Part shown: positions 1-64,000 of the stretch, piece by piece | How positions within the stretch are numbered: the first letter of the stretch is position 1 | Layout of the letters: each line of letters starts with the position of its first letter | Source: Acidimicrobiales bacterium | Lineage (GTDB): Bacteria > Actinomycetota > Acidimicrobiia > Acidimicrobiales > DATDAH01 | Direction: 5' to 3' | Assembly: GCA_041918615.1 (NCBI GenBank) | Contig: JAYRVH010000013.1 | Location: 190 to 64,189 of the forward strand | Length of the DNA: 64,000 bases | Notes under the pieces: generated by a model | Database searches by the model: none | What the model was told of the DNA's origin: nothing | The model's input: only the letters and a program-made list of their open reading frames with translations | Program-made: the position numbers and the translations under genes

Positions 1-15
1 GGCTAGCGTCGCAAC

Positions 16-399
16 ATGGCCGCAACCGACACCACCACGATGAAGAAGGGCACGCGCATCGTCGCCACGACCGCCCTGCCCGGCGTCCCCGAAGGCACCC
101 CCGGCAAGGTCGGCCATGCGATCGGGATGGCCCTGGTGCGTTACCGGGTCGCGTTCGACAACGGCACCGAGAAGACCTCGGTCGCCCACACCAAGCTGGT
201 GCCCGAGGGCGAGTGGGAGACGTTCCGCGAGCAGCGCGCGAAAGCGGCGGCCGAGGCCGCTGAGCGCAAGGCGAACGAAGGCGACGCCCCCAAGGCCGAG
301 GCGAAGCCCGACGCCGGGGCCGGTGCCCCGCCGGTCGACGACCGTCTGGCCGCGCTGCTGGCCAAGTCGAAAGCGGCGAAGGCGAAGAAGCTCGGTTGA
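16..399 (+). CDS. hypothetical small protein (127 aa) with Lys/Ala-rich C-terminal tail
   Basis: ATG-initiated ORF. The N-terminal ~75 aa have globular-like composition; the tail is low complexity (AAEAAERKA..AKSKAAKAKK). Followed by a short hairpin. No family recognised. Confidence 0.5.
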   Translation: MAATDTTTMKKGTRIVATTALPGVPEGTPGKVGHAIGMALVRYRVAFDNGTEKTSVAHTKLVPEGEWETFREQRAKAAAEAAERKANEGDAPKAEAKPDAGAGAPPVDDRLAALLAKSKAAKAKKLG

Positions 400-402
400 C
401 CG

Positions 403-419
403 GCGTCGGTCGCCGACGC
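403..419 (+). terminator. short GC hairpin after the first CDS (GCGTCGG-TCG-CCGACGC)
   Basis: 7-bp perfect inverted repeat with a 3-nt loop, 4 nt after the TGA at 397-399. No U-tract, so weak as an intrinsic terminator. Confidence 0.3.
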
Positions 420-464
420 AGGAACGACACACGAGTGACCCAGGAGTAGGGACTTTCGCCTCTC

Positions 465-1220
465 GTGCCGGTGAGCCGGGGGGCGCACCATGGCGCCATG
501 CCAGACGTCGGGGAAGCGTCGGAGGAGGTTCGGGCGTTGCACGTCCTCGTGGTCGGGACCGAGGGCTGGGCGGTCGACCGGGCCATGCGAGCGCTGCAGC
601 ACGCAGGCCATGTGGTGGTTCGCTGCCCACAGATGGAGCTCTCGCCTTCGGGCTGCGCCGTGCTGGACGGAACCGCCTGCGAGCTCGACGACCGGCTCGA
701 TGTCGTCCTGTCGGTGCGGGCGCACCCGCTGTCCAGGGTCATGGCCTCGGAGTACGGGGTCGTCTGCGCGCTGCGACGCGGGGTCCCCCTGGTCCTCGCC
801 GGCAGCGCGCACCACAGCCCGTTCGCCCCGTGGGCCGTCACGAGCACCGACATCGATGGGGACCTCGTCGACGCGTGTGTCCGGGCCGCGTCGTCAGGTA
901 AGGGGGGTCGCGGGCCGCGCCCGGGCGCTTCGGTTGACGAGCTCGAGCTGACGGTGCGTGGCCGAGCGCAGCCCCGCCAGACGGCGGCGGTCGAGCGTGT
1001 CGCACGCCCAGTCCCAGTGGAGGGCCAGCCAGTCGCCCGGCGCCCACCCTCGCAGCAACGCCGCCCCCTCGAGGGCCAGGCGGACCTCTTCCTCCTGCGG
1101 CGCGCCGAGGACGAGTCGCCCGTCCACCCACTCCACCGGGCGGGCACGGACCGTCGCATGGTCACCGTCGACGCCCAAGAGCCGCCCCCAGCGGATCCGG
1201 CAGCGGTCGAGCACGCGTAG
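465..1220 (+). CDS. hypothetical protein; last ~110 codons overlap the convergent gene
   Basis: The first ~145 aa look protein-like (ALHVLVVGTEGWAVDRAMRALQHAGHVVVRC...). The frame stays open to 1220 only because it runs antisense through the 894-1712 gene. Start is uncertain (GTG 465 or ATG 498). Confidence 0.4.
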   Translation: MPVSRGAHHGAMPDVGEASEEVRALHVLVVGTEGWAVDRAMRALQHAGHVVVRCPQMELSPSGCAVLDGTACELDDRLDVVLSVRAHPLSRVMASEYGVVCALRRGVPLVLAGSAHHSPFAPWAVTSTDIDGDLVDACVRAASSGKGGRGPRPGASVDELELTVRGRAQPRQTAAVERVARPVPVEGQPVARRPPSQQRRPLEGQADLFLLRRAEDESPVHPLHRAGTDRRMVTVDAQEPPPADPAAVEHA

Positions 1221-1712
1221 CGACTCTTCGACGACCCCGGAGCGGAGCAGCCCCACCCACGGGTAGACGCTGAACACCTGGAAGGCATGGGTCGGCGCCC
1301 CGCCGGCCTCGATCTCGGCCGATACGTCCGACCATGCGGTGCCGGCGCGCGCGGCGAACCGGTCACCGAGGCGGGCGTCGAAGTCCGCGGCGGAAACCCG
1401 GCGGCTCGACGCGTTGCCGAGCCAGTAGGCCTCGACCACCCGCCCGTCGAGTGGGTCGTCGAGGCCGAGCGCGTCGGCGATCATCTCGAGGTAGGGCCAC
1501 GCCCCGTCGAACCGCCGAGCGAGATCATCGAGACCGCCGTCCACGCGGTCGCCCGACGCATAGGCGAGCAGGGCCTCGTGGTCGTCCGGGCCGCAGTACC
1601 CGAGCTCGTTCGGCGGATAGGCATACCGGGCGAAGAGCGACGCCCCCGCCGCACTCACGGTCTGTTCATGGCCGTCGTTCGGCCGGTGCTTCCCGGGGGA
1701 CGTCGACGCCAC
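894..1712 (-). CDS. conserved hypothetical protein, last gene of the hydrogenase operon (possibly DUF6390-like)
   Basis: 272-aa ORF with good composition (YAYPPNELGYCGPDDHEALL..., HWDWACDTL). Same strand as hypC, and its 5' end overlaps the hypC 3' end. The family assignment is from memory only. Confidence 0.6.
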   Translation of the reverse strand: MASTSPGKHRPNDGHEQTVSAAGASLFARYAYPPNELGYCGPDDHEALLAYASGDRVDGGLDDLARRFDGAWPYLEMIADALGLDDPLDGRVVEAYWLGNASSRRVSAADFDARLGDRFAARAGTAWSDVSAEIEAGGAPTHAFQVFSVYPWVGLLRSGVVEESLRVLDRCRIRWGRLLGVDGDHATVRARPVEWVDGRLVLGAPQEEEVRLALEGAALLRGWAPGDWLALHWDWACDTLDRRRLAGLRSATHRQLELVNRSARARPATPLT

Positions 1713-1926
1713 CGACGAGGGCCAGGGCGTCGGCGGCTGCGACCTCGTCGATCACGTCGACAGCCAGACCGGTGTGGACCCGCAGCCACTGGCCCTCGAC
1801 CGCCTGGGTGCCCTCCAGGGCCAGCACCGCCAACGAGACCGCCCGGCGCCGCCCGCCCGACTCGATCACCGCCGCACCCCCGTCCTCGCTGACGGACACG
1901 ACCTGCCCCACATCGGTGAGGCACAT
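1666..1926 (-). CDS. hypC: HypC/HybG/HupF-family [NiFe]-hydrogenase assembly chaperone
   Basis: Internal start giving [12 protein letters not shown]... (the hallmark N-terminal Met-Cys), 86 aa. Its ATG (1926-1924) shares one nucleotide with the protease TGA (TGATG). Confidence 0.85.
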   Translation of the reverse strand: MCLTDVGQVVSVSEDGGAAVIESGGRRRAVSLAVLALEGTQAVEGQWLRVHTGLAVDVIDEVAAADALALVGGVDVPREAPAERRP

Positions 1927-2492
1927 CAGACCGGGTCCGGCGCAGGAGAAGGCCCCGCGGTCTGTTCGGGCCGGGAGGACGCGGAATGCGGCGACAGGAG
2001 GCTCGACGACAAGGAATGCGCCTCGGCCACGAGCATGGCGACGGCCTCCGGGACCGCTGAGGCGACGGGCGGGCTCAGGGCATCGCCCTCGGCGAAGTCG
2101 TGGCCCTCGATCCCGAGGACCACCAGGCGCTCGGGCAACCGACCGAGCGCCCGGCCGAGATCGACCGCAGCCCGCACGCCGGCACCATGGGTACTGGTCC
2201 CCGGACACCAGGCGCGCCAGCGCCGGTCGGGCGCGAGTGTTCCGCCGGCCGACACCGCCACGATCCGATGGAGGGTGCCGGCACGGCCGCCGGCACGCGC
2301 CGCGTCCACCACGATCGCCGCGGCGGCCCCGTCCCAGGCATCGAGGAGCCGAGTCGGCTCACCGTCGGTCTCGACGACCGCGGTGCCTCTGGGGAATTGC
2401 GAAGCGGCCTCGCCGACGATCCGGAACGCCACCCCGTCGTCGCCGCGGAAGGAATTGCCCACCGCGATGACCACGAGCGGCGCCGCGCTCAT
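1926..2492 (-). CDS. hydrogenase maturation endopeptidase (HycI/HoxW/FrhD family)
   Basis: [23 protein letters not shown]... (GNxxxxDDGxG) and [10 protein letters not shown]. Its ATG at 2492 overlaps the large-subunit TGA (ATGA). Confidence 0.85.
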
Positions 2493-3793
2493 CGACGATC
2501 CACGGTCAGGTCGAGGAAGTGGGTGGCACACGAGATGCAGGGGTCGTGGTTGCGGATCACCTGCTCGCAGCGGTGGCGGAGGTCGTCGTCCGACAGATCG
2601 AGGTTCTTCTCGACGAAGTGGAACAGGTCGTGCTCGATGCTCGGCTGGTTCTGCGAGGTCGGGGGCACGATGACGGCATCGGTGATCAGCCCGTCCGAGT
2701 CGAGTGAATAGCGGTTGTAGAGCAGCCCCCGGGGCGCCTCGGTGACGCCGTGGCCGACGGCGGCGGTCGGCTCGACGGGCACCGCAGGACGGTCGGGCGG
2801 CTCGTAGGATTCGATGAGCGCGATCGCCTCGTCGCACGCGTGCAACACCTCGACCGCCCGCATCACGATGCTGCGGAACGGGTTGCGGCAGTCGGGCCCG
2901 AGGTCGACCGCCGCAGCGGCCTCGCGTGCGCCTGGCGACAGCTGCTCGAAGTTGAGGGCGAACCGGGCCTGCGGGCCGACGAGGTACCCGCCACGTTCCA
3001 GCAGGTGCGCGTGCAGCGCGTTGGAGCGGGCCACGTGGCTCTCGACGACGTGGTCGGCGAACTCCTCGGGGGCGATGTCGAGCCCGGCGCTGGACCGGAT
3101 GCGCCCGCCGAGCACGGCGTACTCGTCCGGGCGCCAGAGCGCGACGAGCTCGTGGTGGTGCTCGAGATCGGGCACGTCGAAGTCACCGACCCAGCGCACG
3201 GTCGCCACCGCGGTCTCGCGCGCCCGGAGCAACTTGTCGCGCAAGGGCCGGAGCTCGCGCTTGGTGGGCACCCGGTAGAAGCCGCCGACCCGCACGTTGA
3301 CCGGGTGGATCGCACGGCCACCGAGGGTCTCCAGCACCTCGTTGCCCACCCGCTTGAGGTCGAGGCCGTCCTGGACGAGCGAGCGGTGGTCGGCTGCCAT
3401 CTCCACCGCACCCGCGTAGCCGAGGAAGTCGGGAGCGTGGAGCATGTAGACGTGCAGCGTGTGGCTCTCGATCCACTCGCCGCAGTAGAGGATGCGACGG
3501 AGGTCCCGGAGCGGTCCGTCGACCGTCACCCCGCACGCCGCCTCGATGGCCAGGCACGAGCTCATCTGGTACGCGACCGGGCAGATCCCGCAGATCCGGG
3601 CGGTGATGTCGGGGGGCTCGGTGTAGCGCCGGCCCCGGAGGAACGCCTCGAAGAAGCGGGGCGGCTCGTAGATCTGGAGTTGGACGTCGACGAGCGCGCC
3701 GTCGCGGATCTCGACATACATGGCGCCCTCGCCCTCCACCCGGGCCAGGGCGTCGACCTTCAAGGTGCGCGAGGCGGGGGCGCGGTGGGTCAC
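2489..3793 (-). CDS. hyhL: [NiFe]-hydrogenase large (alpha) subunit, group 3b-like
   Basis: N-terminal RVEGEG, proximal Ni-binding motif [11 protein letters not shown]-terminal [12 protein letters not shown] start at 3793 overlaps the small-subunit TGA (GTGA). The upstream part of the 536-aa track ORF is Arg-rich junk. Confidence 0.9.
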
Positions 3794-4602
3794 GGCTCGG
3801 ACCCCCGGCGGACGTCGGGCAGCGGGAGGCGGGCCTCGCTCTCGGACCGGAACGGCTCGGCCCAGGCGTTGAAGGTCCGGAGCAGGCGCCCGATGTCGGC
3901 GTCGCTCGTGCCGAGCGCGCCGAGCGTGGGAGTGAGGGCCGCGGGTGCGGCCGACTCCATCGGCCCGAAGCAGCCGTAGCACCCGCGCTGGTAGCGGGGG
4001 CACAGCGCTCCGCACCCGGCGTGGGTGATCGGCCCCAGGCACGGCACGCCGCCGGCGACCAGCACGCACACGTTGCCCGCGGCCTTGCACTCGACACACA
4101 CGCTCTGAGCGCTCACCGCAGGGCGTCGGCCGTGCAGGAACGCACCGATCACCTCCAACAGCTGCGCCCCGTCGATCGGGCAGCCCCGCAACTCGAAGTC
4201 GACCGGCACGTGGGCCGAGATCGGCGTCGACGTGTCGAGCGTCGAGATGAACGCGGGCGTGGGGTACACGATGGCGAGGAACTCCTCGACATCGCCGAAG
4301 TTCCGCAGGGCCTGGATGCCCCCGGCGGTGGCGCAGGCACCGATGGTCACGAGGCGGCGAGAAGCGGCGCGGACCTGTTGGATCCGCTCGACGTCGACAG
4401 CCGTGGTGACCGACCCCTCGACCAGTGACACGTCGTAGGGGCCGTCCACGGTGGCGCTCGACGCCTCGAGGAAGTAGCCGATCTCGACCTCGCCGGCCAC
4501 GGCCAGCAGCTCGTCCTCACAGTCGAGAAGGGTGAGCTGGCACCCGTCACAGGACGAGAACTTCCAGACGGCGAGTCGCGGGAGCGATCGGGCCCCGGTC
4601 AT
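3790..4602 (-). CDS. hyhS: [NiFe]-hydrogenase small (delta) subunit, group 3b-like
   Basis: [27 protein letters not shown]..., GACATAGG, and C-terminal Cys clusters ([26 protein letters not shown]). ATG at 4602 overlaps the hyhG stop (ATGA). Confidence 0.9.
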
Positions 4603-5453
4603 CGCGCGCTCGTCCGGAGCAGCGGTGCCGCGTTCTCGTGGTCGAACACGGGCCCGTCGAGGCACACGAAGCTGCCGCCCAGCTGGCAGTGCCCGCAATG
4701 GCCGACGGCGCACTTCATGTTGCGTTCGAGCGACACCTGCACGGACCGGGGATGCACGCCGAGGCCGATGAGCGCCTGGGCGGTGAATCGCATCATCACC
4801 TCGGGCCCGCACACGAGGGCGACGGCCTCACCCGGCTCCATGTCCACCCGGTCGAGCACCTCGGTCACCACCCCCACCGCCCCCTGCCATGAGCGGTCGG
4901 CGTGATCGACGGTGGCCACCACCTGCACGTGAGGGCGTCGGCCCCACTCGGCGAGCTCGTCCTGGAAGAGCAGGTCGCCCGGGGTCCGCGCACCGACGAC
5001 GATGGCCACCCGCCGGAAGCGGTCGGGGTCGGCGAGCGCCTCGAGCACAGCCGGCCGGAGGGGCACGAGGCCCACGCCCCCGGCGACGAACAGCAGGTCG
5101 CCACCCCCGGCGCCCGCCAGGTCCCAGGCGGTGCCGAACGGGCCGCGGACACCGACCACGCCGTCGACCGGCGTGGCGACGAGTGCCTCGGTGACGGCGC
5201 CGACCGCGCGGATGGTCTCTTCGATCGTCCCGTCGGCGGCATGCATGCCGAGCGAGATCGGCACCTCGCCGACCCCGAACGCCCAGAGCATGAAGAACTG
5301 GCCCGGCCTGGCCTCCGGCAGGGCCGCGTCGACCGGCGCGAGGGTCAACGTGACCGTGTCGGCGCCGTCCTGGCGACGACCCACGACACGGTAGCGGTGC
5401 GGGAGCATGGGTTCTGGGGCCGTGCCGACCGGGAGCAGCGGGGCGTCAAGCAT
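4599..5453 (-). CDS. hyhG: hydrogenase gamma subunit: FAD/NAD(P)-binding oxidoreductase with 2Fe-2S site
   Basis: PyrK / sulfite-reductase-like fold motifs ([29 protein letters not shown]) and C-terminal [14 protein letters not shown]. Start ATG 5453; ATG 5408 is also possible. Confidence 0.85.
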
Positions 5454-5904
5454 GCCCGTAGACGTCCAGGAGTCGCAGGCGGGTGGCTTGGAGTCGGCGC
5501 ACCAGCAGGCCCGCGAAGCGCTGCACGAGCCGGTACCCGAGGGCGGGATCGTCGTCGCACTTCGCGCGCAGGCACGCTGCGTCGAGTGCCACCGCGGCGG
5601 TGTCTTCCAGGGCGATCGCCTCGAACTGCCACCGGTGCGGCGGGAACAGCCAGGACGCCCCCAGCACCTCGCCCGCTCCCAGCATGGTGACCACGAACGG
5701 CGGCTTGCCGACGACCTCCATCTCGAGGGCCACCCTCCCCTGGCGGAGCACGTAGAAGTGATCGGCCGGCTCACCCTCACGGAAGATCGTCTCGCCCGCC
5801 GAGAACCGCATGTTCACCCCGCAACCGGCGAGAAGGTCGAGGTCGGGATCGGGCAGGTCTCCGAAGAACGGGTGCTCCTGCAACAGGTCGCGGATGCCCT
5901 TCAA
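5446..5904 (-). CDS. stand-alone cyclic-nucleotide-binding-domain protein (152 aa, no HTH)
   Basis: TTG start at 5904 overlaps the hyhB TGA (TTGA). Sequence [17 protein letters not shown]...[20 protein letters not shown]...[10 protein letters not shown] is a typical cNMP/CRP-type beta-barrel. It ends 8 nt inside hyhG. Confidence 0.75.
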
Positions 5905-7085
5905 GACGACTCCTCTCCTGAGCCCACTGGGCTCCCGTGTCGGGCCGGCCCGCGTCGGCGCACCGAACCGTCGGTCGCGGCGATGGCCGCCACCTCCTCG
6001 GTGAGGTCGATGCCGACCGGGCACCAGGTGATGCAGCGGCCGCACCCGACGCAACCGAGCTCGCCGAACTGATCGGCCCAGGTGGAAAGCTTGTGGGTGA
6101 GCCATTGGCGGTAGCGGGACCGGACGGTCGACCGAACGGGCCCTCCGTGCAGATAGCTGAAGTCGAGCGTGAAGCAGGAGTCCCACCGCTGCCACCGCTC
6201 GGCCACGGCTCCCGTGACGTCGGTGGTGTCCTCGACGGTCCCGCAGAAGCAGGTGGGGCAGACCATCGTGCAGTTGGTGCAGGCGAGGCACCGCGTGGCG
6301 AGGTCGTCCCACCGGGGGTGCTCGAGGTTGCGGGCCAGCAGCGCCGCCACCTCGGCGGCAGGGACATGCCGTCGCTGACCCGCGACCGCCATGGCCGTCG
6401 CATCGGCTGCGGCGTCCTGGTCGGCCCGGGTGGCGGGCTGATGCGGGACCGCGGCGAGGACGGCCGCTCCCTGCTCGCTGCCCACCCGAACACCGAAACG
6501 ATGCTCGCCGCCGTCGAGCAGTTCGACGAGCGCGAGGTCGAACCCGTCGGCCGCGGCGGGGCCGGCGCCCATCGAGTCGCAGAAGCACGTCGGTCCTGCC
6601 TCACCACAGTCCACGGCGACGATGAAGGCGTCGGCCCGCCGGGTTGCGTAGCCCGGGTCGGCGACGGCCCCGTCACGCAGCACCCGGTCCTGGACCGCGA
6701 TGCCACGCAGGTCGCAGGACCGGACGCCGATGAACGCGTTTCGGACCGGGGCCTCGACCGCGTCGTCGATCTCGAAGCCTCCGCCGCCTCGCCTCGCCCG
6801 GAAGACGAGTGATCTGGCGGGGTGCAGAAAGGGCTTCCACGAGGTCGCCGGCGTCGTGAACCCGAACAGCGCGGCGTCTTCCCGGCGCCGCAACCGGTAG
6901 CGCCCCGGGGCCTGCTCGTCACCCCAGCCCGCGGGGAGGTCGGCCACGCCGTCGATCTCGTCGAGCACGACGGCACCGTCGCGTACCGTCGGCCCGATCA
7001 GGGTGCGGCCGTCGCCACGGAGGGCGTCGAGCAGCGCCGCCAGCCCCGCCACGGTGAGTATGCCGTCCATCACGGACGCCAGCAT
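5901..7085 (-). CDS. hyhB: hydrogenase beta subunit: 4Fe-4S dicluster protein
   Basis: [16 protein letters not shown] and [15 protein letters not shown] ferredoxin-type motifs. 394 aa, first gene of the operon. Confidence 0.85.
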
Positions 7086-7183
7086 GGCGCATCCGGCGGC
7101 CCGGGGCGAGTGCCGAAAGTCCCTGGTGCAGCCGGGCCGGTTGGGACACGATCACCGAAGACGATCTGCCGGTAGGAGCGCGA

Positions 7184-7894
7184 GTGCCCGTCATCGAGTT
7201 GGAAGCCGTTGGTCGCCACTACCAGGTCGGTGACAGCCGGGTGACCGCCCTCCGCGACGTGAGCCTGCGGGTCGACCAGGGCGAATTCCTGGTGGTGCTC
7301 GGCCCCTCGGGCTGCGGCAAGACCACGTTGTTGAACCTCATCGGGGCCCTCGACACCCCGAGCGAGGGCGACGTCCGAGTGGCCGGCGCCCGGCTCGCGG
7401 GAGCCAGCCGGAGGGACCTCTTCCGGTTCAGGCGGGAGACGGTGAGCTTCGTCTTCCAGACCTTCAACCTCTTCCCGGCGCTCACGGCCCGCGAGAACGT
7501 CCAGTTCGCCATCGACGTCGCCCGCGGGGCCCGGCCCGGCCCATCGGCTGCCGATGTGCTCGGTCGGGTGGGCCTGGGCGACCGTCTCGACCACTTCAGC
7601 CACCAGCTCTCGGGCGGCGAGCAGCAGCGGGTGGCCATCGCCCGGGCGCTGGCCACGGGGAACCCGGTGCTGTTGGCCGACGAGCCCACCGGCGAGCTCG
7701 ACTTCCGCACCGGCGTCGCCATCCTCGAGTTGCTCCACGAGCAGGCCCACGCCGGCGTGACCGTGGTCATCGTCACCCACAACCGCGAGATCAGCCGCGT
7801 GGCCGACCGGGTCATCGAGCTCTCCAGCGGTTCCGTCGTGGGCGATGGGCCCCCACCGGGGGGCACCGCCGAGATCGCGACCCTCCACTGGTGA
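7184..7894 (+). CDS. ABC transporter ATP-binding protein (MacB/LolD/FtsE-like)
   Basis: Walker A GPSGCGKTT, signature LSGGEQQRV, Walker B LLADEPTGELD. GTG start preceded by AGGAG. Confidence 0.9.
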   Translation: MPVIELEAVGRHYQVGDSRVTALRDVSLRVDQGEFLVVLGPSGCGKTTLLNLIGALDTPSEGDVRVAGARLAGASRRDLFRFRRETVSFVFQTFNLFPALTARENVQFAIDVARGARPGPSAADVLGRVGLGDRLDHFSHQLSGGEQQRVAIARALATGNPVLLADEPTGELDFRTGVAILELLHEQAHAGVTVVIVTHNREISRVADRVIELSSGSVVGDGPPPGGTAEIATLHW

Positions 7895-7919
7895 CCGCCG
7901 ACCTGGCGACGGTGAGACG

Positions 7920-10358
7920 GTGAGCACGGCCCTGCTCTGGCTGCGTTGGTCGTGGCGCGACCTGCGGGCGCGTTGGCTCCAGGTCGCGGCCATCGCCCTG
8001 ATCATCGCCATCGGGTCGGGCACGTACTCGGGGCTCACGAGCGTGTCGGCCTGGCGGCGGACGTCCTACGACGCGAGTTACGACGCCCTCGACATGTACG
8101 ACCTGCGGGTCGACCTGACCACCGGCAGCTACGCCGACACCGCGGCCCTCGTCGACGCCGCCCGTTCGATCCCCCGGGCGCGCGACATCGACCACGTCGA
8201 GGCGCGGCTGCAGGAACCGACCCAGGTGGACGCGTCGACGCCGGACGACCTGGTCCTCGTGCCGGGCCGCCTGGTGGGCGTGGACCTCACCGACGAGGGG
8301 CCACACGTGAGCGGGATCGACACCGTGACCGGGCGCGGCCTGCGGCCCGCGGATGCCGGCCGGAACGTGGTGGTGCTCGACGAGCACGTCGCCAAGCGCC
8401 ACGACCTGGCCGATCGCGGCACGATCCGACTCAGTGGCGACCGCAGGCTCCGCTACGTGGGACGGGGGCTCTCGCCCGAGAGCTTCTTCCCGGTGGACAA
8501 CCGCGGGAGCGTCTTCGCCGACTTCGCCGTCGTCTACACGTCGATCGAGACGGTCCAGCGGCTGACCGGCCACCCGGGGCAGGCCAACGGGCTGGTGCTC
8601 ACCGTCCGCTCCGGCGCCGACGTCGATCGAGTCGAGCGCCAGCTGACCGAGGCGCTCACGGCCGCCCTGGGCGACACCGGGGTGACCATCACCCGCCAGG
8701 AGGACGACCTGGTGCTCCGTCTGCTCTACGACGACATCGAGGGCGACCAGCGCTTCTACAACATCTTCGCCCTCCTCATCCTCGCCGGCGCCACCTTCGC
8801 CGCGTTCAACCTCACCGTCCGCATCGTGGAGGCCCAACGACGCGAGATCGGCATCGGCATGGCCCTCGGCGTCCCGCCGGGCAAGATAGCCGTCCGCCCC
8901 CTGCTGGTCGGGGGCCAGGTGGCCCTCCTCGGTGTCGTGTTCGGCGTGGGCGTGGGGCTGGTGATCGACGCGTTCATGGCCGATCTCCTCAGGGGCTTCT
9001 TCCCGCTGCCCATCTGGGAGTTCGCCTTCCAGCCACGCATCTTCGCCCGGGGTGCGGCACTCGGCCTGCTGCTCCCGCTGGTGGCCACCGCCGTTCCCGT
9101 CTGGCGGGCGGTCCGGGTCGCCCCGGTCGAGGCGATCAGCACCACCCATCGGGCCGCCGGGGGCGGTCTGGCCCCCTTGCTCCGGCGTGTGCCGCTCCCC
9201 GGTTCCAGCATCGGCCAGATGCCGTTCCGCAACGTGTTGCGCGAGCCTCGTCGGACCCTGCTGACCGCGCTGGGGATCGCGGCGGCCATCTGCACGCTCG
9301 TCGGCGTGATCGGCATGATCGACTCGTTCCTCGCCACCGTCGACGCCGGTGACAGCGAGATCGTCGGGGCCACGCCCGACCGGCTGACCCTCGACCTCGA
9401 GGGATTCGCCCTGAGCTCCTCCGAGGAGACGCAGTCGATCATCACCTCGCCCCTCCTCCGAGCGGCGGAGCCCGGGCTCACGCTGGGCGGGACGCTCGAG
9501 CCCGGCACCGAGGACGAGATCGACGTCCTGCTCTCGGCCGTCGACCTGCACAGCGACCTGTGGACACCCACGGCCACCGATGGACGGCTCCGCACCGACG
9601 AGCCTGGCCTCGTGGTGTCCCGAAAGGCGGCTGACGACCTCGGCGTGGGGGTCGGCGACACGGTGGTGCTGCGCCATCCACTGCGGGACGGGATCAGCTA
9701 CCGCCTCGTCGAGACCGAGCTGCCGGTCATCGCAATCCACCCCAACCCGTACCGGTTCATCACCTACATCGACATCCGCTGGGCCTCGCTGTTCGACCTG
9801 GAGGGCATCGCGAACACCATCAGGGTCGCACCGGCCGAGGGCACCAGCGTCGAGGACGTCCAGCGCGCCTTCTTCGGCCGGCCCGGGGTCGCGTCCGTCC
9901 AGCCCGTTTCCGAACTGGCCGACGGGGTCCGCGACCAGATCGACGAGGTGCTCGGCATCTTCGACGTGATCCAGGGTGCGGTCCTGCTCATGGCCCTGCT
10001 CATCGCCTTCAACTCGACCTCGATCAACATGGACGAGCGGGCGCGGGAGAATGCCACCCTGTTCGCGTTCGGGCTTCCCGTGCACCGGGCGGTGATCGTG
10101 GCGGTGACCGAGAGCGTGGTGATCGGCCTCATCGGCACGTTGGGGGGCGTGCTCGCCGGTCGGCTGCTCCTCGAATGGCTGATCCGCGTGATCGTGCCCG
10201 ACTCGCTGCCCGACATCGGGGTCGAGGTGTTCCTCTCGGGGCGGACGGTCGCCACCGCGGTCGTCCTCGGGGTGTTCGCCGTGGCCGTCGCCCCCCTTCT
10301 CACGGTGCGACGCCTGCGCCGGATGGACATCCCCTCGACGCTCCGGGTCATGGAATGA
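7920..10358 (+). CDS. ABC transporter permease with two FtsX-type modules (MacB-like)
   Basis: GTG at 7920 gives VSTALLWLRWSWRDLRARWLQVAAIALIIAIGSG... Two 4-TM FtsX-like blocks are separated by large extracytoplasmic regions. Starts 25 nt after the ATPase stop. Confidence 0.85.
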   Translation: MSTALLWLRWSWRDLRARWLQVAAIALIIAIGSGTYSGLTSVSAWRRTSYDASYDALDMYDLRVDLTTGSYADTAALVDAARSIPRARDIDHVEARLQEPTQVDASTPDDLVLVPGRLVGVDLTDEGPHVSGIDTVTGRGLRPADAGRNVVVLDEHVAKRHDLADRGTIRLSGDRRLRYVGRGLSPESFFPVDNRGSVFADFAVVYTSIETVQRLTGHPGQANGLVLTVRSGADVDRVERQLTEALTAALGDTGVTITRQEDDLVLRLLYDDIEGDQRFYNIFALLILAGATFAAFNLTVRIVEAQRREIGIGMALGVPPGKIAVRPLLVGGQVALLGVVFGVGVGLVIDAFMADLLRGFFPLPIWEFAFQPRIFARGAALGLLLPLVATAVPVWRAVRVAPVEAISTTHRAAGGGLAPLLRRVPLPGSSIGQMPFRNVLREPRRTLLTALGIAAAICTLVGVIGMIDSFLATVDAGDSEIVGATPDRLTLDLEGFALSSSEETQSIITSPLLRAAEPGLTLGGTLEPGTEDEIDVLLSAVDLHSDLWTPTATDGRLRTDEPGLVVSRKAADDLGVGVGDTVVLRHPLRDGISYRLVETELPVIAIHPNPYRFITYIDIRWASLFDLEGIANTIRVAPAEGTSVEDVQRAFFGRPGVASVQPVSELADGVRDQIDEVLGIFDVIQGAVLLMALLIAFNSTSINMDERARENATLFAFGLPVHRAVIVAVTESVVIGLIGTLGGVLAGRLLLEWLIRVIVPDSLPDIGVEVFLSGRTVATAVVLGVFAVAVAPLLTVRRLRRMDIPSTLRVME

Positions 10359-10420
10359 GCCCCGCGAGATAGGGTCGAAGGACCCGTGTCAGCCGCGCCC
10401 CAGAGTGTCACACTCGCCCC

Positions 10421-11830
10421 ATGACCGCTCCGATGCCGCCAGGCCCGCCATCGGGCCCACCGTCGTTCCCCCCGCCAGGGGGACCACCAGGAGGGCCGCC
10501 AGGACCCCCGCCGGGACCGCCTTCCGGGCCGAGTGGCCCACCAACGGGTGGCTACGGCTACGGCTACAGCGCCGCCGGTCCGCCTCCCCCGCCTGCTGGA
10601 GGCTCTCGGACCGGCCTGATCGTGGGAATCGCCATCGGGGTCGTGGTCCTGCTCATCGCCGTCACGGTCGGCGTGGTGCTGTTGACGAGCGACGAGGCCG
10701 AGGCGGGCGAGGTCTTCCTCGACCCCACCACCGAGGTCGGCCGTGACCCGTTCAGCGACAGCGTGGCCAACCCGAACGTGCGACCGATCTCGGGACAGAG
10801 CAACACCGGCACCTCGGCCGGCGGCCGGCTCGACATCACCAGTGCGCCAGGCTCCCAGCCCGGGCTGTATGGCGGCACCCAGAACCAGGCCCAGTGCGAC
10901 CGCCGACAGCTCATCGACTTCCTCCAGGCGAATCCGGCGAAGGGCCGCGCCTGGGCCGGCGTGCAGGGCATCAACCCCTCCCAGATCGAGGACTACATCC
11001 TCGGGCTCACGTCGATGCAGCTCCGGTCCGACACCCGGGTCACCAACCACGGCTTCCGCAACGGCCGGGCCACCGAGTACCAGACGGTGCTCCAGGCAGG
11101 CACCGCCGTCCTGGTCGACCGACAGGGCATCCCGCGCGCCCGGTGCGCGTGCGGCAACCCGCTCACCCCACCACGCGCCGTCCGCACCGCCCCCAGGTTC
11201 CGGGGCACGCGGTGGACCGGATTCACCCCGAGCAACCTCCAGGTCATCGTCGTCCAGACGACGATCAACATCTTCGTGATCATCGACATCGACACCGGCG
11301 ACCTGTTCACTCGACCGCCGGGGACCAACGGCAACGACGACGAGCCCTACGACGGCGGCGGACCGCCGACCACCACCCCGCCGATCACCACTCCCCCCGA
11401 CAGCTTCCCGCCCGACACCTTCCCGCCCGAGACGATCGCGCCGCCCGACGACCTCGGCGGCGCCAACGACGTGGACATCACGCTGAGCTGGTCCGGCAAC
11501 GACGACCTCGACCTCCACGTGATCGAGCCGAGCGGCGAGGAGCTCTCGTTCTCGTCCACCACCACCTCGACCGGTGGGACCCTGGTGGGCGGAGACGACA
11601 TCCCCTCCTGCGAGGACTCGGGCGGCCACTCCGAGAACGCCTACTGGGGCCCCGGCGCCGCGACGCCGGGCGAGTATCAGGTCTACGTCCGCAACTTCGG
11701 CGCCTGCGACGACGACGGCGCCTCCTTCTCGCTCGACATCTCGGTGAACGGTGAGTCGGTGGGCGGCGACAGCGGCACCCTGACGCCGGGGACCGACTCG
11801 GGGACCGTGACCGTCACGGTCCCCGACTGA
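10421..11830 (+). CDS. single-pass membrane protein: Pro/Gly-rich cytoplasmic tail, Cys-motif ectodomain (DUF6777-like), C-terminal YfaP/DUF2135-like domain
   Basis: N-terminal (GPP)-rich ~60 aa and TM segment LIVGIAIGVVVLLIAVTVGVVLL. Conserved block LYGGTQNQAQCD...RARCACGNPL. C-terminal block DLDLHVIEPSGEELSF...GEYQVYVRNFG. Domain names are from memory. Confidence 0.8.
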   Translation: MTAPMPPGPPSGPPSFPPPGGPPGGPPGPPPGPPSGPSGPPTGGYGYGYSAAGPPPPPAGGSRTGLIVGIAIGVVVLLIAVTVGVVLLTSDEAEAGEVFLDPTTEVGRDPFSDSVANPNVRPISGQSNTGTSAGGRLDITSAPGSQPGLYGGTQNQAQCDRRQLIDFLQANPAKGRAWAGVQGINPSQIEDYILGLTSMQLRSDTRVTNHGFRNGRATEYQTVLQAGTAVLVDRQGIPRARCACGNPLTPPRAVRTAPRFRGTRWTGFTPSNLQVIVVQTTINIFVIIDIDTGDLFTRPPGTNGNDDEPYDGGGPPTTTPPITTPPDSFPPDTFPPETIAPPDDLGGANDVDITLSWSGNDDLDLHVIEPSGEELSFSSTTTSTGGTLVGGDDIPSCEDSGGHSENAYWGPGAATPGEYQVYVRNFGACDDDGASFSLDISVNGESVGGDSGTLTPGTDSGTVTVTVPD

Positions 11831-11842
11831 GGCGGGGCGAAC

Positions 11843-13015
11843 ATGGCCGAGAAGACCGACACCCCCGCCGAATCGGTCGACTTGGCGCTGCCGGGGCTCG
11901 TCGGGGCCACACGCATCGCCGAGGGCCCGTTCACCGTCGTCTACCGGGCGACCCAACCGGCGTTCGGACGCCCGGTGGCGGTGACGGTGATCACCGCCGA
12001 CCTCGACGACGAGGCCCGCGCCCGCTTCGAGGAGGAGTGCCGGTCCGCGGGCACCCTGTCAGAGCATCCCGGCATCGTGTCGCTGCACGATGCCGGGATC
12101 GGCGACGACGGTCGGCCGTACCTGGTCATGTCCTTCCTCCCCGACGGCTCGCTGGCCGACCTCCTCGAGCGACGCGGCGCGTTCGGTTGGGAGGAAGCCG
12201 TGCGGATCGGCCTGCACCTCACCAACGCCCTCGCGGCCGCCCACCGATCGGGCGTCATCCACGGCGACCTGCGGCCGGGAACGGTGATGATGGCGGCCGA
12301 CGGCACGCCACTCCTCGCCGAGTTCGGGGTCGCCCGGGTGGTGGGCCACCAGGCCGTGCGAGCGGCTCGCACCTCGCGATCGGTCGTGGGCACCGCCCCC
12401 GAGGTCATCGACGGCGCCGCGCCCTCGGTGGCCGCCGACATCTACTCGATAGGCGCCATCGCCCATGAGCTGATCACGGGTCAGCCGCCGTACACGGTCG
12501 ACCAGTCGGATTCCCTCGAGAACGTCATCCGTCGCGTCACGAGTGAGCCACCGATCGACCTCCGCGCCACCGACACCCCCGACGACGTCGCCGCGCTCGT
12601 GGCCCGCACGATGTCGCGGAACCCGGCCGATCGCCCCGTCTCGGCGGCGACGCTCGGTCGCGACCTCCACGACCTGTGTCGAGCCCATCTCCTGGACCTG
12701 ACCGACGGCCGCCGATGGCCCGAGGCAGCGCCCACCCGCGTGGACGAGCCGCCGACCGCACCTGCGCCGGTCCTGGTGGCCGAGACCGCAGCACCGGCCG
12801 CACCCGCAGCGCCCTACGTCCCGACCCACCGTGTGCCGTGGACCGGCATGCCGGCGTGGTCGTCGTCGGATCCCGGCCCCCAACCGGTCGCCAACCTCGA
12901 CCCCGACCTCGACGTGGCGGTCCTCGAGTGGTCGGGCGACTGGGCACGGGTCCGGTGCTCCAACGACTGGGAGGCATGGGTCGACGGGCGCCAACTCGTT
13001 CCCGTGTGGCAGTGA
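11843..13015 (+). CDS. Ser/Thr-protein-kinase-fold protein with degenerate catalytic motifs (predicted pseudokinase) and C-terminal SH3-like domain
   Basis: The Hanks fold is recognisable (APE: GTAPEV; DIYSIGAI; NPADRP). However VAxK is VAVTV, HRDLKPxN is HGDLRPGT and DFG is EFG. The tail GDWARVRCSNDWEAWVDGRQLV resembles bacterial SH3. Confidence 0.85.
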   Translation: MAEKTDTPAESVDLALPGLVGATRIAEGPFTVVYRATQPAFGRPVAVTVITADLDDEARARFEEECRSAGTLSEHPGIVSLHDAGIGDDGRPYLVMSFLPDGSLADLLERRGAFGWEEAVRIGLHLTNALAAAHRSGVIHGDLRPGTVMMAADGTPLLAEFGVARVVGHQAVRAARTSRSVVGTAPEVIDGAAPSVAADIYSIGAIAHELITGQPPYTVDQSDSLENVIRRVTSEPPIDLRATDTPDDVAALVARTMSRNPADRPVSAATLGRDLHDLCRAHLLDLTDGRRWPEAAPTRVDEPPTAPAPVLVAETAAPAAPAAPYVPTHRVPWTGMPAWSSSDPGPQPVANLDPDLDVAVLEWSGDWARVRCSNDWEAWVDGRQLVPVWQ

Positions 13016-13059
13016 CCGCCGGGTGGCCATGACGGTTGCGTCCTCGTTCCGATGCGCCT

Positions 13060-13851
13060 ATGATTTCCGACGTGCCTTCGGAAATCGTCGCTCCATCGCC
13101 ATCGCCGTCGACTGACCGACGAACACGCAAGCGCGACGCACGACGCGACCACCTCCTCGACTTGGCGCTCGAGCTGAGCGACCGGGCCGGCGTCGGCGGC
13201 GTGACGATGGCCGCCCTGGCCGAGGCCGCCGACTACGCGCCCGCATCGCTCTACACGTACTTCGCGTCACGCAGCGCCCTGCTGGCCGCCCTCCAACAGC
13301 GGGCGCTCACGACTCTCGGCGAAGTCACCGACGACGCGCTCGCGGCCTGGGAAGCCGCCCTCGAAGCCCGCACCGGACGAGAGGCACCTCCGGTTGCGGC
13401 ACTGGCCCGGCTCTGGGTGTTCTCCGACCTCTTCCTCGCCGCCCCACACCACCACCCACGTGAGTTCCGCCTCCAACAGCAACTGCTGGTCACCGCCAAC
13501 ACCCAGGAGGCCGCCGACGCGGCCACGGTCGTCCCGGCGGCCATGGGCGTGCTCGACCTGCCGAGACGGCTGCTCGCCGACGCCACCGCGCAGGGCGCGC
13601 TCGAGCCGCACCGACCCGCCGCCGACCCCATCGACCATCCCCTCGACGGCGACCTGCTCCGCACACTCGCCTGGGTGTCGGCACTCAATGGCGGGCTCCT
13701 CCTCGATGCACTCGGCACGGGCGTGCCCACCACGGGTGCCGACCTCGGTGCCGAGCTCACCGAATCGCTCCTCCTCGGTTGGGGTGCGGCACCGGACCAC
13801 CTCATCATGGCCCGCGGGCGCTCGCTCGGCTGGGTCGCCGAACACACCTGA
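13060..13851 (+). CDS. TetR/AcrR-family transcriptional regulator
   Basis: HTH region GVGGVTMAALAEAADYAPASLYTYFASRSALL. ATG 13060; a TTG at 13036 is also possible. Confidence 0.8.
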   Translation: MISDVPSEIVAPSPSPSTDRRTRKRDARRDHLLDLALELSDRAGVGGVTMAALAEAADYAPASLYTYFASRSALLAALQQRALTTLGEVTDDALAAWEAALEARTGREAPPVAALARLWVFSDLFLAAPHHHPREFRLQQQLLVTANTQEAADAATVVPAAMGVLDLPRRLLADATAQGALEPHRPAADPIDHPLDGDLLRTLAWVSALNGGLLLDALGTGVPTTGADLGAELTESLLLGWGAAPDHLIMARGRSLGWVAEHT

Positions 13852-13865
13852 CCCCGAAAGGACCC

Positions 13866-14498
13866 ATGCCCCTCTTCATCACGCTCCCGCTCGCCTTCGC
13901 CACCGGCTGGCTGCTGTGGACGCTCGGCGAGTACCTGCTGCACCGCTTCGCCATGCACCACCTGCACGGCAAGGGCATCATGAGCCGCGAGCACCTCGAG
14001 CACCACGTGCACTCGACGTGGAGCTTCTCGTACACCCACCTGTTGAGCTGGGCCGGCATGCTGCTCGTCGGTGCCGTGGTGTGGATGCCCCTGTTCTGGT
14101 GGCTGGCCACCCCGCTCGTCGGGGTCGCCGTGGCGACAGGCTGGGCCCTCGGCTACTTCTTCTACGAGTACCAGCACGCCATGGCGCACCTGCGCCCGCC
14201 GTCAGCCACCTACTCGCGGTGGGTCCGCACCCACCACTTCCACCACCACTTCGGCCACCCGATGGCCAACCACGGCGTCAGCGTGCCCTGGTGGGACCAC
14301 GCCTTCGGCACCTTCGAACAACCCGACCGGGTCCGGGTGCCCCGGCGCCTCGCCCTGCCCTGGATGGTGGACGGCCGAAACGAGCTCCGGGCCGAGTTCA
14401 CCGACGACTACGTCCTGGTGGGTCGAGCCACGACCGACGACCGCACGGCCGCACTCGATCGCGCCCGGGCGTTCGCCTCCACCGCCCCCGCCGACTGA
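13866..14498 (+). CDS. fatty acid hydroxylase / sterol desaturase-family membrane protein
   Basis: His boxes HRFAMHH, HLEHHVH and HHFHHHFGH, with TM segments. ATG 13866 (MPLFITLPLAF) lies 14 nt after the TetR stop. Confidence 0.8.
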   Translation: MPLFITLPLAFATGWLLWTLGEYLLHRFAMHHLHGKGIMSREHLEHHVHSTWSFSYTHLLSWAGMLLVGAVVWMPLFWWLATPLVGVAVATGWALGYFFYEYQHAMAHLRPPSATYSRWVRTHHFHHHFGHPMANHGVSVPWWDHAFGTFEQPDRVRVPRRLALPWMVDGRNELRAEFTDDYVLVGRATTDDRTAALDRARAFASTAPAD

Positions 14499-14500
14499 GC

Positions 14501-14548
14501 GCCGACCCTCAGGGGCGCATCTCGGTCGACCCTCAGGGGCGCATCTCG
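14501..14548. repeat. 24-bp tandem duplication (2 copies) containing the 3' end of the acyl-CoA dehydrogenase gene
   Basis: ccgaccctcaggggcgcatctcgg / tcgaccctcaggggcgcatctcgt. 22 of 24 positions are identical (the first and last bases of the unit differ). Copy 2 carries the real stop and last codons (..YEMRP*). Confidence 0.85.
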
Positions 14549-16230
14549 TAGGCGTCGGCGAGCGCGAGCACGTGCTCCCGCCACACCTGCTCGTAGCGCT
14601 CGGCGTCCACGACGGGCTTGGCGATCATCGCCAGGCAGAGGTCCTGCTGGGCCTGGGTGCTGCTCGGCTTGCCGTGGAGCTGCACCGCGAACCGTGAGAC
14701 GTCGCGCACGAAGACGTCGAAGATCTGGTCGACGAGGGAATCCTCGATGCCGTAGATCGCCGCGTTCTCGAGGACCAACTGCGCGTAGACCACCAGGGTG
14801 AAGATCTCGCCCACCGCCAGCAGGAAGTCGACGTCGCGGGACTGCTCGTCGCCGGGCGGCGCCTCGGCGAGCAGGTGTGCGAACACCTCGGCCTGCTCAC
14901 GGAACACCACCACGTTGGGCAGGTCGACACCCGAGAAGGCCGCCTGCCAGTCGCCGAACCGGACCTTGCCCAGGCCTCCGGTGGGGCCCTGGTCGAACAG
15001 GAAGTCGTCGTTGGCGGCATCGTCGCGTCGGGGAACCGCCGGCACCTCCACCGGATCGAAGAAGTAGTTGACCATGAACTTCACGATCAGCGAGATGTTC
15101 ACGTGCACGGTGCCCTCGAGCTTCGGGAGCGCCCTGATGTCGCGGGCGGCCATCTCGAAGTACATGTCCTTCTCGAAGCCCTTGGCCGCGATCACGTCCC
15201 AGAGGTGGTTGATCACGTCCTCGCCCTGGGTGGTGACCTTCATCTTCACGACGGGGTTGAAGAGGAGGTAGCGGCGGTCCTCGGCCGAGGCCGAACGGAA
15301 GTAGTCAGCGGCCCGAAGGGCCACGAGCTTCATGGCCACCAGCCGCGAGTAGGCGTCGGTGAAGAGCTGGCGGACGTGGGCGAAGTCGGTGACCGCGTGC
15401 CCGTACAGGATGCGGTTCGCGGCATGGGTGATCGCCTCGTAGAACGCGTGCGTGCAGATGCCGATCGAGGCCCAGCCCAGGTTGTACTTGCCGATGTTGA
15501 CCGTGTTGAGCCCGGCGTTCCACGCGTCGCCGCCCACCGCGATGATGTCGGCATCGGTGACCGGGTAGTCGTGCAGGGCGAACTCGGAGACGTAGTTCTG
15601 GCTGTGCACCACGTTCTTCACGAGCTCGTAGGCCTCGTGCTGGGAGCTGACCGCGAAGGCCACCGGGTTGCCGTCGGGCAGCTTGCCGAACACCGAGACC
15701 AGCGCGGCCTTGTTGCCGTTGCCGATGTAGTACTTCGATCCGCTCGCACGGTACGTGCCGTCGTCCTGGGGCGTGAGCACCATGTCGGTGGAGTAGAGGT
15801 CGGCGCCGTGAGCCTTCTCGGAGAGGCCGAAGGCGAAGATGCCGCCCTCGGCGAGCAGGGCGGCGGCCCGTTGCCGCAACGGCTCGTTCCCGCTCATCCA
15901 GAGCGGGCCCAGACCGAGCACCGTCACCTGCCACGTGTACCAGTACTGCAGTCCGTAGAACCCCAGGATCTCGGCGAACTCGCAGATGCGCCAGGTGTCC
16001 CACCGGCTTTCCTCGGCGCCGAGGCCCGCGGGCGTGCACATGGTGGCGAAGATGCCCTCGTCAGCCACGAAGTCGAGGAACTCTGCGTACCAGACAGCCG
16101 CGTGGTCGTCGTCCTTCAGCTTGGCTTTGCCTCGTTGCTCGAAGAACTCGACCGTCCGTTGCATCACCTCGCGCGATCGCTCGTCGGGGTACGCGCGGTC
16201 GAGCTTGTTCGGGTGCAGCAGGATCGTCAT
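14533..16230 (-). CDS. acyl-CoA dehydrogenase-family protein (long form, ~565 aa)
   Basis: Internal ATG at 16230 (MTILLHPNKLDRAYPDE...). ACAD-like blocks FAFGLSEKAHGADLYS, KYYIGNGN, GWASIGICTHAF. The upstream extension in the track ORF is junk. Confidence 0.75.
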   Translation of the reverse strand: MTILLHPNKLDRAYPDERSREVMQRTVEFFEQRGKAKLKDDDHAAVWYAEFLDFVADEGIFATMCTPAGLGAEESRWDTWRICEFAEILGFYGLQYWYTWQVTVLGLGPLWMSGNEPLRQRAAALLAEGGIFAFGLSEKAHGADLYSTDMVLTPQDDGTYRASGSKYYIGNGNKAALVSVFGKLPDGNPVAFAVSSQHEAYELVKNVVHSQNYVSEFALHDYPVTDADIIAVGGDAWNAGLNTVNIGKYNLGWASIGICTHAFYEAITHAANRILYGHAVTDFAHVRQLFTDAYSRLVAMKLVALRAADYFRSASAEDRRYLLFNPVVKMKVTTQGEDVINHLWDVIAAKGFEKDMYFEMAARDIRALPKLEGTVHVNISLIVKFMVNYFFDPVEVPAVPRRDDAANDDFLFDQGPTGGLGKVRFGDWQAAFSGVDLPNVVVFREQAEVFAHLLAEAPPGDEQSRDVDFLLAVGEIFTLVVYAQLVLENAAIYGIEDSLVDQIFDVFVRDVSRFAVQLHGKPSSTQAQQDLCLAMIAKPVVDAERYEQVWREHVLALADAYEMRP

Positions 16231-16354
16231 GGTCTTCCCCTCGGACGGCGTGGCGGGAGTGGCAGGCCCAGCCACACTTGGCATGGTCGGTGATCGGGGA
16301 CAAGAGTAGGCAGGTGGACGGACAGGGGCGCCGGACACAGGGAGCGAGAACCAC

Positions 16355-17794
16355 ATGGCCATGACCCGCGTCGAACAGCGGTCGCCGTACCTCGGCGGCA
16401 ACTACGCCCCGGTCTCGGACGAGCGGTCGTACGACCTGACCGTGCTCGCCGGCGAGGTCCCGGCTGATCTGCGCGGCGTCTTCGTGCGCAATGGCAGCAA
16501 CCCCCGCTTCGAGCCCGTCGGCCGGTACCACTGGTTCGACGGCGACGGCATGATCCACGCCGTCCACTTCGACGCCGACGGCGCCCACTACCGGAACCGG
16601 TGGGTCCGCACGTCCGCGCTCGCCGCCGAGGAAGCGGCCGGTCGGCCACTCTGGACCGGCATCCTCGAACCGCCCGACCTCTCGAAGTTCCCCGAGGTCT
16701 TCAAGGACACGTCGAACACCGACCTGGTGTGGTTCAACGGCGAGCTGCTCTCGCTCTGGTGGCTCGGTGGCGAGGCGTACCGGGTCTCACTCCCCGACCT
16801 CGAGACCCTCGGGCGCCAGGACTTCGACGGCACCCTCGACACCCATGTCGCGGCCCATCCCAAGGTCGATCCCGCGACGGGCGAGCTGCTGTTCATCGAC
16901 TTCGACCCGATCCCCCCGTATCTCACCTTCGGCGTGGTGTCGCCCGAGGGCCGAGTGACCCGTAGCCAGAGCGTCGAGGTCGGTGGGCCGCGACTCCAAC
17001 ACGACCTCGCCTTCACCGAGGACTACGCCATCGTCTTCGACTTCCCCTTCATGTGGGAAACCGGCGAGGGCCGCACACGCCTGGCGTTCCACCGTGAACG
17101 CCCGGCCCGTTTCGGCCTGCTGCCCCGACACGGCGCCGACGGCGCCGCGCCTCCCGACACCCGGTGGTTCGAAACCGACCCGTGCTTCATGTACCACGTG
17201 GCGAACGCCTGGCAGGAGGACGGCACCGTCCACCTGGTCGGCTGTGAGATCGCCAACCCGCTGGCCTCCGACCGCGACAACCCGCCCGGCCTCCCCGAGG
17301 CTCCGGCCATCGCCATGTTGCGCCTGGAGCCCTACCTCACCGAGTGGACGTTCCACCTCGACAGCGGCGCCATCACCAAACGGCGCATCGACGACCACAT
17401 CGCCGAGTTCCCCAAGATCGACGTGCGCCGCTTCGGCCGACCGTTCCGCTACACGTACCTCATGCGCTTCGGCGCCCAGCCCACGCTCGTCTTCGATGCG
17501 GTGATCCGCCACGACCTGACCACCGGCGACACCACCACCCACGCCTGGCCCGACGGCTGGTTCGGCGGAGAGACGGTGTTCTGCCCCCGGCAGGGAGCGA
17601 CCGACGAGGCCGAGGGCTACCTGGTCACCTTCGTCGTCCACGAAGAGACCGGCGAGTCCGAGGTGCACGTGCTCGATGCGCAGCACCTCGAGGACGATCC
17701 GGTCTGTCGCCTCGGCGTCCCCGACCGGGTGCCCACCGGCTACCACACCTGGTGGGTCTCCGAGGAGGACCTGGCAGGCCAGTCCCAGCCGTGA
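16355..17794 (+). CDS. carotenoid oxygenase-family (carotenoid/apocarotenoid cleavage dioxygenase)
   Basis: YLGGNYAPV, HWFDGDGMIHAV, AAHPKVDP, HDLAFTEDY, MYHVANAW: typical CCD/RPE65 His-containing blocks. SD GGAGCGAG lies 6 nt upstream. Confidence 0.9.
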   Translation: MAMTRVEQRSPYLGGNYAPVSDERSYDLTVLAGEVPADLRGVFVRNGSNPRFEPVGRYHWFDGDGMIHAVHFDADGAHYRNRWVRTSALAAEEAAGRPLWTGILEPPDLSKFPEVFKDTSNTDLVWFNGELLSLWWLGGEAYRVSLPDLETLGRQDFDGTLDTHVAAHPKVDPATGELLFIDFDPIPPYLTFGVVSPEGRVTRSQSVEVGGPRLQHDLAFTEDYAIVFDFPFMWETGEGRTRLAFHRERPARFGLLPRHGADGAAPPDTRWFETDPCFMYHVANAWQEDGTVHLVGCEIANPLASDRDNPPGLPEAPAIAMLRLEPYLTEWTFHLDSGAITKRRIDDHIAEFPKIDVRRFGRPFRYTYLMRFGAQPTLVFDAVIRHDLTTGDTTTHAWPDGWFGGETVFCPRQGATDEAEGYLVTFVVHEETGESEVHVLDAQHLEDDPVCRLGVPDRVPTGYHTWWVSEEDLAGQSQP

Positions 17795-19032
17795 GCACCG
17801 AGCCGACTCCCTTCGTCCTGGGAGGGTTCCAGAGCGACTTCGCCCGCAACGCCACCAGGGAGGGCCTGGGTCTCACCGACCTCCTCGGCGAGGCGGCCCG
17901 CGGCGCCCTCGATTCGGCCGGGGTCGATCCGGCCGACGTTGACGTCGCCCACGTGGGCAACTTCGCGGCCGAGATCTACTCGGGACAGGGGCACCTCGGC
18001 GGCCTGCTGGTCGACGCCGTCCCCGAGCTCGACGGCATCGGCATCAGCCGGCACGAGGCGGCGTGTGCCTCGGGCAGCATGGCCGTGCTCGCCGCCACCG
18101 CCGACCTCGCCGCCGGGCGGGCCGACGTCGCCCTCGTGGTCGGCATCGAGCTCATGCGGGCCCACGGCGCCTTTGCCGCGCAGGCCGCCCTCGGCGCCGC
18201 TGGCCGTGCGCACGACGAGATGGTCGGCATCGACTACCCGTGGCCACAGCTCTTCAGCGAGGTCGCCGACGAGTACGGCCGCCGCTACGGCCTCGACCAG
18301 GTGCACCTGGCCGCCATCGCCAGGAAGGCCTTCGCCAACGCCAAGCGCAACCCCCTCGCCCAGGCCCGCGCCTGGTCGGTGGGCGAGGCCGCGTTCGAGC
18401 CGGACGACGAGACCAACCCGGTGATCGCCGGCCGGCTGCGGCGCTCCGACTGCTCCCAGGTCACCGACGGTGCCGCCGCCGTCGTCCTGGCGAGCCCCAC
18501 CTTCGCTGCTCGATGGGCCGCCGTCCACGGTCGCCGGCTCGAGACGCTCGCCCGCATCGACGGGTGGGGCCATCGCACCTCACGCATGACGATGGCCGAC
18601 AAGCTCGTCGCCAGCCGCGACGAGGGCTACGTGTTCCCGCACGTGCGGGGCGCGGTGCTCGATGCGTTCGGTCGTGCGGGCATCGGTTCCGTCGCCGAGC
18701 TCGATGCGCTCGAGACCCACGACTGCTTCACGATCAGCGAGTACGCCGCGATCGACCACCTCGGCCTCACCGCTCCCGGCGAGAGCTGGAAGGCCATCGA
18801 GGAGGGCCGCACCGAACGGGGCGGCGACCTGCCCGTCAACCCGTCGGGCGGGTTGTTGGCCTGCGGCCATCCCGTGGGCGCCACGGGCGTGCGGATGCTG
18901 TGGGACGCGTCGCGCCAGGTCGCCGGAACGGTCGGCGACTGCCAGGTCGAGGGTGCCCGCCGGGTCGCCACGCTGAACATCGGCGGCAGCCTCACCACCG
19001 TCGCCAGCTTCGTCGTTTCCTCCGCCGCCTGA
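17791..19032 (+). CDS. thiolase-fold protein (SCP-x / lipid-transfer-type acetyl-CoA acetyltransferase-like)
   Basis: GTG at 17791 overlaps the CCD stop (GTGA). Active-site-like HEAACASGS and C-terminal NPSGGLLACGHPVGATG. Confidence 0.85.
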   Translation: MSTEPTPFVLGGFQSDFARNATREGLGLTDLLGEAARGALDSAGVDPADVDVAHVGNFAAEIYSGQGHLGGLLVDAVPELDGIGISRHEAACASGSMAVLAATADLAAGRADVALVVGIELMRAHGAFAAQAALGAAGRAHDEMVGIDYPWPQLFSEVADEYGRRYGLDQVHLAAIARKAFANAKRNPLAQARAWSVGEAAFEPDDETNPVIAGRLRRSDCSQVTDGAAAVVLASPTFAARWAAVHGRRLETLARIDGWGHRTSRMTMADKLVASRDEGYVFPHVRGAVLDAFGRAGIGSVAELDALETHDCFTISEYAAIDHLGLTAPGESWKAIEEGRTERGGDLPVNPSGGLLACGHPVGATGVRMLWDASRQVAGTVGDCQVEGARRVATLNIGGSLTTVASFVVSSAA

Positions 19033-19968
19033 GTGTCGTACCACTGGGAGCTCGGCGAGGGGATACCGGACGGCTTCCGGCGCATCGCCGGAGACGAGCT
19101 CGACCATGCCATCGCCTCGCTCTCCGCACCCGAGGAGCAGGGAATCGAGGCTGCTGTCCACGACGTGCGGAAGCGGTGCAAGAAGCTTCGCGGCCTGGCC
19201 CGCCTGGTTCGTCCGGGCCTCGGCGGCACCTACCGCCGCATCAACGACGCGGCCCGAGACGCCGGCCGGGACCTGTCGCCGATCCGGGACGCGCACGCCA
19301 TCCTGGGCTGCTTCGACAACCTGCTGGCACGCACCGGGAACGACCTCGACGCCGATACGGCCTCGGCGGTGCGCGCCGAGTTGTCACGCCGGGCGCGGGA
19401 GGCGAGCGTCGCTGTGGCCGACACCGACACCGAGGTGCGTTCGGCGCTGGACCGCCTCGTGACGCTCCGGAGCGGGGTGGCGGACTGGTCCTTCGACGAC
19501 GACTTCCGCATCGTGGCCTCGGCCGTGTCGACCACCTATCGCCGAGGGCGGGACGCCATGCGCCAGGCCCGGAGGCAAGGCGACGACGAGACCCTGCACG
19601 AGTGGCGGAAGCGGGAGAAGGACCTCTGGTACGCCGTCCGGCTCCTCACGCCTTCGGCTCCCGCGGTCCTCGGCCCGACAGCCTCCGCCCTCCACGCCCT
19701 GTCCGAGGATCTGGGCAACGACCACGACCTGGTCGTGCTCGCTTCCCTGCTCGACCACGAGCCCGGGGCCTTCGGGGGGTCGGCAGCGGTCGAGGCGACG
19801 CTCACGCTGACCACACGCACCCGAGCCTCGCTCCAGGAACACGCCTTCGGCTTGGGCGTCCAGCTGTACGCGGAGCGGCCCGACGCCTTCGCCCGGCGCC
19901 TCAGGGCGTACTGGAAGGGGTGGGCCCGCCTCGGCCTGTCACTGCCGGGCGTCGTCGGCGAGCCATGA
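19033..19968 (+). CDS. CHAD domain-containing protein
   Basis: GTG start immediately after the thiolase TGA. HDVRKRCKKLRGLARLV and EWRKREKDLWYAVRLL helical repeats are typical of CHAD. Confidence 0.8.
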   Translation: MSYHWELGEGIPDGFRRIAGDELDHAIASLSAPEEQGIEAAVHDVRKRCKKLRGLARLVRPGLGGTYRRINDAARDAGRDLSPIRDAHAILGCFDNLLARTGNDLDADTASAVRAELSRRAREASVAVADTDTEVRSALDRLVTLRSGVADWSFDDDFRIVASAVSTTYRRGRDAMRQARRQGDDETLHEWRKREKDLWYAVRLLTPSAPAVLGPTASALHALSEDLGNDHDLVVLASLLDHEPGAFGGSAAVEATLTLTTRTRASLQEHAFGLGVQLYAERPDAFARRLRAYWKGWARLGLSLPGVVGEP

Positions 19969-20015
19969 CACGTAGCCTCGCGTCACATCCATCCTCGAAC
20001 AGGGAGTCGACGGCA

Positions 20016-20309
20016 ATGGCAGAGACGAGTTGGGACGACGTCGGGAACCGCTTCACCGAGCTGGGCCAGAAGCTCCAGGATGCCTGGGAGCAGGGGCGAG
20101 CCGACGACCAGGCTCGCGCCGACCTTCAGAGCGCCGGCGAGAAGGTGAAGGCGGCGCTCGACGACGTGGCCGAGACCATCAACCGCGCTGCGGGATCTCC
20201 CGAGATCCGTGACGCCGCACGCGAGGCGACGGCGAGCATCGCCGACGCCCTCTCGACGTCGCTCCACCAGGTCGCCGAGCGGATCGAGCGACCCCGGCCG
20301 AAGGACTGA
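20016..20309 (+). CDS. hypothetical small helical protein (97 aa)
   Basis: ATG preceded by AGGGAG. Only the last 97 codons of the 748-aa track ORF have protein-like composition. Confidence 0.55.
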   Translation: MAETSWDDVGNRFTELGQKLQDAWEQGRADDQARADLQSAGEKVKAALDDVAETINRAAGSPEIRDAAREATASIADALSTSLHQVAERIERPRPKD

Positions 20310-20324
20310 CGGGCACTCACGCGC

Positions 20325-23024
20325 TCACGGCGGGCTGAGGGCACGCAGGTCGTCGTGGTCGGGTGACGCCGGCTCGACACGCACCTTCAGGTCGAGCGCC
20401 ACCACACCCGTCGCGGACACGACGACCGGGTTGGCGTCGAGCTCCACGACCTCGGGGAGGGCGTCGGCAAGCCGGCCCACCCGCATGAGCAGGTCCTCGA
20501 GCGCGTCGATGTCGGCGCGCTCCGAGCCCCGGTATCCGAACAGGAGTGGTGACGTCCGCAGCGCTCGGACCAGGTCGTGGGCATCGGCATCGGTGACCGG
20601 CACGAGCTGCATCGCCGTGTCGCGGAGGAGCTCCGCGGTGGTCCCTCCCATCCCGAAGAGGACCGCGGGGCCGAACGAACGGTCGTGCAGGATGCCGACG
20701 ATGGTCTCGACCCCCGAGGCGACCATGGGCTGTAGGACCGCGCCGCCCATCTCGGCGCCGAGACTGGTCGACATGGCCTCGAACGCGGACCGCACCTCGT
20801 CGGCCGACCGCAGGCCTAGGCGCACGGCCCCGACGTCGCTCTTGTGCACGATGGCCCCGCTGCCGGCTTTGAGTGCCACGGGGTAGCCGAGCGCGTCGGA
20901 CACGGCAACGGCCTCGTCGGCCGTCGCAGCCGGGCACGTGCGCACGCACGACACACCGAAGGCGCCCACGACCCGGGCGGCGTCGTCGGGGTCGAGCCAA
21001 CCCCCGTCAGGGTGCTCGCCGAGGAAACGGTCGACCAACGCCCTGCCGACGCCGGCATCGATCCCGGGCAGATCGGGGACCACGCCCGGCGGTCGGCGAA
21101 GCCAGTCGGCGTGCGCCGCCACCCGACCGAGCGCGCGCACCGCGGACTCGGGGAAGGCGAACGAGGGGATGGCTCGTCCACCCGCGGAGCGGAGCGCATC
21201 GGGCACGCCCTCATGGCCCAGAAAGCAGGCGATCACGGGCTTCGGACCATCGGCGACATCGACGATGGCCCGGGCGACATCGTCGGCCTGGGTGACGAGC
21301 GGAGGCACGAAGATGGCGAGGACGGCATCGACCTCGTCGGACGCCAACACGATGCGCAATGCGTGCTCGTAGTCCGTCGCGGTCGCCGAGGCGACCAGGT
21401 CGATCGGGTTCCGCACCGTGGCGGCGGGTGAGGTGACGGCTCGCAGGCGCTCCTGGACCGCCGCGCCGAGCTCGGGCACCGAGAGGTCGGAGGCGTCACA
21501 CGCATCGGCCGCCAGAATGGCCGGTCCCCCACCGTTGCTGACGATGGCCACCCGTCGACCGGCCGGTAGCGGTTGATGGGTCAGCAGTTGGGCGGTGTCG
21601 AGAAGCTGCTCGAGGGTGTCGACGCGGATCACGCCGGCCTGCCGGAACAACGCCGCCACCGTCTCGTCGGGGCTGCTCAAGGCGGCTGTGTGCGAGGAAG
21701 CGGCGCGGACACCCGTCGGCGTGCGCCCGCTCTTGACCGCCACGATCGGCTTGGTGCGTGCGATCTCCCTGGCCAGCCGGGCGAACTTCCGAGGGCTGCC
21801 GAACGACTCGAGGTAAAGAAGGATCACGTCGGTCTCGGCGTCGTCCTGCCAGTACGGGAGCAGGTCGTTGCTGCTCACGTCGCCCTTGTTGCCGAGCGAC
21901 ACGAAGCTCGACACCCCGAGGCCGAGTGCGCCGGCCCGGCTGAGGAGCTCGATCCCCAGCGCACCTGACTGTGAGGCGAACGCGACCCGCCCCGGAACCG
22001 GGACGAACGGGGCGAAGGTCGCGTTCAACCGCACCGCCGGGTTGGTGTTGACGATGCCCATGCAGTTCGGCCCGACCAGCCGCATGCCGCTGCGCCGGCT
22101 GAGCTCCACGATCTCGCGCTGACGCTCGCCCCCGTCGCCCGACTCCGCGAAGCCCGCCGTGATGACCACGAGGCCGTGAACCCCCCGACGGGCGCAGTCA
22201 TGGACCACCTCGAGGACCGCGTCGGCGGGGACGGCGATCACCGCCAGGTCGACATCACCGGGGATGTCGACGATCGACGGGTACGCGCAGACGCCGCCCA
22301 CCGACGGAGCGGTCGCGTTCACCGGGTAGACGGGGCCGGTGAAGCCGCCGGCCAGGAGATTCCGGAAGATCTCGTGGCCGATGGTGCCAGGGCGCCGACC
22401 GGCCCCCACCACCGCCACCGAGCCAGGTGCGAGGAGACGATCCATGGAGCGCGCCCCCGCCCGTTGTTCTCGATCAGCCTGCGCGAGCGCTGCCGCATCA
22501 GTGGCCCGGATGGGGAACTCGACCTGGATGACGCCGCCCTCGAACCGCTGCCGCACCTCGAAGGCCGTGTCCCGGAACACGTCGAGCATGCGTCGGTTCC
22601 CCGGGAGGATCGATGCCCGAAAGGTGTCGATGCCCCGTTCGCGGGCCACCGCCGCCAAGTGCTCGAGCAAGATGGTGCCCAGGCCCCGACCCTGCTGGCT
22701 GTCCTCCACCGTGAACGCCACCTCGGCCTCGTCGCGGGCATCCTCCCGGTCGTAGCGGCCGACGGCAACGAGCTCATCGCCCAGTTCGGCGACCAGCGCC
22801 ATGCGATCGTCGTAGTCGACGTGGGTGAGCCGGTCGAGCCACGCATCGCTCAGCTGCCTCAGCGGGGCGAAGAACCGGAACTGGACGGTCTCGTCGGAAA
22901 GGCGATCGAAGAGGGACCGGAGCACCTCGCCATCCTCGGCGCGGATCGGCCTGAGGTGCGCCGTGGCACCGTCGGCGAGCACCACGTCGGCCTCCCACTC
23001 TCGCGGGTAGGCGCCGGATGTCAC
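20325..23024 (-). CDS. bifunctional GNAT acetyltransferase / NDP-forming acyl-CoA synthetase-family protein (Pat-like protein acetyltransferase architecture)
   Basis: N-terminal GNAT (QQGRGLGTILLEHL), then CoA-binding VAVVGAGRRPGTIGHEIF and succinyl-CoA-synthetase-like and ATP-grasp regions. 899 aa, GTG start. Confidence 0.9.
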   Translation of the reverse strand: MTSGAYPREWEADVVLADGATAHLRPIRAEDGEVLRSLFDRLSDETVQFRFFAPLRQLSDAWLDRLTHVDYDDRMALVAELGDELVAVGRYDREDARDEAEVAFTVEDSQQGRGLGTILLEHLAAVARERGIDTFRASILPGNRRMLDVFRDTAFEVRQRFEGGVIQVEFPIRATDAAALAQADREQRAGARSMDRLLAPGSVAVVGAGRRPGTIGHEIFRNLLAGGFTGPVYPVNATAPSVGGVCAYPSIVDIPGDVDLAVIAVPADAVLEVVHDCARRGVHGLVVITAGFAESGDGGERQREIVELSRRSGMRLVGPNCMGIVNTNPAVRLNATFAPFVPVPGRVAFASQSGALGIELLSRAGALGLGVSSFVSLGNKGDVSSNDLLPYWQDDAETDVILLYLESFGSPRKFARLAREIARTKPIVAVKSGRTPTGVRAASSHTAALSSPDETVAALFRQAGVIRVDTLEQLLDTAQLLTHQPLPAGRRVAIVSNGGGPAILAADACDASDLSVPELGAAVQERLRAVTSPAATVRNPIDLVASATATDYEHALRIVLASDEVDAVLAIFVPPLVTQADDVARAIVDVADGPKPVIACFLGHEGVPDALRSAGGRAIPSFAFPESAVRALGRVAAHADWLRRPPGVVPDLPGIDAGVGRALVDRFLGEHPDGGWLDPDDAARVVGAFGVSCVRTCPAATADEAVAVSDALGYPVALKAGSGAIVHKSDVGAVRLGLRSADEVRSAFEAMSTSLGAEMGGAVLQPMVASGVETIVGILHDRSFGPAVLFGMGGTTAELLRDTAMQLVPVTDADAHDLVRALRTSPLLFGYRGSERADIDALEDLLMRVGRLADALPEVVELDANPVVVSATGVVALDLKVRVEPASPDHDDLRALSPP

Positions 23025-23045
23025 TCCGGGCAGGTTAACGAGTGC

Positions 23046-24278
23046 TCAGCCGAGTGCCATCGGGACCGACTCGGTCGCGCCGTCGGGGCCGGTGTGCTCG
23101 ATCTGAAGGGGCATCCCCGACCCGCCGCCGATGCCCATGGCCGCCACGACCACCCCGGCCAGATCGAGCAGGGGGTCCACCGGCACGATGGCCTCGGGGG
23201 CGAACACGCCGGGCCCCCCCGTCAGCGCGCCCCGGCGGTGGAGGACCGCTCCCAGAGCGGCAGGGATGCCCGTCCCCTCGCCGGCACCTTCGTCGACCGA
23301 TGCCAGCGTGCAGACGTAGCGGTGGTCCCCTCCGTCCTTGTGGCCGTCCACGACCACTCGCAACGCGCCGGCCGGGCCCGTGACGCCGGCTTCGGCGAGC
23401 AGGCGGGGACGCTCGTGGCGGAGCACCGAAACCATCATGTCGATCGGCGCGACGAGGTGACCGTCGACCTCGACGGGCTCCTCGCCCCCCATGCCTGCGG
23501 CCACCAGGTCCTGGGTCATGCGGAAGTAGGGCAGCGGGAAGACGACACCCATGTTGGTCGCTCGACGAAGGGTGGGGAACGCCAAGGGAAGGGTGATGGT
23601 CTCAGGATGGGGATAGGGGTAGACGGGGAAGACGCCCAGACCGGGGAAGTCCTCGTCGTGGACGAAGGCGGCACCGCTGTCCTCGAGCTGACGCACGTTC
23701 ACGAAGTCGCCCTCGACGAAGAGCGGTACGTCGTTGACCATGGCGTGCACCCGGTGCTTGAGCACCGCGGGGCCCTCGTCGGGCTCCCCGCCGTGGATGT
23801 GCATGATCTCGACGCCGACAACCTCGTCGAGCAACTGCTCGGCGCACATCTTGACGAAGATGTTGGCCAGGCCAGGCGAGTTGCCCATGCCGATGAGCGC
23901 CGTCACGCCTGCGGCGCGGGCGGCCCCGTCCTGCTCGAGCATGGCCCGGGTGGCAGAGAGATCGTCGCAGATGTCCACGTAGCCGACCCCGGCTGCGATC
24001 ACCGCGGCGAGGGTGGGTGGGCCGAAGCGGTAGAAGGGCCCGACGCAGTTGAGGACCACATCGGCCCCGGCCACCAGTCGGCCCAGCGCCTCGGCGTCGG
24101 TGACGTCGACGACCGCCGGTCGGAACCGGTCGTCAGCGAGGTCGGCCACCACCGCCGAGACCGTGTCGTGACGCACGTCGGCCACCACCACCTCCTCGAG
24201 CTCGCCCACGTGCGTGAGGGCCTCGGTGGCGACCCGCCCCACTCCCCCGGCACCGCCCAGCACGACTATCGCACCCAT
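23046..24278 (-). CDS. saccharopine dehydrogenase-family NAD(P)-binding oxidoreductase
   Basis: Internal ATG 24278 (MGAIVVLGGAGGVGR...) preceded by GAGGGGAAG. NCVGPFYRFG block. Confidence 0.85.
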   Translation of the reverse strand: MGAIVVLGGAGGVGRVATEALTHVGELEEVVVADVRHDTVSAVVADLADDRFRPAVVDVTDAEALGRLVAGADVVLNCVGPFYRFGPPTLAAVIAAGVGYVDICDDLSATRAMLEQDGAARAAGVTALIGMGNSPGLANIFVKMCAEQLLDEVVGVEIMHIHGGEPDEGPAVLKHRVHAMVNDVPLFVEGDFVNVRQLEDSGAAFVHDEDFPGLGVFPVYPYPHPETITLPLAFPTLRRATNMGVVFPLPYFRMTQDLVAAGMGGEEPVEVDGHLVAPIDMMVSVLRHERPRLLAEAGVTGPAGALRVVVDGHKDGGDHRYVCTLASVDEGAGEGTGIPAALGAVLHRRGALTGGPGVFAPEAIVPVDPLLDLAGVVVAAMGIGGGSGMPLQIEHTGPDGATESVPMALG

Positions 24279-24747
24279 TGACTTCCCCTCTCGGACCCGT
24301 CGGCCCTCGTCGGCCGCTCGACCGCACGTTACGGGATCGCTCATCGAGCCCGCCCGCCCGCGTTGGACCGGCACACCATGTGGATGCACACCGGTCGAGG
24401 GCCCGCCAGCGTCGGCGCCCGTCGGTACCACGTCCTGTTCGACTCGACCGCTCGCCACGGGCTGACCAACCCGACCCCGCCAGAGGACCAGTTCGACCGG
24501 AACAAGCCGCCGGGCATCTCCGACGGCGGTGGCCTCGACCTGTCGCAGAGCGGCTGGATGCTGGGGTGGCGCTGGGGACCGACCTGGCCCGCGCCGACCC
24601 GGGGTGACGGCCTACGCCAACGACAGAGCACCCGATGCCAGCACCGGCTGGATCAACGAACGCTGATTCCCGGGACCGCCGAGACCCGTTGGTGGGGTCG
24701 TCGATCGCCGCGCGCTCAAGTGCGGAACGTCGCCCGCCGATCCAGAA

Positions 24748-24767
24748 CCGTCGACATTCTTCGACGG
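24748..24767 (+). promoter_or_regulatory. hairpin CCGTCGA-cattct-TCGACGG abutting the SD of the GGDEF-EAL gene
   Basis: 7-bp perfect inverted repeat ending 1 nt before tGAGGGAAGG, 16 nt before the GTG at 24784. Confidence 0.3.
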
Positions 24768-24783
24768 TGAGGGAAGGCGACCG

Positions 24784-27081
24784 GTGGGACAGATACGGAG
24801 GGGCAGGGACGCCATCGCAGCGCTGCTCGTGCTGTCGGTCGCGGCGTTTGGCGCCACCGTGTTCCTCCGTCCGAACCCCGGCTGCTACAACGCCTGGTTC
24901 GACGTGGGCCTGTACAACGTGCCCTTCGGGCTCGCGGCCGTCGCCTGCTGGTGGCGCTCGTCAGGGGGCGGAACAGACCGGGGCGCCTGGCGGCTCCTCG
25001 CATTCGGCTTCCTGGTCTTCGTCGCCGGCAACGTGTACGGCAGTGTGATCGTGGGCAACAAGCCGATCTATCCGTCACCCGCCGATGCCATGTGGCTCGG
25101 CTTCTACCTGATCGTCTACATCGCGATCGTCCGCATGGCGATGGCGCGCCTCACGCGCTTCCTCCCGAGCACCTGGCTCGACGGTGCGGTGGCCGGTTTC
25201 GGCGCCGCCGCCCTGGTCGTCACGTTCGCACTCGCCCCGGTCCTGACCCAGACGGACGGCACGTTCTCCGTCGTCGCCACGAACCTCGCCTACCCAACCG
25301 TCGAGATCCTCCTCGTCATCGTGTTGATGACCGTCGGATTCGCCGTCCGTGCCCGCGACGCGTCGTGGTGGCTGCTGGCCCTCGGCCTGAGCCTGTTGGC
25401 GGCCGGCGACATCGTCTATCTCTTCGAGGAGGCCTCGGGCACCTACCGCGAGGGGGGCCTCCTCGACATCTCCTGGCCGCTGGCGGTGTCGATCGTGGGG
25501 CTCGCGGCCTGCGCGAGGAGCCCGGTCACTCGATCGCAGTCCAGCGTCACCGGTCAGCTCGTCATTCCGGCCCTCTTCGCGTCGACCTCGCTCGGCCTCC
25601 TCGTGTACGGGCAGACCAATCCGGTCGCACCGGTGGGGGTCGCCCTTGCCGCCGGCTCCCTCGCTGTCGCGTTCGTGCGCACCGGGCTCACCGTGCGGGA
25701 CGTGACCGCATTGGCGAACAGCCGGCGCGAGGCCCGCACCGATCAGTTGACAGGCCTCGCCAACCGGCGAGGCCTGTTGGAGCACCTCCAGGCCGCCATG
25801 GGGCCCGACGGCAGGGCTGCCTCGCTCCTGATCATCGACCTCGATCAGTTCAAAGAGGTCAACGACTCCCTCGGCCACACCATCGGTGACACGATCCTCC
25901 GTGCCGTAGGAGAACGGCTGTCGCCGCTCATCGGCGAGCCGGCGCTCCTCGGACGGCTGGGCGGTGACGAGTTCGCCGTCGTCGCGCCGGGCCTCTCGCG
26001 ACGAGCGAGCGAGGAACTGGCCCGCACCCTGCGTGAGGCACTCGCCGAGGACTTCGACGCCGGCGAGGTCCAGATCCGCGTGGACGCGAGTGCCGGCGTC
26101 GCCTCCTGCCCCGACGACGGGACCACGCCGGACGCCCTCATGTCGAACGCCGACGTCGCGATGTACCGGGCCAAGCGGCTGCGCACCGGGGTCGAGGCCT
26201 TCGACGCAACGCTCGACCGGGTCGGTCCGGGCCGCCTCGAGCTGCTCCGAGACCTCCGTGCGGCATTGGACGAGCCGCAGCTCCAGATGCACTACCAACC
26301 ACAGCTCGACCTGCGAACCGGCACCGTCACCGCCGTCGAGGCGCTCGTTCGATGGAAGCACCCCCGACGGGGGACCATCGCCCCCGATGACTTCCTGCCG
26401 CTGGCCGAAAGAGCGAACCTGATGACCCGCCTCACCGACTTCGTGCTGCGGCAGGCGCTCACCGACTGCGCCCGACTGCGCCGCGCCGGCTTCCCGCTCG
26501 CGGTATCGATCAACGTCTCGCCCGCCGACCTGATCGACGGCATGCTGCCGGTCCTCGTCGACGAACGACTCGCACAGCTCGATGTCCCTCCCGAGATGCT
26601 CGTCATCGAGGTGACGGAGGGGACGATCATGGCCGACCGGGTGCGCAGCCTCGCCGTGCTCCGCCGCTTGCGCGATTCAGGGGTGTGCATCTCGGTCGAC
26701 GACTACGGCACCGGCCAGGCGTCGCTCGCCTACCTCCGAGAGCTTCCGCTGGGCGAGTTGAAGCTCGACCGCTCGTTCCTCCAGGGTGTGCCGGACGACG
26801 CCCGGAACTGCGCGATCGTCCGCTCGACCATCGACCTGGCGCACGCCTTCGACCTCCCGATCGTCGCCGAAGGGGTCGAGGACGCCCGCGCCCTCGAGTG
26901 GCTCCGACAGCTCGGCTGCGACATGGGCCAGGGCTTCCACATCGCTCGACCACTGCCGCTGCCCGAGCTCCTCGCCTGGCTCCAGGCCCACGACGCCGCC
27001 GGGCCCGGCGAGTCACCGCTGGGCAACCGGCTCGCGTCGGCCGAGCTCCTCCTTGAACCGGCCGCCCATACGGGCGAGTAG
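24784..27081 (+). CDS. membrane-anchored GGDEF-EAL protein (diguanylate cyclase/phosphodiesterase)
   Basis: About 9 predicted TM segments, then RLGGDEFAVV (GGDEF) and VEALVRW...DDYGTGQASL (EAL). Confidence 0.85.
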   Translation: MGQIRRGRDAIAALLVLSVAAFGATVFLRPNPGCYNAWFDVGLYNVPFGLAAVACWWRSSGGGTDRGAWRLLAFGFLVFVAGNVYGSVIVGNKPIYPSPADAMWLGFYLIVYIAIVRMAMARLTRFLPSTWLDGAVAGFGAAALVVTFALAPVLTQTDGTFSVVATNLAYPTVEILLVIVLMTVGFAVRARDASWWLLALGLSLLAAGDIVYLFEEASGTYREGGLLDISWPLAVSIVGLAACARSPVTRSQSSVTGQLVIPALFASTSLGLLVYGQTNPVAPVGVALAAGSLAVAFVRTGLTVRDVTALANSRREARTDQLTGLANRRGLLEHLQAAMGPDGRAASLLIIDLDQFKEVNDSLGHTIGDTILRAVGERLSPLIGEPALLGRLGGDEFAVVAPGLSRRASEELARTLREALAEDFDAGEVQIRVDASAGVASCPDDGTTPDALMSNADVAMYRAKRLRTGVEAFDATLDRVGPGRLELLRDLRAALDEPQLQMHYQPQLDLRTGTVTAVEALVRWKHPRRGTIAPDDFLPLAERANLMTRLTDFVLRQALTDCARLRRAGFPLAVSINVSPADLIDGMLPVLVDERLAQLDVPPEMLVIEVTEGTIMADRVRSLAVLRRLRDSGVCISVDDYGTGQASLAYLRELPLGELKLDRSFLQGVPDDARNCAIVRSTIDLAHAFDLPIVAEGVEDARALEWLRQLGCDMGQGFHIARPLPLPELLAWLQAHDAAGPGESPLGNRLASAELLLEPAAHTGE

Positions 27082-28518
27082 GACAGCCACCGCGAGGATC
27101 AGCGCTCCAGAGACCAGGATCAGCAAGGGTGCCCGGCTCTCTCCCGGGAAGTACCAGCCGATCGCCCACGGCACGTTCACCAGGAGCCCGAGCGAGCCGA
27201 AGGCCGAGAGCATGACCTGTCCGGGCCGCATGCCCGCAATGATGAGCCCGACCGCCGTGGCGCAGCCGAAGAGGACCGCGAATCCCGTGAACTGCGCCCC
27301 GGTGAGGGCGGCACCGCCCAGCAGCGCGACCGCGCCCGCGCCTTCGAGCACCATCGGCACCCGGGTGCGGCGGGTCGCGCCCACGAGCATCAGGCCGATG
27401 CCGGCCAGCCAGACCACAAGGCCCGTGGCGAGCCCCGCCTGCTGCGCGAAGTAGGCGAGCGTGGGCGGCAACCCTTGCAGGAGCGCGATCCCACCGACGA
27501 TCGCCGCGATCAACCGACTCACCCCCGTGGGGGCGAGCACCGGCATGACCGCGATCGCCAGCAGCAGGGCCGCGCTGGCGACCACGAGGAGCAGTCCGAA
27601 CCCCATCCAGCCCGAGGCAACCCCGTCCACGTCCGAGCTGGCGATCCCGCCGCCGGCAATCAACGCCACCGCTCCTACGACTTCGGTCACCCAGGGCAGC
27701 GGCGTGACCTCGCGCAGCGCCATCACCAGGAGGATCGCTCCCATGGCCCAGACCGAGAGCCCGACCGGGCCCGGTGCTGCGACATGGGCTACCAACGCAC
27801 CGATGCAGACCACCCCGCCGGCCAGAGCCGCCAGTTGCTGCAGCGGCCGATCCCGCCATCCCCACATCACACCGCTCACCGCGGCAGTTGCCCCCGCGCA
27901 GGCCGCGACGATCGTCTCCGGGCTGTCGGCACCGAGCCCGCCGGCCACCAGCACCCCGGCGAACAGGGCCGCTGCCGCGGTCGATGCCAACCAGAGCACC
28001 GAGCGCAGCCGGGCCAGCGCGGGATCGGCGTCCTCGTGCACCAGGACGCCGGCGACACCGAGCAGTGCCGCGGCCGCCCCGCTCAGTGCGAGCCGACCTG
28101 CGGTCGACATGTCGGGCCAGTAGCGACTGACGACCAGGACGAGGCCGACGGTGGCGAGCGCTCCGCCGAGGTACCCGAGCGCCTCGGCAACCACCGGAAC
28201 CCTCGTCGACCGCAACCGGCCGACGACACTCGTGGACGGCGTCGGGCCTGTCGACGGCGGCGGCCGCGACACGGCGGCCGACTCGTACGCCTCGATCGCC
28301 GTCGACTGGTCCTCGGTGAGCAATCCCGCCTCGACCCATCGCTCGAGCGCGGGAGCCAACCCCGAGACGACGGCGGGTGCCGGTGCCGCGTCCTGCCGTG
28401 CATCGGTGTGCGCGCCAGACGACCCGATCTTCCGAGTGGTCGGGCCGGCCCCGCGCGACCTCGCCACGAAGACCACGACGCCGATCACGATCACGATCAA
28501 CAGCGTCAAGCTGATCAT
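27013..28518 (-). CDS. polytopic membrane protein (DUF2157-like)
   Basis: ATG 28518 (MISLTLLIVIVIG) preceded by GAGGAGG with 5-nt spacing. Many Ala/Gly/Leu-rich TM segments. Its 3' end overlaps the convergent GGDEF-EAL gene by 69 nt. Confidence 0.7.
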   Translation of the reverse strand: MISLTLLIVIVIGVVVFVARSRGAGPTTRKIGSSGAHTDARQDAAPAPAVVSGLAPALERWVEAGLLTEDQSTAIEAYESAAVSRPPPSTGPTPSTSVVGRLRSTRVPVVAEALGYLGGALATVGLVLVVSRYWPDMSTAGRLALSGAAAALLGVAGVLVHEDADPALARLRSVLWLASTAAAALFAGVLVAGGLGADSPETIVAACAGATAAVSGVMWGWRDRPLQQLAALAGGVVCIGALVAHVAAPGPVGLSVWAMGAILLVMALREVTPLPWVTEVVGAVALIAGGGIASSDVDGVASGWMGFGLLLVVASAALLLAIAVMPVLAPTGVSRLIAAIVGGIALLQGLPPTLAYFAQQAGLATGLVVWLAGIGLMLVGATRRTRVPMVLEGAGAVALLGGAALTGAQFTGFAVLFGCATAVGLIIAGMRPGQVMLSAFGSLGLLVNVPWAIGWYFPGESRAPLLILVSGALILAVAVLLARMGGRFKEELGRREPVAQR

Positions 28519-28605
28519 CACGACCTCCTCGGCAACGCAGTGATCATGCGCCGGGCCGGATCGTCGCAACAGGGCCGAAAGACCGTTCGCCCGGCCGGGT
28601 AGAGA

Positions 28606-29658
28606 TCAGTCGAGATTGGGTAGGACCAACCTGCCGACCAGGGCGCATTCCTCGAGGTGGGGATAGCCCGAGAGGATGAAGCTCTCGATGCCCAGGGCCT
28701 GATAGCGGCGGAGCTTGGCGACCACCTGATCGGGGTCGCCGACGACGGCCGCCCCCGCCCCCGATCGGGCGCGTCCGATCCCGGTCCAGAGGTTGTCCTC
28801 CACGTAGCCCTCGTCGTCGGCGTCGTCCCGCAACGCCGTCTGGCGCTGGACCCCGGCCGAGGCGCTGTCGAGCGACCGGCGGCGGATCGCGTCGCCGACA
28901 GCAGGGTCGAGGCGGCTGATCAGGGCACGCGCCGCCGCACGGGCCTCGGCCTCGGTCTCGCGCACGATCACGTGCGTGCGGAGCCCGAATCGCAGGTTGC
29001 GCCCCACCGCTGCGGCACGCCGCCGCATGTCGCCGAGCACCGCGGCCGCGCCCGCCTCGGTGTCGGGCCACAACAGGAACACGTCGGCCGCCTCGGCGGC
29101 AGCGTCGCGGGCGGCGTCGGACAGCCCCCCGAAGTAGAACGGCGGGCACGCCCCCGAGACCGTCCGGGCGCGCGGCGGGTCGATGACGAGGTCGTAGAAC
29201 TCGCCGTGGTGGTCCACCGCCCGCCCCGACAGAAGGGCGCGGAGGACGTGCATCACCTCGATGGTCCGGCGATACCTCGAGGCCGATTCGATCGGCGCAC
29301 CGGGCAGGTCGCTCGAGATGATGTTGATCGTGAGCCGCCCGCCCAGCACCTGGTCGAGGGTGGCGAGCTGGCGGGCGAGCTGAGGCGGCCACAGCTCTCC
29401 GGCACGCACCGCCAGGAGCAGGCGCATCGAGGTCACCTCGGGTGCCACCGCGGCAGCGAACGCGACACCGTCGATGCCGAGGTCGTACCCCGAGGGCAAC
29501 AGGACGTTGTCGAACCCGCTCGCCTGGGCCGACAGCACGATGTGCCGGCAGTGGGCGTACGAGCTCCGGAGCGACGGGTCGTCCACACCCAGGTACCGGT
29601 AGTCGTCGTCGCACAGGGCGGAGAACCAGGCGACCTCGGGCCGGCTCTCCCCGGTCAC
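28606..29658 (-). CDS. LLM-class flavin-dependent oxidoreductase (luciferase-like / SsuD-like monooxygenase)
   Basis: FDNVLLPSGYD, GGRLTINIISS, FYFGGLSDAA blocks. GTG start overlaps the upstream AKR stop (GTGA). Confidence 0.85.
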   Translation of the reverse strand: MTGESRPEVAWFSALCDDDYRYLGVDDPSLRSSYAHCRHIVLSAQASGFDNVLLPSGYDLGIDGVAFAAAVAPEVTSMRLLLAVRAGELWPPQLARQLATLDQVLGGRLTINIISSDLPGAPIESASRYRRTIEVMHVLRALLSGRAVDHHGEFYDLVIDPPRARTVSGACPPFYFGGLSDAARDAAAEAADVFLLWPDTEAGAAAVLGDMRRRAAAVGRNLRFGLRTHVIVRETEAEARAAARALISRLDPAVGDAIRRRSLDSASAGVQRQTALRDDADDEGYVEDNLWTGIGRARSGAGAAVVGDPDQVVAKLRRYQALGIESFILSGYPHLEECALVGRLVLPNLD

Positions 29659-30551
29659 GGCAGCGGCTCGCCGATCGAGGCCTCGACCACCCGGTACCAG
29701 TCGCTGCGGGTGAGCTCGACCGCCAGGGCGGCAGTCGCCGCGGCGATGCGCCCGACCTGCTGGGTCCCGATGATCGGGACGGGACGGCTCGGGTGCACGA
29801 GGAGCAAGGCCAGGGCGACGGCGGTCGGCGTGGTGGCCTGTGCCGCGGCGATCCCGTCGATCACCCGGGTCACCCGATCGCCGGCATCACCCACCCGGCC
29901 ACCGCCGAGCGGGCTCCAGGCGAGGGGTGTGACGTCGTCGCGGAGACAGCGGTCGAGGGTGCCGTCGAACACCGGGTCGAGGTGCCATGCGCTGAGCTCG
30001 GGCTGGGTGGTGACGACGCATTCGCCCAGTGCGGCTTCGAGGGCGTCGAGTTGGGAAACCGACATGTTCGACACGCCGACCGAGCCGACCTTTCCCTCCG
30101 ACCGCAGCGCGCGGAGCACCCCGGCCACCTCGTCCGGATGGGCCAGCAGATCGGGGCGGTGGATCTGGTAGAGGTCGACCCGATCCACCTGCAGCCGGCG
30201 GAGGGAGTCCTCGCAGGCCTCACGCAGCCACGAGGCGCTGGAGTCGTAGGGCACCGGCGGGCGAATGCCACCCTTGGTCGCCAGGACCATCTCGTCGCGG
30301 AGGCCCGGCGCCGCGGCCAGAACCTCACCCAGCAGCGTCTCGGCCGCGCCGAACCCACGCCCCGAGTCGAGCCCGTAGACGTCGGCGGTGTCGATCAAGG
30401 TCAGCCCGGCGTCGAGGGCGGCCTCGATCTTTCGGCGGGCCTCGCGGGCGTCGCCCTCGGCCAGTCGCCAGCAGCCGTAGCCGATCGGGCCGACCTCGAG
30501 GCCGGACGACCCGAGCCGACGTGGTCCGGGGTCGATCGTCAGGGCGGCCAC
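29655..30551 (-). CDS. aldo/keto reductase
   Basis: GTG 30551 (VAALTIDPGPRRLGSSGLEVGPIGYGCWRL), plus IDTADVYG and VGVSN blocks. Confidence 0.85.
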   Translation of the reverse strand: MAALTIDPGPRRLGSSGLEVGPIGYGCWRLAEGDAREARRKIEAALDAGLTLIDTADVYGLDSGRGFGAAETLLGEVLAAAPGLRDEMVLATKGGIRPPVPYDSSASWLREACEDSLRRLQVDRVDLYQIHRPDLLAHPDEVAGVLRALRSEGKVGSVGVSNMSVSQLDALEAALGECVVTTQPELSAWHLDPVFDGTLDRCLRDDVTPLAWSPLGGGRVGDAGDRVTRVIDGIAAAQATTPTAVALALLLVHPSRPVPIIGTQQVGRIAAATAALAVELTRSDWYRVVEASIGEPLP

Positions 30552-30575
30552 GGCTCCGGACCCTACCGTGGGGCC

Positions 30576-31667
30576 ATGGGCACGGACCTCCGTTACGGCT
30601 TCATCGGCACCGGGATGATGGGCCGCGAGCACCTGGCCGACGTTGCAGCCCTTCCCGGCGCCAGACCGATCGCCGCCGCCGACACCGACGAGGGCTCACG
30701 CCGGGCCGCCCGCGACGCCGTCCCAGGCCTTGAGGTCCACGCCGATGCCCGAGACCTGCTCGCACGCGACGACCTCGACGTGGTGGTGGTCTCGACCCCG
30801 AACCACACCCACCGAGCGGTGCTCGACCTGGTCTGGGACACGAGTCTGCACGTGCTCATCGAGAAGCCGCTGTGCACCACCCTCGACGACGCCCGTCACG
30901 TGCGACATGCCGCCCAGGCCCATCCGGGCATCGTGTGGATGGGCCTCGAATACCGCTTCATGCCGCCGGTCCGCCGGTTCGTCGAGGAGTTGCGGTCGGG
31001 ACGGGCCGGGCAATTGCGGATGCTGTCGATCCGGGAGCACCGCTTCCCGTTCCTGGCGAAGGTGGGCGACTGGAACCGGTTCAACCGCAACACCGGCGGC
31101 ACCCTCGTCGAGAAGTGCTGCCACTTCTTCGACCTGATGAACCTGTGCCTCGACGACCACCCGGTGCGCGTCTACGCCAGCGGCGGCCAGGACGTGAACC
31201 ACCTCGACGAGACCTACGCCGGCGAGCGGCCCGACATCCTGGACAACGCGTTCGTGATCGTGGAGTACCCCGGGGGGGTCCGAGCCACGCTCGACCTGTG
31301 CATGTTCGCCGAGGGCTCGCGTTGGGAGCAGGAGCTCGTTGCAGTCGGCGACGCCGGCAAGGTGTCGGTGCATGTGCCCGGGTTCATGGAGCTCGCCAGG
31401 GGAAGCCGGGCCGAGGTCGTGGTCGGCGACCGCGGGCCCGACTGGCCCGTCGAGGTGCTGCCCATCGCCGACGATCCCGAGGTCGCCCGCTCCGGGGCCC
31501 ACCACGGAGCCAGCTACCTGGAGCACGTCGCGCTGCGCGACGCCATCCTCGCCGGCGGGTCGGCGGGGGTCACCGTCGACGACGGCCTCTGGTCGGTGGC
31601 CATGGGCGTGGCCGCACACCAGTCGGTCGTCGAACGACGCCCCGTCGACCTCGCCGACCTCCGGTAG
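30576..31667 (+). CDS. Gfo/Idh/MocA-family oxidoreductase
   Basis: MGTDLRYGFIGTGMMGREH Rossmann N-terminus and EKPLCTT motif. Divergent from the AKR gene. Confidence 0.85.
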   Translation: MGTDLRYGFIGTGMMGREHLADVAALPGARPIAAADTDEGSRRAARDAVPGLEVHADARDLLARDDLDVVVVSTPNHTHRAVLDLVWDTSLHVLIEKPLCTTLDDARHVRHAAQAHPGIVWMGLEYRFMPPVRRFVEELRSGRAGQLRMLSIREHRFPFLAKVGDWNRFNRNTGGTLVEKCCHFFDLMNLCLDDHPVRVYASGGQDVNHLDETYAGERPDILDNAFVIVEYPGGVRATLDLCMFAEGSRWEQELVAVGDAGKVSVHVPGFMELARGSRAEVVVGDRGPDWPVEVLPIADDPEVARSGAHHGASYLEHVALRDAILAGGSAGVTVDDGLWSVAMGVAAHQSVVERRPVDLADLR

Positions 31668-31679
31668 GGTCCGACGCTG

Positions 31680-32171
31680 ATGTTCGACGACCTCCTCGAC
31701 GCCAGCCGGCGCTATCAGGCCGATTTTCACGACCCGGGCGTGGCGGGAAGGGCCGCCAAGGGGTTGGCCGTCCTCACCTGCATCGACTCACGCATAGCCC
31801 CGCTGGCCATACTCGGGCTGCGGGCCGGCGACGCCAAGATCATCCGCAACGCCGGCGCACGCGTGACCGACGACGCGCTGCGCTCACTGGTGCTCGCCGT
31901 CAACCTGCTCGGCGTCACGCGTGTCTGTGTGGTGCAGCACACCGACTGTGCCATGGTCGGCGCGACCGACGACGAGCTCCGCGAGCGCATCGGCACCCTC
32001 CGGGGCGTCGACGCCGCGGGTTGGGACTTCCTCGCCAGCACCGACCAGCTGGCCACCTTGCACGACGACATCGGGCGCATCCGGTCGTGCCCGCTGTTGC
32101 CACCCGACCTCCTGGTGGCCGGGTTCGTGTTCGACGTGCACAGTGGCGAGCTCGTGGCGGTCGACGGCTGA
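31680..32171 (+). CDS. beta-class carbonic anhydrase
   Basis: Zn ligand motifs CIDSR and HTDCAM. 163 aa. Confidence 0.85.
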   Translation: MFDDLLDASRRYQADFHDPGVAGRAAKGLAVLTCIDSRIAPLAILGLRAGDAKIIRNAGARVTDDALRSLVLAVNLLGVTRVCVVQHTDCAMVGATDDELRERIGTLRGVDAAGWDFLASTDQLATLHDDIGRIRSCPLLPPDLLVAGFVFDVHSGELVAVDG

Positions 32172-32191
32172 GGAGCGGCGTCGCCGCAGGG

Positions 32192-32995
32192 CTAGGCCAT
32201 CGGCATCGGGAAGTCGTCGGCCCGGGTGAGCGCATCGGTGCCGCCGTCCACGAAGACGACCGATCCGCAGAAGAAGCGGGCATCGGGACCGAGCAGGAAC
32301 GCCACGAACGCCGCCAACTCGTCGGGCAGGGCCTTGCGCCCCACCGGCACCGGGAAGGCATCGATGAACTGACCGATCGTCGGGTCCTGGCGGGTGGCTT
32401 CGAGCATGGGCGTCTCGACCGCACCGGGGGCGACGGCGTTGAGGGTGATGCCGGCTCCTACCCAGTCGGCCAGCGGTGCGTGCCGCCGCACCCACCAGGC
32501 GATCGCGGTCTTGGTGGCGGGGTACGTGGCCAGCGAGGTGGCCGCGTCGGCGGCGGCGCGGGCCCCGGCCTCGTCGCCGGCGAGGCAGCGCTCCACCACG
32601 TCCATCGGCACGCCGGGCTGCACCGTGGTCGAATTCGAGCTGATCGCCACCGCCGAGGGACGGTCACCGGCGGCCAGCAGCGGGCGCAGTCCCTCGAGCA
32701 GGGCGACACTCCCGAAGTAGTTCACGGACACGAGCAGGCTGCCCGGGAACTTGGTGAGACCGGCGAGACCGGCCCAGGTGACCAACCCGTCGATCGCGCC
32801 GTCCGCCTGCTCCGCCACTGCATCGATGGCTGCCTGTCGACCGTCGACCGTGCCGAGGTCCGCCACCACGTCGGCGTCGTGCTGGTCCACGCCGATCACC
32901 CGTTGGCCGTCGGCCTCGAGGCGGGCCCTGGTGGCCGCCCCCATCCCCGAGGCCGATCCGGTGACGACGACAGTTCGCTGCTTCGACATCGACAT
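32192..32995 (-). CDS. SDR-family oxidoreductase
   Basis: VVVTGSASGMG, YPATKTA (YxxxK). Three in-frame ATGs at 33001, 32995 and 32989; 32995 is best spaced from GAGGAGG. Confidence 0.85.
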   Translation of the reverse strand: MSMSKQRTVVVTGSASGMGAATRARLEADGQRVIGVDQHDADVVADLGTVDGRQAAIDAVAEQADGAIDGLVTWAGLAGLTKFPGSLLVSVNYFGSVALLEGLRPLLAAGDRPSAVAISSNSTTVQPGVPMDVVERCLAGDEAGARAAADAATSLATYPATKTAIAWWVRRHAPLADWVGAGITLNAVAPGAVETPMLEATRQDPTIGQFIDAFPVPVGRKALPDELAAFVAFLLGPDARFFCGSVVFVDGGTDALTRADDFPMPMA

Positions 32996-33136
32996 CGGCA
33001 TGGGCCTCCTCGGCGACGGCCGGACCGACGCGTTCGATCGATCCACCGTCGATCATGGCGTACTTCCGACCGGGCGGATTCATCTAGCGTCCCCTGAGCG
33101 GTCGGTACCCTCCGGTCGCACCGACACGGGGGAACC

Positions 33137-34750
33137 ATGGGGCTGAACATCGCGGACATCTTCGACACGGTGGTCGCCACGGTGCCCGACGATCCGGCGC
33201 TGGTCGTGCGGGCCACCGAGGGCCACGAGGTACGGCTCAGCTTCGCCGCCCTCGACGCCCGGGTGAACCGGCTCGCCCATGGCCTGGCCGCGCTCGGCAT
33301 CGGGGAGGGCGACCACATCGGGTGCCACCTCTACGACGGCAACCAATACGTCGAGGTGACGCTGGCCGCGTTCAAGCTGCGCGCCGTCCCCGTGAACGTG
33401 AACTTCCGCTACGTCGAGGAGGAGCTCGACTACCTGTTCGACAACGCCGACCTGGTGGCGGTCGTCACCGAGCCCGACCTCGAGGGCCGGGCCACCCGTG
33501 CCGCGGCCACGCTCGACCGGCACTGCGACGTGCTCGTCGCCGATCACCGCTACGAGGCGCTCCTGGAGGAGCAGCCCGATACCGCACCGGACGTGGGCCC
33601 TCGCTCCCCCGACGACCACTACGGCATCTGGACCGGCGGCACGACCGGTATGCCCAAAGGGGTGATCTGGCGCCACGAGGACGTCTACCTCTCGGCCATG
33701 GGGGGAAGCGGCAACCCCGTGCTGGGGATCCCTCCCGTGCACGAGCTCTCCGACGTGGCCGATCGGGTGCGGCGGGAGTCGCTCCTGCCGGTCTCCCTGA
33801 TCCTCTGCCCCCTCATGCACGGCGGGGGGCTGTGGCTGGCCTTCAACGCCATCTTGTCGGGCGGCACCTGTGTGGTGATCCGCGACGTGGGTTTCGACCC
33901 GGCCTTCGCCCTCCGCGTCGCCGCAGAGGAGCGGGCCAGCCTGTTGATGACCATCGGGGACGCGTACGCCCGCCCCGTCGTGGACCTCCTCGAGACGGCG
34001 GGGCCCGACGCGTACGACCTGTCGTCGCTCGTCGCCTACGGGTCCGGTGGTGCGATCCTGTCGCCGTCGGTGAAGGACGCGCTCGTGCGATTGCTCCCCC
34101 ACGTCCTGGTCATGGATGTGCTCGGCGCCTCCGAGACCGGCACGCACGGCCGCCAGACCGGCTCGGGTCCCGACGGGGCGCCCCGTTTCGACATGGATGC
34201 CTCCAACGTGGTCATCGCCGAGGACGGCACCCTGTGCCGACCGGGCGACGGCCGCACGGGCATGCTCGCCACGAGCGGCCACATCCCCCTCGGCTACTAC
34301 AAGGACGAGGGGAAGACGGCAGCCACGTTCCCGGTGGTCGACGGGGTCCGCTACGCGGTGCCCGGCGATCTGGCTTCGGTGGATGCCGACGGCGCCATCG
34401 CCGTCTACGGCCGCGGCTCGGTGTCGATCAACTCGGGGGGCGAGAAGATCTTTCCCGAGGAGGTCGAGCGGGTGCTGAAGAGCCACCCCGCCGTCTTCGA
34501 CGCCACCGTGGTCGGCACGCCCCATGAGCGCTTCGGCGCGCAGGTGACAGCGGTGGTGGAGCTGCGCCCGGCCGCCCGGGTCGACCCGCCCCGCCTGGCC
34601 GAGCTCCAGGCCCACTGCCATGAGCACCTGGCCGGCTACAAGGCGCCACGAGCCGTGGTGTTCGTCGACGCGACGATGCGATCGCCCTCGGGCAAGCCCG
34701 ACTACCGCTGGGCCAAGGAGACGGCCCTCGCCGAGCTCGAACGCCTGTGA
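33137..34750 (+). CDS. AMP-dependent synthetase/ligase (acyl-CoA synthetase)
   Basis: WTGGTTGMPKGV AMP-binding signature and C-terminal GKPDYRWAK. Confidence 0.9.
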   Translation: MGLNIADIFDTVVATVPDDPALVVRATEGHEVRLSFAALDARVNRLAHGLAALGIGEGDHIGCHLYDGNQYVEVTLAAFKLRAVPVNVNFRYVEEELDYLFDNADLVAVVTEPDLEGRATRAAATLDRHCDVLVADHRYEALLEEQPDTAPDVGPRSPDDHYGIWTGGTTGMPKGVIWRHEDVYLSAMGGSGNPVLGIPPVHELSDVADRVRRESLLPVSLILCPLMHGGGLWLAFNAILSGGTCVVIRDVGFDPAFALRVAAEERASLLMTIGDAYARPVVDLLETAGPDAYDLSSLVAYGSGGAILSPSVKDALVRLLPHVLVMDVLGASETGTHGRQTGSGPDGAPRFDMDASNVVIAEDGTLCRPGDGRTGMLATSGHIPLGYYKDEGKTAATFPVVDGVRYAVPGDLASVDADGAIAVYGRGSVSINSGGEKIFPEEVERVLKSHPAVFDATVVGTPHERFGAQVTAVVELRPAARVDPPRLAELQAHCHEHLAGYKAPRAVVFVDATMRSPSGKPDYRWAKETALAELERL

Positions 34751-34765
34751 CTGTCCGACACGGGC

Positions 34766-35587
34766 TCAAGAGGTGAGCGACGCCGCGAGGTGGTCGATGA
34801 TCGGGTGCAGGATCATCGTGTAGGTGTCGGCGATGGCAACCTCCCGGTGATCCGCCTGCGCCGCGAGCCGAGCGGGGTCGGCCACGACGGCCATGAACGC
34901 GGCCCGGCTCGGGAAGGCGTTGAAGCGCACCTGGTCCCACGACCGTCGGTCACCGAGGATGGTGCCCTCTGCGGCGAACCACCCCGCGAGTCGCACACCG
35001 TGAGGTACCGCCACCGCGCTCGCCGCATTCTGGTAGCTCACCATGTCGTCGTCCGCGCCGCCTGGGTGGTAGCGCAGCACGTGCAGCACGACGATCGGCG
35101 GGTCGTCGGCGGTGGGCGGATGGGGCACATCGGCCCAGTCCGGGGCATCGGCCGGGAGCTCGGGCGTCGGCATCGGGCGGGTACCGATGACGATGGTCTG
35201 CTCCATGCCGGCGTCCTTGTGGACGTGCTTCTCCGCGAACGCGGCGCTCGCCGACATCTCGACGAACGACCGGCGGGTCGGGTACTTCACCACGGCGACC
35301 CGGTCCCACTGCGGGTCGGCCCCGAGGAGCTGGGTCTCGACGTCGGCGAGGAACACGATCTCGGCCCCGATGGCGGCGAGCTCGTCGAGCGGCGCGTACG
35401 TGTCGTCGGCCTCCCGCCCCGTGAGGGTCGTCTCGCGGCCGTCGGCGTAGTCGGCCAGGTCGCGGTACTTCATCAGGTTCACCATCCACACCGGCCCGTC
35501 CTCGTCGGGGGGCGTGCTCGCCAGCGTCGACTCGTAGTCGGGGTCGATCTCGGCGTACCGGATCGTCAGGTCGGGGTTGGGAGCCAC
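34766..35587 (-). CDS. tandem DUF1330-like (dimeric alpha/beta-barrel) protein
   Basis: GTG 35587 preceded by GAAAGGAA. Two similar halves (PVWMVNLMKYRD... / PIVVLHVLRYHPG...). Family call from memory. Confidence 0.65.
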   Translation of the reverse strand: MAPNPDLTIRYAEIDPDYESTLASTPPDEDGPVWMVNLMKYRDLADYADGRETTLTGREADDTYAPLDELAAIGAEIVFLADVETQLLGADPQWDRVAVVKYPTRRSFVEMSASAAFAEKHVHKDAGMEQTIVIGTRPMPTPELPADAPDWADVPHPPTADDPPIVVLHVLRYHPGGADDDMVSYQNAASAVAVPHGVRLAGWFAAEGTILGDRRSWDQVRFNAFPSRAAFMAVVADPARLAAQADHREVAIADTYTMILHPIIDHLAASLTS

Positions 35588-35674
35588 GGTGGGTTCCTTT
35601 CGGCGTGGATGAACTACTGACACCATAGGTGCCACTTGTTCGCCTCGCTCAGTGAACGCTGTTAACCTCCGGTC

Positions 35675-37390
35675 GTGCCGACACCACGATCGCTGACGAC
35701 CGCCGCCCACGAGGACTTCGACCTGCACGTCACCTCCGGCGTCTGGCCCACCGACCTCCAGGGCGAGGTTCTCTTCTCCAGCCCCCAGATCACGGGCCGC
35801 ACCGACTACGGGATCTTCGACTTCGGGGCGATGCACCGGTTGTCGCTGCGTCCCGGGACGCGCGGCGCCCCACCCGACGCCCTCGCGTGGCAGGCCCGAT
35901 CGATCCAGTCGCCGGCCAAGCGGCTCTTCGACGCCGTCCCGGAGCTGTTCACCGGTGGCCCGATCGGGTACAGCTCGCCGTTCGGCTCACCGAACTGCGC
36001 GAACACCGCACCGCTCCCCTGGGGCGATCGTCTCTACGCCACCTGGGACGCCGGCCGGCCGGTCGAACTGCACCCCGACACGCTCGACTTCGTCGCCGAG
36101 GTGGGCCACATCGACACCTGGGGCGGGCCGTCCATGGGCAGCGACACGGTGCTGCCCATGCTGCTCTCGACCGCGCACCCCGTCGTCGACCCCGAGCGCG
36201 ACTGCCTCTGGACGGCCAAGCTCGAGCCGGTCACCGAGCCCACCTTCGGCATGCGCCCGTCCGTCGTCCGCTACGACGGCGACGGCACCACCGTCCGACA
36301 CTGGCCCCTCGACGGGGTGTCGTTCGCCGGCTCGATCCACACCGTGAGCCAGACGCGCGAATGGGTGATCTTCTCGGACTCGGGCAACTTCAAAGCCGAT
36401 CCCGCCGAGATCTTCGGCGGCGACCGCACGCTCACCATCGACGAGGCCGTGCCCGTGTGGCTCATCCGCAAGGACGTCCTCGAGGCCACCCCCTCCGGAA
36501 CCCCCGTGACGCCGATCGCGCTCACCATGGCCCCACCGTCCGGCCACTACTACGCCCGCTACGACGACGCCGACGGGATCTCGGTGGTGTGGGAGGGCAT
36601 GGACCTGATGGACCTCGCCCTCTACATGAAGCCGGACGACGTCGACGTGAACGGGCAGCCCGTCGATCCCGCCGTGGTCGGCCTCTACAACATGGCGATG
36701 GCGCCCGAGACGCTCACCGAGGTGCTCTTCGACCCCGAGACCGGGCAGGTGAAGGAGCAGGGGGTCTTCAAGGAGGACTGGGCCTTCAACCTCCAGCTCT
36801 CGGGCATGGACTGGACGCTCGAGGGGCTCTCGCACCCCACGCTCCACCACGTGGCCTACCAGGGGTGCCGTTCCGGTCGGATCAGCGAACGGGCCGCCAC
36901 CCTCTACGCCGACCGGATCGACCGGGGAGCGGTGGCCGAGGACACCGCCGGCGCGCTGGCGACGTTCCGGCGCGGGAGCATCGAGCTGGTGTCACGGTGG
37001 GAGTACCCCGACGTCGGCGACCTCATCAGCTCCCCCACCTTCGTGCCACGCCAGAGCACCCCTGCCGGCGCCGAAGGCAGGTACGCCAGCGCAGACCCCG
37101 GCGGCCATGACGGCTACGTGGTGCAACCCGTGTTCAACGACGACGGGTTCCGCGTCGACCTCTTCGATGCCGCCGACGTCGGAGCCGGCCCCCTCGCGAC
37201 GGCACGACCGGCGGCCGGTCGTTGCGTGCCCATGCTGCTGCACTCGGCGTGGATGCCCACCTACAGCGAGCTCGCCGACGCCGAACGCCTCCACTTCTCC
37301 GACGAGCTCACCGACGCTCGGCTCGCCACGGTGCCCGAACCGCACCGTGGCCTGGTGCGCCAGGTGGCCGGCGGGTTGGACACGACCTGA
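35675..37390 (+). CDS. divergent carotenoid-oxygenase-like beta-propeller protein
   Basis: 571 aa with blocks like NTAPLPWGDRLYATWDAG, STAHPVVDP and IHTVSQTREWVIFSD, resembling CCD-family His blocks. More distant than the 16355 gene. Confidence 0.65.
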   Translation: MPTPRSLTTAAHEDFDLHVTSGVWPTDLQGEVLFSSPQITGRTDYGIFDFGAMHRLSLRPGTRGAPPDALAWQARSIQSPAKRLFDAVPELFTGGPIGYSSPFGSPNCANTAPLPWGDRLYATWDAGRPVELHPDTLDFVAEVGHIDTWGGPSMGSDTVLPMLLSTAHPVVDPERDCLWTAKLEPVTEPTFGMRPSVVRYDGDGTTVRHWPLDGVSFAGSIHTVSQTREWVIFSDSGNFKADPAEIFGGDRTLTIDEAVPVWLIRKDVLEATPSGTPVTPIALTMAPPSGHYYARYDDADGISVVWEGMDLMDLALYMKPDDVDVNGQPVDPAVVGLYNMAMAPETLTEVLFDPETGQVKEQGVFKEDWAFNLQLSGMDWTLEGLSHPTLHHVAYQGCRSGRISERAATLYADRIDRGAVAEDTAGALATFRRGSIELVSRWEYPDVGDLISSPTFVPRQSTPAGAEGRYASADPGGHDGYVVQPVFNDDGFRVDLFDAADVGAGPLATARPAAGRCVPMLLHSAWMPTYSELADAERLHFSDELTDARLATVPEPHRGLVRQVAGGLDTT

Positions 37391-37480
37391 CAGCCGTCAG
37401 CCCTCGACCGAGCGAGCCCGACCACAGCCCCTCCACTCCTGAACGGGCGAAACCCTCAAGCGGGACCTGCCATCGGGTCG

Positions 37481-39913
37481 ATGGTGTCAGGGATGAGGGC
37501 GAGAGCGATACAGGCGCGCCGGAGGTGGGTTGCCCGTAGTCGGCGCATTGCGTCGATCGGGTCGGTCGTTCCGCTCGGGCTCGCGTTCGCGTTCGTCGTC
37601 GCGACGTTCTTCGCCGTGTCGGCACGCAACGACGCCGCGAGCAGGGCCCAGGTCGACGGACGCGCCGCCCGACTTGATGCAGCCATGGCGCCGCTGGGGA
37701 ACGCCTATCTGCGCGAGTTCACGTTGCTCGGCCAGGCTGCCCTGGGCTTCCCCGCCGACGAAGCGCTCGCCGTCGCCACCCAGCAGCGGGAGGAGCAGCG
37801 GAACAGGGCCCTGCGCCGCCTTGATGCCCTCGCACGAGGCGACGACAGCGTCGCCGACGTCGCTCGACAGCTGACCGCGAAGCTCCGCGAGCAGCAGGGC
37901 GACGACAGCGACGGTCAACTGCTCGCCCTCTGGGACGACTGGGCGATCCTCGACGGCCTCGCGTCCGACCAGGGCAACTACCACACACCCACGCGGGACG
38001 CGCTCGGTGCACTCGCCCAGGTCGGCCAGACGCCGTGGCTGGTGACCAGCGACATGGTCGACGCCGAGTATGTGCGATTGGAGCCGGACGTGCCGGCATC
38101 CACCGAGGACTACTTCGCCCGATCAGGGCCCTATGTGCTGGGAGGAGAGGCCGGGTGGCTGTCGGATGACCGCGACGACCCGTTCTCCGGCGAGTGGGTT
38201 CCGCGTGATCTCGTTCGCCGCCACCTGCCCCACACCGAGTCCGCCCTGGTGGATGTCCTCGGGTCACCGGAGGTGGACGACCTCGTGCGGCTCGACCGCT
38301 GGGTCAAGGCATGGGCCGAACGCGCTCAAGGCCCGCCCCCGTTGTCCTTCACCCAGGCGACGGCGGTCGCCGACCGGCTCGATCGCCAGCTCTCGCGGGT
38401 GGTGAACACGGGCCTTCGGGACCGCGTCGCCCGTTCCGAACGGGCCGCGACCGATGCCGAACGCGATCGATGGCTCGCTGCCGGAGCCGGCGCGATCGCC
38501 GTTCTGGTCTGCCTTCTCACCCAGGTCGCGATCGCCCGTCGCCATCAGCGGCGCTGGATCGCGCTCACCGAGGCGTCGGAGACCGACGACCTGACCGGGT
38601 TGACGAACCGTCGCGGGTTGGAGCGGCGGGTGCCTCCTCGTCTCGCAGACCCGGATCGGGCGAGTCACGTCCTCGTCCAGGTCGACCTCGATCGGTTCAA
38701 GGCCGTGAACGACACGTACGGGCACAAGGCGGGTGACACCGTGCTGCGAGCATTCGCCGCGTGCGCCCGGACCGTCGTAGCGGACCTGGCCCCGAACCGC
38801 TACAGCCACGAGCTCGCCCGCATCGGGGGCGACGAGTTTCTGATCGTGCTGCACGACTGCGTTGAACCGAGGGCAGCGGCCGAGCAACTGCTCGAGGCCC
38901 TCGAGGCCTCCCTGAAGGCTCCGGTGAACGTCGGTGACGCCACGGTCGACCTGGCCGTCAGCGGGGGGGTGGCGATCACCACCGGCCCGGCCGCGCTCGC
39001 CGACCTGTTGGCCGAGGCGGACGTCGCGCTCTACCAGGCCAAGAGCGAGGGCCAGCGCGGCTTTCGATTCTTCGACGAACCGCTCCTCCGTGAGATCCTG
39101 CGCGACTTCCCTACCCACGCCCGTCTCGGCGCGGTCGAGGCCCATCTCCAGCCCCAGGTCGATCTCGAGACAGGTCACGTGGTCGCCTACGAGGCCCTGG
39201 CCCGATGGACGCGTGGGGATCGCCTGGCGGTCGCGGCCGGACAATGGGTCAGCATCGTCGAGCAGATGGGCGCCAGCGGGATTCTGTTCGACGCCATGGC
39301 CCGATCCAGCGCGCTCGCCCTGGAGCAACTCGGGAACCGCTTCCACGGCCGGGTGTGGTTGAACCTCGCTCCACCCGCCCTCGCCGAGCACACGGCCGCC
39401 GACTCGCTCCTCGCGTCGCTCGACGCGGTCGGCCTTCCTCCCACCCGCGTCGGGGTCGAGATCGTCGAGACCGCAGGCATCGTCGATCTCGAGGTTGCCG
39501 CGCGGAACCTCGACCGGCTCCGCAGCGCCGGGATCGCGGTGGCCCTCGACGACTTCGGCAGCGGATTCACACCGATCGGCCACCTCACCGCCCTGCCGAT
39601 CGACCTCATCAAGCTCGATCGATCGATGATCGCCGCCGTCGATGAGCGCCCCCGGCAGGCCGCTCTCGTGGCCGCCATGGTCACGGTGGCGGCTTCGCTG
39701 GGCATCGCGCTGATCGCGGAGGGCATCGAAACCGTCCAGGAGATGGCCGCGCTCCGGTCACTGGGCGTGACCCTCGGTCAGGGCTATCTGCTCGGGCGGC
39801 CCGCCCCTGCGACGGACTTCCTCCTCCCGTCGGCGCGACCGTCCCGGCGCGCCGCACCCGAGCCGGCGGGCATCACCGGGGCCGTCACGCCACCAGTCGC
39901 CGCTCCCGCCTGA
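37481..39913 (+). CDS. GGDEF-EAL protein with N-terminal TM and sensor region
   Basis: IGGDEFLIV (GGDEF), YEALARW...DDFGSGFTPI (EAL). Two TM segments bracket a ~270-aa region. Confidence 0.85.
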   Translation: MVSGMRARAIQARRRWVARSRRIASIGSVVPLGLAFAFVVATFFAVSARNDAASRAQVDGRAARLDAAMAPLGNAYLREFTLLGQAALGFPADEALAVATQQREEQRNRALRRLDALARGDDSVADVARQLTAKLREQQGDDSDGQLLALWDDWAILDGLASDQGNYHTPTRDALGALAQVGQTPWLVTSDMVDAEYVRLEPDVPASTEDYFARSGPYVLGGEAGWLSDDRDDPFSGEWVPRDLVRRHLPHTESALVDVLGSPEVDDLVRLDRWVKAWAERAQGPPPLSFTQATAVADRLDRQLSRVVNTGLRDRVARSERAATDAERDRWLAAGAGAIAVLVCLLTQVAIARRHQRRWIALTEASETDDLTGLTNRRGLERRVPPRLADPDRASHVLVQVDLDRFKAVNDTYGHKAGDTVLRAFAACARTVVADLAPNRYSHELARIGGDEFLIVLHDCVEPRAAAEQLLEALEASLKAPVNVGDATVDLAVSGGVAITTGPAALADLLAEADVALYQAKSEGQRGFRFFDEPLLREILRDFPTHARLGAVEAHLQPQVDLETGHVVAYEALARWTRGDRLAVAAGQWVSIVEQMGASGILFDAMARSSALALEQLGNRFHGRVWLNLAPPALAEHTAADSLLASLDAVGLPPTRVGVEIVETAGIVDLEVAARNLDRLRSAGIAVALDDFGSGFTPIGHLTALPIDLIKLDRSMIAAVDERPRQAALVAAMVTVAASLGIALIAEGIETVQEMAALRSLGVTLGQGYLLGRPAPATDFLLPSARPSRRAAPEPAGITGAVTPPVAAPA

Positions 39914-39955
39914 ACCACCTGCCGACAGGACCGGCCAGGGGAGACGACCTGACCG

Positions 39956-41170
39956 TCAGGCGTGCTCGACCAAGTGGTCGAGCACGTCGGAGACGGCGCA
40001 CCCCGCCGGGATGTCGTCAGGGCCGATGGCCAGGTCGATGGCGCGGTGGAAGTGATGGATGAGCCGTTCGTTCCAGCCGATCTGGAACGGGCGGGCCCCG
40101 GGCGACTCGATCGACGCCTGGATGCCACCGAGGTTGGCGGTGTCCTGGGCCATGACGGTCTCGAACAGGTCCATGAGGGCCAGGTTCTCGGCGACCGGCT
40201 CGCCGTCGCCCCAGTCGGGGGCGAACCATTGCAGCTCGAGCTCGGTGGTGCGGTCGTCGACGGGCCACATGCACAGGAACGTGAACGCGCCGGCGTCCAT
40301 GGGGGCGACCAGGTTGGGGAAGATGCCGAACGAGGTGCTGGTCTCGCGCCACAGCTCGCCTACCGACGGGTTGTTCGCCTCGGCACAGGGCTTGACGATC
40401 TCGGCCATGCCGTCCTGTTTGGCCACACTGAGCCGGCTGTGCCCGTTGGGCAACATGGCGACGGTCAGTGACCGGTCGTCGTAGAGCAGCGCGGCGTTGT
40501 CGGGGTGCACCGTACGGATGTGGTACACCTCGAGGAACGCGTCGACCATCAGCTTCCAGTTGGCGGGTACCCGGTGGGTCCTGGTGCCCAGCTTGCGTAG
40601 GCTCGGCCCGTTGATCTCGGCCATCTGGTCGACCAGCGGGCCGAGGTGATCGGCCAGCGGCGTCGCCTCGGGGTCCTCGTTCACGTAGACCCAGCCGTCC
40701 GACGTCTCACAGCGCACGGGGACGAGGCCCAGCTGGCCGGTGTCGAGATCGACGAAATTGCGGTCGTCGGGCACGGCTCGCAGCACCCCCTCGGTGTCGT
40801 ACGACCAGGAGTGGTACTGACAGGTGAGTCGCTTGGCGGTGCCGCACGCTCCCTTCACCACCGGCGCCCCGCGATGCCGACAGCTGTTGTAGAACGCGCG
40901 GAGCACCCGGTCCTGGCCGCGGACGATGACGATAGGCGCCCCGGTACGGGTGAAGAGCTTGTAGGACCCCGGCTCGGCGACCTCGGACTCATGGCCGGCG
41001 AACAACCAGGAGCGCCGCCACACCCGCTCGTGCTCGAGTGCAGTGAAGGTGGGATCGAGGTAGCGCTCCACCGGGATGAGCGGTACCGCACGGGCGTCAG
41101 GCGGTGGGCCGGTGCGAGCCTTGTCGGCGGCGAGGCGCTCCCGGATGCTTGCTTCGAGCGTGGCTTCCAT
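39956..41170 (-). CDS. Rieske (2Fe-2S) aromatic-ring-hydroxylating oxygenase alpha subunit (no beta subunit nearby)
   Basis: CRHRG...CQYHSWSY Rieske motif. 404 aa. Confidence 0.9.
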   Translation of the reverse strand: MEATLEASIRERLAADKARTGPPPDARAVPLIPVERYLDPTFTALEHERVWRRSWLFAGHESEVAEPGSYKLFTRTGAPIVIVRGQDRVLRAFYNSCRHRGAPVVKGACGTAKRLTCQYHSWSYDTEGVLRAVPDDRNFVDLDTGQLGLVPVRCETSDGWVYVNEDPEATPLADHLGPLVDQMAEINGPSLRKLGTRTHRVPANWKLMVDAFLEVYHIRTVHPDNAALLYDDRSLTVAMLPNGHSRLSVAKQDGMAEIVKPCAEANNPSVGELWRETSTSFGIFPNLVAPMDAGAFTFLCMWPVDDRTTELELQWFAPDWGDGEPVAENLALMDLFETVMAQDTANLGGIQASIESPGARPFQIGWNERLIHHFHRAIDLAIGPDDIPAGCAVSDVLDHLVEHA

Positions 41171-41222
41171 GCTTCCTCGGTATCGGTTGGCGTTGACCCC
41201 ATACGCTCAGCGGCAGGGCGGA

Positions 41223-41241
41223 GGGTGAACGGCGTTCACCC
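41223..41241. promoter_or_regulatory. perfect palindrome GGGTGAAC-GGC-GTTCACCC between the amidohydrolase_2 stop and the Rieske gene start
   Basis: 8-bp arms with a 3-bp spacer, read directly from the sequence. Either an operator or a U-tract-less terminator hairpin. Confidence 0.4.
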
Positions 41242-41266
41242 GGCACAGTAGCGGCCCGACCGAGCC

Positions 41267-42259
41267 TCAGGCATCGAGGCGCAGGAGGCGGCGGGCGTTG
41301 CGGTCCATGGTGGCGGCCAGGGCCCGGTCGCCACCGCTCGGCTCCGCGCCCTCGTCCCAGCCGGCCAGGTTGGTGCCGGCGACCAGCCGATCGGGCCCGA
41401 ACGAGGCCAGGAGCGCGGCGAGGGCCGTGGGCCCGCCCACGTGCGCGTCCCACCAGAGTCGCCCGAGGAGCGACTCCACCGCACCGTCGCGGCGCAGGTC
41501 GTCACCGGCCCACGCACGCGTGCGGGCGGCGTGGGCCATGCGCTCGGCCAGCCAACTCGTGGCACCACCGCCGTGCGAGAGGCAGATGTCGAGGTTCGGG
41601 TGGCGCGTCAGCACGCCGCCGAGCACCAGGGTGGCGACGGCCAACGCCTCCTCGTAGGCGAAGCCGAGCCACAGGTCGGCGTCGAAGCGGGCGAGGCGGT
41701 CGTCACGACGGGGGCGGTCGATCCCGCCGGGCGCCGGGTGCACGAAGACCGGCACGTCGAGCGCGCAGCACGCCTCGTAGACCGCGTCGAGGGCCGGGTC
41801 GTCGAGGGGCCGGCCCACGTCCGTGCCGATGTAGGCGCCGATCAGGCCCAGCTCGGCGACGGCCCGACGGAGCTCGTCCGTGGCGCGCCGGGGGTCTTGC
41901 AGCGGGAGTTGGGCAAGTCCCCGCAGTCGGGTCGGGTGCCCGCCGACCAGCTCGGCCATGCCGTCGTTGTGGGCCCGGCAGAACGCGACGGCGTCGTCGG
42001 CCTCGATGTGATGGAAGAAGGTGAGCGGGTTGGGCGACAGCACCTGCAGGTCGATCCCGAGGGCGTCCATCCGCTCGATCCGGCGATCGACGTCCATGAA
42101 CGCGGTCCCGCGATAGCGCACGCCCTCGAGTACGTAGCCGCCTACCCGGAAGCACGGCGGCCGACCGGTGCCGAGGTCGCCCTCGTCCAGCTCGGGGCCG
42201 TGCACGCCCGCGGCACCGAGTGCCTGCTCGAGCACGACATGCGCGTGGAGGTCGATCAT
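41267..42259 (-). CDS. amidohydrolase_2-family protein (ACMSD/LigW-like decarboxylase/hydrolase)
   Basis: Internal ATG 42259 (MIDLHAHVV...), plus VFVHP and LSHGGG blocks. Confidence 0.85.
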   Translation of the reverse strand: MIDLHAHVVLEQALGAAGVHGPELDEGDLGTGRPPCFRVGGYVLEGVRYRGTAFMDVDRRIERMDALGIDLQVLSPNPLTFFHHIEADDAVAFCRAHNDGMAELVGGHPTRLRGLAQLPLQDPRRATDELRRAVAELGLIGAYIGTDVGRPLDDPALDAVYEACCALDVPVFVHPAPGGIDRPRRDDRLARFDADLWLGFAYEEALAVATLVLGGVLTRHPNLDICLSHGGGATSWLAERMAHAARTRAWAGDDLRRDGAVESLLGRLWWDAHVGGPTALAALLASFGPDRLVAGTNLAGWDEGAEPSGGDRALAATMDRNARRLLRLDA

Positions 42260-42281
42260 CCGACTCTGGCCCGTGGTCGCC

Positions 42282-43493
42282 TTACGACGGGAACACCACG
42301 GGGTACCGGCCCCAATAGCCGCGGGTGTTCTCGGGGTCGACGAACGGGGGGTCGCCAGGATCGGGGCGCACGCCCCGGTCGAGCGCGGCGCGGACGGCCA
42401 CCGGCACCAGGCCGTACAGATGGTCGTCGCTGACGCCGGCGCCCATCGGGTCGACGCCGGCGGCGAGGTCCTGGCCGATGCAGGCGTGCATGCCCAGGCC
42501 GAAGCTGAGCCCCCACGGGGCGACCCCGCCCGGCAACGCACGGTGCGGGTCGAACCGGTCGGCATCGGGTCCGAACACCGACGGGTCACGGTTCACCGCC
42601 ATGAGGTCGATGACAAGGCGCGCGCCCTCCGGAACGTGGACGGGGCCCGGGAGGTCGACGTCGGCGAGGGCCCACCGCATCGCGATCGGGCTCGAAGGCT
42701 GCAGGCGAACCGTCTCGTGGACGCATCGCTGGAGGAAGGCGAGGTCGGTGCAGGCCCGGTCGTGGTCCTCGGGCCGCTCCTCGATCATCGAGAACACGTT
42801 GTGGATCGTCCGGACGAACGCCGTGGCGCTGGTGTGCGCCCCGGCGAGCAGGAAGAAGCAGGTCTCCCGCAGGACCACGTCGGGCGGGAGGTGCAGGTCG
42901 TCCTGGTTGCGCAGCAGGGTGGTCAGCACGTCCGTCGGCAGCTCGCGCTCGTCGACGTCGCCGCCGGCGACCGATTCGAGAAGCGACCGGCGACGCGCGA
43001 TCGACGGGACCAGGAACTCGGCGTCGAACGCCGCCAACGCGTTGGCCACCTCGGCGCGCTTGGCGTCGCGGTCACCGGTGTAGTGCGCCAGGGTGGCCCC
43101 CTCGATGAACAGCATCAGGTACGAGTAGAGCTCGAGCGTCTCCTCGGGGGTGCCCGCCGGCCGATCGACCCCCGCGGTGAAGGCGGCCAGGTTCATCATC
43201 ATCTCGTGGCTGAGGCTCACCAGCTCGGCGCGGCCCCGTTCGACGTGGGGGGCGAGCGTGCGCTCGACCACCGGCGGGAAGAACTCGCGCTCGTACCGGG
43301 CGTGCGTGTCCTTGCGGAACAGGCGGTTCTCGAGCCGCCGGCGGGCACGGTGCTCGTCGCCGTGCAGGTTCACCAGCACGTCGGCCATCACGACCTCACC
43401 CTCGTCGTAGAGGGCCTGGCGCAGATCCTTCCGGCGGTAGGCCTCGCGCGCCTGCTCGTAGGTCGAGACGGTGACGACGACGGGCTCGGTCAT
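42282..43493 (-). CDS. cytochrome P450
   Basis: I-helix LLAGAHTS, ExxR (HETVRL), heme loop FGLGMHACIG. ATG overlaps the ThuA stop (ATGA). Confidence 0.9.
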   Translation of the reverse strand: MTEPVVVTVSTYEQAREAYRRKDLRQALYDEGEVVMADVLVNLHGDEHRARRRLENRLFRKDTHARYEREFFPPVVERTLAPHVERGRAELVSLSHEMMMNLAAFTAGVDRPAGTPEETLELYSYLMLFIEGATLAHYTGDRDAKRAEVANALAAFDAEFLVPSIARRRSLLESVAGGDVDERELPTDVLTTLLRNQDDLHLPPDVVLRETCFFLLAGAHTSATAFVRTIHNVFSMIEERPEDHDRACTDLAFLQRCVHETVRLQPSSPIAMRWALADVDLPGPVHVPEGARLVIDLMAVNRDPSVFGPDADRFDPHRALPGGVAPWGLSFGLGMHACIGQDLAAGVDPMGAGVSDDHLYGLVPVAVRAALDRGVRPDPGDPPFVDPENTRGYWGRYPVVFPS

Positions 43494-44191
43494 CGGCGCC
43501 CCTCCTCACCCAGGGCCCACCGGGCGCCCCTGCGCAGGATGCAGGCATTGGCCGGATGAGCGCATGCCTCCACCGAATGTCCGAGCAGGCTCGTCACGAC
43601 CCGCCCCTCCCCCACCTGTCGGGCCCAGAGCAGCGGATGGGCCCGCCCACCGTGGTCCCCGGTGAGCAACGCCACCAGGTCGGGCTCCTCGTCGAGGAAG
43701 CCGTAGACCTCGTCCACCACGCTGAACGACTCGAGACCCTCCGTCATCGGGTGCCGGCGCCCGGCCTCGGTGACCGTGACGGTGACCTCGGCCACCGGTG
43801 GGTGCGACGAGCGGTCCCAGTCCCACGACGCGCCGACGATCGAGTGCCAGGCCGGGTGGGCATCGAAGCACACGACCGCGGTGTGCAGGGCCAGCAGGCC
43901 GCCGCCGCGTCGCACGTGGCCGGCCAGGGCCTCGGCCTCGTCGTCACGCAGCGTGAAGGACCATTCGTCGCGGAGGTCGCCGTAGCGCTCGGCGCCCATC
44001 TGCCAACGGAGCGCATTGACGGTGACGAGGTCCCAGGTGGCCCTCGGGTCGACCAGCCGCTCGAACGCCTCGTGCAGGTCGTCGACCACGAACGACTCGA
44101 CGCCGTCGGGCGCCAGCGTCTCGGCCAGCCTCGCCGAGGTCGCGGCGAGATCGTGGGTGGGGCCGCCCGAGAGCACCAGGTTGGTGGTCAC
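43490..44191 (-). CDS. ThuA-domain protein (class-I glutamine-amidotransferase-like fold)
   Basis: GTG 44191 (VTTNLVLSGGPTHD...) overlaps the SDR stop (GTGA). GGGLLALHTAV block. The rest of the 542-aa track ORF is a shadow. Confidence 0.75.
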   Translation of the reverse strand: MTTNLVLSGGPTHDLAATSARLAETLAPDGVESFVVDDLHEAFERLVDPRATWDLVTVNALRWQMGAERYGDLRDEWSFTLRDDEAEALAGHVRRGGGLLALHTAVVCFDAHPAWHSIVGASWDWDRSSHPPVAEVTVTVTEAGRRHPMTEGLESFSVVDEVYGFLDEEPDLVALLTGDHGGRAHPLLWARQVGEGRVVTSLLGHSVEACAHPANACILRRGARWALGEEGRR

Positions 44192-45009
44192 GGTCGCCCC
44201 TGCTCGGCGCCCGGATCGTCGGTAGGACCGATCGAGTCGACCGCCCGGGGCCGTGGGAGCGTCGCGATCACGCTGGCGGTCACTCCCCCGTCGACGAGCA
44301 ACTCCGTGCCGTTGACGTAGGCGGCGGTATCGGACAGCAGGAAGACCACGACCCCGGCCACGTCGGCGGCGGTGCCCAGTCGACCGAGCGGCACGCGCCC
44401 GGCCCGCCGTTCGCGGATGTCGGCGTCCGCGTAGATCGGTTCGGACATCCCGGCGTCGATGAGGCCGGGCGCCACTGCGTTGCATCGGATCTGCTGTGGT
44501 CCCCACTCGATCGCCATCTGCCGGGTGAGCAGGGCCACGCCGGCCTTGGTGGCCCCGTAGGCGCCGGCGTTCGGGCCGGCGGCGACGCCGTTCATGGAGG
44601 TGACCGTGACGATGGCACCCGCCGACCCGGAGCCGATCATCCGACGGGCGACGGCCCGAGCCGTGAGGAAGGTACCGGTGAGGTTGACCTCGACGACCGC
44701 GCGCCAGTCGGCCGCGTCGAGGGTGGCCAATGGCCCGAAGCGCACGATGCCGGCGTTGCACACCAGGCCGTCGGGAGCGTCGCGACCGGTCGCCGTCGTG
44801 AAGTCGTCGAGGGCCGCTTCGACGGTCGCCTCGTCGGTCGTGTCGGCGGTGAGGGCGACCGCCCCGGCGCCGAGCTCCCGGCAGACCCGCTCGGCCGCCT
44901 CGCCGTCGCGATCGAGCACGCCGACCGTCCACCCCTCGGCGACGGCCGCACCCGCGATCGCCCTGCCCAGACCGTTGCCGGCGCCGGTGACCACGACGGT
45001 CCGGGTCAC
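44188..45009 (-). CDS. SDR-family oxidoreductase (FabG-like)
   Basis: VVVTGAGNGLGRA, NAG, YGATKAG. GTG start overlaps the upstream stop (GTGA). Confidence 0.9.
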   Translation of the reverse strand: MTRTVVVTGAGNGLGRAIAGAAVAEGWTVGVLDRDGEAAERVCRELGAGAVALTADTTDEATVEAALDDFTTATGRDAPDGLVCNAGIVRFGPLATLDAADWRAVVEVNLTGTFLTARAVARRMIGSGSAGAIVTVTSMNGVAAGPNAGAYGATKAGVALLTRQMAIEWGPQQIRCNAVAPGLIDAGMSEPIYADADIRERRAGRVPLGRLGTAADVAGVVVFLLSDTAAYVNGTELLVDGGVTASVIATLPRPRAVDSIGPTDDPGAEQGRP

Positions 45010-46352
45010 GGGTTGGCGATGTCCCAGGTGAGCGGCTGGGCCGACCAGAGACCGACCTTCTCACCGGGAAGAGCCCGGCGCTCGGGCCACGGCCGGTCGA
45101 GGTCGACCGGGCGCCCACGCGAGATCACGTGGCGCAGGTTGGCACGGTCGGCGAGCACGCCGATGTCGGACGCCGGGTCGCCGTCGACCACGATCAGGTC
45201 CGCCGCGGCACCCTCGGCAACGATGCCGACGGTGCCCTCGTCCATGCGAAGCGCCCTGGCGCCGTTGGCGGTGGCGCAGGTGATGGCCTCGATCGGGGTC
45301 AGGCCCATCTCGGCGACGAAGACCTCCATCTCACGGGCGTGCCAGTGCCCGTAGGGCGTGAGCGAGAATCCGCTCTCCGAACCACACAGCAGCGGGACCC
45401 CGGCGTCATGGGCCTTCCGCAGCATCGAGGCGGTCGCCGCGATCTCGCCCCGGAAGAGGTCGACCTGGGTGCTCAGGGCGCCCACCTTGTCGCCGTGGTC
45501 GGCGAGGTTGGCGAGGAAGGTGAAGGTGGGGGCGATGGCGCTGCCGGCCGCGACGACGGCTTCGAGCGCGGCCTCGTCGAGGTAGCTGGCATGCAGGATC
45601 AGGTCGACGCCGGCCTCGGCGGCCAGGCGGGTGGACTCGGCGTTGCGGCAGTGCGCCAGGGTCGGTGTGTCGAGGGCATGAGCGGTGTCGGTGACGGCAC
45701 GCAACTCGTCGAGCGTCCACGCCGTCAACTCGCCGACATGGTTCGGCAGCGAGCCGGTGACGTGGATCTTGATCCAGTCGGCGCCGTACTTGATCTGCTG
45801 TCGTGTGACCCGAACCATCTCATCGCGGTCGCGCACGACCTGCGCATAGGCCGCGGTGCCCTCGTCGGGGATGAGGCGGCCGGCGGTCCCGCCCGCGGCG
45901 GTGAGGAGCGCGTTCATTCCCGCCGTCATCCGGGGGCCTTCGACGATGCCGGCGGCGATGGCGTCACGGAGTGCCGGGCCCACGTTCCACAGGCAGTCGG
46001 CGTCGAGGAAGCCGGTGACCCCGGCGAGGAGCAGCTTCGAGACGTTGAAGGCGGCGACGAGCGCGGCAGTGGACTGCTCTCGATGGAAGAACAGCTCGTC
46101 GTTGCTCGACGGCTCGCCGAAGGTGATGTGGCAGTGCGCGTCGATGAGCCCTGGCATGACCGTCAGCCCGGTGGCGTCGAGTCGCCCGGTGGCGTCGACC
46201 CGACCCGGTTCGGCCGCCAGGCGGGTCGCCTCGACGCCGACCGCCTCGATGCGGTCGCCGCTCACGAGCACGTCGGTTCCCGGCATCGGTTCGTCGCCGC
46301 GACCCGTGATCACAGAGCCACCGGCGATCAACAGGCTGGTCGACGAGGTCAC
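45006..46352 (-). CDS. amidohydrolase-family metallo-hydrolase
   Basis: GTG 46352 (VTSSTSLLIAGGSVITG...), with GLIDAHCHITFGE (HxH) and later His/Asp blocks. Starts 10 nt after the lipoprotein stop. Confidence 0.85.
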   Translation of the reverse strand: MTSSTSLLIAGGSVITGRGDEPMPGTDVLVSGDRIEAVGVEATRLAAEPGRVDATGRLDATGLTVMPGLIDAHCHITFGEPSSNDELFFHREQSTAALVAAFNVSKLLLAGVTGFLDADCLWNVGPALRDAIAAGIVEGPRMTAGMNALLTAAGGTAGRLIPDEGTAAYAQVVRDRDEMVRVTRQQIKYGADWIKIHVTGSLPNHVGELTAWTLDELRAVTDTAHALDTPTLAHCRNAESTRLAAEAGVDLILHASYLDEAALEAVVAAGSAIAPTFTFLANLADHGDKVGALSTQVDLFRGEIAATASMLRKAHDAGVPLLCGSESGFSLTPYGHWHAREMEVFVAEMGLTPIEAITCATANGARALRMDEGTVGIVAEGAAADLIVVDGDPASDIGVLADRANLRHVISRGRPVDLDRPWPERRALPGEKVGLWSAQPLTWDIANP

Positions 46353-46362
46353 GGTCCTCCCA

Positions 46363-47196
46363 CTACCAGTCGACCTCGGGGGTGGGCGGGAAGAGGTCGT
46401 CGCGCTCGGCCATGAGGCGCTCGCAGTCCCAGTCGTCATCGACGGGGATCAAGATGATGGGGCTCTTGGTGAGATCGGGGTGTTGGGTCCACTCGGCCTG
46501 CGTGAGGAACGCGTCGTTCGTCGCGCCGATGATCAACTGCTCCGAGTCGTCGGTGACGACGCCGGTGAGCGACCCGTCGCCCTGCTCGTCCACCTCGTAG
46601 GCGAAGATCTCCCGCCGGGCGATGAACAGGTCGCCCTCGAGGTCCTCGGTCACGGTGACGTGCGCGGTCACCCCCGGGTTGCCGTCGTTGTCGTCATCGG
46701 CGATGCGAGGGTCGTCCGGATCGGTGGGGAGGGGGTCGTTGGCGGGATCCTCCAGGTCGACCCCGATGCCCGTGGGGGTTGCCGGCCGGGAGACGCGCGC
46801 GACGCCGTCCTCGGTGGTGAGGGTCACCGGTGTGGCGATCGGCGTGATCGCCGTGGTGGCGGCATCGGGCATCTCGACGGTGATCGGCTGGTCGCTGCGA
46901 TGGTCGGCATGACAGAAGGACTCCTGGGCCTGGAGCACACCGTCGACCACCGCCAGGTCGGTGAATCCGAAGCTGACGATCAGGGTCTTCATGTCGCTGC
47001 TCTCGTAGGCCACCACGTCGTAGTGCGCGTACCGCCCGGCCAGCCGCTCGGCGACAGGATCGGGCTCGGAGCGCCCCACCGAGGTGCCGGGGGCGGCCTG
47101 CTCGGCCTCGCCGCTGGTGCAGCCGAGCAGCGGTACCAGGACGGCGCCCGACACGACCAGGGACACGATCGCTCTTGTTCGCCTCGTGCATGCCAT
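46363..47196 (-). CDS. lipoprotein of unknown function
   Basis: ATG 47196 preceded by GGAGGA. Signal peptide with lipobox LLGC (MACTRRTRAIVSLVVSGAVLVPLLGCTSG). Acidic DPxxDP-rich middle region. Confidence 0.7.
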   Translation of the reverse strand: MACTRRTRAIVSLVVSGAVLVPLLGCTSGEAEQAAPGTSVGRSEPDPVAERLAGRYAHYDVVAYESSDMKTLIVSFGFTDLAVVDGVLQAQESFCHADHRSDQPITVEMPDAATTAITPIATPVTLTTEDGVARVSRPATPTGIGVDLEDPANDPLPTDPDDPRIADDDNDGNPGVTAHVTVTEDLEGDLFIARREIFAYEVDEQGDGSLTGVVTDDSEQLIIGATNDAFLTQAEWTQHPDLTKSPIILIPVDDDWDCERLMAERDDLFPPTPEVDW

Positions 47197-47247
47197 GGGA
47201 TTCCTCCAGTCGACCGCAGGCAAGTTAACACCGTTCATCATCGTCGG

Positions 47248-47643
47248 TCATTCAGGCGGGATACAGCACCACCCTCGATTGGCCAGCTCGGTGGCCATCA
47301 CCCCGGCATCGAGGCGCACCGCCAGCTCTTCGTCGCGCTTCGTCCGACGGCGCTCAGCGCGGGCGTCGGAGGCTTCGACGGGCTTGCCGGAGGCCGTCGT
47401 GGCGCGTGCAGAACGATCGGCCTGAGCGCCCAGATGTCCCTCGACCGCCCCCTCGGCCTCGAGTCGCTCGATCAGCTCGTCGACCTCGGCCGTGGTGAAC
47501 TTGCCGCCGGCCTGGCGCTGGGTGAGCCCGAACGGGTGGCGGGCCTCGCGGAACGAGTCGAAGCCGCGTTCCTCGAGCAGCGCGGCCAGCTCGGCCACCC
47601 GCCTCGCCGCCGCGGGCGGACCCGATACCTGTCCGAAGGCCAT
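47248..47643 (-). CDS. hypothetical protein (131 aa)
   Basis: ORF with acceptable composition (VAELAALLEERGFDSFREARHPFGLTQRQAGGKFT...). No family recognised. Confidence 0.45.
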   Translation of the reverse strand: MAFGQVSGPPAAARRVAELAALLEERGFDSFREARHPFGLTQRQAGGKFTTAEVDELIERLEAEGAVEGHLGAQADRSARATTASGKPVEASDARAERRRTKRDEELAVRLDAGVMATELANRGWCCIPPE

Positions 47644-47749
47644 CGCGACAACCTACGCAGCCCCGGTGACAATCAGGTCGATGGCCTTCGGCGAGCAACA
47701 GCGGGGGCGAGGACGGTGGTCTCCCCCGCCCCCGCCTTCGGCGAGCCCG

Positions 47750-49012
47750 TCAGAAGTCGCCGGAGGTGTCCGGCGGGGCCTCGGTGGCTGGTGGGACGGT
47801 GTCACCCGGGATCGTGTCACCCGGGATCGTGTCACCAGGGATCGTGTCGCCCGGGATCGTGGTGTCGCCGCCGGGGATGGTGGTGCTGGTACTGCAGGCC
47901 GGGGCGCCCGTCAGGTCGGTGCCGTCGGTCACGCACGCGGTGGTCGTGGTGGTCGACGGGTCATCGGTGACGCCCATGCCGCCGCTCCCGGCTTCGACGG
48001 GTGCGAGGACGCCGGTCACGATGTCCACTGCGTCGAAGGTCTCGACGGGCTGGGCGGCCGGCTCGACCACCTGGAACGGGAAGATGCTTCCGACGAGGTC
48101 GTCGATGACCTGCCAGGGCGGCCTGGTGACGATGGGGTCGACCAGCACCGCACAGAAGATCGGCGGCAGGAATGGTGGGCAGTTGGGCGCGACCACCGGC
48201 GGGGGGGCCGTCGGCGGGACCGCCGTGGTGGAGGTCGTCGAGGTCGATGTCGTCGAGGTCGACGTGGACGTCGAAGAAGTCGAGGTGGACGTGGAGGTGG
48301 ACGTCGAGGTGGACGTCGAGGTGGACGTCGAGGTCGACGTCGAGGTCGACGTCGTCGTCGGCACCTGCACGCCCGGCGGCGGCCGGTAGGAGCTCGGCGG
48401 CAGGAGCGGGTTCCCGCAGGCGCACCGGGCGCGGGGCACGCCCTGGGCGTCGATCAGCACGGCCGTGCCCCGCTGGAGGAGCGCCAGGAAGGGGACGGCC
48501 TGGCCGTCCTGGTAACCGTGGTTGGTCACCAGGGTGTCCTGGGTCAGGAGCAGGGGCGTGAGGCCGTTGATGTAGTCGGGGATCTGGGCCGGGTCGATGC
48601 CCTGCACCTCGGCCCACGCGGCCCCCTTGTCGGTGTCCGAGGTGAGGAAGTCGATCAGCTGCTGCTTGTCGCACTGGGTCTGGTTCTCGGTGCCCCCGTA
48701 CAGGCCGACCGTGTCGCCGGCGACGGCCACGGGCTGGGCAACCGTTGCGGGCGCTGTGGTGGCGGGCTGGCCCCGCTTGTTGCCCGTCGTCGTGGCGGGC
48801 ACGCCGTTCTCCGCGAAGGACTCCACGGCATCACTGGGAAGGGTCGCCACCGAGTCGGTGAAGGGGGACGGCCCGTTGTCGCTGATGGACTGGGCCTCGA
48901 AGAAGGGGATCTCGGCGTTCTCGTCCCCGCCGCTGCTGCAGGCAGCCAGCGTGGCGACCAGCGTGAAGGCGAGGAAGACGATGGCAGATGTGCGGGCGAT
49001 GCTTGTGCGCAT
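47750..49012 (-). CDS. lipoprotein paralogue of the 10421 Cys-motif (DUF6777-like) protein, with (ST)n and TIPGD repeats
   Basis: Lipobox LAAC. LYGGTENQTQCDKQQLIDFL...RARCACGNPL is about two-thirds identical by eye to residues of the 10421 protein. Confidence 0.8.
   Translation of the reverse strand: MRTSIARTSAIVFLAFTLVATLAACSSGGDENAEIPFFEAQSISDNGPSPFTDSVATLPSDAVESFAENGVPATTTGNKRGQPATTAPATVAQPVAVAGDTVGLYGGTENQTQCDKQQLIDFLTSDTDKGAAWAEVQGIDPAQIPDYINGLTPLLLTQDTLVTNHGYQDGQAVPFLALLQRGTAVLIDAQGVPRARCACGNPLLPPSSYRPPPGVQVPTTTSTSTSTSTSTSTSTSTSTSTSTSTSSTSTSTSTTSTSTTSTTAVPPTAPPPVVAPNCPPFLPPIFCAVLVDPIVTRPPWQVIDDLVGSIFPFQVVEPAAQPVETFDAVDIVTGVLAPVEAGSGGMGVTDDPSTTTTTACVTDGTDLTGAPACSTSTTIPGGDTTIPGDTIPGDTIPGDTIPGDTVPPATEAPPDTSGDF
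47799..47880. repeat. 15-bp in-frame tandem repeat (gtgtcacccgggatc x4 plus a degenerate copy) encoding (TIPGD)n
   Basis: Units at 47799, 47814, 47829 and 47844 with single-base variants. Read directly. Confidence 0.85.
48226..48360. repeat. 6/12-bp microsatellite-like repeat (gtcgaggtggac-type) encoding a ~45-residue (Ser-Thr)n tract
   Basis: Read directly. The protein shows TTTSTSTSTSTSTS...STTSTSTTSTT. Confidence 0.85.
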
Positions 49013-49361
49013 GACGACTCCAGGGTTGTGGCCGTCGGGCTGGAGCTTCCCCCGAGCGACCAGTCTCGGTCACTCCCATCGGGCTGTCGCTCGGACTCGC
49101 CTATCCGTGCCCTCGGTTGACATCGCCCGGTTGGACCCTGGCGATTCCGAGACCTGAGTGGTTGAGCAGGTTCTACCAGGTAACGGCCCACGGCGCTTCG
49201 GATAGTGGGAACGCTCCCGGCAGGGCGCCCGTTCCGGCGCAACCGGCGGGACGGTACCCTGAGCGCCGCAAGCCCAACTTAGCGGGGACCTCTCGTTGAC
49301 TGTGGCCGAATTCGGCCAGCACCACTCGGTCGCCTCCTCTGAGCCCTACTCGAGGAGTGAC

Positions 49362-50498
49362 ATGTCCACCGATACCCTTTTCTCGTCATCGAGCGCGCCC
49401 GTCGCACCCGACCGAACGCCAACAGCCGTGGTGTACTGCGAGGCGAACTTCGGCGACCTGGACGGCAAGACCGCCAACGGGCTCGTCCGCCACTCTGAAC
49501 GGTACGAGATCCTCTCGGTCATCGACAGTGAGAAGTCAGGTCTCGACGCGGGCGTCGTCCTCGACGAGAAGCCGAACGGCATCGCCGTGTGCCGCGACCT
49601 CGCTGACGCACTCGCCCACGCCGGCGGCATCCCTGACTACTTCATCTTCGGCGTGGCCCCATCGAGCGGCATGCTGTCGGAACAGGAGCGCGGCGTCGTG
49701 CTCGAGGCCATCGCCCACGGGATGAACGTCGTGAACGGGCTCCACGAGTTCTTGAACGACGACCCCGAGTTCGTAGCGGCCGCCATGGCCGGCAACGTGG
49801 AGATACTCGACGTCCGCAGGCCCCGCCCGAAGAAGGACCTGCGGATGTTCACCGGCCGCATCGCGGTAGTCACCTGCCCACGCATCGCCGTGCTGGGCAC
49901 CGACGGCGCCATCGGCAAGCGCACCACCGCCACCGTTCTCACGAGCGCCCTCAATGCCTGCGGCGTGAAGGCGGTCCTGGTCGGCACCGGCCAGACCGGC
50001 CTGATCCAGGGGGCCCGTCACGGCATCGCCCTCGACGCCATCCCTTCACAGTTCTGTTCGGGCGAGATGGAGGCCGCGGTCATCGAGGCGTTCGAGCACG
50101 AGAGGCCCGACGTGATCATCATCGAAGGCCAGGGCGCCCTGAGCCACCCCGCCTATCTGACCTCGACCTTCATCCTTCGGGGAAGCCGACCGGACGGCGT
50201 CGTGTTGCAGCACGCTCCCGCACGCACCCATCTCGGCGACTTCGGCGCGTTCCCGATGCCGACCCCGGAGGCCGAGATCGACCTCATCGAGACCTTCGCC
50301 GACACGAAGGTCATCGGCCTCACCATCAACCACGAGAACATGACCGACGCCGAGGTCACCACCGCCATCGAGCGCTACGAGTCCGAGCTCGGCATCCCCG
50401 CGACCGATGCGCTGACGCGCCCGACCGAGCGCCTGGTGGAGATGGTGCTGATGGCGTTCCCCGAGCTCCAGGAGCACCTCGCCGCCGCGGCCCGATGA
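49362..50498 (+). CDS. DUF1611-family P-loop protein (DgcN-like)
   Basis: ATG 49362 after GAGGAG. VLGTDGAIGKRTT P-loop-like motif and IIIEGQGALSHP. Family call from memory. Confidence 0.8.
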   Translation: MSTDTLFSSSSAPVAPDRTPTAVVYCEANFGDLDGKTANGLVRHSERYEILSVIDSEKSGLDAGVVLDEKPNGIAVCRDLADALAHAGGIPDYFIFGVAPSSGMLSEQERGVVLEAIAHGMNVVNGLHEFLNDDPEFVAAAMAGNVEILDVRRPRPKKDLRMFTGRIAVVTCPRIAVLGTDGAIGKRTTATVLTSALNACGVKAVLVGTGQTGLIQGARHGIALDAIPSQFCSGEMEAAVIEAFEHERPDVIIIEGQGALSHPAYLTSTFILRGSRPDGVVLQHAPARTHLGDFGAFPMPTPEAEIDLIETFADTKVIGLTINHENMTDAEVTTAIERYESELGIPATDALTRPTERLVEMVLMAFPELQEHLAAAAR

Positions 50499-51583
50499 CC
50501 GCCCCGCGTCTGGAGATCGACCTGGACAAGATCCACCAGAACGCCCGGATGCTGGTCGAGCGACTGGGCGCTCAGGGCATCTCCGTCACCGGTGTCACGA
50601 AGGCGACACTCGGCTCGCCCGAGGTCGCGGGTGCGCTGCTCCGGGCGGGCGTGGCCAGGCTCGGTGACTCCCGAATCGAGAGCATCGAGGCGATGCGTCG
50701 CGCGGGCGTCACGGCGCCCATGGTGCTGATCCGCTCCCCCATGCTCAGCCAGGCGGCCGACGCCGTGAGGCACGCCGACGTCAGCTGCAACACCGAGGTC
50801 GACGTGCTCACGGCACTCTCGTCCGCCGCCCGAGCGCAGAAGCGAAGCCACGGCGTCGTTCTCATGGTCGAGCTCGGCGACCTCCGCGAAGGCATCATGG
50901 CCGGGGACCTCGCGGCCGTTGCGCGGGAGACGCTTGCGCTGCCCAACCTCGTGCTGGTGGGCATCGGGACCAACCTCGCCTGCCAGAGCGGGGTGGCGCC
51001 CGACACCGAGAACATGGCCGAGCTGTCCGCCCTGGTCGACTCGATCGAAGCGGGCCTGGGTGTGACCCTCGACATCGTGTCCGGGGGCAACTCCGCCAAC
51101 CTCGACTGGGCGCTCGGAGGCGGGGACGCCGGACGGGTCAACGACCTCCGCCTGGGTGAGTCGATCCTGCTCGGACGAGAGCCGCTGCACCGGCAACCGA
51201 TCGACGGCCTGCACACCGACGCCTTCACGCTCGTCGCCGAGGTGATCGAATCGAAGACGAAGCCGTCGCGGGCCTGGGGCGAGCTCGCACAGACCGCGTT
51301 CGGTGGGCGGGAACCGGGCCCGGACCGGGGCGACAGGTCGCGGGCCATCCTCGCCATCGGGCACCAGGACGTCGACCCTTCCGGCCTCGGGCCGCCGGCC
51401 GGCCTCATGGTCCTCGGGGCCAGCAGCGACCACGTGATCGTGGACCCGGGCGACCGGCCGCTCCCCGTCGGCGCCGAGGTCCGGTTCCAGATCGGCTACA
51501 GCGCGCTACTCCGGGCCATGACCGCACCGTTCGTCGCCAAGACCTTCATCGGCCAAGGCGCCGGCGCCTTGGCCGACGCGTAG
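50495..51583 (+). CDS. alanine/ornithine-racemase-family PLP-dependent enzyme
   Basis: ATG overlaps the upstream stop (ATGA). VTGVTKATLG (PLP-Lys context), SGGNSANL. 362 aa. Confidence 0.85.
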   Translation: MTAPRLEIDLDKIHQNARMLVERLGAQGISVTGVTKATLGSPEVAGALLRAGVARLGDSRIESIEAMRRAGVTAPMVLIRSPMLSQAADAVRHADVSCNTEVDVLTALSSAARAQKRSHGVVLMVELGDLREGIMAGDLAAVARETLALPNLVLVGIGTNLACQSGVAPDTENMAELSALVDSIEAGLGVTLDIVSGGNSANLDWALGGGDAGRVNDLRLGESILLGREPLHRQPIDGLHTDAFTLVAEVIESKTKPSRAWGELAQTAFGGREPGPDRGDRSRAILAIGHQDVDPSGLGPPAGLMVLGASSDHVIVDPGDRPLPVGAEVRFQIGYSALLRAMTAPFVAKTFIGQGAGALADA

Positions 51584-51806
51584 CGCGAGCACCCGTCACG
51601 AGGTGGTCGGGTGCGAGCGCGCTTCCTGCCCGCCATCTGAGTCGCCTCACCCCCGGACCTGAAGGTACGATCCGGGGCCGGTCGAGGGTCCGACCAGCCC
51701 CCGTTCGACTGGATTCGCCACCGATCGGGTACGCCGCTCGCATCGAACAGGGAGGCCGCCGGATGGACCAACGGGCACGCCCCCTGGTCAGCAATCGGCT
51801 CCGGCC

Positions 51807-52865
51807 ATGAGCGCACGGTCACCCGCTGACACCCGAGCCACAGGCGCGCGGGGCACCCAGCGTCGCGACACGGTCCTCGACCTCGCACGCTTCGTCAGCG
51901 CTCTCGCGGTGCTCTCGTTCCACCACTTCTTCTGGGGTCCGTTGTGGGAGCCCGGCTCGCAGCGCTACGGATGGGCCCCCGCCGTCACGCGCTACGGCTT
52001 CCTCGGCGTCGAGGTCTTCTTCCTCATCAGCGGCTTCGTGATCCTCACGAGCTGGGAACGGCGACCACCGCTCGTCTTCCTCCGGGCGAGGTTCGCCCGG
52101 CTATTCCCGGCGTGGGTCGTGACCGTGGGCCTCCTGGGCGCGGTGCTCCTGGTCCGCGAGGGCGTCAGCCGAGGACTGCTGGCGAGGGTGGCGGCCAACC
52201 TCACCATGTTCCACTGGGTGGCCGGGGTCCCCGACTTGGACGCGGTGTATTGGAGCCTCGCCGTCGAGATCCGCTTCTACCTCTTCATGGTCGTCATCGG
52301 TGTGCTGGTCGCTCGCCGACGACTGATGGCGGTTCTGGCGGTGTGGCTCGGGGTGTCGCTCGTCTCGTTCTGGGTGCGGCTGCCGTCCGGCGTCGTCACC
52401 ATGTTGAACCTGCGTTGGGCACCGCTCTTCGTCGGGGGCATGGCCTTCGCGGACCTACGCGAGCGCGGTTCGAAGCCGTGGCACGCCCCGCTGCTGGCCG
52501 TCGCCTTCCTCGGCTCGTTCGCCGCGTCACGCCACCACGCCGGCGAGGTGAGCAAGACGACCGGCCTGGTGCACATGAACCCATGGGTGGTGCTCGCCGT
52601 GGTGTTCGGCGCGTACGCCCTGTTCGCCCTGGTGACCGTCGGCACCTTCGACCGCGTCCAGGTGCGGGCCTTCACCGTCCTGGGCGCCATGAGCTACCCC
52701 CTGTATCTCGTTCACCAGGAGATCGGATTCATCGGCCAGGCCCGCCTGTTCACGGTCCCGGCGCCCGTCGCCGAGGTCCTCGTCGTCGCCGCGGTTCTCG
52801 CCTTCGCGTGGGTGGTCCAGGCCTGGGTCGAGCCGCCCTTGCGGCGTCGGCTGGCACCGAGCTAG
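51807..52865 (+). CDS. acyltransferase family 3 membrane protein
   Basis: LDLARFVSALAVLSFHH, GVEVFFLISGFVI, about 10 TM segments. Ends at TAG 52863-52865. Confidence 0.8.
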   Translation: MSARSPADTRATGARGTQRRDTVLDLARFVSALAVLSFHHFFWGPLWEPGSQRYGWAPAVTRYGFLGVEVFFLISGFVILTSWERRPPLVFLRARFARLFPAWVVTVGLLGAVLLVREGVSRGLLARVAANLTMFHWVAGVPDLDAVYWSLAVEIRFYLFMVVIGVLVARRRLMAVLAVWLGVSLVSFWVRLPSGVVTMLNLRWAPLFVGGMAFADLRERGSKPWHAPLLAVAFLGSFAASRHHAGEVSKTTGLVHMNPWVVLAVVFGAYALFALVTVGTFDRVQVRAFTVLGAMSYPLYLVHQEIGFIGQARLFTVPAPVAEVLVVAAVLAFAWVVQAWVEPPLRRRLAPS

Positions 52866-53072
52866 GAAGACCCCCTGCCCACCAGCCGCGCGCCCGGTCG
52901 CCAACATCACCTCCGGCTACCGCATCACTGGCCACCGTCGGTCACGCCCACCCGCTTCTTCATCGTTGTCGCCGGCGCGGTCGGCCTGGCCCTCGCCACA
53001 CTGCTCCCTGCCTTCAGCGGCATCGACGAGTCGGGGCACTTCTACCGCACCTACCAGATCACCGACGGCCAG

Positions 53073-54323
53073 GTGGTGCCCGTCGAGAGCGGGACTGGCG
53101 CGGGGAGCGGCGGCGGGGCCTGCCTGCCGCGACCGGTGGTCGACGAGGTGGAGCGGCACAAGGCAGCTGCCTATCGGCGCTACCTCGTCGAGGCGGGCCG
53201 AATCCGGGAGGCCGAATCCGGGGCGAGTCGGCCCCGACCGGAAGGCCCCGCCTGCAGGAGCGATCCCGACACCGAGTTCGCGCAGTTCGCCACCTACGCG
53301 TGGTACTCCCCCTTGGGCTACGTGCCCCAGGTCCTCGGGGTCGGTCTCGGCCGCCTGGCGGGGCTCGGGCCAGCGGGCATGCTCCTCCTCGCCCGGCTGG
53401 CGACGCTGGCGGCGTCCATCGCCATCAGCGCCATCGCCATCCGGCGCACGCCGTGGGCGCCCTGGGCGTTCGTTGCCATCGGCCTCCTGCCGTCCACCCT
53501 GTTCCAGGCCGCCACGTCGATCTCGCCGGACGCCCTCACCACCGCCATGGCGATGCTGGTGCTCGCCTCGGCCCTTCGGATCACCGCTCGTCCAGAACGC
53601 CCCTGGGCCCCGCAACTCGCCGAGGCCGTCGGGCTGACGCTGGTGCTGGCCCTGTGCAAGCCGACCTACGTGCTCGTTACGGCGGCCTACCTGATGCCGT
53701 TGTTGCGTCGTCCGGTCGAACGGGGCCGCCGGCTCCTGCTCGCGGCCGTGCCGGTGCTCGGTCTCGGCGTGTCCGCGCTCTGGCAGCGCAGCCAACGGCA
53801 CCTCTTCATCTGTGACACCCGTCTCTTCGGTATCGGAGCGGACCCGGCGGCGCAGGCCACCCAGATCCTGCATCGCCCTCACCTCCTCGTTGCCGGGATG
53901 GCCGAGGCGACCGCCCGGTTCGGCGGGGAGTGGCTCGACGACCTGATCCGCATCGGGGACAAGGACCTCACCTGGTCGAGGCCTGCCGTTCTCGTGGGCG
54001 TCGCCCTGTTCATCGGCGTCGCCACCCGGTCGGCCGACCGCAGCGGCTTCGCGCTCGCCCCTCGGCACCGGGCCCTGCTCGGTGTCCTCTTCCTCGGCGG
54101 AATCGGAGCCGTGCTGGGAGGCTGGTTCCTGTACTGCAACAGCCCCACCTTCCGTATCGACATCGCCCCGAGCGCTCGCCTGTTCGGGCCGTTCCTGCCC
54201 GTTCTGGCCGTGGCCGTCGCACCGTCCCGAAGGGGCAGCGGCGGCTTCGGGCAGTGGTGCACCGCGCTGCTGGTCCCCTTCTATCTCGTGTGGACGACCC
54301 AACTCCTGGCGCACCAGCTCTGA
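53073..54323 (+). CDS. DUF2142-like polytopic membrane protein; the true N-terminus probably lies upstream of the first canonical start
   Basis: 53073 (GTG) is the first ATG/GTG/TTG after the TAG at 52863. The same frame upstream encodes a TM helix plus ..PAFSGIDESGHFYRTYQITDGQ, which looks like the conserved family N-terminus. See findings. Confidence 0.65.
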   Translation: MVPVESGTGAGSGGGACLPRPVVDEVERHKAAAYRRYLVEAGRIREAESGASRPRPEGPACRSDPDTEFAQFATYAWYSPLGYVPQVLGVGLGRLAGLGPAGMLLLARLATLAASIAISAIAIRRTPWAPWAFVAIGLLPSTLFQAATSISPDALTTAMAMLVLASALRITARPERPWAPQLAEAVGLTLVLALCKPTYVLVTAAYLMPLLRRPVERGRRLLLAAVPVLGLGVSALWQRSQRHLFICDTRLFGIGADPAAQATQILHRPHLLVAGMAEATARFGGEWLDDLIRIGDKDLTWSRPAVLVGVALFIGVATRSADRSGFALAPRHRALLGVLFLGGIGAVLGGWFLYCNSPTFRIDIAPSARLFGPFLPVLAVAVAPSRRGSGGFGQWCTALLVPFYLVWTTQLLAHQL

Positions 54324-54431
54324 GCCACCGAATGCGGCGAATCCGGTACGGGTGCGGCCGACGCGCCGGACCGCCGCCGCGTTCGTGAGAGGCTTCCGCA
54401 TCGCCCGGGAGGACACAGCGAGGAGCGAGCG

Positions 54432-55442
54432 ATGAAGGCAGACCTGGTGCTCGAGGGTGGCGGCGTGAAGGGCATCGGCCTCGTGGGGGCGATCGCCCGC
54501 CTCGAGGAGGACTTCGAGATCGCACGCGTCGCGGGGACCTCGGTGGGCTCGATCGTCGGGTCGCTGGTGGCCGCCGGCTATTCCGGCACAGAGCTCGTCG
54601 ACGAGGTGTTCGCGTTCCCGTTCCAGAAGGTGCAGGACCCCGACCCGATCGACCGGCTGCCCGTGCTCGGACCGCTGCTGTCGATCGCCGCCGATCGCGG
54701 CGTCTGGAACACGACCTTCGTACGCGATTACCTCGCCGACCTGCTGGCCGCCAAGGGCGTCCACACGTTCTCCGACCTCCGCCTCCCCGACGCCGGCTCG
54801 TCGCTGACCAGGGAGCGGCGTTACCGCCTCGTCGTCACCGCCACCGATGTCACCGCTGGCGAGCTGCTCTACCTGCCCTGGGACTACCAGAGCCACTTCG
54901 GGCTCGACCCCGACGAGCAGAGCGTGGCCGACGCCGTCGCCGCGTCGATCGCCATCCCGTTCTTCTTCGAGCCCGTCACGCTCACCGATGCGCGCAACGG
55001 TGACGAGCACGTGCTGGTCGACGGCGGGGCCCTGTCCAACTTCCCGATCTCGGTCTTCGACCGCACCGACGGCGAGCCGCCCCGCTGGCCCACTTTCGGC
55101 CTGAAGATCATGCCGCGTCTCCCCGAGGGCGCAGCCGGGCTCGTGCCCTTCGCCGGCCGGATCCCCATCCCCGGCGTCCGCCACCTCGAGGCGCTCATCG
55201 CCACGGTCATCGTCGGGCGTGATCAGACGTTCCTCTCCCAACCCTGCGTGGCGGCCCGGACGATGCAACTGGACACCGCCGGCGTCGGCGTCGTCGACTT
55301 CCACCTGCCCGACGAGGACAAGCGCCTCCTCCGCGACCGTGGCCGGCAGGCGGCTGACACGTTCCTCGAAGGTTGGGACTGGGACGCCTACCTCGCCCGC
55401 TGCCGCGGCGGGCCGAGCCCGACGGCCTCCGTCGACCGATAG
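54432..55442 (+). CDS. patatin-like phospholipase
   Basis: GGGVKG oxyanion motif, GTSVGS nucleophile elbow, DGG. SD AGGAG 6 nt upstream. Confidence 0.9.
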   Translation: MKADLVLEGGGVKGIGLVGAIARLEEDFEIARVAGTSVGSIVGSLVAAGYSGTELVDEVFAFPFQKVQDPDPIDRLPVLGPLLSIAADRGVWNTTFVRDYLADLLAAKGVHTFSDLRLPDAGSSLTRERRYRLVVTATDVTAGELLYLPWDYQSHFGLDPDEQSVADAVAASIAIPFFFEPVTLTDARNGDEHVLVDGGALSNFPISVFDRTDGEPPRWPTFGLKIMPRLPEGAAGLVPFAGRIPIPGVRHLEALIATVIVGRDQTFLSQPCVAARTMQLDTAGVGVVDFHLPDEDKRLLRDRGRQAADTFLEGWDWDAYLARCRGGPSPTASVDR

Positions 55443-55594
55443 GGCGACTAGCCAGAACCATCGACGACCGGGCGCATGCACCTCGAGTACCCGGGACCGG
55501 GCAGGACAGAAGCCCTCAAACGCCATGCTGCGGGCAGGACCCCCCTGCGCCTGACAGACCGGGTTCCGCTATGGTGCGAGTCGAGGAGGCTCCA

Positions 55595-56656
55595 ATGCGA
55601 ACGCATCGACGGACCGCGCTTCTGGTTGCCGCGGCGATCCTGGCACCTGTGCTGGGCATGCCCCACTCTGCTGCCGAACTGCCGGTCACCATTCCCAGCG
55701 CACTGTCCGGTGCCGACAGCGTGCCCGCCCTCACCGACGTCACCGTGTCGAACACCGGTGCAAGCGACGAGGTGGTCTTCACCTTTGCCGGTGACATCCC
55801 TCCCGGCGTCGAGGCCACGGTCGCAAACCCGCCGTTCCGCGACACGGCGGGCAACGTCGTCACCCCGGCCGGCGCGGCGTTCGTCAATCTGCACCTGGCC
55901 CCCGCCCGAACGGTGAGCCTCGGCGAGAGCTGCGAACAGGCGGTCGACGCGCCCCCGAGCCCGGGGCCCGGCGAGACGGGCACCACGGTCTTCTTCAGTT
56001 GCTTCGACGGCCTCAACGGCCCAGCGCCGGTCGTTCCGTCCGGACGGGCCGTGACCGCCGGTTCTGCCAGCCAGCTCCTCACCGCCACCCTCGAACAGCT
56101 CCTGGCCGGCCCCAGCGCCGGTGACCGCGCCGCAGGGCTCACGTCGCTGTTCTCGGGCGCCACCACGGGCGAACTCGCGTCAGCGACCGTCGCGGCAGAC
56201 GGCACCGCCACGGTCGACTTCGATCCCAGCCTGGCCACCACGATCCCGAATGCGAGCTCGAGCGCCGGGAGCGACGAGCTCGTGCGCGAGCTCGATGCGA
56301 CGGTGTTCCAGTTCCCCGGTGTGACCTCGGCGACCTACGAGCTCGGCGGTAGCTGCGACGACTTCTACGCGTGGCTCCAGAGCGACTGCACGACCCGTAC
56401 TCGCGACGACGCGGAGGCGGCCAGGGTGGCCACCACCTACTTCGGGCCCGACTCGGTGACGGGCCCGTCGGAGAACGTCACCGAGGTCGTGCTCATCGAG
56501 GACTTCGAGGCACAGCTCACCTGGGTCATCGGCCAAGACGTCGCGGCAGACGTCACCGTCACGACGGCAACCGATCCTGCCAGGGTGATCGTCGACGTCC
56601 CGCACGCGGCGCCGACGCCTCAGCCGATTCCGGTCCAGCCCAGCTTCACCGGCTGA
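55595..56656 (+). CDS. secreted GerMN-domain protein
   Basis: ATG 55595 after GAGGAGG. Signal peptide MRTHRRTALLVAAAILAPVLGMPHSAA. Central block LEQLLAGPSAGDRAAGLTS...VDFD resembles GerMN. Confidence 0.7.
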   Translation: MRTHRRTALLVAAAILAPVLGMPHSAAELPVTIPSALSGADSVPALTDVTVSNTGASDEVVFTFAGDIPPGVEATVANPPFRDTAGNVVTPAGAAFVNLHLAPARTVSLGESCEQAVDAPPSPGPGETGTTVFFSCFDGLNGPAPVVPSGRAVTAGSASQLLTATLEQLLAGPSAGDRAAGLTSLFSGATTGELASATVAADGTATVDFDPSLATTIPNASSSAGSDELVRELDATVFQFPGVTSATYELGGSCDDFYAWLQSDCTTRTRDDAEAARVATTYFGPDSVTGPSENVTEVVLIEDFEAQLTWVIGQDVAADVTVTTATDPARVIVDVPHAAPTPQPIPVQPSFTG

Positions 56657-57045
56657 CCCGAGGGTCCGCCCGCGTCGGGTGGTCATGACCCCTGCCCCGA
56701 GGTGGACCCTCCGCTGGTCGGCCCGACCAAGAGGCGGTGGATCGCAGGGTGACCTGGGCGGCACCGTCATTACCGCGGGTCATTTGGTCACCGGAGACAC
56801 CGGCCGCACAGCCGGCCGACCCGACCGTCACGGCAACCAAGACCGGACGACCACGACACGAGGGCTGGGGGGAGCCACTCCCTTGCCCCGGGCAGCTCCG
56901 CTCCCCCTCTTCGGCACACGGCGCTGCACAGACGGTGCGTTGCCGTCAGGTACATCACCCGCGGGCCCGGCGCCGCCCGCTGCCCCCAGGACCGAGCGCG
57001 CCATGAATAGGGTTCCCGTCAGGGCGCGCTACGCTCCCTGGCTCC

Positions 57046-57117
57046 GGGCGATTAGCTCAGCGGTAGAGCGCTGCCTTCACACGGCAGAGGTCACTGGTTC
57101 GAAACCAGTATCGCCCA
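57046..57117 (+). tRNA. tRNA-Val: tRNA-Val (anticodon CAC), CCA not encoded
   Basis: Hand-folded cloverleaf: acceptor GGGCGAT/ATCGCCC, D arm GCTC-AGCGGTA-GAGC, anticodon arm CTGCC-TTCACAC-GGCAG, T arm ACTGG-TTCGAAA-CCAGT, discriminator A. 72 nt. Confidence 0.9.
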
Positions 57118-57274
57118 CTCGGAGAACTCCCTTGTCAGGGGCCGGAAAGGCCCGACCGTGCAGTTCCCGCCACCGCCCCCGAAGCCCCGTTTGTCCGCGA
57201 AATGTCCGCGGCGGAGGCCCGCCGGCCCGCTGAGCCGGACCATTTTGTCGCGGCCGTTGGCATGTTGTGTCGAT

Positions 57275-57538
57275 GTGAGCGATGGTGCCGCCGGGCTGTC
57301 CGGGGAGTTGTGGGACGTGGACCGCCTTGCCGCGTACCTGGGGGTGGGCCGCCGGTTCGTGTACCGGCTGACCCACGAGCGCCGCATCCGCCACGTCAAG
57401 GTCGCCAACCAGTTGCGGTTCCGTCCTGAGGACGTGGCCGCGTTCCTGGCTGACCAGACCGTCGAGCCCGACGCCGGCGAGGTGCCGCCGTCGCCGGTGC
57501 GGCGGGGTGGGCGGCCCCGCAACGAGGTGGTGTGGTGA
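57275..57538 (+). CDS. excisionase-family helix-turn-helix DNA-binding protein
   Basis: LWDVDRLAAYLGVGRRFVYRLTHERRIRHVKVANQLRFRPEDVAAFL matches the Xis/AlpA/MerR-like HTH_17 pattern. Start (GTG 57275) is uncertain. Confidence 0.65.
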   Translation: MSDGAAGLSGELWDVDRLAAYLGVGRRFVYRLTHERRIRHVKVANQLRFRPEDVAAFLADQTVEPDAGEVPPSPVRRGGRPRNEVVW

Positions 57539-57670
57539 GCGGCCGGCGGCAGGTGGCGGGCGTGAAGCGCCGGGGTGCGGGCTGGCAGGTCCGGCTGCGG
57601 GGCCCCGACGGCCGCGAGGTCAGCGCCACCTTCGACACCCAGGACGAGGCCGCCGCCTGGCGGGCCGGTC
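57532..57670 (+). pseudogene. tyrosine-integrase N-terminal stump (~45 codons)
   Basis: GTG overlaps the HTH gene stop. ..KRRGAGWQVRLRGPDGREVSATFDTQDEAAAWRAG resembles the N-terminal arm-binding region of actinobacterial integrases. After ~57670 the frame turns to Arg/Pro junk. No catalytic domain is present anywhere nearby. Confidence 0.55.
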
Positions 57671-57673
57671 GGG

Positions 57674-58945
57674 GCCCTCGTCGCGGCACGCGACGGCATC
57701 CCCGCGGTCACGGTGGCCAACACCGGCCCCGGTGCTGCCACCTCGCCCCGCCTGCGTGTCGAGCTCCCCGCCGAGCTCGCCTTCGTCGCCGCCACCGGGG
57801 GGCCGTGGCGGTGCACCCCGACGGTGGCGGGGGCCACCTGCGAGCGTGACCGGCTCGCCGCCGGCGCCGACCACGTCGTGTGCCTCCGGGTCCGGGCCGC
57901 GCCGACGGCCGCCACCGGGCTGGCCGCCACCGCCGCGGTCACCTCCGCCACCGTCGACCCGACCCCCGCCTCGAACAGCGCGACCCAACCGCTGTCCGTC
58001 GACGAGATCGGGCTGCCCGCGACCTACGCCGGGCAACGCCGCGGTGACATCGCCCTGATCGGGAACACCCTCGCCAGCTGCCCCGACACCGCCGGCGCCG
58101 CCTGCACCGACGCCCGCAACCGCATCGGCGACGACCTCGACGACAACGACTGGGCGACCAGGCCACTCGACGCCGACACCGACCCCACCACCACCTCGTC
58201 GAGCGCACCGACCCTCACCCGGCCCGCCGGCGCCACGGTGACCTGGGCCCGCCTCTACTGGGGAGCCGACACCGCGTCCGGCAGTGGAGGCGTCCCCGCC
58301 GCCCAGCCCTCCGCGCGAGGCACCATCCGCTTCGCGACCCCCACCGGCGGCTATCAGACCATCACCGCCGACCGGGTCGACGACCGCGCCGGCCGCTACC
58401 AGGCCGCCGCCGACGTCACCGCCGTCGTGGCCGCCGCCGGCGACGGCACCTACTGGGCCGCCGGCATCCAAGCCGGCACCGGCCGCGACCGCTACGCCGC
58501 CTGGAGCCTCGCCGTCGTCTACGACACCCCCACCGGGCCGATTCGCCGCCTCGTCGTGTTCGACGGGCTCGCCGTGGTCGACGCCGACCACCCCGCCCGG
58601 TTCGACGTCAGCGGCTTCCGCACCCCCGACACCGGGCCCGCCGACGCCACCTTGGGCATCGTCGCCTACGAAGGCGACGCCACCCTCACCGGCGACACCG
58701 CCACCATCGACGGCCGACCCCTCACCGACCCCGCCAACCCCGCTGACAACCTCCTCAACAGCACCGTCTCCCACCTCGGCGGCCCGGCCCCGGGCCGCAT
58801 CCCCGACCACCCGAACACCTTCGGTGCCGACATCGACACCCTCGCCATCGGCCCCTACCTCGCGCCCGGCGCCCGCAACGCGGCCATCGACCTCGCCTCC
58901 ACCGGCGAGACCTACCTCCCCGGCGTCCTCACCCTCTCCGTCGCC
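57674..58945 (+). pseudogene. internal fragment of a DUF11-type surface protein (no start, no signal peptide)
   Basis: A different frame from the integrase stump. IPAVTVANTGPGAATSPRLRVELPAELAFVAA... (DUF11-like), then ..ATVTWARLYWGADT..AWSLAVVYD.. Protein-like composition ends near ..PGVLTLSVA. Confidence 0.5.
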
Positions 58946-59251
58946 TGCAGACCAGCACCTCGCCGCCATCGGCTCTGGCCACCCCGGACACGGTGTCCGC
59001 GAGATGTCCGCGAATGGCGCGGGAACCGGGGTCGCGGGTGGTAGACCGGGGACAACCCGAGACAGAGGCCCCGATCACATAGTCCCTGGTCAGCAAGGGA
59101 TTTCGGGTTTCTCGCCGGGGGCCTCCTTGGCGTTCTGGCGGAAGTTGCTCGTGGCTTCGGCCGGACGATCGGCGCGGCCGATCGTCGCTGTGTCGTTTCC
59201 GCGAGGGTTGTTGCCGCTCGTGTGGCTCTCCCGCGGTCCAGCGGCTCGCGT

Positions 59252-60511
59252 TCAGCCGGTCGGGGCCGTCAACTGGTCGAGCGAAGGGGCCTGCGGGCGC
59301 AGGGACCCTGGCTCCCACCGCCCGTCCGGACGTCCCGGCCGGTTGGGTTGGTCACCGGGTTCGGTGACCTGCCGGTAGTCGACACTGCCGGGTGGCTGGG
59401 TGAAGGCCAGCTCGGCCGGTGGCACGGTCGAGGTGCTCGGCTCCCCGCAGGGCAGGAGGATCTCGAGGTCGGGGGGGGCGGAGGTGTCGGATCGGTTGTC
59501 GGAGAAGCAGTTGCCCGTGCCCGTTGGCTCACCGCCACTTTCGGCCACGAAGGCGAGGTCGATCCGGTTGGCGCTCAGCGTGTTGTTGGTGACGTGGTTG
59601 TCCTGGGGTTGGTATCCCGCCTGGTCGATGAGCAGGATTCCTCCGCCGTCGTGATCAGTGATCACGTTGCGGTCGATGCGATTGTCGGTTCCGCCGGCGA
59701 CCACGATCCCGAAGCCGAAGCCACCCTCGGTCACGGGGGCGTCGGGGTCGTCGTTGTCGGTCACCAGGTTCGCCACGATGTCGCCGCCGACCTGGGGTGC
59801 GAGGTACTCAGAGTCGGCGGACGCGATGGTCACACCGACCCGGTTGTGGCGGATGATGTTGCGGGCGACGGTGACGCCGCTGGCGTTGGTGTTCTCGTAG
59901 CCGATCGCGTTGAGCTCCATCACGTTGTCGATGACGACGGCACCACAGTCCTCGCATTGGCCGACGTAGATACCCGAGTCGGGGTGGCCGCTGGCGTAGT
60001 TGTGGTCGAACTGGCCAGGACCGGTGCCGAACGCGTAGAGGCCGTAGAGCCCGTTGTTCAGCACCGTGACGTAGCTGGCCCGCCAGCCGATCGGTCCGTT
60101 CTGTGGCCGCTGTTCGTCATAGCTGCCGGTGAAGATCACGCCGTTGACCGTGTAGTGGCGCACGGTGAGGTTCTCGATGACCACCTGGTCCGATCGGATC
60201 TCGAAGCCGTTGCTCAGTCGATCTTGGCCATCGAGGACCACGTCGTTGCGGTCCTCTCCCCGGATCACGATCTGGTCGGTGTCGACCACGACCGCCTCGT
60301 GGTAGGTGCCGGGCGCGATCAGCACCAGGTCGCCAGGACGCGCCGCGTCGACGGCGTCCTGAATGCTCGGGTCATCGGCGGCGACCCGGATGATCCGGGG
60401 GCCGTCCGGGGAGCCCTTCCCGCATCCGGCCGCCAGGAGAGCGGGAAGGACCAGGGCCACGGCCACGACACGACGTAGGCCGGTCGAACGTTCCGGACGC
60501 GTATTGGGCAT
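59252..60511 (-). CDS. right-handed parallel beta-helix repeat lipoprotein (NosD/pectate-lyase-like fold)
   Basis: Lipobox LLAAGC. Repeated ..N.I..N..G.. beta-helix rungs (VIENLTVRHYTVNGV, VARNIIRHNRVGV, IDRNVITDHDGGG). Confidence 0.85.
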   Translation of the reverse strand: MPNTRPERSTGLRRVVAVALVLPALLAAGCGKGSPDGPRIIRVAADDPSIQDAVDAARPGDLVLIAPGTYHEAVVVDTDQIVIRGEDRNDVVLDGQDRLSNGFEIRSDQVVIENLTVRHYTVNGVIFTGSYDEQRPQNGPIGWRASYVTVLNNGLYGLYAFGTGPGQFDHNYASGHPDSGIYVGQCEDCGAVVIDNVMELNAIGYENTNASGVTVARNIIRHNRVGVTIASADSEYLAPQVGGDIVANLVTDNDDPDAPVTEGGFGFGIVVAGGTDNRIDRNVITDHDGGGILLIDQAGYQPQDNHVTNNTLSANRIDLAFVAESGGEPTGTGNCFSDNRSDTSAPPDLEILLPCGEPSTSTVPPAELAFTQPPGSVDYRQVTEPGDQPNRPGRPDGRWEPGSLRPQAPSLDQLTAPTG

Positions 60512-60582
60512 GTGCCTTTATATCGCTCGGTCCAGCGGATGATGACCCATGTGCGGGGGCGCGGGGCCTTAGAGTCCGACAG

Positions 60583-61365
60583 GTGTTTCGTCCCTGTCTC
60601 CTGGGTCGCGCCGCGGCCGCCGGGTTGGCCTTGTTCACGGTCATCGTCGCGTTCTCGGCCTGTGGCGGGTCCGGAGGCAACGAATCCTCGACGACCACTT
60701 CTCGACCTGCCGGGGTGGCGCTGACCGAGCGCGAGTCCGTGCTGGTGGCTCAGATGCTGTTCCGCAATTACCAGTCGGGGGGTGCGACGGTGGCGGCCGC
60801 GGTCGATTACACACCCCAACTCCGGGTGGCGGTGGCCGGCCAGGTCGACTGGCAGCCACATGCGGGGGACCTCACGGTCACGTCGACGTTCGCCGACGGC
60901 CGCCCGCAGCAGGTGCAGCGAGTGGTGTTCACCGAAGACGCGGTGTACACCGAACTCTCGCCGGAGCGGGCGGCGGCCTTGGCGGACCAGGGCCAGCCCG
61001 GGGTCCGGTGGACGGTGCGGGCGCCGGATGTCGAGGGGCGGCCGCTGGATCAAGTGATCGAACTACTCGTTGGTCTGGCCGCCACCCGACCCGACAACCC
61101 GCAACTCGTCCTGCAAGGGGGAATCCGCTTCGATCGGCGGGAGCGGGTCGACGGTCAGACGGCCATCGTGTTCTCGAACACGGCGCAGGGATCGTCGTAC
61201 TGGGTGATACCCGGTAGCGGTGACCTGGTCCGGTTCCAGGGCACCTTGGCGGGCTTCTCCGGGCCGATCTCGATCGACCTCGGCGCTCGTGGCCCCCGTG
61301 AGGTAGAGATCCCCGCCGAGGGTGAAGTGGTGGACGAGGCCCAGGCGGGTACCCAACCGGGTTGA
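60583..61365 (+). CDS. lipoprotein of unknown function
   Basis: GTG start. Signal peptide with lipobox FSAC (MFRPCLLGRAAAAGLALFTVIVAFSACGG). Confidence 0.6.
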   Translation: MFRPCLLGRAAAAGLALFTVIVAFSACGGSGGNESSTTTSRPAGVALTERESVLVAQMLFRNYQSGGATVAAAVDYTPQLRVAVAGQVDWQPHAGDLTVTSTFADGRPQQVQRVVFTEDAVYTELSPERAAALADQGQPGVRWTVRAPDVEGRPLDQVIELLVGLAATRPDNPQLVLQGGIRFDRRERVDGQTAIVFSNTAQGSSYWVIPGSGDLVRFQGTLAGFSGPISIDLGARGPREVEIPAEGEVVDEAQAGTQPG

Positions 61366-61632
61366 CCGTCGCGCGTGCGGCGCCGCCCCGGGATTCGTTC
61401 GCGCGTTGGTGATCTCGAAGATGTCGGGCGGGTCGGCGTGGTCGGTGCCACGTGTCACCGCGAAGGGGCCGCCCGGCGCTTCGAGGCTCACCTGCTGGAC
61501 CCTGCAACCCCGGTCTGGGGGAGCAGGCGTGCCGTTCCCGCTCTGAAGCCTCAAGCCCGTGTGGTGTGTGCCGACGGTTACACGTCCAGAGCCAACTGGC
61601 CTTCAGCCGCCGAGACGGAAGATCACGATCCA

Positions 61633-64000
61633 ATGCGTGCACGACAGGACTTTCGGGTGCCGAGCAAGCTCGCCTGCCGCCGCAACGTCTTTGCGGCTCT
61701 TGGCGCGGTTGCGCTGTTGGCCACTTCCCTTGCGCTGGTGGTCACGGGGTCGACGCCGGCGAGCGCGGCCAGCGGCACCGTCACCGGAACGGTGTTCCGT
61801 GACTTCAACTCTGACGGCTTCATGAACACCACGGCGTCGGCCACCCTTCCGGCCGTCGACGTCGGGGTCAGTGGGGTGACGGTCCGCGCCTACGACGCCA
61901 GCAACGCCGAGGTGGCCTCGGCGACGACCGGCGCGGACGGGACCTACACGCTCGACTACACGACGGGTGATGCGACGACCGACGTGCGTGTGCAGTTCGA
62001 TACCCCGGCCGGCTACGAGTCGGGCCCGGCGGGCTCGGGCAGCGGAATCCGCTCGGGCACTTCGGTCCAGTTCCTCGCCGATGGCGGCACGGCGAACTAC
62101 GGCATCCACCACCCCGGGGACTACTCCACCCCCGACCCGGTCCTCGTCATCCCCCTCCACAAGGGCTTCTTGAACGCTACTGGCACCCCGGGAGACCTGG
62201 TCGCGGGGGACGCCCCGACGCTCGTGGCGGTCGACTACTCGACGACTGGTGTTCCCACGTTGGGTGGGGGGGCGTCCAACCAGCGGCCGCAGGCCACGTT
62301 GGCCCAGACCGGGACGGTCTGGGGGGTTGCATCGTTGGGCACCGACTGGGTGTTCAGCGCCGCTCTCTTCAAGCGTCATGCCCCGGTGGGCCCAGGGGGA
62401 CTGGGTCAGATCTACCTGACCGAGATCGACTCGGGCGCCCCCAACGCGGACGCGTTCGTCACGATCCCCAACGCGGGGACGAACCCTCGCGGCGCGGGCG
62501 ACACCACGCCCGGCTACGACTGGTTCCACGACGTCCCGGCATGGACGCAGGTCCACAAGGTCGGCCTGGGCGACATCGACCTCAGCGCGGACCGGTCCAC
62601 GCTGTACGCGGTCAATCTGAACGATCGCCGGATGTACGCCGTCCCGGTGACACCGGGCGCCACGGCCGCTGATCCCCCGACGGCGGGTTCTCCTTCGGCC
62701 ATCGCCATGCCGCTGGATCTGCCGGGTGCCTCCGCGGGCTGCGCGCAGGACCAGGTGCGACCCTTCGGGCTGGAAGCCGACGCCTCCGGGGTCTGGGCCA
62801 CCCTCACCTGCACGGGCCCCGCACGGGCGGACCTGCGGGGCTATCTCTACCGCTACGACGAGAACGCCGGCACGTGGGGTAGCGCACCGGAGTTGGAGTT
62901 CGGCCTCGGGTTCGATCGTGGCCGCACGGTGTCCGGGGCGCCGGCCAACAACGCCAACTGGGATCCCTGGGATGACCTCTTCGACGGGATCATTGGCAAC
63001 CGCCAGCGCGTGTACAGCGATCCGCAACCCCTGCTCGCGGACCTGGTGTTCGACTCGAACGGCGACATGGTCATCGGCATCAAGGACCACACCGGCGACC
63101 GCGTGGGCTACGAGATCGGGAGCATCACCGTCTCCGACTCCACCCTCTACACCGGCATGAACGCTGGCGACACGTTGCGTGCCTGCCAGTCGGGCGGCGC
63201 TTGGGTGCTCGAGAACGGCGGCGCGTGCGGTTCCCGCTCCGGATTCTCCACCACCAACGACCAAGGGCCGGGCGGCGGGGAGTTCTACGAAGACGACTTC
63301 ACGACGATCCACCAGCAGACGGCACTCGGCGCGTTGGAGCAGGTGCCCGGCTTCGCCGATGTCGTCGGCACGCACTTCGACCCGGTGAGCGATGTATACA
63401 GCCAGGGCTACCAGCGGCACTCGAACCTCCAAGGCACCGAATCGTCGGCCACCCAGCTGATCGGCGCGCCGGACCGCAGCAGGCCCAACTCGCCGGGCTC
63501 GTTCGGCAAGGCCGATGGCGTGGGTGACATCGAAGCGCTCCTGGCCGACGCCCCGATCGAGATCGGCAACCGGGTCTGGTACGACAATGACGGCGACGGG
63601 ATCCAGGACCCCAGTGAGGCCCCGATCGAGGGCGTCACGGTTCACCTGTACTCGGGGACCACCCTCGTGGGCACCGCGACCACTGACGCAGCGGGCGAGT
63701 ACTACTTCAACGCCGGCAACGTCGACGGCGGGCTGCTCCCCGGCACCGAGTACCGGATCGAGCTCGACGAGCAAACGGACTACATCGCCGGGGGGCCGCT
63801 CGACGGACTGGTGCTCACGACGAACGATGCCGGCAGCGACGACGCGGTCGATTCCGACGGGACCCTGGGCGCCGGCTCCGACCCGAGGATCGCCCTGACC
63901 ACGGGTGGACCAGGCGTCAACGACCACACCTTCGACTTCGGATTCAAAGACCCGGTGTTCGATCTGGCGTTGCGTAAGACGTTGGCGTCGGGTCAGTCGA
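61633..64000 (+). CDS. large secreted SdrD-B-like / DUF11-type surface protein, 5' partial (runs off the window)
   Basis: Not in the ORF track because it has no stop in the window. I translated ATG 61633: MRARQDFRVPSKLACRRNVFAALGAVALLATSLALVVTGSTPASAASGTVTGTVFRDFNSDG... Later WYDNDGDGIQDPSEAPIEGVTVHLYS...HTFDFGF (SdrD B-like), and the window ends in DLALRKT. The 774-aa minus ORF is its shadow. Confidence 0.8.
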   Translation, partial: MRARQDFRVPSKLACRRNVFAALGAVALLATSLALVVTGSTPASAASGTVTGTVFRDFNSDGFMNTTASATLPAVDVGVSGVTVRAYDASNAEVASATTGADGTYTLDYTTGDATTDVRVQFDTPAGYESGPAGSGSGIRSGTSVQFLADGGTANYGIHHPGDYSTPDPVLVIPLHKGFLNATGTPGDLVAGDAPTLVAVDYSTTGVPTLGGGASNQRPQATLAQTGTVWGVASLGTDWVFSAALFKRHAPVGPGGLGQIYLTEIDSGAPNADAFVTIPNAGTNPRGAGDTTPGYDWFHDVPAWTQVHKVGLGDIDLSADRSTLYAVNLNDRRMYAVPVTPGATAADPPTAGSPSAIAMPLDLPGASAGCAQDQVRPFGLEADASGVWATLTCTGPARADLRGYLYRYDENAGTWGSAPELEFGLGFDRGRTVSGAPANNANWDPWDDLFDGIIGNRQRVYSDPQPLLADLVFDSNGDMVIGIKDHTGDRVGYEIGSITVSDSTLYTGMNAGDTLRACQSGGAWVLENGGACGSRSGFSTTNDQGPGGGEFYEDDFTTIHQQTALGALEQVPGFADVVGTHFDPVSDVYSQGYQRHSNLQGTESSATQLIGAPDRSRPNSPGSFGKADGVGDIEALLADAPIEIGNRVWYDNDGDGIQDPSEAPIEGVTVHLYSGTTLVGTATTDAAGEYYFNAGNVDGGLLPGTEYRIELDEQTDYIAGGPLDGLVLTTNDAGSDDAVDSDGTLGAGSDPRIALTTGGPGVNDHTFDFGFKDPVFDLALRKTLASGQS

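Follow-up and report, generated by a model that had tools for sequence, protein, structure and literature searches.

The window analyzed here is a stretch of 64,000 nucleotides from contig JAYRVH010000013.1 of a 93-contig draft genome, in which a gene for a membrane O-acyltransferase is followed by a gene for a membrane protein of the DUF2142 family. The features of the locus are as follows.

51807..52865, + strand: gene for a 352-aa membrane O-acyltransferase with a complete Acyl_transf_3 domain and a TAG stop
52863..52865, + strand: TAG that terminates the acyltransferase and shares its frame with the DUF2142 gene, invariant in 7 haplotypes
52864..52869, + strand: Shine-Dalgarno (SD)-like AGGAAG overlapping the TAG, AGGAAA or AGGAGA in other haplotypes
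52875..52877, + strand: proposed CTG start of the DUF2142 gene, invariant in 7 haplotypes
52875..54323, + strand: full-length DUF2142 coding sequence as re-annotated here, 482 aa, GT-C-like polytopic membrane protein, Pfam PF09913
52947..53003, + strand: first transmembrane helix (TM1), residues 25-43 counted from the CTG, beginning at conserved Pro25, a helix in the model
53025..53048, + strand: family-defining motif D51-E52-S-G-H55-F-Y-R58, just after TM1, from a family alignment of 31 sequences
53073..53075, + strand: GTG from which public gene calls begin their 416-aa product; counted from the CTG, it encodes the internal residue Val67

Residues 24-337 of the 352-aa acyltransferase match Pfam PF01757 (E=1.1e-23), covering positions 4-324 of the 326 in the profile, so that the TAG coincides with the domain's natural end. 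Among haplotypes the gene has a pN/pS of 0.07-0.19 where this could be computed. No promoter-like or terminator-like site was seen between the acyltransferase and DUF2142 genes. The neighbors of the DUF2142 gene are the O-acyltransferase, a patatin lipase and a GerMN/AMIN protein.

The original prediction placed both genes in one frame across the single TAG at 52863-52865, and the reading of the frame after the TAG, EDPLPTSRAPGRQHHLRLPHHWPPSVTPTRFFIVVAGAVGLALATLLPAFSGIDESGHFYRTYQITDGQ before GTG 53073, matches that description. It had also stated that the DUF2142 frame has no ATG, GTG or TTG before 53073, which agrees with the listing of open reading frames, where 53073 is the first such codon; the 69 codons between the TAG and the GTG include none of the three in frame, and none was found in any frame when they were sought over positions 52866-52965. 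The chance of 69 coding codons lacking a start-like codon is estimated at roughly 2%, which is not rare, and what makes the locus anomalous is that the start-less stretch encodes the family's conserved N-terminus.

The conserved N-terminus of the DUF2142 protein

Compared with PF09913, the DUF2142 open reading frame scores 113.7 bits (gathering cut-off 30.1; E=1.2e-32) over residues 39-338, numbered from stop to stop. The match begins at position 3 of the 395 in the profile, and its first residue, 39, lies 31 codons 5' of the GTG. In the alignment of 31 family members, E52 and H55 are two of only eight invariant residues, and P25, D51 and R58, numbered from the CTG, are conserved in at least 90% of the sequences; all five positions are encoded upstream of the GTG, which corresponds to V67. 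The predicted transmembrane helix and conserved DE.GHF.R block upstream of 53073 are thus recovered by both the family alignment and the structural model, and alignment with homologues, proposed earlier as a check, places the onset of the conserved region upstream of 53073 and not at or after it. A total of 4771 homologues were found. Nearly all of the best 150 of these 4771 stand alone, with lengths of 450-500 aa, and they become homologous at query residues 26-30, behind tails of 4-60 residues; initiation at the CTG would give a 24-residue tail, inside this range, and in some homologues the tail is just 4-7 residues long.

An AlphaFold model of the 482-aa product (pLDDT 90.3, pTM 0.91) has about 11 long helices, with TM1 as a helix spanning residues 25-43 within a block of pLDDT 92-98, and with the motif opening a helix at residues 52-63. 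GT-C enzymes carry a catalytic Asp or Glu after TM1. In the structural search the DUF2142 model matches GT-C glycosyltransferases (ArnT, PglB, AftD, EmbA/B and ALG3/6/9/12) best, with ALG3, PglB, AftD and ArnT leading the Foldseek matches at probabilities up to 0.98-0.99. The conserved acidic motif of the DUF2142 product likewise follows TM1. The Foldseek matches have a best E of 4.9e-3, none at or below 0.001, and TM-scores of 0.28-0.45, so that the product is at most GT-C-like. No meaningful relatives in the PDB were found by sequence profile. Lactococcal DUF2142 proteins of the WpsI/WpsJ type are putative polysaccharide polymerases or transferases encoded in cwps/rgp clusters (PMC12599335, PMC9746298). 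They resemble the present product in their PF09913 match, polytopic helices, acidic post-TM1 motif and envelope-glycan gene neighborhood, and differ from it in their rhamnan gene neighbors, which are not seen here; identity of the present product to any characterized DUF2142 member is low.

Seven haplotypes from independent metagenomes share the TAG, the CTG and the lack of a canonical start upstream of TM1. These haplotypes are close (92-100% DNA identity), and because of this the invariance of the CTG alone carries little weight. Across 52866-53072 the haplotypes vary at 8 synonymous and 4 non-synonymous sites (binomial p=0.004), with a ratio of 7:3 when only positions from the CTG onward are counted (p=0.005). 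The start-less stretch has a pN/pS of 0.14, as compared to 0.14-0.34 for the body of the DUF2142 gene. The two variable sites between the CTG and TM1, 52892 and 52919, are both synonymous third positions (p about 0.08), and 2 of the 9 nucleotides in the spacer separating TAG and CTG are variable (Fisher p=0.05). The stretch 5' of GTG 53073 is coding and under selection. The GTG itself is not a conserved start, as it is replaced by GCG (Ala) in three of the seven haplotypes, where gene callers chose instead GTG 53076, for 415 aa, or TTG 53001, a synonymous change, for 440 aa.

Candidate start codons and competing explanations

Four explanations had been listed in the original prediction with none chosen: a rare initiator, either CTG 52875 or an ATC or ATT; a nonsense mutation or sequencing error splitting a fusion; programmed read-through of the TAG; and an N-terminally truncated, possibly inactive protein. 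The first of these, in its CTG form, is favored here; the ATC/ATT form and the remaining three are not. The most likely account is that the gene with no apparent start is a real gene and an ordinary, already known kind of exception, a rare-start gene, and we infer, with a probability of about 0.68, that translation of the DUF2142 protein starts at the near-cognate codon CTG 52875, in the second gene of an operon.

A listing of codons showed that CTG 52875 is the only CTG, ATT, ATC or ATA upstream of the family-conserved region. The only ATC, at 52962, was considered as a start and rejected; it lies downstream of conserved Pro25 and inside TM1, which makes an ATC or ATT start unlikely. Two further candidates were set aside, namely a frameshift from another frame, as the upstream gene already shares the frame and no ATG, GTG or TTG stands in any frame over 52866-52965, and a leaderless internal transcript, for which there is neither an AUG or GUG to form a 5' end nor a promoter-like site.

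The 16S rRNA tail is canonical (...CACCTCCTTTCT), and the AGGA core upstream of the CTG ends 7 nt before it, the distance most common among SD cores of the genome; an AGGA-type core at 4-8 nt precedes only 5.5% of internal CTG codons. The SD duplex at the CTG, at -5.1 kcal/mol, is no better than the median for crude starts, and 39% of internal CTGs reach this energy. The SD-like site is therefore weak, and by duplex energy it is not separable from background. For Escherichia coli, initiation at CUG has been put at about 1-2% of that at AUG (bioRxiv 10.1101/063800), so low output would be expected unless the lineage, or coupling to the upstream gene, does better.

Under initiation at the CTG, the start would lie 9 nt after the TAG of the acyltransferase gene, with the weak AGGA(A/G) ribosome-binding core overlapping the stop, and ribosomes finishing the acyltransferase would probably re-initiate there by translational coupling. 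The 482-aa product would open with a cytoplasmic tail, some 24 residues long and disordered, followed by TM1, the D-E-x-x-H-x-x-R motif and the remainder of a GT-C-like polytopic fold, and the weak codon would keep it scarcer than its acyltransferase partner. Such coupling to a weak start could plausibly serve to limit the copy number of a polytopic glycosyltransferase-like protein, and as a mechanism it is of an expected kind and not surprising. One tryptic peptide predicted from the CTG start, residues 15-27, is LPHHWPPSVTPTR.

The alternative that survives best, though it is unlikely, is that a different non-canonical codon in the segment from the CTG to Pro25 serves as the start. Its leading example is ACG 52944, which stands directly before the conserved Pro25 (M-PTRFFIVV...), would possibly be used by re-initiation, and would fit the 4-7 residue tails of some homologues. 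Upstream of this ACG there is no SD-like sequence (duplex -2.7 kcal/mol), and the synonymous changes at 52892 and 52919, both upstream of the ACG and in frame, weakly suggest that this segment is translated. Furthermore, ACG is outside the starts of NCBI table 11, and the precedents in the lineage are CTG and ATC/ATA.

It is a little less probable still that the gene is broken, with its ancestral start lost and either no protein made or a truncated, inactive one from GTG 53073 or 53076. In favor of this account, the gene has no canonical start and is accessory, missing from 29 of 30 related GTDB genomes. However, the changes among haplotypes postdate the putative loss, yet they record purifying selection both in the start-less stretch and in the gene body. 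The supposed internal start is the very GTG that is not conserved, and translation from V67 would leave out TM1 together with the invariant residues E52 and H55. Both the selection seen in the start-less stretch and the inconstancy of GTG 53073 contradict the earlier suggestion of a truncated or inactive protein.

Read-through of the TAG, whether programmed or leaky, to give a bifunctional Acyl_transf_3-DUF2142 fusion is improbable. In every haplotype the acyltransferase frame continues across one TAG into the DUF2142 gene, and at the locus of the closest full-length homologue the acyltransferase and DUF2142 genes are again neighbors. The topology would also be compatible, with a presumed cytoplasmic C-terminus of the acyltransferase meeting a cytoplasmic N-terminus of the DUF2142 protein, since the topology of 10-TM Acyl_transf_3 proteins would presumably put the C-terminus in the cytoplasm. 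Against this, in-frame arrangement is expected by chance in one case in three, and at the locus of that homologue the acyltransferase is on the opposite strand. None of the 61 tRNAs found by Aragorn has a CUA anticodon, the PylS model TIGR02367 has no match in the genome, TAG is an ordinary stop that ends 461 of 2451 crude open reading frames (about 19%), and the RNA at the junction has no structure beyond that of shuffled controls (z=0.10); together these observations speak against programmed read-through. The search for fused relatives, suggested earlier as a check, covered the top 150 representatives and word-sharing candidates and found no acyltransferase-DUF2142 fusion. None of the longer homologues (550-911 aa) among the best 150 of 4771 has an Acyl_transf_3 domain, four long ones (P0107, P0117, P0089 and P0150) have N-terminal extensions with no Pfam domain at all, and among the word-sharing candidates the fusion query found two DUF2142-only proteins and no fusion.

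A variant just as improbable is a TAG that is leaky by design, at which most ribosomes would terminate, some would re-initiate at the CTG and a few would make the fusion, with the recurrence of the layout at rapZ, described below, then marking an expression device specific to the lineage and not a coincidence. If true, a bifunctional O-acyltransferase-GT-C fusion would exist beside the two separate proteins. With seven haplotypes keeping the TAG, the explanation by an error also falls away, and with homologues standing alone and no fusion among the top 150 representatives and the word-sharing candidates, a split fusion is unsupported. An error of sequencing or assembly that masks a start or sense codon has next to no probability, draft genome of 93 contigs notwithstanding, as the same junction occurs in seven haplotypes, comes from independent assemblies of more than six samples, and has exact copies in three other assemblies; judged from these assembled sequences, a sequencing error behind the TAG is excluded.

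Near-cognate starts in the lineage and their consequences

[quoted passage not shown] The DUF2142 gene resembles such genes in having a conserved N-terminus 5' of all ATG, GTG and TTG codons and one near-cognate codon behind an SD-like core. It differs in that the autoregulatory logic of infC is not evident for an accessory envelope gene, and in that its use of CTG is deduced. The likeness to translationally coupled genes lies in a proposed start 9 nt after the stop, an SD-like sequence that overlaps the stop, and the lack of a promoter or terminator between the genes; classic coupled genes, in contrast, overlap (ATGA or GTGA) and have canonical starts, whereas here there is a 9-nt gap and a putative CTG start.

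Precedents were found within the lineage itself. The mreB gene starts at CTG throughout the genus, at the position where other genera have ATG or GTG, and in three genomes there is an in-frame stop two codons upstream. Similarly, the ATG or GTG that begins rapZ elsewhere is replaced by ATC, or in one genome by ATA, and in the source genome 9 nt separate the ATC from the in-frame TAG that ends an upstream methyltransferase gene, the same layout of TAG, 9 nt and near-cognate start as at the DUF2142 gene. The lineage thus uses CTG and ATC starts. For mreB and rapZ, canonical starts of relatives could be aligned with the near-cognate codon, and for the DUF2142 gene they could not, because no syntenic orthologue at intermediate divergence, with an ATG or GTG opposite the CTG, was found among the 30 related genomes, and the contig search gave one Acidimicrobiia locus, 34% identical.

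One consequence concerns annotation. With a start at the CTG, the public 416-aa entry is 66 residues too short at its N-terminus, and every public copy, whether of 415, 416 or 440 aa according to which internal codon was called, lacks TM1 and the Glu/His motif; structure or function predictions made from the public entries would be wrong because these two elements, the motif being invariant, are missing. A second is that near-cognate starts on core genes, CTG on mreB and ATC/ATA on rapZ, have been kept over timescales from genus to order. Gene callers that accept only ATG, GTG and TTG will systematically truncate a small set of the lineage's proteins. In a crude genome-wide scan of 2450 open reading frames, 10 start-less 5' stretches, the DUF2142 stretch included, passed a coding-like filter of at least 30 start-less codons, the last 30 with GC3 of at least 0.87, GC2 of at most 0.60 and GC1 of at most 0.85.

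Junction layout and the N-terminus of the DUF2142 protein

The DUF2142 gene follows, in the same frame, the stop codon of an acyltransferase gene:

51807 (ATG) to 52865 (TAG at 52863-52865), plus strand: Acyl_transf_3 gene (PF01757, E=1.1e-23), domain complete
52864-52869, plus strand: Shine-Dalgarno (SD)-like AGGAAG, overlapping the TAG stop, upstream of CTG 52875

Translation of the window agrees letter for letter with the original prediction of a start-less, in-frame DUF2142 N-terminus after the TAG: 69 open codons devoid of ATG, GTG and TTG lead up to GTG 53073, and the frame runs on from there to a stop at 54321-54323. From 52866 to 52965 none of the frames offers a canonical start. Pfam DUF2142 matches with E=1.2e-32 from profile position 3 onward, which falls on residue 39 of the stop-to-stop ORF, 31 codons upstream of GTG 53073. 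No promoter-like or terminator-like site was found between the two genes, and folding against shuffled controls revealed no RNA structure at the TAG/CTG junction; the arrangement matches a translationally coupled operon junction. Within the coding sequence of the N-terminal tail, CATCACCTCCGG (52905-52916) copies the anti-SD core CACCTCC of the 16S tail and could pair with the AGGA site ~40 nt upstream; in folding, however, the region was no more structured than shuffled controls.

The DUF2142 family's real N-terminus is encoded by the start-less stretch. Homologous proteins P0003-P0006 (~40% identity) align through it, showing a hydrophobic helix and, after it, GIDExxHFxRxYQ. An exhaustive HMMER search returned 4771 DUF2142 homologues; among the best 150 of these, nearly all are stand-alone proteins of 450-500 aa, and homology to the query opens at query residues 26-30, after tails of ~4-60 residues. 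Alignment with homologues, by which the original prediction had proposed to define the N-terminus, thus places the opening of the conserved region upstream of GTG 53073 (Val67). Residues E52 and H55 (numbered from CTG 52875) do not vary in a 31-sequence alignment, in which P25, D51 and R58 are at least 90% conserved; all five lie upstream of Val67. The AlphaFold model built on this alignment (pLDDT 90.3, pTM 0.91) has a disordered tail at 1-20, a first transmembrane helix (TM1) at 25-43 and a motif helix at 52-63. With a start at CTG 52875, the public calls of the protein would all be N-terminally truncated, by 66 residues.

The solved folds nearest to the model are the GT-C glycosyltransferases ALG3, PglB, AftD and ArnT, matched weakly (best E 4.9e-3), and no relative by sequence was seen in the PDB. 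DUF2142 proteins are described as polytopic putative polysaccharide polymerases or transferases of cell-wall polysaccharide clusters (PMC9746298, PMC12599335). Two homologues from ENA assemblies, P0006 (723 aa) and P0008 (413 aa), carry Arg/Ala-rich, nonsense-like C-terminal sequence past ~residue 400-470, which has the look of frameshifts or wrongly called ORFs in contigs of high GC, not of real extensions.

The start codon

Members of 415, 416 and 440 aa occur in the annotated protein's 90%-identity clusters, and their contigs yielded seven distinct junction haplotypes from independent metagenome samples. In all seven the TAG and CTG 52875 are preserved and no canonical start precedes TM1. 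CTG 52875 is also the only table-11 near-cognate codon between the TAG and the conserved Pro25, and the rare initiator that the original prediction had listed among its explanations is accordingly favoured. ATC 52962 was rejected as a start, being downstream of Pro25 and inside TM1. The likeliest mechanism, with a probability of roughly two in three, is that ribosomes initiate at CTG 52875 and not at an ATG, GTG or TTG; coupling to termination at the TAG would probably aid them.

A gap of 7 nt, the modal one for SD cores in this genome, separates the AGGA core from the CTG; of internal CTG codons, just 5.5% have a core 4-8 nt ahead of them. The 16S tail is canonical, and one haplotype carries AGGAG, an improved site. 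The duplex energy of -5.1 kcal/mol is average and not above background, so the site lends the CTG start weak support. Two variable sites fall in the 9 nt from TAG to CTG and two, both synonymous third positions, in the next 78 nt (Fisher p=0.05). Another non-canonical codon, such as ACG 52944, is an unlikely start, with neither an SD nor a precedent in the data from this lineage.

The CUG codon supports initiation in E. coli at about 1-2% of the AUG level (10.1101/063800). The proposed CTG start would add one more case to a known phenomenon.

Near-cognate starts elsewhere in the genome

Coding-like 5' stretches without a start were sought genome-wide in a crude scan, which gave ten candidates; for two of these, both core genes, a comparison with relatives was possible:

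Contig C7, 117490-118578, minus strand: mreB, CTG at plus-strand coordinate 118500; compared with relatives' loci L023-L039
Contig C77, ATC 237654 to 238505, plus strand: rapZ, RapZ-like N-terminal domain with Walker A motif; relatives' loci L042-L058

The mreB gene has no ATG, GTG or TTG upstream of its DLGTANT motif, and its CTG, aligned exactly with the ATG or GTG of other genera, recurs in two other families of the order and in each of the six further same-genus genomes that yielded the gene. Three genomes have an in-frame stop just two codons before the CTG, which leaves no alternative to it. For rapZ, both genera of the family have ATC as the start (one genome has ATA), at the alignment position where other families have ATG or GTG. 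In this genome the ATC lies 9 nt past the in-frame TAG of an upstream SAM-methyltransferase-like gene, the same architecture as the DUF2142 junction. From these two starts, near-cognate initiation is clearly tolerated by the organism's translation apparatus and evolutionary history. On the minus strand of contig C50 (reverse-complement coordinates 7885-8880), a tyrosine-integrase-like ORF shows 74 coding-like codons with no start; its Phage_int_SAM_1 match opens upstream of the first GTG, with ATC or CTG as candidate starts.

Decay, read-through and error

The original prediction had also allowed for an N-terminally truncated, possibly inactive protein, a reading in conflict with the pattern of selection. 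Variable sites in 52866-53072 are synonymous in 8 cases and non-synonymous in 4, against a neutral expectation of ~27% synonymous (binomial p=0.004), and pN/pS (Nei-Gojobori) is 0.12-0.22 in the start-less stretch, 0.14-0.34 in the gene body and 0.07-0.19, where computable, in the acyltransferase. Because every haplotype lacks a canonical start, the selection under which these substitutions arose acted on a protein with the stretch included; the gene is neither an error nor dead. GTG 53073 itself is GCG (Ala) in three of the seven haplotypes, and gene callers consequently shifted to GTG 53076 or to TTG 53001, a synonymous CTG-to-TTG change inside TM1.

TAG read-through, or a split acyltransferase-DUF2142 fusion, finds no support. 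Neither a tRNA-CUA nor PylS was found in the genome, where TAG terminates 461 of 2451 crude ORFs; long homologues among the top 150 lack an Acyl_transf_3 domain, a query with the fused sequence retrieved no fused protein among word-sharing candidates, and the acyltransferase is encoded divergently in the locus of the nearest full-length homologue. In that locus (P0003; L021:1-2889, L022:556-1422) a stand-alone DUF2142 gene lies behind a spacer of 111 nt, an SGNH gene and a gene for an Acyl_transf_3-SGNH fusion diverge from it, and a GT2 glycosyltransferase gene comes after it; the association of acyltransferase with DUF2142 thus recurs without fusion. Sequencing error is excluded, since independent assemblies share the junction, with the same TAG in 7/7 haplotypes; the window's own version has exact copies in three other assemblies.

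Among the tRNA genes called by aragorn is a tRNA-SeC (UCA) at 64988-65083 of one contig, which makes UGA-selenocysteine recoding probable for this organism's genome; an odd tRNA-like call (tRNA-???, two-base anticodon) lies at 127861-127953 of another.
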